63,807 nt of DNA, filler included, from Octopus bimaculoides (GCF_001194135.2; 6 parts of 6 records of this genome joined end to end with filler, not necessarily neighbours in it); one strand, 5' to 3'. Positions 1 to 63,807 are shown, counted from the first letter of the whole stretch. Notes: a model not told the origin generated them from the sequence alone. Made by a program: numbers and translations.

Positions 1-39
<39 letters not shown>

Positions 40-74
40 CATATATAAATGTATGTATATTTATACATCGCTCA

Positions 75-1260
75 AACGTGGATGTAATATATCTTGACTT
101 TGCAAAGGCCTTTGATAAGGTCGATCACGGGATGATATGCTACTAGTTACGGAAACTCGACATTGAAGGAAAACTGTGATTGGTTACATGACTACTTAGA
201 AGAGAGGAGTCAAACGGTGGCAGTCAATGGTGCCCTCTCGAAGGAGACAGCACTAGAGAGTAGAGTACCTCGGGGAACTGTCTTGGGGCTGCTGTTGTTT
301 ATGTTGGCTCTCTCGAACATCTTTTATGCAGACAGTCAACTTACTAGCTATGCCGATGATAGAAATGTAGTACAATCTAGGAAACTTCCGATAATAATCT
401 TCTACAGAAAAACTTAGACGCCATATATTATATAAAAGAGCGGAAGAAAGCAGCATGCAATTTATTGCAAATAAATTCCAAGCCCTCTGCTATCGGCAAT
501 ACTTAGGACCAAAAGGAGAAGCAATCCTAAAGTCAAATACAGTGCGTGATCTGTGGACTTATACGAGCAACGATGCCACGTTTCACATGCACATCACCAG
601 GATAGTAGCAGTGTTCAGACGAATGGCCCGATGGATTCTGAGAACTCTCAGAACAAAGGACCAGGAAACTATGCTTGTTCTATGCAGCACATTAGTACTC
701 AGCCATCTGGATTACTACTCTCAACTGTTGTCACCCTACAGTGTCAAATTAATAACGGTATTTGAGGCAGTTCAGTGGTGCTACACCAGGAAAATTGCAT
801 CAATGGAACAGCTGAGCTACTGAGAGAGAATGAAAGATCTACGACTCTACTCTCTGGAGCGAAGATGGGAGAGGTAGGCAATGCTATCCATATGGAGGGC
901 CCTAGAGGTGTTGGCACCAAACTTTGGTATCAAGAGCTATACTAACCCCCGAACTGAACGTCACTGCACTGTTCCAAAGATCCCAGCTATGCCATCTAGA
1001 GTGAGGACCGTGTACTGCAGTAACTTGGGATTCAAGAGCCCATAGCTATTTAATGTCTTCCCAAAATATCTAAAGGATTTTAATGAAGTAAAAGAGGATG
1101 TTTTCAAGAAGCAGCTTAATCTCCTGTTGTCCAAGGTCCCAGATGGACTTATATCACGGCAGGAAACTCAAAAATGGGGAAGCTGTGTAAAATTCCTTCC
1201 TCCATCAAAAGCCAATCATATAAGAATGGCCATTGAAAAGGTATTGATACTAGCGGTGCT
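75..1260 (+). mobile_element. Degenerate CR1/L2-group LINE, reverse transcriptase C-terminal half and 3' end
   Basis: Translates in shifting frames to YLDFAKAFDKVDHG, GTVLGLLLF, YADD and SHLDYYSQL; many stops and frameshifts; same family as 28294-30165. Confidence 0.85.
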
Positions 1261-1321
1261 CCAATATGGCCACTGCCTTTGGGCTGAAACATATAAAAGA
1301 AACAAAAGAAAAGATGTGTGT

Positions 1322-1362
<41 letters not shown>

Positions 1363-3873
1363 ATAGTGTGATAGTGGGTGTTTCATATGTATGTATGTGT
1401 GCGCGAGAGTGTGTATGAAACCCCACTTTTGCCTCGCGCCTCCCTCCAGCCTTGGCATTCAGTTTCTTTATAATTAGCATATCTTTATTGCTCATCTTGC
1501 TGATAACATCGACGGGTTCTTAACAGTATTCTTTTTAGTCGTCGCGGAGACAAGCAAAAGAGGATGAATGCAGTATGAGACCACTTTGGAGTATCGAACC
1601 CTAGTTCTTGTGAGAGCATTTGTTTAGGAGAGGGTTGATAGGATTCCTTAGTTATGCTTGGGTGACTTGTGTACCCTACTCTACTGTTTTATGGGTATAT
1701 TTAGGAAAACAGTGCAATTGAAGTACACTCTGAGAAAAATACTAGTTGTGACGGTGAACTTTATGTCGGTTTCCGACAAACTAGATTTCCAGCAGCAATT
1801 TAATACACAACTAACCGCCATCCATATCACAGATACTGTTTCACCACTGTAGTCGAAGGACACAAAAGGCCATCAAGGTAAGCTGTAAAGTCTACCATTT
1901 TCGTCCACCAGTGCATGCAAACAGTTGGACAACTTGCTACTGGAAGACCCCATACAGCTGTCAGCAATTGAATATCATGCAATTGTCATGGTCTCTCAAA
2001 AGTTTAATCATGATCTCGCTTCCACGTCCAACAGTTTTTGCACCTTAGTTCTAACAAAATAATTTTTGTGTTTTGTATCGCAGAAATGATTTCATATTAT
2101 TTTCACCGCTATCACGTAGATCACGATGAGTTTTTTAATCGTGTCCTCTAATCAACTTTCTAGATTCCCCTTTTCTGTATCGCTACTTCTTTGCTATACC
2201 CTATCCATTCTAATGTAATAGTTTTTTCAGCTTTTTCAGCACCAGTTGTTGACGATCGCACCCTTAATTTTATATTTAACTAATTCGCTAGTCTGGTTGC
2301 TGTAGAAAATATCGACATCGTTGCCACAAAGTCATATTTTTAGGAGAGTGAAATAGCTGCTTCGTGATTTTAATTGTTAGACGTCATCATGCTGTGTAAC
2401 ATTCGACAATGGCGTATTCTAACATAAGCAATGAAACTAGAGACTTCACAAGTAAATTATGAAATCGCTATGAAATCGCTATGCAATCGCTCGACCCGTT
2501 AGAAATGGTAGCTACATTTCAAATCATACTCTGTTCGCTTAAAATAGAAGTTCATTTAATAATGTAGTCGCAGATAAACTATGGCTGAAGAAAGACTAAG
2601 TAGACCTATGGCTTGATAATATGTTTAATCTATCAGGATGGACAAAAGGCTAAACAGCAAACTGGGGATTAAAGAGAGTACGAGTGTTCATGACTTTCTC
2701 GAAAAGGATTATGTATATAAGCGAATTTGTTCCAAGTGAAAATCGAAACCGAGACCGTTGACTAACTAAAGTGATATCCTATGATCGCAAGTTCCATAGG
2801 AGTGGAATGAATTGTTGTAGACAACTCCTAGAGCGTGGCTTTCCGACCTGTGTGCCACCCAATTATATAGGTGTATTACAAAATTGTCCGAGACCACAGT
2901 TCTTTATGTCTGACTTATTTCATTCGCAGATTAAAATTAAATCATCGTTACCGATTTCGATCTTACTATTGGCTATATGACATTTAATTAATAAAAAAAT
3001 ATCTATAACATCTCATTTTCAGCTTAAGTGCTGCCATCGGGAAAAGGTTGAAAATTATTGGCCTAAGGACACAACAAACAACGTCAGTTATGACAAACAA
3101 AACGCACGAGTGGCCGCTGCCGTTTTTACCCGGTCAATATAAAATGGCCTTTATTTTGTTACAATTCAATCTAAATGTGTCCTTTATTTTCATTGAACAT
3201 GGTTAATGACACGTTCATGCCAGGCCACACACTTATATTGAATTATGGTAGGCTTACAATACATTATATGCTACACCTTAAGGTAAAGTTTGGGCAAGTG
3301 ATTTATAACATTAATCTTGTGGAGACTAGCATGAGCAGGTGACGATGAAACATAATAAGGTAGCATTCAAACGGTCAAGTAGCTGACCCACGCAATGTTA
3401 TAAAAATCTCAACAAATAAATGTATAAAATCATATCAATGGACACAGCTGACCTCGAGATTTTGGAGAGTAGTCCAAAGGTAACCATAAATGACTGATCA
3501 CAATACACACGCACTAAGAAATATATTTTGTGACAGATTGTGGGTAAAGACGGAGAGGAGCGGGAAATGAAGTCAGGTAGAAAGTGGAAGAGGGAGATAC
3601 GTTTCTGTTTGTACAGAGCTGTACTGGACGAGAATCATTTCTGAGAAATAAACGACCTAAACAATTGGCACTGCAATCAAGTTCAATCAATAATAATTAC
3701 TTTAAAGTAGTAGTTATCAAACAGGAAGACAGGAAGAAGGACGACATCAATTGAACTCGAGTAGGCTGCAACAGACAGACGCAGACGTTGTCCAATCCAG
3801 CCAACAAACATTAACGGTCACTTTGTGGAATCTAACAAATTTTACCTGACTACACTTCGAGATCTTCACTTCT

Positions 3874-3911
<38 letters not shown>

Positions 3912-5215
3912 NNNNNNNNNNNNNNNNNNNNNNNNNNNNNNNNNNNNNNNNNNNNNNNNNNNNNNNNNNNNNNNNNNNNNNNNNNNNNNNNNNNNNNNNN
4001 NNNNNNNNNNNTATATATGCAGGAAAACTGACATTCTTACAGATACATTCTGATGTATAAACATAATACACACCTATATTTATATATACCTACATACATT
4101 CCTATATTTTTGAACATATAACTCATACATGTATACTTTTATAATATATTACAGTCATACACACACACATATATAAAGCAAAGATTGTCTCTTTGTACGT
4201 TGACTGCTGAAAACACTAAATAAAATTATAATATTTCAGGGTTTTCGTGTCATTTCAATTAATTTCACCATTCCATAAATAACTGTGCGCTCATTTTCTG
4301 AAAACGGAAGGGGGAGGGGTAGTTGGTGGTGTATTGGGCCCTATTTCTAGCAATCCACATACAATTTCACCATAATGCTTTTTACATATCTACACAAGAG
4401 TGCCCTACCAAATTTGTTCCTTCATAACTTTAGGGAAAATGGATATCTTTAAATAAAATTTTCTACAAATATGCTTCTAATGGTGTAGATTCCAACTATA
4501 TCAGAATTTATAATACTAACAATACTTCTTTTTCAGAAAATGGGGAGGGAAGGGCCTTTGCAGTTACAGATAAGCACATCTCAACAGTTTTAATTTATAG
4601 AAAAGCACCCACTGGGGGTTGTGAAGAAATTCTTTTTTTCATACATTTTTTCCTGTCTTTCCATGCATCAAATTCATTGCATAGCCAATAACAGTGTATT
4701 TTATGACTATGGCTTTATCTGCTGATAGCCTCTAAAATAATACCCTTCCAGGTAAACTGGCGACAACAGTCCCAAAGACAGAAGCCAAATGTCTATGAAG
4801 TCCAAAGGTCTCCACAACACAACCGCAATTTCTAATGCTACGTCAAATGCCTGATTTACAGTTTATGCCAAGACACATTTTCCAGTCGCCACAAATCCAT
4901 CTTATCCTGCAAAACACTTTCACATTGACCTAGAATTGAAAGATCCTTTCTCTTACATGTATATGATTACAAGTAATCATATTTTTGATTGGTGAAGTGA
5001 AATTTGGTGACATATTGTAAATAAATGTTCAAAATTGTTATGCACTTATTGAAATACGTTTTTTAATCATCTTTTACTTTAAGGTAAATGGGCATTATGA
5101 TAGATGCCAATATGTGCCTTATGCATACATTTGAGCACCATACAGGTCAGGCCGAAGGGTGGGAGGCCCGCTAATAAGACATAAAAGAAAAACAAGGCAA
5201 AATGAATTTATGTAT

Positions 5216-5221
5216 TTTATT
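5216..5221 (-). promoter_or_regulatory. Candidate polyadenylation signal AATAAA of the minus-strand membrane-protein gene
   Basis: tttatt on plus strand, ~160 nt downstream of the candidate stop at 5384-5382. Confidence 0.3.
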
Positions 5222-5381
5222 GATGATGATAATGATTGTGATATGATGAGTGACAACATTTAGGCCAATACCCTACCAGAGGCTTGGTTTGTTGAGTCCA
5301 ACACAGAAGACAAAAATAAAGGATATGGATGGAGAGGAAATGAACCAGTGACGAATTTAATTGAGTTGGTTGTTTTTTTTT

Positions 5382-5403
5382 TCAGTTGTAGATAAAGTTG
5401 AAC
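5382..5403 (-). CDS. Candidate terminal coding exon (exon 4) of the PY-motif membrane protein, (R)FNFIYN*
   Basis: Strong acceptor ctcttttttcctttctttcatatttccAG|G; phase 2 matches the 11129 donor; TGA follows, then AATAAA. Other acceptors in the 5.7-kb intron cannot be excluded. Confidence 0.4.
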
Positions 5404-6829
5404 CTGGAAATATGAAAGAAAGGAAAAAAGAGATGTTATATTAATACCAAGAGGGCAAGCCAAAGAGAGAATATCAACATACAAAAAATAGCAATGAAAT
5501 CTTCAAACATAATCATTTCTAACAGGCACACAACCACCATAATAACCTTCTTCCATAGGCACAAGACTTTTGAGAGGATGAAAGGCAAAGTTGATCTCAG
5601 AAGGATTTGAAACACAAAAGTAAAAAAACTGGAGCAAATGCTACAAAGTCCAATGTCATAACAATTCTATTAATCTACTGGTCTATTAATAATTGCTTTT
5701 AATACAGGTACAAGGCCTGAAATTTAAAGCCAACCCAGTATTTGGCTGGTACTTAATTTTATTGCATGCAAAAGATTAAACAGCAAAGATGCACTCAGGA
5801 TACAAAGAGTCCTAACCAAATACCATAAAGAATTTGGTTTAATATTCATATAATTTTGCCAATCCACCCTATGATATTAGATACATTAGTGCAAACAAAG
5901 CAAGTAACTTCCTGGTTTCTTGTAAGTAAATGGCAATGTGCTGGACAAGTCCAGATATAGTCAAGCTGGAAGGAATACAAATACATAAGGCTGCATGTGT
6001 GCGTGCACACACACACACACACACGTACACCCATTGTCTTTCATGTACACGTACATACATAAATACATAGATACATTCATTGTGCAAGTGTATGTTTGTG
6101 TGTGTGTGTGAGAGTGAATATAAATACAGAGAGCTGAACACGTTCGCACGCACACATACACGTGTACCCATTATCTTTCATATACACGTACATACACGCG
6201 TGTGCACGCACGTCTCTTTCGCTTTCCACCGTCTTCAAAGTAAATATCGCCTTCGACGTCCTGAAACCAAAAGTAATTAAATAGAAAAATTTCACAGAAA
6301 CTAACGAACAAACAGCTGTAAACATTGGCAGATCTGAGACCAATAACGAATGATTGCCTACATTTGTATGTGTGTGTGTTTACGTCCCCTTAGCGGTTCA
6401 GCAAAAGAGAAAGATAGAATGGTTAATGTTTACAAAAAAATGTGTATTAATGGAATATGAAAATAAAAATTTGAGCTAACGAACCAGGGGGTGGGGTGGA
6501 GTGAGGACTTTCAGAAAATTCACAAGATCCAATGTTTTCCCTCATAACTTTTAGGAAAATGAATATCTTTTAATGAAATTTTATATAAATAACTTTCAAA
6601 CGGCATAGATTATGATTATAAAGAAATTTGTGGCGAAAATTGTTCCAAGGGGATGGGGGAGGGGACTTTCGAAGTGAAAGAAATTCACAAATTATTTTTT
6701 TTACTTGAGTGTAATGGAAATAAGTTAAAAAAAAATTTTTTAGATTCATCTATTTTTCATTTGAGTAAACAGAAAAAGGGGATCTAGTTTTTCTCATTCG
6801 CAAAATGAGCCCCTCACCCCGCCTTAATT

Positions 6830-7800
6830 TTACTCAGACTGCTTTCAATTTTGGTGTATCGATGCAACTCTGAATGTTGATCACGATCAACCAATTACTT
6901 TATCCCGTAAACTAAAGAATCTGATGTTGTTTGGCATTAAATTTGGGAAATTTGGGTAATTTTAGCCAATCAACAGACAGCGTGGCATTAGCAGCTTGTT
7001 GCCATGACAACCACACGCTGTGTTGTGGTTCACTGTTGTCTGTGCTGCAGTTGTCTNNNNNNNNNNNNNNNNNNNNNNNNNNNNNNNNNNNNNNNNNNNN
7101 TTAATTAATTAANNNNNNNNNNNNNNNNNNNNNNNNNNNNNNNNNNNNNNNNNNNNCTTTATCAGCAGTGCGAAAATGAACAGCTGAATTTAGGAGGGGA
7201 AGGGAGAGTCTTCAAGATGACCCAAAGATTGAACGTCCTGCAACTGCCATAACCAAGGAAAGCATTGATCCTTTTCACCACCTGGTGATGGATGACTGGC
7301 GATTGACTATAAATCAAATAGCCAATGCTATTAGCATTTCCCGCGAGAGAGTTGAGAATATTCTGCACAATGAACTTGGCATGACGAAGGTTTCTGCTCG
7401 GAGGGTGCCATGTCTTCTGACACCTGATCAAAAGCGCATCAGATTGATCACATCACGGGAAAAGTTGACACTGTTTGAGGCCGCTCCAGCTGGTTTCCTT
7501 GAGTGTTTCCTAAGCCAGGTTGAGTGTTGGGTCCTAAGCCAGGATAAGCGTTGGCTTCATCACTTTGAGCCAACGACAAAGAGACAATTCATGCAGTGGA
7601 AACACCCCTCCTCACCTGCTCCAAAGAAGGGCAAGGTGGTTTCATCTGCAGGGAAGGTGATCGCCTCAGTTTTTTGGGATGCGAAAGGCATTGTGTATAT
7701 TGACTATCTTGAAAAGGGTCGCACTGTCAATGAAGAGTATTATACCAGATTACCGAGGCGAGTTTTTGAAATGAAACAATTTTATTTATCTGGGCGCGCT
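6830..7800 (+). mobile_element. mariner transposase relic (irritans/Hsmar2-like), interrupted by an assembly gap
   Basis: ORF 7285-7821 has LGMTKVSARRVP, HHFEP, QWKH and SAGKVIASVFWDAKGIVYIDYL; truncated before the last catalytic Asp. Confidence 0.85.
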
Positions 7801-8149
7801 GAGGGACATTATGATTACTAAACCGAGCAGTTTTTCTACTACTCTACCTCAAATAGATGCAAACAAAATATTCTGTCAATGCTCTTCATTTCTTTGAAGA
7901 GAGTTTCGCTTTAAACTCTGCACCACGGTGAATCTGCCAAGTGACCCTTCTCTAGACCATTGTAGGTAACAGGATTCGATGTCCTTCTTTAAAAAGACAT
8001 TACCGCAATGATAAATACGGGATTGTACATTTGAATCTGTAAAGTTTTGATCCAACACTATGTTGTGCATTGTTTTTTTTCTGGGACTATGTTAATAGGA
8101 ATAACTCAGGACGTTATTGCCTAAACAACTTTGATACATGCACACATTG

Positions 8150-8211
<62 letters not shown>

Positions 8212-9244
8212 TTATGTATATATATATATGTGCATACATACACACACACACTTTTGAAACTATTTTATATAGCTTTATATCATTATATCATGCAATATAA
8301 AACATCGTATACATTTCGTTTTATTTTTACAATTTTTGTAGGAGAGACTTACGGTACATACATACAGCACACGGAACACCACAAGACCATCAATATATAC
8401 GAAAAAAAAAAGAAGTAAAGATAAAAAATGATAATTGTTAACTGCAAATGTGACACCATATACAGAATTTCAGGAAGACGTTGAATTATTTAGGTTTTAA
8501 GCTTTGAGCAACGACGTTGTAATGTATAATCGGTGGGTAAAAGTTCGAGAGGAATTTATTGCTATTGTGAATAAGTTTTATTGCTTTCAAAGAATACGGT
8601 TTGAAATGTCTTACATTCTCCAGTTGTTGGTAAATATGTTTCGTTTACACCACGTACTGGGGAATGAACGACAAGCGGCTGTCGTCATATATGATAAATC
8701 CCGAACAAATCACTGTGATATCTGTATCTATAAAGAAACATTAATCTTTTACTCTGTCGGAGTTAAATCATAGGATTTCAAAGGGAAGAAAGAGGGTCAT
8801 CAGTATCGATATGCGAACAGACGATCGGGAAATCAAAATCTGATGCAATACCCAATCGGCTACGGTGCTTCTAATTGTAAAAAAAAAAAAAAAAAAAAAA
8901 AAAGGACCTTTCATTATTTTTTTAACTCTTAATCATCTTTGGTCGAAGCATAGACAATCGAATCTACTACACTATATTACTAGTGTTAATCACTGGGGAG
9001 TTGGGGTGGATTGGAAGGTAAAGTTGATCTTTTAGAAAATATAAATTCAAAAATAACGTACCATTCCGACATCGTTAAGAGTTTCGTCTCATTCTCGGTT
9101 ATTTACAGTTCTAAGCAAACCCATTCACTCATCCATGTTATTATGGTGTAAGTGGTCACATGACACCATAACAGCTTTGGTTACCAATGATATAAAATGC
9201 TAGACATAGACATAATTATAGATGAAGGCACATTTGTTTTGCTT

Positions 9245-9862
9245 TTTGGGTTGTCGGAAAAATGTATTTGTTTCTTTCTAGTGTTATTTAAATTAACATG
9301 AAAAATGTCTTTATTGTAGTGTTTTATGGCATTTTTTATGTGGCTCTATTCTTCCTCTACAACTTTTGTTTATCGTTTTTGAAATTTAAATAAATTTTAC
9401 TTTTTTTCTGACATATGACGATGCAGTTTCAAGTAGAAGAGAAAAAGAGCATTTTCGACACCTGCTTCTTTTCGCTTTCAGTCCAGGTTCCAAAGTTGCC
9501 AAACCACCTCGAGACATTTGTGCTGTCCATAGAAAAAGCATTATTACTGAATGAACTGCACAGTGATGGTATTAACACTTCCAGGAGATTATCTCCTTTT
9601 CTGGCCACTCTCCAACAGTCTGCGAGGCGTTTCGTTCAACAACAATGTGGAGTTGAAAACGTGACTCGATGAATACTTCGAGTCAAGACCCAATGATTTC
9701 AACTGTCAATGGCATTAACAATCTAGCGCAACATTGGCAAGAAATCATGGACAATGAAGGAGAATATATTATCGACTGATTTGGTGAAATTGTTGATGAA
9801 AAATAAGGATTATAAAAAAAAAAAAAAAAAAAAAGAGGAACGAATTTATCTGATTACCCAAT
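9245..9862 (+). mobile_element. Internally deleted mariner relic
   Basis: N-terminus (EHFRHLLLFAF...) similar to the 37757-37984 ORF; C-terminal ...NEGEYIID; degenerate TIRs ttgggttgtcgg / ctgattacccaa. Confidence 0.65.
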
Positions 9863-11128
9863 GCAATAAAATGAAATGAAATGATTTTTTAGAAGTTTCA
9901 CAGTAATGGAAGGGAAAAAGAAAAGAAAAGAAAATTTTTTTGAGTTATTGACTCAAGCTGATCGGGTGCACGATATTAAAATTATCAAAATAATAAATTA
10001 AACAGTAGAACAGTAGAAAATGATAATAAAATAAAATGGAATTGTTATAAATTCTTTCGGAGAAAAGCAAACAAATATACAGAAAAGTAAAAAAGTTACA
10101 GATAGTTCATCGCTGATTTTTCACTCGTTATTTCTACCTAAAATGCATCAATAGAGAGGGTACCATAGCTCGATGAAGTGTCGTCCATTGTCTAGTATTT
10201 TTCAGACAGGTTGTCTTTGTATGTGATTTCGCATGGATATAGTTGAACACGATGTTTTAACCGCTGAATGAGAGATATGAAGGCACTTGGGATTTAAGAC
10301 AGTCGTTTAAATGAAAGGCTGGTGTCAGTGGTTGCTCCAGCTCAGAAGTAATCATACGCCACTCTGGAAATATATGTATAAAAAAACACACATGACAGCT
10401 GATTCGCAAGATGTTATATATTACAATTATAACGTTATGAAACAAAAAGCATTCCATCCGTATTCATCCAGTATTCCTAGGAGTATCTAAGACTATATTA
10501 TCTAATGTGTCCTTTCCATATTTAAGATGGTAGGGTGTGATGTAAAGGGGATTTGGCTGGTATTTCCAGCATATCGCTTGATCGCATGATTAAATACCTT
10601 GAGGGTTCTGCAGTAAGAAAGTATATGTAATGAGACTATATTAACTAACAATAGTAACAGGCGGTAATGAGTTTAGATCGATTTAAATGGTTTTTGAATT
10701 TTGTTGTGCGGAGACTGTAGGCTTTCAAGATCTCTGTAGACTCTCGTTCTTGGAGCTGCAAATGTTACCAATAGAATAACACTATATTTAACATAATTAT
10801 TTCAATTAGAAAACATTGTCCAGGCCCTGCAGCACTAACTTGTTACTATACAGAAACTAATTGATGGTAATTATTCTTTGCGATGAAGTCAGAATAAGGC
10901 GGAAATATGTTCAAAGTGGTCTTCTGAACTTGCCGGAAACTGAAGCTAATGTTGTTAGTCATGGACAAATATCGTTTTTTAATATCACATAATTATTCCT
11001 AATTAGCGTTTTAATCCTCATCCCCATTACCTGTGTTAAATATATCGTTTTATGATCACATAATTATTCCTAATTAACATTTTAATTCTCATCCTCCTTC
11101 TCTGTTAAATATATTAACAATAACTTAC

Positions 11129-11668
11129 CTGTATGACCGTTCATTTCTAACTGGTAAAGAGCAGGATGCATCTGCTGGGCTAGTTGGGTGGTAGTCTTCA
11201 GCATAACGTGTATAAGGTGGAGGAGCTGAAGCTAGAAAGTAAGGGTCAAGCACGTAGTCTTCATTGCGCATGTAGTCACGTGACGAGACGTTTGCATTGC
11301 TCCGTGTCAAGAGAAGAGGTGGTGGAGATGGTGGTGGCGGACCGGGGTAATAACTTGGACTGGCTTCTGTTATGTGGCTCGGTGGAAGAGATATTTGCTG
11401 AAAGCCTCCGTCAGCATCTGGCAGATTAGCAGCTTGTGTCTGTGACGAAGAATTCCATTGCTGTCCACCCTGGTTCGAGACTGGACTATGCATATGGGGC
11501 AACGAATTGACCATTCGAGGATGATATATATTAAACAGGCCGTTTAGTTCATCGCTGTTCCTTGTGTAAGCTGGATTTTCACCTCCAACGCCGCCGACGC
11601 CATCGCCAGTGGCACAACTGATCCCTATTCCACTCCTTCCTGGGTTTACTGCCTCTTCATTGCGAGAT
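11129..11668 (-). CDS. Exon 3 of single-pass membrane protein: proline-rich cytoplasmic tail with NPAY and PPPY motifs
   Basis: 540-nt open exon with acceptor tttctacAG|A (11670-11669) and donor AG|gtaagt (11128); phase 2/2; continues exon 2 in frame (RTR-SRNEEAVNPG...ENPAY...SAPPPYTRY...ERSYR). Confidence 0.8.
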
Positions 11669-11929
11669 CTGTAGAAATTAAACGAACTACAATTCAGTTG
11701 TGCAGATCAGTGTTATTGGCTTATTGCATTGATTAGGTAAACCCCAAACTCGCCTCTCTCGCTCTCTCTCTCTCTCTCTCTCCCCTTCTCTCTCTCGAAT
11801 TCACTCTCTCCCTCTCCTTCACTCTCTTTCTCTTTCTCTCCCTCTGCCTGCATTTACACAAACGTTTAAATGCTTACAGATTATTTTAAGGGTTTTCGAT
11901 AAGAAGGAGAAACAATACAATATATATAT

Positions 11930-12275
11930 ATAGGCACAGGAATGTCTGTGTGGTAAGAAGCTTGCTTCTCAACCACATGGTCCCGGGTTCAGTTTCACTG
12001 CGTGACACATTGGGCAAGTGTCTTCTACTATAGCCTTGGGTTGACCAAAGCCTTGTGGGTGGATTTGGTAGACGGAAATTGAAAGAAGCCCGTCATTTAT
12101 ATATATATATGTATGTATTTTTGTGCCTGTGTTTGTCCCCACCCCATAACTTCATAACCGATGTTGGTGTGTTTACGTCCCCGCAACTTAGCAGTTTGGG
12201 AAAAGAACCGATAGAATAAGTACTAGACTTACAAAGAATAAGTCCTGGGGTTGATTTGTTCGACTAAAGGCGTGT
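11930..12275 (+). mobile_element. tRNA-derived SINE (family A) in intron 2
   Basis: Head GTGTGGTAAGAAG...GGTTCAGT (A/B-box-like), body gggcaagtgtcttctactatagcc...ggatttggtagacggaaa; many copies in window. Confidence 0.75.
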
Positions 12276-12629
12276 GTGTATGTGTGTGTGTATGTAGCAT
12301 GTACATATTATATTGCACCACATGAAAGCCACTGATCTTGAGTGGCAAACTTGGAACACGACAACTGATTCACTTTCATTGTCATGTTGTTCCAGTAACC
12401 AAACACGTATTTTATTTGACAAGGAAAAAATAAATACAATTATTAATAAATAATTGCTAGAACGTTTGCAAAATGTTTTAAAGTTTATCATTTATTTCAC
12501 GTATCATGAACTGAAATGATTCACCTCCCTTCCTTTCTTTTTCCTGCATTTCTTTCTCCTCCTTATCCTCAACATCCTTACCGTAAAGAAATAAGTTCAT
12601 AGTTTAGGGAACAGATACATACTTTAAAC

Positions 12630-12979
12630 CGGTGATTCTCAACCAGGGTCCATATGACCTTAAGGAGTCAATATAAGATTTTGCGGGGTCCACGCAAGCA
12701 AAATAGCAAATTCGGGATCCGCAGCAGTTTATTAAGGGTCCATGAAATTTTTTTTTACTTTAGATGCATTTATTGCAAGAAACAGGTTTCTTTAGCAAAC
12801 ATTTTACATAGTTCAATCTACACGAGTTAATGTATGAAAAACAAAATAGGAATTTTGAAAGAAGTATCTATAAAAGTAGTTTTTAAACACTGAATGGCGA
12901 AAGGGGTTCACCAGGACAGAATAGTAATCAAAGGGATCCATAGATAAAAAAAAAGAAGAAAAATGGTCGAGAAGCACTG
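12630..12979. mobile_element. hAT (Charlie-like) MITE
   Basis: TIRs CGGTGATTCTCAACC / GGTCGAGAAGCACTG; perfect 8-bp TSD CTTTAAAC at 12622-12629 and 12980-12987. Confidence 0.85.
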
Positions 12980-13027
12980 CTTTAAACCATACATTAAAGA
13001 GACTCAATGACACCATCGTCTATTTAC

Positions 13028-13223
13028 CTGGTTCGAATTGGCGAATCTTCTGTACGTTCTTGTTTTCTACGAGTAGCCAAGAAACAGATAAGCATTGTTA
13101 AAAGAGTGATCAATACAATCACTCCGGTGACCCAAATGATTATCACTTCAGCGTCAACATCCCACATTGAATCAGAGTTTTCTTCTGTCTCGTTAGGTTC
13201 TGGAGCCGTGGACACAACTTTAC
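13028..13223 (-). CDS. Exon 2 of single-pass membrane protein: short ectodomain with NET sequon, TM helix VIIIWVTGVIVLITLLTMLICFLA and basic stop-transfer RRK
   Basis: Acceptor aacttttcAG|G (13225-13224), donor CCAG|gtaaat (13027); 196 nt, phase 1/2, in frame with exon 3. Confidence 0.8.
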
Positions 13224-13429
13224 CTGAAAAGTTCAATAAAAGAAACCGTTCTGAAACCTCGTTTAATTGTTTAACACCTGTTCTGCATAGAGCGACCACC
13301 ATACCTTAGTGAAATGGATTCGCAAACAATGAGAATAAGTTTTTCGACCCACTGAACTACCTGTTCATTGAATTAACGGATAAGTGGCTAATATTCCGCA
13401 GCTGACGGAATCAGTATGACATAGGTACA

Positions 13430-13600
13430 ATCCATCCGACGGGATTTCACAGAGTTTCCATCCACCCGATTTCATTCACAAGAATTAGACCCTACCTGAG
13501 GCTATGTTAAAAGGCACTTGCTCAAAATATCAAGCAGTGGGATCGAACCCGGAACCTGGTGATTGCAAAGTGAACTTCTTAACCATTCGGCCATGCTATG
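13430..13600 (-). mobile_element. Diverged family-A SINE fragment in intron 1
   Basis: Reverse complement of the SINE head (gaggctat...ggcacttgc...gatcgaacccggaacc...cttcttaacc). Confidence 0.6.
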
Positions 13601-13868
13601 TACATAGTCAATATGTAAGGCGAGGGTTTTTAGTTAAATGAATTTCTAACCTTAGTAATGGATTAAAAACCATTTTAATGACTGATTTTTTGGTCAAGAA
13701 GGCTATGGTGAACAGCTCCAGGATTAAAATGAATTAATATTAGAACGTAATGGAGAATTAGTCTTGTTTCTGGCAGTATGGTGACAGTCCCGGACATGTT
13801 CCAGTCATATTAGGACTCATCAGGTGTGTGCAGTCTAACTGTATTGCCATATCTTAAAATCACACACG

Positions 13869-13942
<74 letters not shown>

Positions 13943-27204: not shown

Positions 27205-28256
27205 GAATAGTTATAATATTTATTATATTTAAAGATTTAACTGGTTTCACAGTTTACACTGATTTTCAAAAATTTGAAATAGAAAGACGTGTCTTATGTC
27301 GTAGCTGTTTTGCTTCTGACTAGTGTTTGAAGCTTTCCCTATTTTTATAGGGAGTTCATGGCTCAAATTAGTACATGTTTTGAATAGGGTTTGATTGGTA
27401 GAGGATAGTCAAATGACCGGTCTTAAATTTTTGTAGGTTCTTCGCTACGTCTGTGTGTTAGTATCAAGTGACAATGTTAAACGTCGTAAGTTAAGGCTGA
27501 TACGGTTGACTGGACAAGTCTGGGGTTGTACTAAACAATCAATACTCTGAATGTTTTCTGTCAAGTGTTTGTAGAGAATGAACACGTGATTAAGTTTAAA
27601 ACCTTCTGTACGTTTCCCACTACGTCCGTGCGTTAGTGTCACATGGCAGTATATTTTGGGTCTAAAATGAAGGCCGATGTGGTTGAGTGAACATGTTTAG
27701 TTACAATCAAAGCACTTCAAATTTAATCTGTCCGGTGGGAGAGTAGACAGAAGTCGTTTGTATGTAGTTCAGTGGATAAAGTTTAGGGTGTTAGCTGTGT
27801 CGGTTCCTCATGTTAAGTGGCAGAATGAGTTTTGTGTGTGAACAGTTATTTGTGTATGTACTTTGTTAAAGACTGTTAAGTCTGGGTTTGTATTTTTGTA
27901 TGAAAGTATTCATCTTACCGCAGGGATAAACAAAGAGAATACTTTCATACAAAAGTACAAACCCAGACTTAACAAACTTTAACAAAGTACATACACAAAC
28001 AACTATTCACACACAAAACTCATTTTGTCACTTAACATGAGGAACCTACACAGCTAACAACCTAAACTTTATCCACTGGACCACATACAAACGACTTCCG
28101 TCTACTCTCCTACCACAAGCTTCAAACATTAGGCAGAAGCAAAACAGCTGCGACATAAGACACGACTTTCTATTTCAAATTTTTGAAAATCAGTGTCAAC
28201 TGCGAAACCGGTTAAATCTTTAAATATAATAATAATAAAAAATATTTTAACTATTC
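27205..28256. repeat. ~1-kb foldback (nested inverted repeat)
   Basis: Inner arms ~27735-27911 / 27937-28113 around a 25-nt loop; outer arms ~27205-27335 / 28117-28256. Confidence 0.9.
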
Positions 28257-28293
28257 TCAGTGCATTTTCAACTTATATATATANNNNNNNNNN

Positions 28294-30165
28294 TTGCCCT
28301 CCAGATGCTCCAAATCATGTAGGCAAGTTTGAAGACTGCTTTACAAAAATAGAAGTTCTAGTCACATTAGAACAACACATAAGTGTACTTCTTATGGGAG
28401 ACTTCAATCTGCCCAATGTCAGATGGCCCGAGGGCCTTTCTCTCCCAGGAATGACGCGATACGAACAAGGACAAGTAAAGTCCCTCCTGAACCTCGCTAA
28501 CACTTTGTACATGGAACAAATAGTACTCCAACCAACCAGGGCAGGTAACATACTGAATCTCTGCTTCACAAATAATATGGATCTCATCCATAATGTGAAA
28601 GTGACACCGACGCTACTCTCGGATCACAACATGGTAGAGCTGACCATGTACGGACCAAAGGAAATCATGGACATGTTACAAGAAACTCTCAATCTTTTCA
28701 ATTTGAACTTCCATAAGGGGCAAACTGGAAACAAATTGAGAAAGAGATCCTCAAACAAAACTGGTCTAAATGTCTCTCCTCACCGGACATCGACATGAAG
28801 CTTAAACAATTCATGTCTGTAATGCAAGCCATATGCTACAAATGTGTCCCGGAGAGAAAGGCCACTGTACACAAGAACAAAATCCCCAGGGAGAGGAAAA
28901 TTCTTATGAGACGGCGTACAAAAGTTTCAAATCGCCTAAACAAACAAATNNNNNNNNNNNNNNNNNNNNNNNNNNNNNNNNNNNNNNNNNNNNNNNNNNN
29001 NNNNNNNNNNNNNNNNNNNNNNNNNNNNNNNNNNNNNNNNNNNNNNNNNNNNNNNNNNNNNNNNNNNNNNNNNNNNNNNNNNNNNNNNNNNNNNNNNNNN
29101 NNNNNNNNNNNNNNNNNNNNNNNNNNNNNNNNNNNNNNNNNNNNNNNNNNNNNNNNNNNNNNNNNNNNNNNNNNNNNNNNNNNNNNNNNNNNNNNNNNNN
29201 NNNNNNNNNNNNNNNNNNNNNNNNNNNNNNNNNNNNNNNNNNNNNNNNNNNNNNNNNNNNNNNNNNNNNNNNNNNNNNNNNNNNNNNNNNNNNNNNNNNN
29301 NNNNNNNNNNNNNNNNNNNNNNNNNNNNNNNNNNNNNNNNNNNNNNNNNNNNNNNNNNNNNNNNNNNNNNNNNNNNNNNNNNNNNNNNNNNNNNNNNNNN
29401 NNNNNNNNNNNNNNNNNNNNNNNNNNNNNNNNNNNNNNNNNNNNNNNNNNNNNNNNNNNNNNNNNNNNNNNNNNNNNNNNNNNNNNNNNNNNNNNNNNNN
29501 NNNNNNNNNNNNNNNNNNNNNNNNNNNNNNNNNNNNNNNNNNNNNNNNNNNNNNNNNNNNNNNNNNNNNNNNNNNNNNNNNNNNNNNNNNNNNNNNNNNN
29601 NNNNNNNNNNNNNNNNNNNNNNNNNNNNNNNNNNNNNNNNNNNNNNNNNNNNNNNNNNNNNNNNNNNNNNNNNNNNNNNNNNNNNNNNNAAGGTCATGGA
29701 ACGAATAGTCAGAAGAAAACTAATCGCCTTCCTTGAAGAAAATGACTTGCTGCCTGACACCCAACATGGTTTCCGACCAGGAAGAAGCTGCCTAACTCAG
29801 CTCTTACAACACTATGACTGGGTGCTGAAACAGCTACTTAACCACTCAAATGTGGAAGTGATATATATCGACTTTGCAAAGGCCTTTGATAAAATCGATC
29901 ATGGAATGATATGTCACAAACTGCGTGATCTCAGCAAAACTGGAAAATTGGGAGAATGGCTTCATGACTTTCTGAAGGATAGAAGTCAGGTGGTAGTAGC
30001 CAATTGAGCCACCTCCAATGACACGCAAATAGTGAGCGGTGTTTCGCAAGGCACTGTTTTGGGACCACTACTGTTCATAATGGCCCTCTCAGACATGCCC
30101 ACAGCCACACAGAGAGCCACGATCACAAGTTATACAGATGATACAGAACCCTGAAGACACTATGC
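28294..30165 (+). mobile_element. CR1/L2-group LINE ORF2 relic (APE endonuclease plus RT), partly in a gap
   Basis: MGDFNLP, QPTRAGNIL, LSDHNMV (endonuclease); QHGFRPGRSC, YIDFAKAFDKIDH, QGTVLGPLLF, YTDD (RT); internal stop at 30005-30007. Confidence 0.9.
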
Positions 30166-30873
30166 ACCTGCAATGTGAGCTGGATGAAATATATATGTAT
30201 ATATGTATATATATAGATGTATATGTATACATGTATATGTATAGCTGTAGATGTATAGATGTATATATATNNNNNNNNNNNNNNNNNNNNNNNNNNNNNN
30301 NNNNNNNNNNNNNNNNNNNNNNNNNNNNNNNNNNNNNNNNNNNNNNNNNNNNNNNNNNNNNNNNNNNNNNNNNNNNNNNNNNNNNNNNNNNNNNNNNNNN
30401 NNNNNNNNNNNNNNNNNNNNNNNNNNNNNNNNNNNNNNNNNNNNNNNNNNNNNNNNNNNNNNNNNNNNNNNNNNNNNNNNNNNNNNNNNNNNNNNNNNNN
30501 NNNNNNNNNNNNNNNNNNNNNNNNNNNNNNNNNNNNNNNNNNNNNNNNNNNNNNNNNNNNNNNNNNNNNGAGAGAGAGAGAGAGAGAGAGAGATAGATGT
30601 ATATGTATACATGTATATGTGTAGATGTCTAAATATAGATGTACATGTAACATGTACACATATATATATACACATGCATACATATATACACTCATGCACA
30701 CACACATACATAGGTGCAGGTGTGGTTGTGTGGTAAGAAACTTTGTTCTAAAACACATGGTCCTGGGTTCAGTCCCACTGTGTGGTGACTTGGCATGTGT
30801 CTTCTGCTATAGCCTCAGACCAACCAAAGCCTTGTGAGTGGATTTTGTCGACAGAAACTGAAAGAAATCGAGC

Positions 30874-30904
<31 letters not shown>

Positions 30905-31129
30905 CGTATGTATGTATGTATGTATGTATGTATGTATATATAGATATTTATTTATTTAGTTATTTATATTTATATGTTGAGAGAGAACTGTCTTTTTTAC
31001 TTGTCAAGTCTGAAGGAAAGACCATTCACCATATACTTTACTGTTCCTCCAAAGCTAGTGAGCTTCATAATTCCGTTTAAACCGTTACTGCTCAGCTCCT
31101 ATAGGCAAAAACATGAACAGTGAATAGAT

Positions 31130-32104
31130 TTCAGGAGAGTGATATTTTGGAAAGAAAAGACTGGGTATAAAGGTCAGTGGTTAGTCAAGGGATTGGATGA
31201 ACCAAAAGTGACAAGAAGTGGAAAGAAAACAGGGTTTGTGGGTGGGTTGTGTGGTAAAGGTACGAGACTAGCCAGATCCGAGTACCAGAGGCCATCAACT
31301 ATAATGGTGATAGAAAAGACAGGGAGAAGCAGGAGCAGGTCTGTTGGCGATTGAAATTCACTTTGTCGATTGGCCTTTCACTTCATACGGTCCAAGATGT
31401 CTGCATGAAGTAGCAACTCCATCCCAGCTGTAGGAGAAGTATTCCATTGTGGGTTTCACTTTAGCCCTGTAGAATATCAGCAGCTGTTAGGAACGGAAAT
31501 ATTTTTTTTACTCTGTAGAGAAAGGCCAGTCTTTGGGGTGCAGTCCTAGCTATGCTAAGGATGTATGTTCCCGAGGAAAGATCCTCAGTGAGGCCCAGCA
31601 TTTAGAAAAAAGTTTGGCGTGGTTCCTCTCAAGGTTGTTTTCAAGGTCTCCAATTATAGAATCGATGCATGTTTAATGTGGGTCATCTAGACTACTTATG
31701 GATGATGCATGGCTAAGGAAAGTTAGAGTAGAATGGTCTTGTTATCTGTATAAGAGTGAAGATTGCTGGGTATGATGAGAAGTAGGTCATTGATGAATAG
31801 AAGAAAGAGAGTGGGAAACAAAACCAAACCCTGGGAAATACCAGAATTAGTTGACAGAGTGCCAGAAATAGCTTCATCAATACATATTACAATGGGGTGA
31901 TCAGATGAGAGCTGGCGAGAGGCTGTAGGTAAGAGGGTTTTGATAAGAGAGTTGCATGCCTGACACGGTAGAATTCTTTGCTTGATCTGCTGAACAGCAG
32001 AAGTATTTTCACCGAACTTCATTAAAGCGAGAACCCACTAACAAATGACAAGAGAGTAGGTTGCCAATGGGTCTGGCTCTACAAGAGCCGTAATGATGGC
32101 AACT

Positions 32105-32159
<55 letters not shown>

Positions 32160-32248
32160 NNNNNNNNNNNNNNNNNNNNNNNNNNNNNNNNNNNNNNNNN
32201 NNNNNNNNNNNNNNNNNNNNNNNNNNNNNNNNNNNNNNNNNNNNNNNN

Positions 32249-32296
<48 letters not shown>

Positions 32297-33080
32297 AAGA
32301 TGCTGGAAAACGTCATTGTTAATGGCTGTCTTATTACCTTAGAAATATGTTAGAAGTGAGAACAATAGGACGATAGTTGATTGGATCAAAATAGCTACCT
32401 TTATGGGGAAATGGAACACACCAAGATATGCTTCGAAATGTTTGGTGGATATAGTAACATATTATGGAGTATAACACTTGAATGTAATGGAAGCGACACT
32501 ACCAGGTGGCATTGTTTGTTTGAAACAGTTGAAGGCATTTCCACACTTGACATGCCTGTATTTGAAGCAGGGAGACTGGTGGAGCAGAATAGAAGATTTA
32601 GTGGGGATTTGACTTGAGACTTCACAGTGTCAAGTTAGAAGCATAGCACGCTTTCTCCATGGGGATATTGTTTACAAAGCATTTAATATTTAGAAGACCG
32701 TCTTAGTGGTTTTAAAAGAGTTGCTCAGTGGGGGTAAACACCAGCTAATTTGGGGGAATAGGTGAGATTCTGCAGGCGTTGTAGAACTCTTTTTTTTACT
32801 CAAATAGCATCGGCAAGTAACCCACTTAGGTGACTTGGAACATCGAGGTTCTTTTGTGTAAGGGATAGGAAGGTACATATCTAAAAAGATAGTTTTGATG
32901 ACCAACGATACTGTTTCTGAAGAATGAGGATATGTATTGTTAATCATTTTTATGAGCCATTGAGGTTCATAGAGTGGAACCAGTATTTAACTTCGATTTC
33001 TGAAACTTTAAGTGCTTAGAAGTTGAATCTCTTCATGGATAAGATGAAGACGTTGGTCTCTCAAAAGTAAATTTCTAGGA
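31130..33080 (-). mobile_element. Old LINE relic (RT domains 4-5 recognisable)
   Basis: ORF 31723-32022 has SGISQGLVLFPTLFLLFINDLL...HSYTD, a decayed GVPQG-SVL-P-LF-IND-YADD pattern; outer limits uncertain. Confidence 0.55.
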
Positions 33081-33450
33081 AGCTTTGTTAAATATACCTA
33101 TTGCAACTTCACATTTTACAAAATATTTACATACATGCACGCACGCACACGCTCGGGATCCCACACACATATGCATGTGAGTATATTCCTTTTCTTTTTT
33201 CTTCATTTTTTACTTGTTCCAGTCGTTTGGCTGCGGCCATGCTAGAGCATCGCCTTGAAAGGTTTTAGTCGACCCCAGGACTTATTTTTTAAGCCTTGTA
33301 CTTATTCTATCGGTCTTTTTGCCGAACCTCTAACGTTACGGGGACGTAAACACACCAACACCGGTTGTCAAGCGGTAATGGGGACAAACACAGATACAAA
33401 GATGCACTTATCTATATATAAATACATACATACACACACACATATATATA

Positions 33451-34362
33451 TTGGGTCATCCCATAAGTAATGCGGTTTTTTCAATTGCATGAACTAAAAG
33501 TCGGCGGGAGACGGGATAAACTACCTGCATCAACTTGCTATAAAAGCAGGTAGTAATTCTACCTTGCCCTTATTCTTAGTGCAAGTTTTGAAGAGTGCAG
33601 TTCGATTTTAGCAATTATTTTTTACAAAGCTATAATGGAAGTTACAAAGAAGCATATTCGTCATATTTTGCTTTATGAGTTGAATAAAGGCAACAGCGCA
33701 ACGGAAAGTGCGAGGAATATTAATCCAGTATATGGGGATAAAACTACAAGCGTAAGCTAGTGTCAACGGTGCTTCCAGAAATTTTGAGCCTAGAAGACGA
33801 GCCTCGTCCTGGAAGATATGTAGAACTCGACGAGGAGGTCATGCAAAACCTGGTGGACCAAAATCTCATCGTAACTGTTGAGGAACTAGCAGAGAAGCTT
33901 GGATTTGATCATTCAACCATTCATCAACACATGTGTGCCATCGGAAAAGTCAGCAAATTGGATCAAAGGGCTCCTCACAGACTTTCCGAGTCTAATCGCG
34001 CGGCCACATACAGCGAGGATGACATTCCAAAGGCTGGGACAGTTTGAATGGGAAATGATGTCCCACCTACCATATTCGCCAGACATTGCCCCATCTGATT
34101 ATAATTTATTCCACAGTCTTCAAAATTATTTGAACGGAAAAAAATATGAATTCTGTGGACGAAGTCAGAACATTACTGGAGGAGTCTTTTTCGTCACGGA
34201 CAAGTGAATTTTTGAAGAGGGACCTTGCAAGTTTACCAGATAGATGGAAGAGCATTGTAGAAAATGAAGGAGAGTATATTTTAGATTTAAAAAGAACTCT
34301 GTTTATCTTAATTTTGAAAAATAGAAGTATAAAAACACTGCATTATTTATGGGACGACCGAA
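33451..34362 (+). mobile_element. mariner element with both TIRs and an internal deletion (non-autonomous)
   Basis: TIRs TTGGGTCATCCCATAAGTAATGC / GCATTATTTATGGGACGACCGAA flanked by TA; MEVTKKHIRHILLYE N-terminus; HLPYSPDIAPSDY motif; middle of the DDD domain missing. Confidence 0.92.
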
Positions 34363-34737
34363 TACATCCATACATACATACATAGACACAGACACACACA
34401 TATATATAAACAGAGTTAGCGGTTATAATAACCAACTAAGGGGTAAAAGATCAGTATATACTATCGGTATTCGTTACTCGTATTATCCCCGGGCAATGGT
34501 AGCATGCATACTAACGCACGTATATGTATATATATACGACAGTCTTCTTTCAGTTTCCGTCTACCAAATCCATTCACAAGGCTTTGGTTCGCCCAATGCT
34601 ATATAGTAGGAGACACTTGCCTAAAGTGCCACGCACTGTGACTGAACCCGGGACCATGTAGTTGAGAAACCAGTTTCTTGCCACACAGCCATGCCCTGAA
34701 CCTCTATATGTATGTATATATTTATGGCTGGATGGAT

Positions 34738-35369
34738 CAGTGGCGGTTCATAGATAACTTATAAAAAGAATATTTATACATAAACTTGATCGGTTCGTGT
34801 TTTAGCCACTGCCGAGTAGTGTGTTTAATTTATTCACTGAACACCGCCGCGAATTCTCCCTTGTTTTTCAAAAATTTCCCCTAAATCACAAAATAAGGGT
34901 GTGCCTTATTTTTCAAATCCTGGCAGCAACACTGAAGCTGGAAGCAGGATAATAATCTAATTCTACACTTTATCACATTCAAGAATATAAACACGTTTTT
35001 AAGCACAGCACACGCGGAGTCAAAAAGAAATACTACCTTACACCGGAACACCAGTTTCGTCACTGTCGTTCACACAATGCTCTTTCTCCCTAGCGTGAAG
35101 CTTCCTATCTCGAACATGTGCGCATGCGCACAGCAGCCAAACATCGCGTCGCTGGAAGTGTGAAGCGCACAGTTCTATACAAGGGTTTTAGTATTTTTTT
35201 CATTAACTATGGGATGGCTACTAACATTAAGCTTAAGGATTATATAATGTACAAGTATAAAGAAAGAATTAAAGACAAAAAGGACTCATTATATTGAATG
35301 TTATCGATAATATCGACTGGAAATAGGGGGTGCTGCAGTTCCACAGTGCCTATACACGAGTCGCCACTG
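34738..35369. mobile_element. hAT-type MITE
   Basis: TIRs CAGTGGCG / CGCCACTG; perfect 8-bp TSD GGATGGAT at 34730-34737 and 35370-35377. Confidence 0.85.
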
Positions 35370-35524
35370 GGATGGATGGAGGACCGAATCTATGTATGTG
35401 AGTGAATATGTGTGATATTGTATCAAAAATAAATGTAAAATAAACATGGGTAAGTCTACCAAATATGTAGAACTGAGTACGCTTTTAAAAAATATATGAG
35501 CGTATATGCATATACACTCATACG

Positions 35525-35587
<63 letters not shown>

Positions 35588-35689
35588 NNNNNNNNNNNNN
35601 NNNNNNNNNNNNNNNNNNNNNNNNNNNNNNNTTAATTAATTAANNNNNNNNNNNNNNNNNNNNNNNNNNNNNNNNNNNNNNNNNNNNTG

Positions 35690-36030
35690 GCACATGAGAT
35701 GCACCATTTTGAGTGTGGCCGTTGCCAGTACTGCCTGACTGGCTCCTGTAGGATTTTCGAGCGAGATCGTTGCCAGTGGACTGGACTGGCTTGTGCGGGT
35801 GGCACATAAAAGACACCATTTCGAGCGTGGCCGTTTTCGTGCGGGTGACACGTAAAAGCACCCACTACACTCTCTGAGTGGTTGGCGTTAGGAAGGGCAT
35901 CCAGCTGTAGAAACTCTGTCAAATCAGACTGGAGCCTGGTGTTGCCATCCGGTTTCACCAGTCCTCAGTCAAATCGTCCAACCCATGCTAGCATGGAAAG
36001 CGGACGTTAAACGATGATGATGATGATGAT
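35690..36030 (+). mobile_element. Family-C interspersed repeat ending in a (GAT)n tail
   Basis: ggttggcgttaggaagggcatccagctgtagaaac...cccatgctagcatggaaagcggacgttaaacgatgatg; other copies at ~48500-49000 (-), 62880-63220 (+) and 63530-63780 (-). Confidence 0.8.
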
Positions 36031-37397
36031 GACTTACATATATATGTATATGCATATATATATATACAACTATATATGTATATATATATACATCTATATG
36101 TATACATTTGTGTGCGTGCGTACGCGTGTGAATATCTGTATTTATATATTTTTGTGTATATATATATATATATATAATTTTGTGCATATAATGTGAAAAA
36201 GCAGGTTATATATTATTACGATTCTTCCTTAAGCAAATAAGATGACACAGATGTAATCTTTGTTGATTCCTTAGTTTATGGGAATTTTATTTGACTGATA
36301 GAAATGTTGTTTGTCTTACCAGTTACTGAAACTTCACAGCTGCTTAGCTCAGTTATACACTAAAACTAAAACCTTTATATTGATCAAAGTCAATAATTTA
36401 TTTTTCATTTGACAAAAACCGAGTTTAACGACTTGAGCAGCTGTTGTCTCATGTTTACAAAAATACCCTCTTTTCACTTCTTTTGCATGAAAATCATGAA
36501 TAGATCTGGTTTGACGTCTAGAAGACGTAGAGAAAACAAGGTTAACTGTATAATTGATACAGAAAATGAAATGTTAATATTACGGTAAAAGTATTAAATT
36601 TCCAATGATTTCCATACATGTAAACTAGAAATTGTTGAGCTTAAAGTCGTCCATTTTCTTTTATGATTCTTTTTTTCGTTACGGTGTCTGTCTGTTTAAC
36701 ATAGTTGATTTTTTTCAGAGATCTACTAGTTACGCCTGTCTGTCGACTTGAAAAGAACAACTATGATTAAAACAAATTAGATACGGTCAATATTTTTAAC
36801 AAGGATAAAAATATTCATCAAAGATTAAGGAAATATCAAAATTTAATTATTGAGACATTTCTGGAAGCTGTGATACCTTGTTTTGCAGAGTGGTCACAGG
36901 TGTTACGTTAATAGGATTAGCAAAAGCCAGAGAGCTTGGCTTGTGAAGGTCACCGAGAAAAGCGGTCGCTAAATCGATAAAAAAAAAAAGACAATTGCAA
37001 GAATCGATACTAATTTTTTCCTTTCGTTTCTCCTCCTTTGTGTCCTATAACAGATAGATTGCTGCAATATTTAAACTAATTTTAATTAATTCTTAGAGAG
37101 TTTAGATAAGTGAATCAGATAAATGAACATAAAGTGGGTTGTTCGAACCCTGTCTATGACACATCTTGAGTCTATGGGCCAAGGCATTGCTCTCAGCTGG
37201 TAATTTTTACTGGAAATAACAGCATACTAGGAACATCTCTCAGTTGAAGGCAGATGTATCAATATAAACTAACGAGTGGTTTATTAACTGAAAGCGTTGA
37301 ATGTCCAGGCAATATCAGGGAAAGACCAGACACTACAAATTAACGATGTTCTTCTCAATCATTGGGTTCACTCCAGTTTTGACTGCAAAACTGCGAA

Positions 37398-38133
37398 TAC
37401 ATACATACATACAGATCTTGTTTCACGCGCGGTGTCGCTTGTTTACCGGGGCTAAGCCATTCCTTACGTTGTTTCATATTGATGTACAGGCACCATTTTT
37501 CATCACCAGTAACGATTTGGTAAAGAAATCGTTGCTTGTGTCCATGAGTTGAGCGGTGACGATCAAGCAAATAAGCGGAGATTGTGGCTCCTTGATTTTT
37601 GTTGTTGTCACTTAAAGCATGCAGAACCCATGCTCCCAACTTCTGAACCTTTCCCATCGAGTGAAGATGCTTCTCTATAGCAGTGTGGGAGCATTCCATT
37701 TTCTCTGCCAGTTACCTTGTCGTTTGATGAGAATTTTCGTGTAAAAGTTGGTTTAATCACTCCTCATCGAACTCAACTGGATGGCCAGAATGAGGTGCGT
37801 CTTTAAGGTCAAAATTTCCATTTTTGAACTTGGCATACCAGTCACGAACGGTTCTTTCAGCTATGGCACCCTCTCCATAGACAGCACAAGTGTCACAAGC
37901 AACTTTTGCGGCCTTAGAACCTTGATTAAAAGCAAAATAAAGGAGGTGCCGAAAATGCTTGTTTTTCTTAACTTGACATTCCATTTTAATGATCTGAAAA
38001 TAAACAAAATTAACTAAAATTAACTAGAAAAAATAAATAAATAATAGATTCCAAAATGATTCAAAAATACAATTCACGAAAAAAATAGATTCCAAAATTT
38101 TAAAAAACGGCGGGAACTTAGTTGCAAGCCCAA
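37398..38133 (-). mobile_element. mariner 5' half (one TIR plus transposase N-terminal two thirds)
   Basis: TIR TTGGGCTTGCAACTAAG next to TA; MECQVKKNKHFRHLL, KLGAWVLHAL, IVTGDEKW; in-frame stop; truncated at (TACA)n. Confidence 0.88.
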
Positions 38134-39423
38134 TATACATTTGCAAAATAAACAGTCACAGTACAATATAAAACAGGACCATTGTTCCAAGGGAATGGCT
38201 CACTAACTGCGGATTCAGAGAGGATAAGTGAGGTACCCAGTAAGCAATTTAAAAGTGTATTCACTTCTCCACCTTGGACACATGCAGATAAAATTCATAG
38301 TTCATAAGGAATAAAATAGAAGTATAAAGAATAAAAGTAGTCAGACTAATATAGGCAGGAAAATAATGTCCACAACTCATCTTTTTCCAGAGGATATGGA
38401 TGTTGGTCCAGATTGATGGCGGTGGTGGTGGCGGTGATGATGGTAGTGGTTGTGCACTAGTGCAGTGGTGGTGGCGGTAGTGGTGGTGTTGTAGTTGTTT
38501 TTGTCATATTGTGGTCGTGGTTATGACATTGCTGCTCATTTGGTGGCATGATGGTAATGTATTATTACCCAGCATACCTATTTGTTTAGATCGCAAGTGA
38601 ACTAAACCCCTCATATTCTATATGTATGTATGTCTTTATTCAGTTTATTTCAAGATGTCTTGCCAATAGAGAAAGAACCGGTTTCTAACCTAGATCCAAG
38701 GTACCTTCATTGGAATTTCAGCATCAACAACAGGGTATGTATGTATGTATGTCACCGATATTCGAAGTTTCCAGTCTTATTGTTAAAGGCACGAAACTGG
38801 GTATTAGTATTTTTGGTCGATAACCGAGGAAGAATTAGAGTCCTAGTGTCTGTCCAACGAGTTCGTTTTGTAGTATTTAATGCATTTTTCATTTATACCA
38901 GAGAAGGTTTAATGAAACTGTAGCAAAGAACACGGCGTTACTGTAATGTGGTCGCAATTCTCAGACTGTAACTACTGCACACACACATAACACACACACA
39001 CAAACATATATATATATATATATATATATANNNNNNNNNNNNNNNNNNNNNNNNNNNNNNNNNNNNNNNNNNNNNNNNNNNNNNNNNNNNNNNNNNNNNN
39101 NNNNNNNNNNNNNNNNNNNNNNNNNNNNNNNNNNNNNNNNNNNNNNNNNNNNNNNNNNNNNNNNNNNNNNNNNNNNNNNNNNNNNNNNNNNNNNNNNNNN
39201 NNNNNNNNNNNNNNNNNNNNNNNNNNNNNNNNNNNNNNNNNNNNNNNNNNNNNNNNNNNNNNNNNNNNNNNNNNNNNNNNNNNNNNNNNNNNNNNNNNNN
39301 NNNNNNNNNNNNNNNNNNNNNNNNNNNNNNNNNNNNNNNNNNNNNNNNNNNNNNNNNNNNNNNNNNNNNNNNTTTGTTATTGTTTTTTGTCTTTTTCCTT
39401 TCTTTGAACTTATATATATATAT

Positions 39424-39464
<41 letters not shown>

Positions 39465-39630
39465 GACATTGACCACTAACGTGGACATTCATATATATAT
39501 ATATAGATAAATAGATAGATAGATATTCCTGAACACATATACAAATATATATTCCTGTAAATATATACATATGTATATTCCTATACATATATACATATAT
39601 GTGTATGTACAGACACACACAAATAATGCA

Positions 39631-39666
<36 letters not shown>

Positions 39667-41489
39667 GGAGCGTGATAGAGAGTGAGACTGATAGACAGAG
39701 AGAAATAGAAAGAAGAAAAGAGCAAAAAATAAGTAGAAAAGAGAGACTGTTTATGCCGATCTCTGTTTACAATGATAATTTAGTGTCCTTGCTACCAAAA
39801 ATAAAATCAGGATATCATTTTATGTTGATAAATAATCTGGGCCAGGGACAGATTGATGGCGGCGGTTGTGGCAGCGACGATGATAGCGGTAGTGGTTGTG
39901 CACTGGTGCAGTGGTGGCGGCGGCGGCGGTGGTGGTGCTGTAGTTGTTGTTGTGGTTATGACATTGCTGCTTAGTCGGCGGTGTGGTTGTTATGTATTAC
40001 TCTTGTAAGTGGAGGAGTTGCAGTGGAGATGATACATTATGTATGGAGTAACGGCGAAGGTGGTGCAGTGGTGTTTGTGGTGGTGGTGACTGTGAATGTA
40101 ATGGTAGCGGATGGAGGGTGATGAAGATGGTGTAGTGGTACTGTTCGATGATCGTGGTGATGGAGATTGTATTGGTGGTGTCGTTGTAGTGCTGAATAAT
40201 GGTGGTGGTAGTGGTGATGGTGATGTTGGATGGTGATGTTAGTGGTGATACTGGTGGTGCAGGGAGGGATGTTATTATTGGCGATGATAGATGGTGATGA
40301 TGGTAATGCTGGTGTTGATGGCGTTGGAGAGATCCACGGCAAAATTATCTGACGTTCTTTTATTTGTAAGTTTAAGTCTCACTTGGTTAAATATAATCCA
40401 TTCTCTCCCACCGTGCTGTCCTGCTTTCCTACACCATTTCCATACTCAGCCCTTCTCAACACACTGAGTGAACTTTTATCAAATTCAGACATGTTGATTC
40501 CACAGGTGTGCCGAACAAAATATGAAACATGACCTGCATTCCAGAGGACTTGGGACTTTGTTTTAGGAGCGGCTGTTATAAATGTCCTAGATTAATGTAA
40601 TTTTAGTAATAAAAAGAGTGCATTTTGCACCAAAAGCCGACATTAGAGTTTCCCTCGTGGTAATTACCGCACTACAGTTTGTTCTAAGGGACATTCACCT
40701 TTAAGTGGGGATTAAAATTACTTCTCGGTATAAATACTGCCTCTGTCGCAAATGAATATTTAACAAGATCACTAGCTAATCGTGACACCAGCGCCTGTTC
40801 TGGCACTGTTATTCTATGTATCGCAGAAAGAAGGAGGGGGACGAATCGCTGCAATCTCTAGTGGTCGAGCGTCCATCATTGACAAAACCAGGAAGTTCGA
40901 AATCACGTGATCTGGTGGGCTCAGCTCAAGAGGTGACGGGGATTTATAAAGTATTGTGTTAAACTGGACTACAGAAACTTATGAAATGCTCCAGACTGTT
41001 TATGGATTAACTTGTGAGTCGAGCATCTGATTTTCGCCAGCAAAAGATGTTCAAAGACAGTAGAAAAGAGGTGAGAGATGTCGGAAAGAGAGAAACGTCA
41101 GAACATTAGAGCTGGTTTTAAAAATTCGTCTATACAGTTTGGAGTTAATGTGGCAACTGTATACATCATGAATATCTGAACATGCGCAAAATGTGTGCCA
41201 ATTTCCGCCCCCATCCCGGGTGCTCAGTGTCACTATTGTAGCTAAGAATAGACTACACTTTCAAGAATCGCATGAAGCCCATTGGGGTCACAGCTAGCAA
41301 AGGATTGTGATTCATTTCTAATTCATTTATCTCTTTATCAACTACTAAATCTAAGACTAGAAGACTGTGTCTGTTCAGAATAAATGGCAAGAGTGAGTTG
41401 ACAGCTCATTTATAGACAGTTACTCTATATCCGATTGACTACTCCTAATGTCTTCTTTCCTCCCTGAGGAAAATGGATACACATGGCAA

Positions 41490-41910
41490 TCCAGTTGCAA
41501 CTTTCGTGACCCAGGATACTGACCACTTGATCAACGATGTATGACTAAATCTATCATATATGAGGCAGAAGTGACTGCAACCCTACATTATAATAATGCA
41601 ACTGCTAAGAAGACCTATACTGGATTATGGGAAGGTGAATTTTAAAATCGCTACGCCAATCATATAGCTTCCTTCCGACAGAGGGACGAAAGTAAAGCTA
41701 CTAAGTTGGTTAGCTACGTATGGACTTCGAAAGATAACGAAACACCGAATGTGATTAAATGGAAAGTAATTGAGAAATCCATACCTTATGTGAATGGATC
41801 GAATAAATTTAGACTTTCTTTGGCTGAAAGAGAGCAGATCCTGTTCAGATCTAAGATCCCTAACTCTCTGTTGAACTCCAGGTCAGAAATTTTCAGTGGT
41901 TGCATGCATA
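41490..41910 (+). mobile_element. Penelope-like element GIY-YIG endonuclease relic (Neptune-type Cys pattern)
   Basis: Translates to CNFR...PLDQRCMTKSIIYEAEV...TYTG...F*NRYANHIASF...VSYVW...IKWKVIEK; stops present. Confidence 0.7.
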
Positions 41911-42699
41911 TTCTTTTATTTGTTTCAGCCATGTTGGAGTACTGCTTTTAGTCGAATAAATCGACCCCAGGACTTATTCTTTTTTAGTTTTTGTGTTTTC
42001 GTTTTCCGTTTTAAGTTTTCTGTTGTTTACTTTCTGCGTTTTCTATATGCTGCTTTCTCAATTTTTTCTAGTTCGTTATGATAGGTAGTTTGCACCTACA
42101 GAATATATTTGAATTTGCTCAACATATGAAACTATAAGTAGCGCTTTGATACATGTATTGTGACCTTTAAATACATTATATATATCATATACTCTTTTAC
42201 TCGTTTCAGCCATGTCTGCGGTCATGTTGGAGTATCACCGGGGTCTTTCATATTTCCTTGGTTTGGAATGTATCACATCGCCGCTCCTGTATGTGCATTT
42301 GTCCCAGCTGTTGGCCTATTTAGTGCATAAGGGAGTTTGATTCTGTTACCCTTATAGTGATGTCGAGGTTATCCCTTTTTGGTGGTAACGTTGGCTTAAT
42401 GACACACAATTATTTAGTCAGTATGAGAAAGAAGGAAGTCACTGTATCTGCTCATAACAAGAAGATAGAATTCACGAGACGCTTATAATAAGTCATAACT
42501 TTTATTACTGGAGCTAATGCGTTCATATACAAGGTTAATAGAAGGAAGCTTATAACATTACATGAATATGTTCTGTTTGCAGTCACATGTCTCCAAGTAA
42601 GAAAAGCGAACGAGTGCGCGAGTGGGCATGAAATGCGGCAACTTGATCCAGTACGCGTCGAAGAATCAACAGGTACTGAATGACGCGAATTTAGAATTT

Positions 42700-43140
42700 T
42701 CTTCCTTATATAAAGTATGGACCGGAAGTCCCCGAACGTTCTAGAAGCTCGAGGGAGATTACTCTCGTTACATCCCTTTTCCGTTTTGCTTGTCGTAACG
42801 CCCAAGGGTCACTACATCCTTGTCTGCACCGTGTGTCTGGCTGTTGGTTCATCTGATATTGAGAATAGAAGGATGTCTAGTTCCTTTTTTGAACACATCT
42901 ACTTCCACCTTACGAAGATTTCTTAATTTTTGTGGTAGGGCACCGAAGAGCTGTAAGCTTTTGAGCCCTAGACTATCGCAGTACCTGATCCTGAATTTAG
43001 AAGGGGTGGATGGTACCTTTGATACGTTATAATGGCGGCCAGTCTCAGAGAAATTCTGAAGTAGTCCTTGAACCTTATTTTGGGTTTTTATGTGCTGGCC
43101 TCCTACTATCCTCCTACTATCCTCTTTCTCACCATGCAAA
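42700..43140 (-). mobile_element. 3' end of the CR1/L2-group LINE family
   Basis: YCDSLGLKSLQLFGALPQKLRNL...VDVFKK; homologous to 940-1200. Confidence 0.75.
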
Positions 43141-43330
43141 AGTTGCTTAAGAAGCCTTGTATCTTCATTCTCACCAGATGTTCACCCCACCTCAAACGAC
43201 TTGGCAGAATCATCGATTCTCCACTCCTACTACCATTTCTCTCAACTACCTCCACATCACTGATCGCCGATCTCCAATTTATCCCAAGAATTTTCCAAAG
43301 ACGATACTGATGATATCGTTCCAAATGCCT
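43106..43330 (-). mobile_element. RTE-clade LINE C-terminal fragment
   Basis: LWKILGINWRSAISDVEVVER...RLRWGEHLVRM, typical RTE post-RT motif (RxRWxGHxxRM). Confidence 0.75.
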
Positions 43331-44889
43331 TAAATGCCTACAATAAACATTCCACGTCTCACTTCCATAGAGTAATAATAATGGCAGAATACATGTGCTA
43401 TAAACCCTAAGTTTAGTCTGGGTAGATATACTATGGCTCGACCAGAGACGCTTGTCAAGCCCACCAAAAACACTATAGGTCTTGCTGATTCTTTATGGAA
43501 TTTCATTATCAAAACCAGTACTTCCTAAATAAATGGATTTGGTTACAACTTCCAACCTTGAATGTCCAGCAATCGCCATGATAGATCGCTAGCCACTAAA
43601 CCTTTTTTCCTATTTTCTCTCCCTGTTTATTTCTGTGTTCCTTTTTGTTGAAGAGCGTAGGTTCGATACGTAAAAGACTTTCTCACTTCCCGAGCGTTTA
43701 AAAATTACATATCTGTTTGTTGTTTACACACCCGTCTTCGTCTTTTGTTTTTTTGTTTTTTTTTGGCGGCGGAGTTATTACCCTCATTTACACCTGTTAT
43801 ATTTGTATGTATGTATGTATGTATGTGTATGTATGTACATTTGTATGTATGTGTATGTATGTATGTATGCATGCATGCATGCATGCATGTATGTATGTAT
43901 GTATGTATACACATACATTTGTATGTATGTGTATATATGTACATTTGTATGTATGTGAATGTATGCATGTAAAAATATGTGTGCATGTGTGTATGTGTGT
44001 GTGTGTATAGATTGACATACACGCGCGCGTGCATATGGTTGTGAGAGTCCACGCCGATATTGGTTGTCGTTACTCCTCATCCTCAGATCAATCATGATCC
44101 AACAAACCTATGACGAAAGACGTTCCAGCAATGACCATCCAGTCGGCTCTATCTGTGTCTTTCCTTTTTAAAGAAAGTAATGCAATAATTGAGGGAGTTC
44201 GGATTTAGAGTTTTTATTGTTTAGCCCCCAGTTTCAATCTCGATCCAGGGGACCTATGATCAACGACATACCATTCGTGACCATCCCACCTTTTTAGGTT
44301 ATGTGAAGAACCTATCTAATGTGTCCTTTTTTTAAGTGTGATTTGATGGAGATTTGGCTGTAATTTCTGTCAGTGAGAAAAAGCAGCCAAACATGCGCGC
44401 CCGCATTTGTGTGCGTGTGTGCGTGCGTGTCTGTGTGTACGCGCGAGAGAGAGAGAAAGAAAGAGAAAGAGAAAGGGAAAGAGAGATACGAGAGAGTGTG
44501 AGAGCAAAAGGGAGAGAGAGAGAGAGAAATATCAGTAATAGCAGAGCTGCAAAGATGAGTGAAAATTCCTATATTTGAAGATGTCAGCGAAAAACGAGGC
44601 CAGACTGCTACAGAGTGCAAATATTAAGAATTGAACCGCCATCGCCATAGTAAGGTGTATCATCAGCTCAGCTTCGAAATAATAATAATAATAATAATAA
44701 ACATCACAAATGGCTGAGGGGCGTGTGGGAGGGAAGGTTAAGGAAACGTGTGGGCTGTCTTGGTGAACGCGTCTATTTGTGTACGCGTGTGTGTGTATGG
44801 GGGGAGGTGTCCCGAAGACAAAATACACCTTAAATTGTCAGATGTAAAATTCTTGCACAACATACGCGTAGCAACTTAGACTGGCTGTC

Positions 44890-44920
<31 letters not shown>

Positions 44921-45876
44921 CTTCTTCTTCTTCTTCTTCTTCTTCTTCTTCTTCTTCTTCTACTACTACTACTACTACTACCGCGCACCGACACGAAAAA
45001 CATTAAATGTCTGCTAGAAATAGCNNNNNNNNNNNNNNNNNNNNNNNNNNNNNNNNNNNNNNNNNNNNNNNNNNNNNNNNNNNNNNNNNNNNNNNNNNNN
45101 NNNNNNNNNNNNNNNNNNNNNNNNNNNNNNNNNNNNNNNNNNNNNNNNNNNNNNNNNNNNNNNNNNNNNNNNNNNNNNNNNNNNNNNNNNNNNNNNNNNN
45201 NNNNNNNNNNNNNNNNNNNNNNNNNNNNNNNNNNNNNNNNNNNNNNNNNNNNNNNNNNNNNNNNNNNNNNNNNNNNNNNNNNNNNNNNNNNNNNNNNNNN
45301 NNNNNNNNNNNNNNNNNNNNNNNNNNNNNNNNNNNNNNNNNNNNNNNNNNNNNNNNNNNNNNNNNNNNNNNNNNNNNNNNNNNNNNNNNNNNNNNNNNNN
45401 NNNNNNNNNNNNNNNNNNNNNNNNNNNNNNNNNNNNNNNNNNNNNNGGTGGCGGCGGCGGCGGCGGTGGTGGTGGTGGTGGTGGTTTTTCAACATAAATT
45501 CAGAAGAGAAAGAAGAGGGAACGAGAGAGAGAAATGGGGGAGACCTCCCACACAGACATACAGGGACACAGACCTCACACATAGGCACACACAACAACCC
45601 ACACACAAACACACACACATACAAAAATACACACACGCACACACACAGAGCAATATACACACTCATACAAATATTCACACGTTAAAAGTAGCAGCACAAA
45701 ACAGCTTTTGTCTGCTGCTATGCTGCTGCTGCTGCTGATGATATTGGTGGAGGGCAGGTTAGGAGAGGTAGTGTGTAATGTTTGCACTTTGTGAACTGGG
45801 TCAGTCAGGCACGTGTTTGGAAATCCTAACTCAAGGCCACTCACGTCACACGCATTACAGACAAGTTACAAACACC

Positions 45877-45940
<64 letters not shown>

Positions 45941-46254
45941 TTACAGTTACATATTCACACACACACACATATNNNNNNNNNNNNNNNNNNNNNNNNNNNN
46001 NNNNNNNNNNNNNNNNNNNNNNNNNNNNNNNNNNNNNNNNNNNNNNNNNNNNNNNNNNNNNNNNNNNNNNNNNNNNNNNNNNNNNNNNNNNNNNNNNNNN
46101 NNNNNNNNNNNNNNNNNNNNNNNNNNNNNNNNNNNNNNNNNNNNNNNNNNNNNNNNNNNNNNNNNNNNNNNNNNNNNNNNNNNNNNNNNNNNNNNNNNNN
46201 NNNNNNNNNNNNNNNNNNNNNNNNNNNNNNNNNNNNNNNNNNNNNNNNNNNNNN

Positions 46255-46298
<44 letters not shown>

Positions 46299-47399
46299 CT
46301 TACAGTTACATATTCACACATACACACACACACACATACACACACATACACGTATTTGAAATATGTATATCTGTGACACACAGGTGTGTGCTCAGAAATA
46401 CACAAATTTTAATAGACACATACGCAGCTAAATCTGGTTCATGACAGGAGGAGACCTGTTCTGTACGAGGAACGTGTGTGTGTGTGTACGTGTGCGTGTG
46501 TGCGTGTGTGTGTGTGTGTGCGTGTGTGTGTTTGTTTGTTTGTGTGTATGCGTGTTTGTGCGATTGTGTGCGTGTGTGTGTGTGTTCGTGTCGACTTGTG
46601 TATATCTGTGTCTATATTAACTGTGGGCTGATTGTATCCGTGTGTTTGTGTGTGTGTGTATATGTGTGTATGTTTGCTCTCTTCTGTCTTTCTGCAGTAT
46701 TGCAATGGAAGAAGTAAGGAGCACTTTCTTTTCCCTCCTACTCTCTCTCTCTTTCTCTCTCTCTCCTTCNNNNNNNNNNNNNNNNNNNNNNNNNNNNNNN
46801 NNNNNNNNNNNNNTTAATTAATTAANNNNNNNNNNNNNNNNNNNNNNNNNNNNNNNNNNNNNNNNNNNNATTTTGAAATTGCAACTTTTGCAAAATTTTG
46901 TTTTCAGAATCGGAATCTCCACAGCCGAAAAAGAGGGTTTCCGTAAAGAAAAAAAAATTCTTTAAGTGGGGAGGAGTCGGGTTACGCCTCCACCATATGT
47001 ACCATATATATATGTGTGTGTGTGTATGTATGTATGTATAAAGACAAATTCGTTATTGTAACATGTTTCTACGTATGTCTCATATGTGTTTTAAAGCTAT
47101 ATAAAACACTTGCAGTGTCACTGAATATTCTTTGTGTCGTTTAATTGTTCTAATAGTTGTTTCGTTTATGCTAAAGTGTTACGCAGTGTTGAACTCTTTT
47201 CATTTTGAAGTTGATTTCACTACATCAATATTTTATTTTCAAAGAAATCAACTTCCTTGGTATTCGAAACTCTTGTCATTCAACTTCGAAAGGACAGAAT
47301 GTCCGTAAATTACTTTTAGAATCTGAAAATTTCAAAGGGTAAAAAAAGAGTATCTCAGCAAAGTTTATGGGAAAAGATAGACAAGCAAATAAAGTCTCG

Positions 47400-47700
47400 G
47401 CAGAAATATCAAAACACTCGACCTATTCTAGGACTACTACAGCTCTCCCTGCAACACGGAACTAGACTTCTCCTTGTTGTTTACCCCATACTGTAACTCA
47501 ATCGTTATTACTTCATTCAATCTTCTGTGGTATATTGTTCTGTATCAATTTCACTAAAAGCCTTTGCAAAGTTCAAGCCTACTCCCATTACAAGTAATTG
47601 AGGACATCTTCCATCCTCCGATCATTGTGTTGTAACTGTGTAAAACAATTTCTTTTGGGGCAGAAATCGTGCTGTTTACTATTTAGTTATTTTCTTCTAG
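47400..47700 (-). mobile_element. Highly decayed CR1/L2-group RT fragment
   Basis: Minus strand cttgaactttgcaaaggcttttagtgaaattgat corresponds to the LDFAKAFDKID motif. Confidence 0.5.
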
Positions 47701-47757
47701 GTACATTAATAAGTTCCTCCTTGATTCATTCTCTCACTTTACTGATATGTTAGGTCA

Positions 47758-47800
<43 letters not shown>

Positions 47801-49014
47801 NNNNNNNNNNNNNNNNNNNNNNNNNNNNNNNNNNNNNNNNNNNNNNNNNNNNNNNNNNNNNNNNNNNNNNNNNNNNNNNNNNNNNNNNNNNNNNNNNNNN
47901 NNNNNNNNNNNNNNNNNNNNNNNNNNNNNNNNNNNNNNNNNNNNNNNNNNNNNNNNNNNNNNNNNNNNNNNNNNNNNNNNNNNNNNNNNNNNNNNNNNNN
48001 NNNNNNNNNNNNNNNNNNNNNNNNNNNNNNNNNNNNNNNNNNNNNNNNNNNNNNNNNNNNNNNNNNNNNNNNNNNNNNNNNNNNNNNNNNNNNNNNNNNN
48101 NNNNNNNNNNNNNNNNNNNNNNNNNNNNNNNNNNNNNNNNNNNNNNNNNNNNNNNNNNNNNNNNNNNNNNNNNNNNNNNNNNNNNNNNNNNNNNNNNNNN
48201 NNNNNNNNNNNNNNNNNNNNNNNNNNNNNNNNNNNNNNNNNNNNNNNNNNNNNNNNNNNNNNNNNNNNNNNNNNNNNNNNNNNNNNNNNNNNNNNNNNNN
48301 NNNNNNNNNNNNNNNNNNNNNNNNNNNNNNNNNNNNNNNNNNNNNNNNNNNNNNNNNNNNNNNNNNNNNNNNNNNNNNNNNNNNNNNNNNNNNNNNNNNN
48401 NNNNNNNNNNNNNNNNNNNNNNNNNNNNNNNNNNNNNNNNNNNNNNNNNTTTTTTTTTTTTTTTTGTGAACCAGTGGGAATGGATGTAAAAATAATATAG
48501 TCATCATCATCATTTAATGTCTGCTTTCCGTACTGGCATGGGTCGGACGGTTTAACTGAAAACTGGTAAGCCGGGGAGCTGCACCAGGTTCCAGATTGAT
48601 TTGGCAAAGATTCTACACCTGGATGCCCTTCCTATCGCCAACCACTCCAAGAGTGTAGTGGACGCTTTTCACGTGCCACCGGCACGCATGTCATTGACCT
48701 GATACCAGCATTGGCCACGACTACGATTTCACTTGGCTTGATAGGTCTCCACAAGCACAGTATATCGCCAAAGGTCTCGGTCACTTGTCACTGCCTCCGT
48801 AAAGCTTAACGCTCGAAGGATGTTTTTTGCGTGTCACCATGCCAGTCAGACAGCACTGGCATTGGCCACGACAACGATTTCACTTGGCTTGATAGGTCTT
48901 CTCAAGTACATCATATCGCCCGTTTTGAAGGGTGCTTTTTATGTGCCAGTTACGCGACACTGGCATCTGCCATGACTACAATCTAACTTGGCTTGACAGG
49001 TCTTGTTCGTTCAG

Positions 49015-49225
49015 GCGGCGAGCTGGCAGAAACGTTAGCACGCCGGGCGAAATGCTTAGTGGTATTTCGTCTGTCTTTACGTCCTGAGTTCAAATTCTGC
49101 CAAGGTCGACTTTGCCTTTCATCCTTTCGGGATCGATAAATTAAGTACCAGTTGCGTAGTGGGGTCGATGTAATCGACTGGCACCCCCTCCACAAAAATT
49201 TCGGGCCTTGTGCCTGCAGTAGAAA
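49015..49225 (+). mobile_element. Family-B SINE
   Basis: ggcggcgagctggcagaaacg...gagttcaaattc...gggccttgtgcc. Confidence 0.8.
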
Positions 49226-50824
49226 AGAATATTTCATTTATCCTGTGAAGATCTGCAGTGAGTAAAATGTACTTCCTTAAATTAAGGGCTCCCTTTTTTA
49301 GGTGCACAGATGCTCTTTCCTTTCCAAAACTGTGTTAAAGTTTTGGGCCGGTTTTTATTTTTTGTTAGGGCTCAGATTTCTTTTATTGTTCTTTCAATTT
49401 CATGAAGGTACTTGTTACTCATAGATATATTTAATGTTGTTGTAATGATTAAAAAAAACGTCAGAGTTAGGTTTATTTTCTCTCATTTTCATGGGAATAC
49501 TTTTGCGATTACACGTTTTTAATGTATATTGGCATCATTTTTAACTGGTTCCTTTCCTTTCGTTTATTTGTCTATTTTAAAACATGTTCTTCTTACAAAA
49601 AAATCTGTTTCTCCAGATGAATGTCACTGACATTCCTCATTACGAAATTTTTAATGCATATAACTGGCATTATTGACGAATATTGTTTCTGTTTTACACC
49701 ATTGTCTTGCATGAAGCGTGTTCGATACTTCTTTCTCCTTTGGTTTTCATGACACCTTGAGAGAAATCAGGTTGGATTCTGTATCTTCTCTATGTGTTGT
49801 TGCTATAGTTTAACTGCAAGTCAGACATTCCTGCAAGGGCAGGGAATAGTTATAATCCTTTGGACGATAATCGATGAGGATTTAGTGACATTCTGTAAGT
49901 GTATTTTCCGTTTGTTTGTACTTCTATATAATTTTTTAACATACTATTTAATGTAACGACACGTACCTTATTTTGTAACTATTGTGTGTGTGTGTATTAA
50001 ATTTAAAAGGGAAAATGGCTTCTCCATCGTTCGAAAACGTACATAGCCAGACAGCTTGAACCACGCTCTAGCTAATTGTTTTAGGCACCTGTTTAGTCGC
50101 GAGCAGGTACAGACACCTGTTTTTTTTTTCAGTCCCACGCTTGATCCGGCGAAGCATCGAGAATATTACAGCAGGGAGGAAGCGCTGTGCTAGCAGTAGA
50201 CTAGCACTCATGGATCTTTTCTGTTTGGTTTTCATTTATCAATTCCTTTAATTTTGGATAAAAATAATCAAACTTTAAAACTCTGTAACATTTTTCTAAA
50301 ATTTTTGTGGAGCAAGTAAATAATAACATCAAATTCAGCGTGAAAAATTACATCAATATACCAAATTTTAAAATTTTCACTTAATTTAAAAATTTCTAAA
50401 TGTGAAAGCCAAACAAGAGATTCGCACTCATTTTTAGCAGATTAAACTAGAGCAACATGAAATGTGCCTTTCCCTAGAACACAACATGCGACCTAGTCTG
50501 GAAATCGAACTCATGATCCCAACAACCTAACCACGTTCTTCACATTAGTTTTTGATTTTGTTTTTACATCTCAAGAATTAGGTATTCGTTCATAATCCGA
50601 AAAATGACAATGTCAATCAATGCAACTCATCTCAGAACATTTGAGCAGGTTAGCTATATGTGATTATTGATGCGGTGCAAGAAACCTTAAAAATCAGTTT
50701 TGGTCTGGTCTATGTATTTGTTCATTTGTTCAGCTCCAACAACTGTATATTATTTCTTTGTAAACAAATATAAAGGGACATAACTCTCTCTGACTAGTGA
50801 TTTATATTGTCATCTTTATTGAAA

Positions 50825-50945
50825 ACTAGCTAAATAGCCCTTCGTTGCCAGGCAGCGAATGTTTTCTTCCCACGAGAGTTCCGGACCCCAGTAATGAACT
50901 CTTTTGTATAGAGCCAATCAGAGCAGAGCCACCTTCATCCTTTCT
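50825..50945 (-). mobile_element. Helitron-type 3' terminus of a short non-autonomous element
   Basis: Minus strand ends GCCtggcaacgaaGGGC-tatttag-CTAG|T; adjacent ~75 bp match 52465-52545 in inverted orientation. Confidence 0.55.
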
Positions 50946-51197
50946 TCCTTTCTAGTCAGCACCGTACCATCTTTACTCTTTCCCTGGCAGATAGTAACTT
51001 CGTCTAGGTTAATGTTTGTTTCTTTTTGCCATTGAGCATTGAGATGGCAGTGAGGTGTGCTAAAAATAACAGCTAAATAAGATATTTTAGATAAATCTTT
51101 TAAATTAAAGTTTATTTGCCAACATCTTGATCAGAGATTTAAAACTAACTGTTTTTCTCTTTTAAATTAACATAAACATTTATTTACAAGAAAGAAA

Positions 51198-51895
51198 GGA
51201 TCTTTTTTAAAACAGGGGCCACATTTTTCATTAACGAAACACTTTGAGAATGTGTCATATAAAACATCTTTTTTCTCTTAGTCTTCTTAAAAAAAAAAGA
51301 AATCCATAAGTTATTCCATGTGAAAGTTGTCGTATTTCTTTAATTTCAACCAATCACTGACGTCCATTCAGCCGATATACATTAAGTGCCGACTACATAA
51401 ACAAACGATTCTGAAACAATTAACCCTAACCCTAACCCTANNNNNNNNNNNNNNNNNNNNNNNNNNNNNNNNNNNNNNNNNNNNNNNNNNNNNNNNNNNN
51501 NNNNNNNNNNNNNNNNNNNNNNNNNNNNNNNNNNNNNNNNNNNNNNNNNNNNNNNNNNNNNNNNNNNNNNNNNNNNNNNAGGGTTAGGGTTAGGGTTAGG
51601 GTTAAAGCAAATTTAAAATGAAAAAAGCAAACAAAACGAAGGTATGGAGATTAAATACGCTTTACATCGCTTAATCAACCAAAGGAGTAAATATAAACAA
51701 CTGAATACTTGTCAGTGATTGGTTGAAATTATCGAAATAAGACAATTTTTTACATGAAATAAATTCGAATACAAAAATATTTTTCTGTTCTATAACACAA
51801 AATAGATAAGTATACGAAGTTTGAAAGTCTTTCCGTACCAAAAACACTACGTAAAACATTAATGAAAAATGTGGCCCCCGTTTTAAAATAGATCC
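51198..51895. mobile_element. Long-TIR non-autonomous DNA transposon (Merlin-like) carrying (CCCTAA)n-gap-(TTAGGG)n in its centre
   Basis: Termini GGATC.TTTTAAAAC.GGGGCCAC inverted; perfect 8-bp TSD GAAAGAAA at 51190-51197 and 51896-51903; telomere-type repeats at 51421-51440 and 51580-51603. Confidence 0.75.
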
Positions 51896-52439
51896 GAAAG
51901 AAAATTACCAGAGAACTTTCATCTAATTCTTCTAAATCTTTCTGTTAAAAATTGTTATGTATTTTTCGCATGTAACGTGTTGTTTATCGCATTTGCATTA
52001 AACACTGGTGGTTGTAAGGTGTGCTAAAAATTACAGCTAAATAAGATTTATTTACATGAAATAACATTACCGGAGTCATAACACGTTGTTTACAAATATT
52101 CTTTGTCTACGCAAGGTACGAGGCCCGAAATTTTGCGGGAGGGGACCAGTCGATTAGATCGACCCCAGTACGCAACTGTTATTTGAATTTATCGACCCCG
52201 AAAGGATGAAAGGCAAAGTCGACCTCGGTGGAGTGCTATTTTCAGAATATTGACAACAGTGTATTTATAAAACCTTCAAGTAGTTTCCCATACTTTCATA
52301 TTCGTCCCAAACATTATCTTTGATTGCTATAGTAATTCAAACCTACCGCTAACAAGCGTATGTGTTCAGTATCGATGATATTGGCATCTGAATGAGAGCA
52401 CAGTACAAGATTCGCCTGGTAATCGGAGGTCACCATTTT

Positions 52440-54785
52440 GAATGCCAACATTTGTTAACTTGACAAGGTGAAGGTGAGCCCTGATTGGCTGCATACAAAT
52501 AACTACTTTACTGGGGTCCGGAACTCTCGTGGGAAAAAAATTTCGCCGTAGAGAAATTTTTACAATAAAATGTCTTGTATAGATTTTTGTTTATTCCATG
52601 TCAGACCATGACCGACAGATAGGCCTCTTGATCGGAACAAATTTGTGCAACTTTTCGCAAAAAAGCTTCGTTTAGAATTTTTTTTTCCTTTTTTAAATTA
52701 TTTACATAACTGTTCGACCGTTTCACACAAATTTATTCATTAAGACTTATTAAAACTTCAGAAGTTCTTTCACCTTTGGTCGTCGTAATGCTTTGCTTTC
52801 GTCTGTTTAATAAAAATTCCTCCTCGTAATAAATTTGCTTTCATTTTGTGATAGACAGCTATCATGAAGAAAATGCCAGCTTCCAAATCCTGTTTTCTGA
52901 TTAGGTAAAATTGATTTCTCACGCCCTCCTTGCACTTGGCGAAGGCAAAACTCCCTGCCACGAAAAGGGTAATGTTGCCATCGATTCACTTTGTACCATT
53001 GTTAATACGCCTTCTGATCTCATGGATGCAGTGTTCCCAGATCTCCAAGCAAATTATCAGAATATGGATTGGATTGGCCAAAGTGCTATTCAAGACCCCG
53101 AAGAATAAAACTGTTAACCATATTAATGATCAAATGCTAAAAATCATTCCTGGGGATTGCTATATATATAAATCTATCGATAGAACTCCTGACCCCTAGG
53201 ACATCATCAACTATCCAATGAAGGTACTAAATTCCTTTGAGCCCACTAAACTACCCCCACACATTCTGAAACTTAAACTCGATGCCCCTACAATGCTCAT
53301 TCGAAATTTGTTTCCACCGAAACAATGCAATAGGACACGTTTGATCGTTAAGTCCTTATCTCCCAATCTAATTGAAGCCACAATAACCACAGGGTGCGGT
53401 CGAGGCAACATTGTGCTCATACTGAGGATGCATCTTTTCCCATCAGGAGCAGACCTACCTTTTACATTTCGGACGTCCCAGTTTCCAGTCAGGCCATGCT
53501 TCGCAATGTCAATTAACAAATCACAGGAGCAAACGCTATCTGTCGCGGGAATACATTTCATGGAGTCGTGTTTCTCTCATGGTCAGCTTTACGTTGGCTG
53601 CTCGCGTGTGGGCAGCAAGAGTGATGCTTTCGCGTTCGTTCCACAAGGAAAAACAAAAAACATTGTGTACAAGGAGGTTTTATAGGATTACTTCGATTCC
53701 TAATTTTATAACTTTTTCTTTTTTTTTTTTTTTTTTTTTTTTTGCCTTTTTGTCAGTAATTTCTAACTAGGTGTAGATTAATATTCATTGCAGTGCACTT
53801 GACACTCCCAAACATCAGCTGTAAAATGGCTGATTCTCGCGGCGTTACAAAGCTTCATTACAAATCAGACCCTGCTAAAAAATCAGCTGTTCTTCCGCAC
53901 CATCAGAGGACCATGGACGCGTTACTATTTCACTTCCGTACGACTCTCAAAGGGTCAACAATGCTTTTATGAAAATATTTACATTTTTAGGCGGTTCCCT
54001 GCAATTACTTCATACTTCACCAACACCTGGCCTCCGCTCAGCTCTATTTCCCTCCCTTCATCAGCACAGCAGCCTCATCTTCTACATGAAAATAATTACA
54101 TGAAGTAATTATCTCTTACATGCCATTATGCCATTACAATTTAAATCAAATAACAAGACTTCAGAAGTCGATAAAACTAAATACATACATCCTCTCTCTC
54201 ACCATTATATTTTACACCATTACATTTTACATCAAATACAAAATATTCAAAAGTAACATGTCATTTTACACAACATCTCCATGACAGAGGTGTTGTGATT
54301 CATCTATTCAGCACCACTACACTCTTCCTGGTCTGACATATGGTGAGTAGATGCTATTGTTGTATATTTTCAAACTTACCCGTATTTACTTACCCATGAA
54401 TAATCCCCCTCTTTCCTCTATAGGGCATCTATTCTGTTTTCACAGAGCATGAAGTTTTGTAACAACACGTCAGCTGCCGTTGGTGGAAAAGGAACACGCC
54501 GTATTCACCTGCAAACGTTTTACACACCCTTCCAAGACTACCTATCAAATTGTTACAATTGTGAGAACGATAACACAGCCTTTTCAGGGCCACCTCACAT
54601 TCTATTGTTACCGCCTTCTTACAGTGTTGCAATGCTCTCTGCGGGGTTTTCTATCCATTTGCAAATCGATTGATTGGGCGTTAACTTATATCAATCTTTG
54701 CCTCAATAATCATAATTGGGTAGAATCATTAACAGTACTTTAAAACAATTCAGCCCTGAGCAACGCCGGACACTTCTGCCACTAG
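52440..54785 (+). mobile_element. 5'-truncated Helitron relic
   Basis: Helicase pseudogene inside; putative 3' end gccctgagcaacgccggac...ccaCTAG at 54753-54785 (following base is A, not the canonical T). Confidence 0.55.
52911..53685 (+). pseudogene. Helitron RepHel PIF1-like helicase C-terminal fragment
   Basis: LALGEG, VFPDL..NY, KNKTVNHIN, LPPHILKLK, CNRTRL, QFPVRPCFAMSINKSQ.QTL, FSHGQLYVGCSRV; frameshift ~53095 and stop ~53197. Confidence 0.92.
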
Positions 54786-54842
54786 AAAAATATACATAAG
54801 GTTGCCAAGAATTTGTCTCTCTCATCGAAGATCAGTGGCTAT

Positions 54843-54887
54843 CGGACGCTGACGAAGGGAAATAGCCCTGAAACCCGGGTCCGTTCG
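54843..54887 (+). ncRNA. Minimal type I hammerhead ribozyme
   Basis: CGGACG (stem I) CTGACGA AGGG-aaatag-CCCT GAAA CC-cg-GG TC^ CGTTCG (stem I'); all core nucleotides canonical; GUC cleavage after 54881; palindromic stem III ACCCGGGT. Confidence 0.85.
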
Positions 54888-56472
54888 TGCTACAGATCAA
54901 GATGAGAGGGATAACTTCCCTTGGCAAAACAAACAGGACACAGTAGTGTGTCGATAAGCCAGCTGGAGGAGATGTCCTCCTGGGGCTAAAAGCAACAGTA
55001 ACATCCACCCCTAGGGGTCAGCCACACTTAAGTGGCAATATACTTCACTTTATCGTGCAGTTACTGTTAATACTTCATTTAGAGAATTAACATTGCTTAT
55101 ATATATNNNNNNNNNNNNNNNNNNNNNNNNNNNNNNNNNNNNNNNNNNNNNNNNNNNNNNNNNNNNNNNNNNNNNNNNNNNNNNNNNNNNNNNNNNNNNN
55201 NNNNNNNNNNNNNNNNNNNNNNNNNNNNNNNNNNNNNNNNNNNNNNNNNNNNNNNNNNNNNNNNNNNNNNNNNNNNNNNNNNNNNNNNNNNNNNNNNNNN
55301 NNNNNNNNNNNNNNNNNNNNNNNNNNNNNNNNNNNNNNNNNNNNNNNNNNNNNNNNNNNNNNNNNNNNNNNNNNNNNNNNNNNNNNNNNNNNNNNNNNNN
55401 NNNNNNNNNNNNNNNNNNNNNNNNNNNNNNNNNNNNNNNNNNNNNNNNNNNNNNNNNNNNNNNNNNNNNNNNNNNNNNNNNNNNNNNNNNNNNNNNNNNN
55501 NNNNNNNNNNNNNNNNNNNNNNNNNNNNNNNNNNNNNNNNNNNNNNNNNNNNNNNNNNNNNNNNNNNNNNNNNNNNNNNNNNNNNNNNNNNNNNNNNNNN
55601 NNNNNNNNNNNNNNNNNNNNNNNNNNNNNNNNNNNNNNNNNNNNNNNNNNNNNNNNNNNNNNNNNNNNNNNNNNNNNNNNNNNNNNNNNNNNNNNNNNNN
55701 NNNNNNNNNNNNNNNNNNNNNNNNNNNNNNNNNNNNNNNNNNNNNNNNNNNNNNNNNNNNNNNNNNNNNNNNNNNNNNNNNNNNNNNNNNNNNNNNNNNN
55801 NNNNNNNNNNNNNNNNNNNNNNNNNNNNNNNNNNNNNNNNNNNNNNNNNNNNNNNNNNNNNNNNNNNNNNNNNNNNNNNNNNNNNNNNNNNNNNNNNNNN
55901 NNNNNNNNNNNNNNNNNNNNNNNNNNNNNNNNNNNNNNNNNNNNNNNNNNNNNNNNNNNNNNNNNNNNNNNNNNNNNNNNNNNNNNNNNNNNNNNNNNCT
56001 GCAGGTTATTTTTGAGAAGTGTTCCCCACTCGGTGGTGTTTCGGAGCAAGTCGTCCATAATTGTTTCATTTTTCTCTATTATGTGCGTATGTGCATCCGT
56101 AGATTTCTAATGAAGTAATACGCTGCTTCTGTTCTCTTCTACTTCTCTACTAGAAACGTTTACTTTGGAATCGGGGAAGGGGTACAACTCTGTAGTTATG
56201 CCGTTTTAGGGAAAAGAACCATATGTGACAGTGGATTTTCATCGATGAGTTCATGAACCTTGGTTCTTTTCCCTAAAACTATATATTTATATATTTATAT
56301 ATATATATGTGTGTGTGTGTGTGTATAAACATATATATAAATAAACACACACACACACTAATTAGTGAATTAACATTAAAGAGGTTTTCCAGCGCGGCCA
56401 ACTTTTCATCTAAAAGTGGTGAATTGTTTTTGTATTTTTTTCTTTCTCTCTTTTTTTCTTTTTAATTTTTTT

Positions 56473-57222
56473 GGCACTGTCATGGTATTAGCTGTCAGAA
56501 ACAAGGAATGTTACTGCTGGTTTGAGTTGAAATCTGTTTCTTTAGCTACTGACTGGCCGGAGCTATCTATCTATCTATCTGTCTGTCTGTCTGTCTATCT
56601 CTCTATCACTCGTCCACCTTCGTTTGTTTCCGTAGAATTTATCAAATTAGAAAAAAAAACTTTTTGGTTACTTCCATCATGCTAGCTCCACACGAGGGGC
56701 ATATTTTTGGGGTATTTAAAAGTCCATGTCTCTTAAGCCAATTAATACTATTTTCTGTTGTAGCGGTGGCGATGGCAATATCGCGGTGATTAATTCCAAC
56801 TTTGGATTACGCGTGGTGGTGGTCATTGGTGGTGCTGATTGGTGTATGTGATTTGTTTTTAAAAACAATAATGAATAATGCAAAAGTATATTTATTTATA
56901 AAGTTTAAACTGAACATGATATGAAATATATTTATTTATAAAGTTTAAACTGAATTTCATTTGTTTAAATTCTACGGAAACGCATTTTCTAATTTGATAA
57001 ATTCTACGGAAATGCATTTTCTAATTTGATAAATTCTACGGAAACAAACGAAGGTGGACGAGTGATAGATAGATAGAGAGAGAGAGGGAGAGGGAGAGAA
57101 AGAGACAGATAGCTCCAGCCAGTCAGTAGCCAAAGAAACAGATTTCGACTCAAACTAGCAGTAATATTCCTTGTTTGGATTTTTCTACTTTCATTTCTGA
57201 CAGCTAATACCATGACAGTGCC
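56473..57222. mobile_element. Long-TIR non-autonomous DNA transposon (Merlin/MULE-like foldback)
   Basis: Arms ~56473-56655 and ~57019-57222 starting GGCACTGTCATGGTATTAGCTGTCAGAAA; flanks attttttt / attttttc (7/8 putative TSD); internal short tandem duplications. Confidence 0.75.
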
Positions 57223-57301
57223 ATTTTTTCAGTTGTGTTCTCTAATTTAATTTCGTAAAGCGGTAAACACTGTGAAAGTTAAAACTTCACTCCTAAGCGA
57301 A

Positions 57302-58189
57302 ATGACAAACCCGGAAGTCGAATCAGAACACCTAACTGCTATAAAGCACAAGGACGCTCTATTTAAAAGTAAATCTACAACAGGTGCTTGTTTTCCTCCT
57401 TCAGGGGAAGAAGATTTGGGGAAATATTTTGCTAAATATGATATGACACATAAAAAGCCAGGTGTCGCCTACATCTTCAACAATGAAAACTTCCAAGACC
57501 CGTTACTAAACACTCGTTATGGCTCATCAAAAGACGTACACGATTTTGAAAGAGCATTAATAAAACTTGGATTCCATGAAGATGATATCAATGTTTATAC
57601 AGATTCAACAGCCGAAGAAATGTTCGACGTTTTCCAGATGTTTAACGAAGAAAATCTTGATATTGATTGCTTTATTTGTGTGATTCTGAGTCATGGTAGT
57701 TCAGACGATATTATCTATGGATACGACGGTGTTATTGAACTAGACAGATTACTTTCTTGCCTGAGACCCGACCGTTGTCCATCTTTAACCGGAATACCTA
57801 AATTAATCTTTATTGAAGCCAGTAGAGGAAATAAGCTTGATTATGGAGTTCTAAAATCGGATGCTGCTGTCATAGAACCTGATAAAAATTCATCCCGAAT
57901 TCCAATCATGGCTGATATGTTGATTGTTTATTCGTCGTTTGCTGGATATCAGTCTTTCAGGGATAGACAGAATGGTTCGTGGTTTATGCGAGGTCTAAGT
58001 AAAATTTTGATAGAATTTGGCACCAAATACGAAATCATGAAACTTTTAACTGCTGTGTCTAATTACGTTGCCTCTTTAGAAGCCCCAAGTTGGTATAATT
58101 CGGAATTCATTGGCTGTAAGCAAATGCCTTGCATTGGATCATCGTTGACTAAACAACTAAAGTTTGTACGAAAGAACAAATCAGATTGA
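57302..58189 (+). CDS. Caspase-3/7-like protein (peptidase C14A fold, 295 aa), predicted catalytically inactive (QACRG to EASRG)
   Basis: Stop-free ORF with PGVAYIFNNENF, TRYGS, CFICVILSHG, CPSLTGIPKLIFIEASRG, ADMLIVYS, FRDRQNGSWF and KQMPC..SSLTKQLKF; first true ATG at 57302 (the track starts at a GTG). Confidence 0.9.
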   Translation: MTNPEVESEHLTAIKHKDALFKSKSTTGACFPPSGEEDLGKYFAKYDMTHKKPGVAYIFNNENFQDPLLNTRYGSSKDVHDFERALIKLGFHEDDINVYTDSTAEEMFDVFQMFNEENLDIDCFICVILSHGSSDDIIYGYDGVIELDRLLSCLRPDRCPSLTGIPKLIFIEASRGNKLDYGVLKSDAAVIEPDKNSSRIPIMADMLIVYSSFAGYQSFRDRQNGSWFMRGLSKILIEFGTKYEIMKLLTAVSNYVASLEAPSWYNSEFIGCKQMPCIGSSLTKQLKFVRKNKSD

Positions 58190-58689
58190 ATGTACATTTT
58201 TACTCTTTTATGTATATACGTTGCTCATTTAGTATTTACGGTGTCATTTCTCGGCATAATTACAGATTTCTGGATGGAGCTGGACAACAGTCAGCTTCCC
58301 CCCCCCCCCNNNNNNNNNNNNNNNNNNNNNNNNNNNNNNNNNNNNNNNNNNNNTTAATTAATTAANNNNNNNNNNNNNNNNNNNNNNNNNNNNNNNNNNN
58401 NNNNNNNNNTCCACCAGTGCATGTCTCCAAATATTCGGTTAATGGAATCTTTCTGCATCGTAGCCGTCTTATGTGGAGACTGTGTTTGCATCTTCTGAAA
58501 CAATGTGTTTTTGAGTTGTCCAACAGCAATATTTTTGGAGCTGCAACATTTGAAAATACGCATGCACGCACGCACGCACGCACACACATACACACACACA
58601 CACACACACACCCTCTGTCTTTCCCTCTCCCCTCTCTCTCCATCTCTCTCCCTCCCCCTCTCTCTCTCTCTCTTCACGCAGACACGCAC

Positions 58690-59000
58690 TTGTCCATACG
58701 ATCGCAAATCCAAGCGTTTGAAATGGAGTTTCTCCAAAGAATACCTGGAGTAACGTTACTCAACAGGAAGCGTAGCTCGGAGATCAGTGAGTTTCTCCAG
58801 GTCGAATTACTACTTCTCCGATTTGAGAGGTCACACCTCTATTACTACGGATATATGAGCAGAATCTCGCAGGAAAAAAATCGGGAGACTGGAGTTTCAA
58901 GTCAGCACGTACGGCAGGAAATTATGGGTGGAGCAAGAAGTAGAACTCAGCCGGGAATAGAGAACTTTTGTATTCACAACTTGACACTCGTGATTTCAAT
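58690..59000 (+). mobile_element. RTE-clade LINE C-terminal fragment
   Basis: FEMEFLQRIPGVTLLNRKRSSEI...ERSHLYYYGYMSRI. Confidence 0.7.
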
Positions 59001-59250
59001 TCGTAGAACGGATGGTGCTTTGTGTTCTTGAGGAAAAAAATCCATCTCACTTCGCTCTGCGATCACTTCGACACCTCATGCGTGGTACGGCGTGCACCTG
59101 CTCAGACAAAGTCGAAAATTTGATGGAGAGAGCTAGCTAATATGTCACACAAACATTTGATCATTATAAAGAAATCAATTGTACAGGTCGTTCGGGATAA
59201 AGCTGAACCACTCATACGTTGTCTTCAACGTAGTCCATAATATATTTTGT

Positions 59251-59288
<38 letters not shown>

Positions 59289-60129
59289 CTTGTGTGTGCA
59301 AAGAGATGTATGACAGCTGGTGTTATGTTTAGATCTCCATTTAGATTATCATTTCTCCTCTACTTCCAGTATAATGGTTTAGTAACTCTTATACTAAGAA
59401 GCATTATGAAATACAGAGCAAATATAGGAGAGGTTAAGATAATGGCTTGTTTACATTGTCAGTTCCTACTTACGTTCCTCAATTATGATCGCTTGGAACT
59501 TGCTTTTGTTGTTCGAAGCTTATTTGAAAGCTTAAATCGGATCTTCACAGAACACCGTATTGCCTTGAGTTACGGTAAACCGTAACTTGTAGCATAAAGT
59601 GTTACCTGGAACAACCAAACCAGCAAGCATAATTGTAAAAAGTAATTAGGAAATATATAAATTTGTGCTTATATTAATCTTCCTTTATATATATGCTTCA
59701 TGCTTTTACAACTTATCAGCTTTGGGACGAATTCTATTTTTTAATTCACTGCCTGTTTTGATAGTTACTGACACAGTTCTTTTGTTTTTCAACATTATAC
59801 AACTATAGAAAAGCCCCCTTCATTCATGAATGACCATGGTATCGCACCTGAAATATTAAAAAGATATTAAGAATATTAAAAATATTAAAATGTATACTGT
59901 CCTTTAAGAAATTGTAAAAGTAATCCCTCTTATAATCTGGAAAATTCATATTTTTCATTTGTGGAAATTTTAAATGATATATGTTTTTTTTTTTTAAATT
60001 GATGTGTTTTTCATAATATTTAAGAACTCGGTATATAATTATAGTAAAGTTCATCTTGTTGGATATATTGGTAATCCTATGAATCACATCAATATTTAAA
60101 AGTTCATCGACTGCAAATATTTCATTATT

Positions 60130-60260
60130 TCAAGGTACCGGGTTCAGTCTTACTGCGTGACGCCTTGGACAAGTGTCTTCTACTATAGCCTCGGGCCGAC
60201 CAAAGCCTTTTGAGTGGATTTGGTAGACGGAAACTGGAAGAAGCCTGTCGTATATGTATA
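60130..60260 (+). mobile_element. Family-A SINE fragment
   Basis: gggttcagtc...ggacaagtgtcttctactatagcctcgggccgaccaaagcc. Confidence 0.75.
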
Positions 60261-60374
60261 TATATATATATATATNNNNNNNNNNNNNNNNNNNNNNNNN
60301 NNNNNNNNNNNNNNNNNNNTTAATTAATTAANNNNNNNNNNNNNNNNNNNNNNNNNNNNNNNNNNNNNNNNNNN

Positions 60375-60730
60375 NGAGGGTTCCAGTTGATCCGATCAAT
60401 GGTACAGCCTGCTCGTGAAATTAACGTGCAAGTGGCTGAGCACTCCACAGACACGTGTACCCTTAACGTAGTTCTCGGGGATAATCAGCATGACAGTGTG
60501 ACAAGGCTGACCCTTTGAATTACAGGCACAACAGAAACAGGAAGTAAGAGTGAGAGAAAGTTTTGGTGGAAGAGTACAGCAGGGTTCGCCATCATCCCCT
60601 GCCGGAGCCTCGTAGAGCTTTTAGGTGTTTTCGCTCAATAAACACTCACAACGCCCGGTCTGAGAATCGAAACCGCGATCCTATGACCGCGAGTCTGCTG
60701 CCCTGACCACTGGGCCATTGCGCCTCCACG
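60375..60730 (-). mobile_element. tRNA-derived SINE (family D)
   Basis: Minus-strand head ggaggcgcaaTGGCCCAGTGGtcagggcagc...GGTTTCGATTC has pol III A and B boxes, followed by a non-tRNA body. Confidence 0.7.
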
Positions 60731-62429
60731 GCCCACCCTGTATACACTATACAAACACGTATGTACATCCTCATTCACCTATACATATTGATGATGACTA
60801 TGTCCAGGTGAGGCTGACAAGCCATTTATTGCCAATGTGTCAGTGATGCTATATATAGCTCAGAGAATCTTTTATTCTTGACTAGTTTCAGTCATTGGAC
60901 TGTGGACATGCTGGGGCACCACTTCGAAAGGTTTAGTTGAACAAATCACTTTCAGCACTTATTTCGTAAGTCTGGTATTTATTGTGTTGGTCTCGTTTTG
61001 TTGGACTGTTAAGTTATGGGGGGGGATGTAAACAAACAAAAACTGGTTGTCAAGTGGTATGGGTAGGGGAACCAACAAACGCAAAGGTACGCTCAATTAG
61101 ACTGACAGACAGACAGACAGATAAGAGAAAGAAATATAGAGTTAGGAAAANNNNNNNNNNNNNNNNNNNNNNNNNNNNNNNNNNNNNNNNNNNNNNNNNN
61201 NNNNNNNNNNNNNNNNNNNNNNNNNNNNNNNNNNNNNNNNNNNNNNNNNNNNNNNNNNNNNNNNNNNNNNNNNNNNNNNNNNNNNNNNNNNNNNNNNNNN
61301 NNNNNNNNNNNNNNNNNNNNNNNNNNNNNNNNNNNNNNNNNNNNNNNNNNNNNNNNNNNNNNNNNNNNNNNNNNNNNNNNNNNNNNNNNNNNNNNNNNNN
61401 NNNNNNNNNNNNNNNNNNNNNNNNNNNNNNNNNNNNNNNNNNNNNNNNNNNNNNNNNNNNNNNNNNNNNNNNNNNNAAAAGATAAAATAGAGAAATAAAG
61501 TAAATAAAGACAGAAATAAAACAAAAGAAAGAAAAAGTTAAAAAGTGAGTTAGAAAGAGAACTATAGAGAAAAAGAGAGATAGATAGAAAGAAAGAAAGA
61601 AAGAAAGAAAAGATGGAAGGAAGAAAAAAGAAATAATGAAAGAAATATAAAATGCAAAATAAAGAATGAAAGAAAAAAGTTAAAAATTTCATGTTAGAGA
61701 ACTATAGAAAAAAGGGGGAGGCAGAGAGAAAGTAAGAAATAGAGAGGGAGAGAGAGGGAGAGAAAGTAAGAGATAGAGAGGGAGAGTGAGAGAAAGCTGT
61801 TAAAAGAGAAAGGTTTGACTCTTACCAACAAAGTGCTTGTGAATAAACCAGATCTAGTGTTGTTGTAGCAATATTGAACTTTGGGCTCGCAGATAAGATA
61901 TTACAAGAATGTGAAATGCTGAAATATACAACAATATATAATGAGTTATGAACTGTATATTGCAACATAATGCTTATGAATTTGTGAATGTGCATATATG
62001 GGTTTATTACACTTTCCTCTTTGGCCAAGCCCCTCATCAACTTTTTGAAGTTTCACTTGAAAAGGAAGTTGAGGGTGGAGAGGGAAGTGTTACCTTTTAG
62101 CAAGTTTGTTGAAAGGTGGGTGAATGTTGGAAAAACGGCCAGTGTGAAAGGACTGAGAGTACACCTGTGAAAAATTAAAGAAGGGCTCTTGCTCTGTTGA
62201 TCAGGTACATGTGGCTTTTGTAGGTTTTTCCACGAGGACCTTAAAGTGCCTCCCCTATTGTCAGTTTTAATTTGTTTAATTTTTTATTGTTATATATTGT
62301 TTACACACTGTAAAAACTTTTTGTATCGTCCTGTTTTTGTCTTTTCTGTTGTTGCATGTCATTTAATGTTATTTTATGTCAGTCCTTGTGGCTAATAAAA
62401 AGAATTGATTATTATTATCATTATCATTA

Positions 62430-63183
62430 AAACAGCAACCTGGCAGAATTGTTAGTATGACATGTGAAATGTTTAGCAGCATTTCATCTGTCTTTATGTT
62501 CTGAGTTCAAATTCCACCAAAAGTTGACTTCACCATTCATCCGTTCAGGGTCGATAAATTAAGTACCAGTGAAGCACTGAGGTTGATGTAATCAACTAGT
62601 CTGCTCCCTTCAAATTTCAGGCCTTGTGCCAATAGTAGAAAGGATTATTATTATTATCTTTAAGGTGGCAAGCCGGCAGAATTATTAGCATGCCAGACGA
62701 AATGCTTAGTGGTATTTCGCCTGTCACTATGTTCTGAGTTCAAATTCCACCAAGGTCGACTTTGTCTTTCATCCTTTCAGGGTTGATAAATTAAGTACCA
62801 GTGAAAACACTGGGGTCAATGTAATCGACTAGTCCCCTCCCACAAAATTTGAGGCCTTGTGCCTCCAGTAGAAAGAGTTATTGTGCAGGTGGCATGTGAA
62901 AAAACATTTGAGCGAGGTCATTGCCAGTGCCGCTGACTGGCTCTTATGCAGGTGGCACGTAAAAAACACCATTTTGAGTGTGGCCATTGCCAGTACCACC
63001 TGACTGGCCCTCGTGCCAGTGGCACGTAAAAGCACCCACTACACTCTCGGAGTGGTTGGTGCTAGGAAGGGCATCCAGCTGTAGAAACTCTGCTAGATCA
63101 GATTGGAACCTGGTGCAGCCTTCTGGCTTGCCAGTCCTCAGTCAAATCGTCCAACCCATGCTAGCATGGAAGGCGGACGTCAA

Positions 63184-63220
<37 letters not shown>
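62430..63220 (+). mobile_element. Cluster of two head-to-tail family-B SINEs followed by a family-C repeat and a (GAT)n(ATT)n tail
   Basis: Units restart at ~62432, ~62664 and ~62885. Confidence 0.8.
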
Positions 63221-63222
<2 letters not shown>

Positions 63223-63226
63223 ATTA

Positions 63227-63275
<49 letters not shown>

Positions 63276-63774
63276 CATTATGGTGGTGAACTGGCAGAAT
63301 CATTAAGCACACACACACACGCATAAAAGAATGGAGATTTATTCATGATTAATGTATATTTCAAATTGATTAGCATACTGCCAAATGCTGCAATGCAACA
63401 TTTATGCTCATTTAATCAATCTTATATTTGATCCATTAAAATGTTAGAGAGAGAGTGGGGGGGGGGGAATTCAACATCATCCGATTCTTATCAAAGCTAT
63501 ATGACCACTGCTTGTATTATTGAACATCATCATCATCAACAACATCATCATTTAAAGTCCATTTTCCATGCTGGCATGGGTTGGATGGTTTGACAGTAGC
63601 TGACCACGCTCCAATTGTCTGTTTTGACATGATTTCTATAGATGGATGTTCTTCATAACACCAACCACTCCGAGAGTGTAGAAGGTGTTTTTACATGCCA
63701 CTGGTACAGGAGCCAGTCAGGTGGCACTGACATTGGCAACACTCAAATGGTGATTTTTATGTACCACCAGCACG

Positions 63775-63807
<33 letters not shown>

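Follow-up and report, generated by a model that had tools for sequence, protein, structure and literature searches.

Can a caspase that has exchanged its catalytic cysteine for a serine still be of use to the animal that carries it, and in what way? The question is raised by a caspase homologue of Octopus bimaculoides, P0001, whose active-site pentapeptide reads EASRG in place of QACRG. The gene lies in a window of 63,807 nucleotides, the whole stretch of DNA that was analysed, in which parts of six records of the genome are joined end to end with filler. Positions are counted from the first letter of the window unless another locus is named. We consider that P0001 is a selectively maintained, fast-evolving and non-catalytic caspase paralogue, a reading to which we give a probability of roughly 0.6; its mechanism would be the modulation of its active neighbours or competition with them, as we infer.

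Domain Architecture and Active-Site Residues

P0001 is encoded on the + strand by a single uninterrupted exon, along which the residues of the caspase active site and the subunit regions are placed as follows.

57302-58189, + strand: complete single-exon coding sequence of the EASRG caspase homologue P0001, 295 codons plus TGA (ATG at 57302, TGA at 58187-58189)
57302-57436, + strand: poorly conserved short prodomain, residues 1-45 (Pfam reports the C14 domain only; pLDDT about 57-77)
57515-57517, + strand: codon CGT of Arg72, the first S1-pocket arginine by alignment, equivalent to caspase-7 Arg87
57692-57694, + strand: codon CAT of His131 in LSHG, the catalytic histidine position by alignment
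57815-57829, + strand: EASRG replacing QACRG, GAA GCC AGT AGA GGA (E172 A173 S174 R175 G176)
57815-57817 and 57821-57823, + strand: codons GAA of Glu172 and AGT of Ser174, within the pentapeptide
57860-57862, + strand: codon GAT of Asp187, putative cleavage site of the intersubunit linker, VLKSD/AA, aligned to caspase-7 IQAD/S
57863-58186, + strand: p10-like small-subunit region by alignment and model, with the GSWF motif and the dimer-interface strand KQMPCIGSSLTKQL
57959-57961, + strand: codon AGG of Arg220, the second S1-pocket arginine by alignment, equivalent to caspase-7 Arg233

By profile and sequence comparison, the homology of P0001 to caspases is far beyond chance. The Pfam family Peptidase_C14 (PF00656) matches residues 54-286 with E=3.9e-49 and is covered from profile position 2 to 232 of 233. 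In a phmmer search of the PDB, human caspase-7 is the best match (1e-45), and caspase-6 and caspase-3 are found at about 1e-45. This full-length profile match and a fold with both p20 and p10 parts make the protein a Peptidase C14 homologue. It belongs to the effector subgroup, since it has no CARD or DED, a prodomain of about 45 residues, and caspase-7, -6 and -3 as its best matches. A reading of the DNA made from the sequence alone had already proposed an intact short-prodomain effector caspase homologue, and this holds, as do its coordinates for the open reading frame, the histidine and the pentapeptide. The coding sequence is identical to L001 10001-10888 on O. bimaculoides chromosome CM046619.1 (21.8366 Mb, GCA_001194135.2), and the protein was already present in earlier public protein sets.

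The alignment with caspase-7 pairs IEASRG with IQACRG, LSHG with LSHG, TRYGS with VRNGT, SFRD with SWRS, and VLKSD/AA with IQAD/SG. Ser174 (AGT) aligns with the catalytic cysteine of QACXG, and His131 occupies the place of the catalytic histidine in SHG. The S1 Arg-Gln-Arg triad is incomplete: Arg72 and Arg220 are present, and the glutamine is Glu172. A replaced nucleophile next to a retained catalytic histidine, both S1 arginines and the linker aspartate is what the sequence-only reading had described. Arg72 is kept in all three P0001 orthologues, and the codon of His131 is CAT in O. bimaculoides, O. sinensis and O. vulgaris. Arg220 is kept in the P0001 lineage, whereas Gly or Ile has taken its place in the family's second lineage with Ser. 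Asp187 is invariant across 23 family members.

An AF2 model of P0001 from a 107-sequence alignment has a mean pLDDT of 86.4 and a pTM of 0.81. It falls below high confidence only in the first ~40 residues, the disordered linker 187-200, the L4 loop and the last residues. This run superseded an earlier one with a 23-sequence octopus alignment, which reached a pLDDT of 58.7 and left the p10 part unresolved. In Foldseek, the best matches of the model are caspase-7, -3 and -6 (E about 1e-29, target-normalised TM 0.93-0.94).

Origin and Age of the Substitutions

The 15 nucleotides of the pentapeptide are identical in the assemblies GCA_001194135.2, GCA_006345805.1 and GCA_951406725.2 of O. bimaculoides, O. 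sinensis and O. vulgaris, respectively. In the syntenic orthologues, XP_029648408.1 of O. sinensis (77% identity) and CAI9736553.1 of O. vulgaris, the motif is V-E-A-S-R-G. The O. bimaculoides scaffold has N-run gaps nearby, but the idea that the two codons were misassembled or misread found no support and is ruled out, because three independent assemblies agree on the pentapeptide; the presence of the protein in the earlier protein sets also speaks against it. The assembly error on which the sequence-only reading would have foundered is thus contradicted by the codons of three species. On the strength of these shared codons, both Cys-to-Ser and Gln-to-Glu predate the split of O. bimaculoides from O. 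sinensis and O. vulgaris. At the same two codons, the paralogues next to P0001 read CAA and TGT, and each substitution is therefore a single-base change, as had been supposed. It had also been stated that A-to-I editing cannot restore the cysteine; by the genetic code, an edited AGT becomes GGT (Gly).

A Tandem Array of Octopus Caspases

Chromosome CM046619.1 of O. bimaculoides carries P0003 (21.784 Mb, VQASRG) and P0004 (21.822 Mb, IQACRG) in addition to P0001. The array of O. sinensis has the same order and spacing, and the four gene models CAI9736553-56 of O. vulgaris are consecutive. This conserved gene order places the P0001 gene at one end of a tandem array of four genes, the outer two of which lack the cysteine. 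A gene of the P0004/P0012 type lies 11-13 kb from the P0001 gene in both O. bimaculoides and O. sinensis. In each of the three species, QACRG genes are neighbours of the P0001 gene on its chromosome, which makes P0001 a paralogue of active caspases that arose by duplication; residues essential for catalysis are substituted in it (Cys to Ser, Gln to Glu). The sequence-only reading had the kind of gene right; the array, with its second and independent Cys-to-Ser paralogue, was absent from it.

All relatives of P0001 with more than 45% identity come from Octopus or from sequencing runs. In the tree, the octopus expansion forms a clade apart from the canonical cephalopod caspase-3-like genes, which are located on other chromosomes and show about 38-41% identity. 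The coding sequences of all examined members of the expansion are uninterrupted. As judged from its sequences, catalytic degeneration is common in the expansion. P0017 (O. bimaculoides) and P0018 (O. vulgaris) have the histidine replaced by cysteine (LSCG/LSCS) and keep QACRG, and P0024 and P0025 of O. bimaculoides have lost both His and Cys (INYD/IEPSR and TNHN/IGPSR). The QACRG neighbour is full length in O. bimaculoides (279 aa) and O. vulgaris (279 aa). Its O. sinensis counterpart P0012 (L005 3001-3777) is annotated with 258 aa and an unrelated C-terminal tail, which appears to be either a frameshift or an assembly or annotation problem.

Recurrence of the Serine and of the Glutamate

The second Ser-bearing paralogue is represented by P0003 in O. 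bimaculoides (XP_014775611.1, L003 3001-3846) and P0028 in O. sinensis (XP_036367181.1, L007 3001-3840). Like P0001, it belongs to the same family and array, has Ser for Cys, and has an open reading frame conserved across species. Unlike P0001, it has lost the second S1 arginine (Gly/Ile), has a lower omega (0.58) and is listed in a proteome. The serine codon is TCT in P0003 and P0028 and AGT in P0001, and the Ala and Arg codons differ as well, which indicates that the cysteine was lost twice independently in the array. On the same codons (GCC AGT AGA against GCA TCT CGT), a gene conversion between these two lineages was dismissed. Serine makes up two of the seven non-synonymous, non-stop one-step neighbours of TGT; two Cys-to-Ser events by themselves are therefore only mildly improbable. 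P0001 and its twin can be regarded as a natural replicate experiment, in which the thiol was lost by different mutations and both genes were kept.

Both Ser lineages later tended towards a glutamate in the S1 pocket. In the second lineage, the change is found in O. sinensis and O. vulgaris and is confined to their branch, whereas O. bimaculoides still has Gln. Gln-to-Glu is present in all three Cys-loss lineages, namely P0001, the second Ser lineage and the third, more degenerate P0024, versus one of ten Cys-retaining groups (p=0.014). Outside molluscs, E-A-S-R-G together with the histidine occurs in two hemichordates, Glandiceps talaboti (P0052/P0178) and Ptychodera flava (P0202), and in a midge, Diamesa hyperborea (P0047). 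Both S1 arginines are kept in Glandiceps and Diamesa, and the second is lost (Leu) in Ptychodera. The cricket Anabrus simplex has E-A-S-K-G (P0030). In the unindexed search set, retrieval from which is biased to the query motif, the states of positions 172/174 are Q/C in 170 sequences, E/S in 12, Q/S in 4 and E/C in 2. Given this bias, the coupling of Gln-to-Glu with Cys loss across phyla is a lead from sequence comparison, not a result. If real, it would inform how a caspase active site freed from substrate binding is stabilised, and it would offer an easy marker at the sequence level by which decoy caspases could be recognised in further genomes.

A further VEASRG relative, P0041 (SRR11869385, L008 148-903), was recovered from the Logan runs SRR11869385/6; its contig has no poly(A) and therefore gives no evidence of transcription. 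The literature search returned no paper that has QACRG together with QASRG, EASRG or QSSRG, and the papers with EASRG or QASRG alone were unrelated to caspases. A survey of squid caspases contains no Ser variant among its caspases (PMC9389742).

Selection on P0001

Between O. bimaculoides and O. sinensis, the Nei-Gojobori dN/dS of P0001 is 1.13 (dN 0.130, dS 0.115; bootstrap CI 0.71-2.10), and it is 0.90 in the caspase domain alone. The corresponding omega is 0.58 in the other Ser lineage (lineage B, represented by P0028) and 0.45 in an intact neighbour. For P0001 as a whole, the value does not differ significantly from 1, and some of the sequence may therefore be free of constraint. The reading frame gives a different picture. 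The neutral yardstick consists of the alignable orthologous non-coding flanks, which are biased towards conserved DNA; their mismatches amount to 9.0%, and gaps occur at 1.04 events per 100 nt, 30% of them multiples of three. The coding sequence has 11.8% mismatches and three gaps, all in frame (9, 6 and 6 nt). No frameshift is seen where the flanks predict about 6.4 (P=0.0016). In simulations of neutral mutation with 104 substitutions, the open reading frame stays free of stops with P 0.006-0.04. The joint probability of no stop and no frameshift is about 1e-5 to 6e-5.

The distribution of the amino-acid changes is strongly non-uniform. Differences between the O. bimaculoides and O. sinensis proteins fall on 8 of the 115 family-conserved columns versus 53 of the 157 variable ones (p=6e-8). 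In the same test, a catalytically intact paralogue pair shows the same pattern (10 of 111 versus 58 of 164); the pair P0009/P0005 was compared at the protein level only. Only seven departures at family-conserved columns (at least 80%) are common to the lineage, and Q172E and C174S are among them. Because changes avoid the conserved columns and few departures are fixed there, the scaffold of P0001 is, on this comparison, under purifying selection. In the variable half, the rate of change equals or exceeds the neutral one: dN is 0.20 versus a dS of 0.11 (p=0.04), and the excess over the flank rate has p=1e-6, a comparison in which the alignable flanks are biased towards conserved DNA. The ORF-survival, frameshift and conserved-column tests agree that the gene has been retained by selection; with omega near 1, the constraint is partial.

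A young unitary pseudogene, drifting neutrally after the loss of the cysteine with its reading frame open by luck, would explain why dN/dS does not differ from 1 and why the coding sequence is no less diverged than the flanks. The ancestral ATG is also gone in O. bimaculoides, and expression of the gene was not found directly in the collections searched. Nevertheless, we hold this explanation to be very unlikely. It would have to accommodate the joint chance given above, gaps that are in frame without exception when only 30% of those in the flanks are, an avoidance of conserved columns like that of the intact pair, and active-site codons that are identical in three species, in none of which a stop or a frameshift occurs. 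The sequence-only reading had taken a dN/dS near 1 as the sign of a young pseudogene; the observed value fits the number, but the intact frame and the spared scaffold do not fit the conclusion.

Proposed Mechanism and Comparison with Known Decoy Caspases

The history of P0001 and its proposed mode of action are as follows. P0001 arose by tandem duplication in an octopus-specific family of intronless short-prodomain caspases. The thiol nucleophile and the S1 glutamine were lost, to Ser and Glu respectively, before O. bimaculoides parted from O. sinensis and O. vulgaris, and the gene has been kept ever since. Selection preserves its frame and structural core; the fast changes are those at surface and loop positions. 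Most probably, P0001 modulates its active neighbours without catalysis. It may pair with them through the conserved caspase dimer interface, and/or it may compete with them for upstream activators or inhibitors. As Asp187 is retained, P0001 would be open to processing like a true effector caspase. Glu172 probably pairs with Arg72 and Arg220, neutralising these two arginines, and takes the place of the P1 aspartate of a substrate; retention of Asp substrates by P0001 is therefore not expected.

In the laboratory, Cys-to-Ser caspases serve as standard dead mutants, and P0001 is likewise predicted to be without protease activity. We group it with the natural pseudo-caspases or decoy caspases because it is intact, its nucleophile is truly replaced and it is kept by selection. 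The pseudo-caspase proposal of the sequence-only reading thus stands as far as the kind of gene is concerned, with a real Cys-to-Ser change in three assemblies. Its suggestion of a substrate trap is weakened: the Gln172-to-Glu change puts a carboxylate into the very S1 pocket that binds the carboxylate of the P1 aspartate, which disfavours a trap for Asp substrates.

Pseudo-enzymes that regulate active paralogues are a recurring theme in the control of cell death; mammalian FLIP is one example, and the decoy caspases of insects are another. Human caspase-7, -3 and -6 (MEROPS C14A) have 34-38% identity to P0001 over the catalytic domain and the same p20-linker-p10 layout. The short prodomain, the catalytic histidine, both S1 arginines, GSWF and the linker aspartate are common to them and P0001. 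P0001 differs from these enzymes in its serine for cysteine, its glutamate for the S1 glutamine, its intronless coding sequence and its octopus-only expansion. Compared with c-FLIP(L), P0001 is likewise a caspase-fold paralogue without the catalytic cysteine. However, c-FLIP(L) is of the initiator type, with tandem DEDs, and is recruited to the DISC, whereas P0001 has no recruitment domain and keeps the histidine and the S1 arginines. FLIP has also lost the catalytic histidine. FLIP(L) acts as a human pseudo-caspase by heterodimerisation with an active caspase (PMC7586951).

Decoy caspases that arose by duplication are described in insects (PMC7768685, PMC3141678, PMC4840389). According to these papers, which cite Bryant et al. 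2010, CASPS18 of Aedes aegypti regulates its active paralogue CASPS19. CASPS18 resembles P0001 as a short-prodomain, effector-type local duplicate with substituted catalytic residues that is still retained. P0001 differs in its independent origin in a mollusc and in that regulation of a paralogue is a conjecture in its case. CASPS18 is reported to enhance its partner, while for P0001 an effect in either direction is possible. No description of a pseudo-caspase regulator in cephalopods was found in the literature searched.

Skin Mucus and Alternative Roles

No transcript contig encoding P0001 was found in the sequence collections searched. Evidence on its relatives comes from the skin-mucus proteome of O. 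vulgaris (PMC11431876). At least five caspase-family proteins are present there, and caspase InterPro terms are about five-fold enriched. Supplement 7 lists A0A7E6FHF5, which is the second Ser lineage under an O. sinensis identifier, and A0A6P7TCU4, of the QACRG neighbour type (PMC11431876). Three more caspase-family proteins, two from the expanded family and one canonical caspase-3-like protein, are listed in the same proteome (PMC11431876). The identifiers of the P0001 orthologues do not appear in the examined part of the supplements (PMC11431876). There are hints here that the octopus caspase expansion is tied to skin or mucosal biology. The occurrence of the family in mucus and the rapid evolution of its surface suggest a possible link to barrier immunity and not so much to housekeeping apoptosis.

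The same proteome lends some weight to the possibility that P0001 is kept for a role unrelated to caspase regulation, for example as a structural or defensive component of skin mucus that reuses the fold. Both the other Ser variant and the immediate neighbour type are among the mucus proteins, and fast surface evolution is typical of host-pathogen interfaces. This remains unlikely in our estimate, as the N-terminus of P0001, judged by eye, does not resemble a signal peptide, its own orthologue is absent from the lists examined, and peptides common to paralogues can inflate shotgun identifications. The chance is slimmer that P0001 is a working hydrolase with a serine-type Ser174-His131 centre, maybe aided by Glu172 and perhaps with an altered P1 preference. 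His131, Gly132, Arg72 and Arg220 are all kept and conserved in the P0001 lineage, serine specifically was reached twice through different codons, and the same E-A-S-R-G with the histidine and both arginines occurs in a hemichordate and a midge. Yet laboratory Cys-to-Ser caspases are in general use as dead mutants, and caspases are without an acid partner that activates the hydroxyl of a serine. The two serine events are, as noted, no great coincidence. Moreover, relatives with the same motif later lose the histidine (P0041, P0030, P0024) or an S1 arginine (P0003, P0028, P0202), which is expected if catalysis is no longer selected and weighs against a serine protease. We have similarly little confidence in the wider proposal that EASRG is more than a dead QACRG, namely a convergently selected active-site state to which the octopus array came no fewer than two times, and to which hemichordates and insects came as well. 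In this proposal, Ser174-His131, with Glu172 in the S1 pocket, would give the caspase fold a new activity, either serine-type hydrolysis or the recognition of a P1 residue other than Asp.

Start Codon, Upstream Region and Surrounding Window

The start codon at 57302 occurs in O. bimaculoides alone: when 57302-57349 of the window is compared with L002 9953-10003 and L006 2953-3003, ATT stands in place of this ATG in O. sinensis and O. vulgaris. In the latter two species, the gene starts at an ATG about 16 codons downstream, in register with the start of the paralogues. This ancestral ATG was lost in O. bimaculoides within a 9-nt gap. By this alignment, the first 16 residues of P0001 derive from a former leader sequence, and the O. 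bimaculoides protein relies on the new upstream ATG or on Met48. The loss could be an early step of decay in this species. Just upstream of the coding sequence is a conserved block:

57238-57282, + strand: 45-nt block just 5' of the coding sequence, with about 95% identity to the orthologous loci of O. sinensis and O. vulgaris

The orthologous alignment of the upstream region begins at this block, which is probably a 5' UTR or core promoter in view of its conservation and position.

An inverted repeat (56472-56654 and 57017-57223) has arms of about 180-200 nt that are 83-100% complementary. It ends 79 nt upstream of the ATG and contains tandem duplications of 40 nt and 32 nt (56884-57029). The repeat is absent at the orthologous loci of O. 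sinensis and O. vulgaris and looks like a lineage-specific insertion of the transposon type that replaced the upstream region. A 5' UTR intron that would use the putative splice acceptor TTTTTTCAG (57224-57232) was rejected, since the site is not conserved in the orthologues and lies within an O. bimaculoides-specific repeat. The poly-C tract 58298-58309 marks the end of the piece, and because of the gap that follows, the 3' UTR and polyadenylation signal of P0001 are missing from the O. bimaculoides assembly. Runs of N with flanking microsatellites are present at 47.8-48.4 kb, 51.4-51.6 kb, 55.1-56.0 kb and after 58309.

An Rfam search of the piece that carries P0001 gave no match. The block 50386-51193, 808 nt of non-coding DNA between caspase genes, is 95.5% identical to O. 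sinensis with mismatches only, compared with about 91% identity in the neighbouring non-coding DNA. It has no open reading frame of 60 aa or more and no Rfam match, is single-copy among the fetched loci, and could be either a regulatory element or an untranslated exon. An open reading frame of 155 aa at 53218-53685 (+ strand) matches the Pif1 helicase 2B domain (PF21530, 1.2e-07) and probably represents part of a broken Helitron-type or Pif1-like element.
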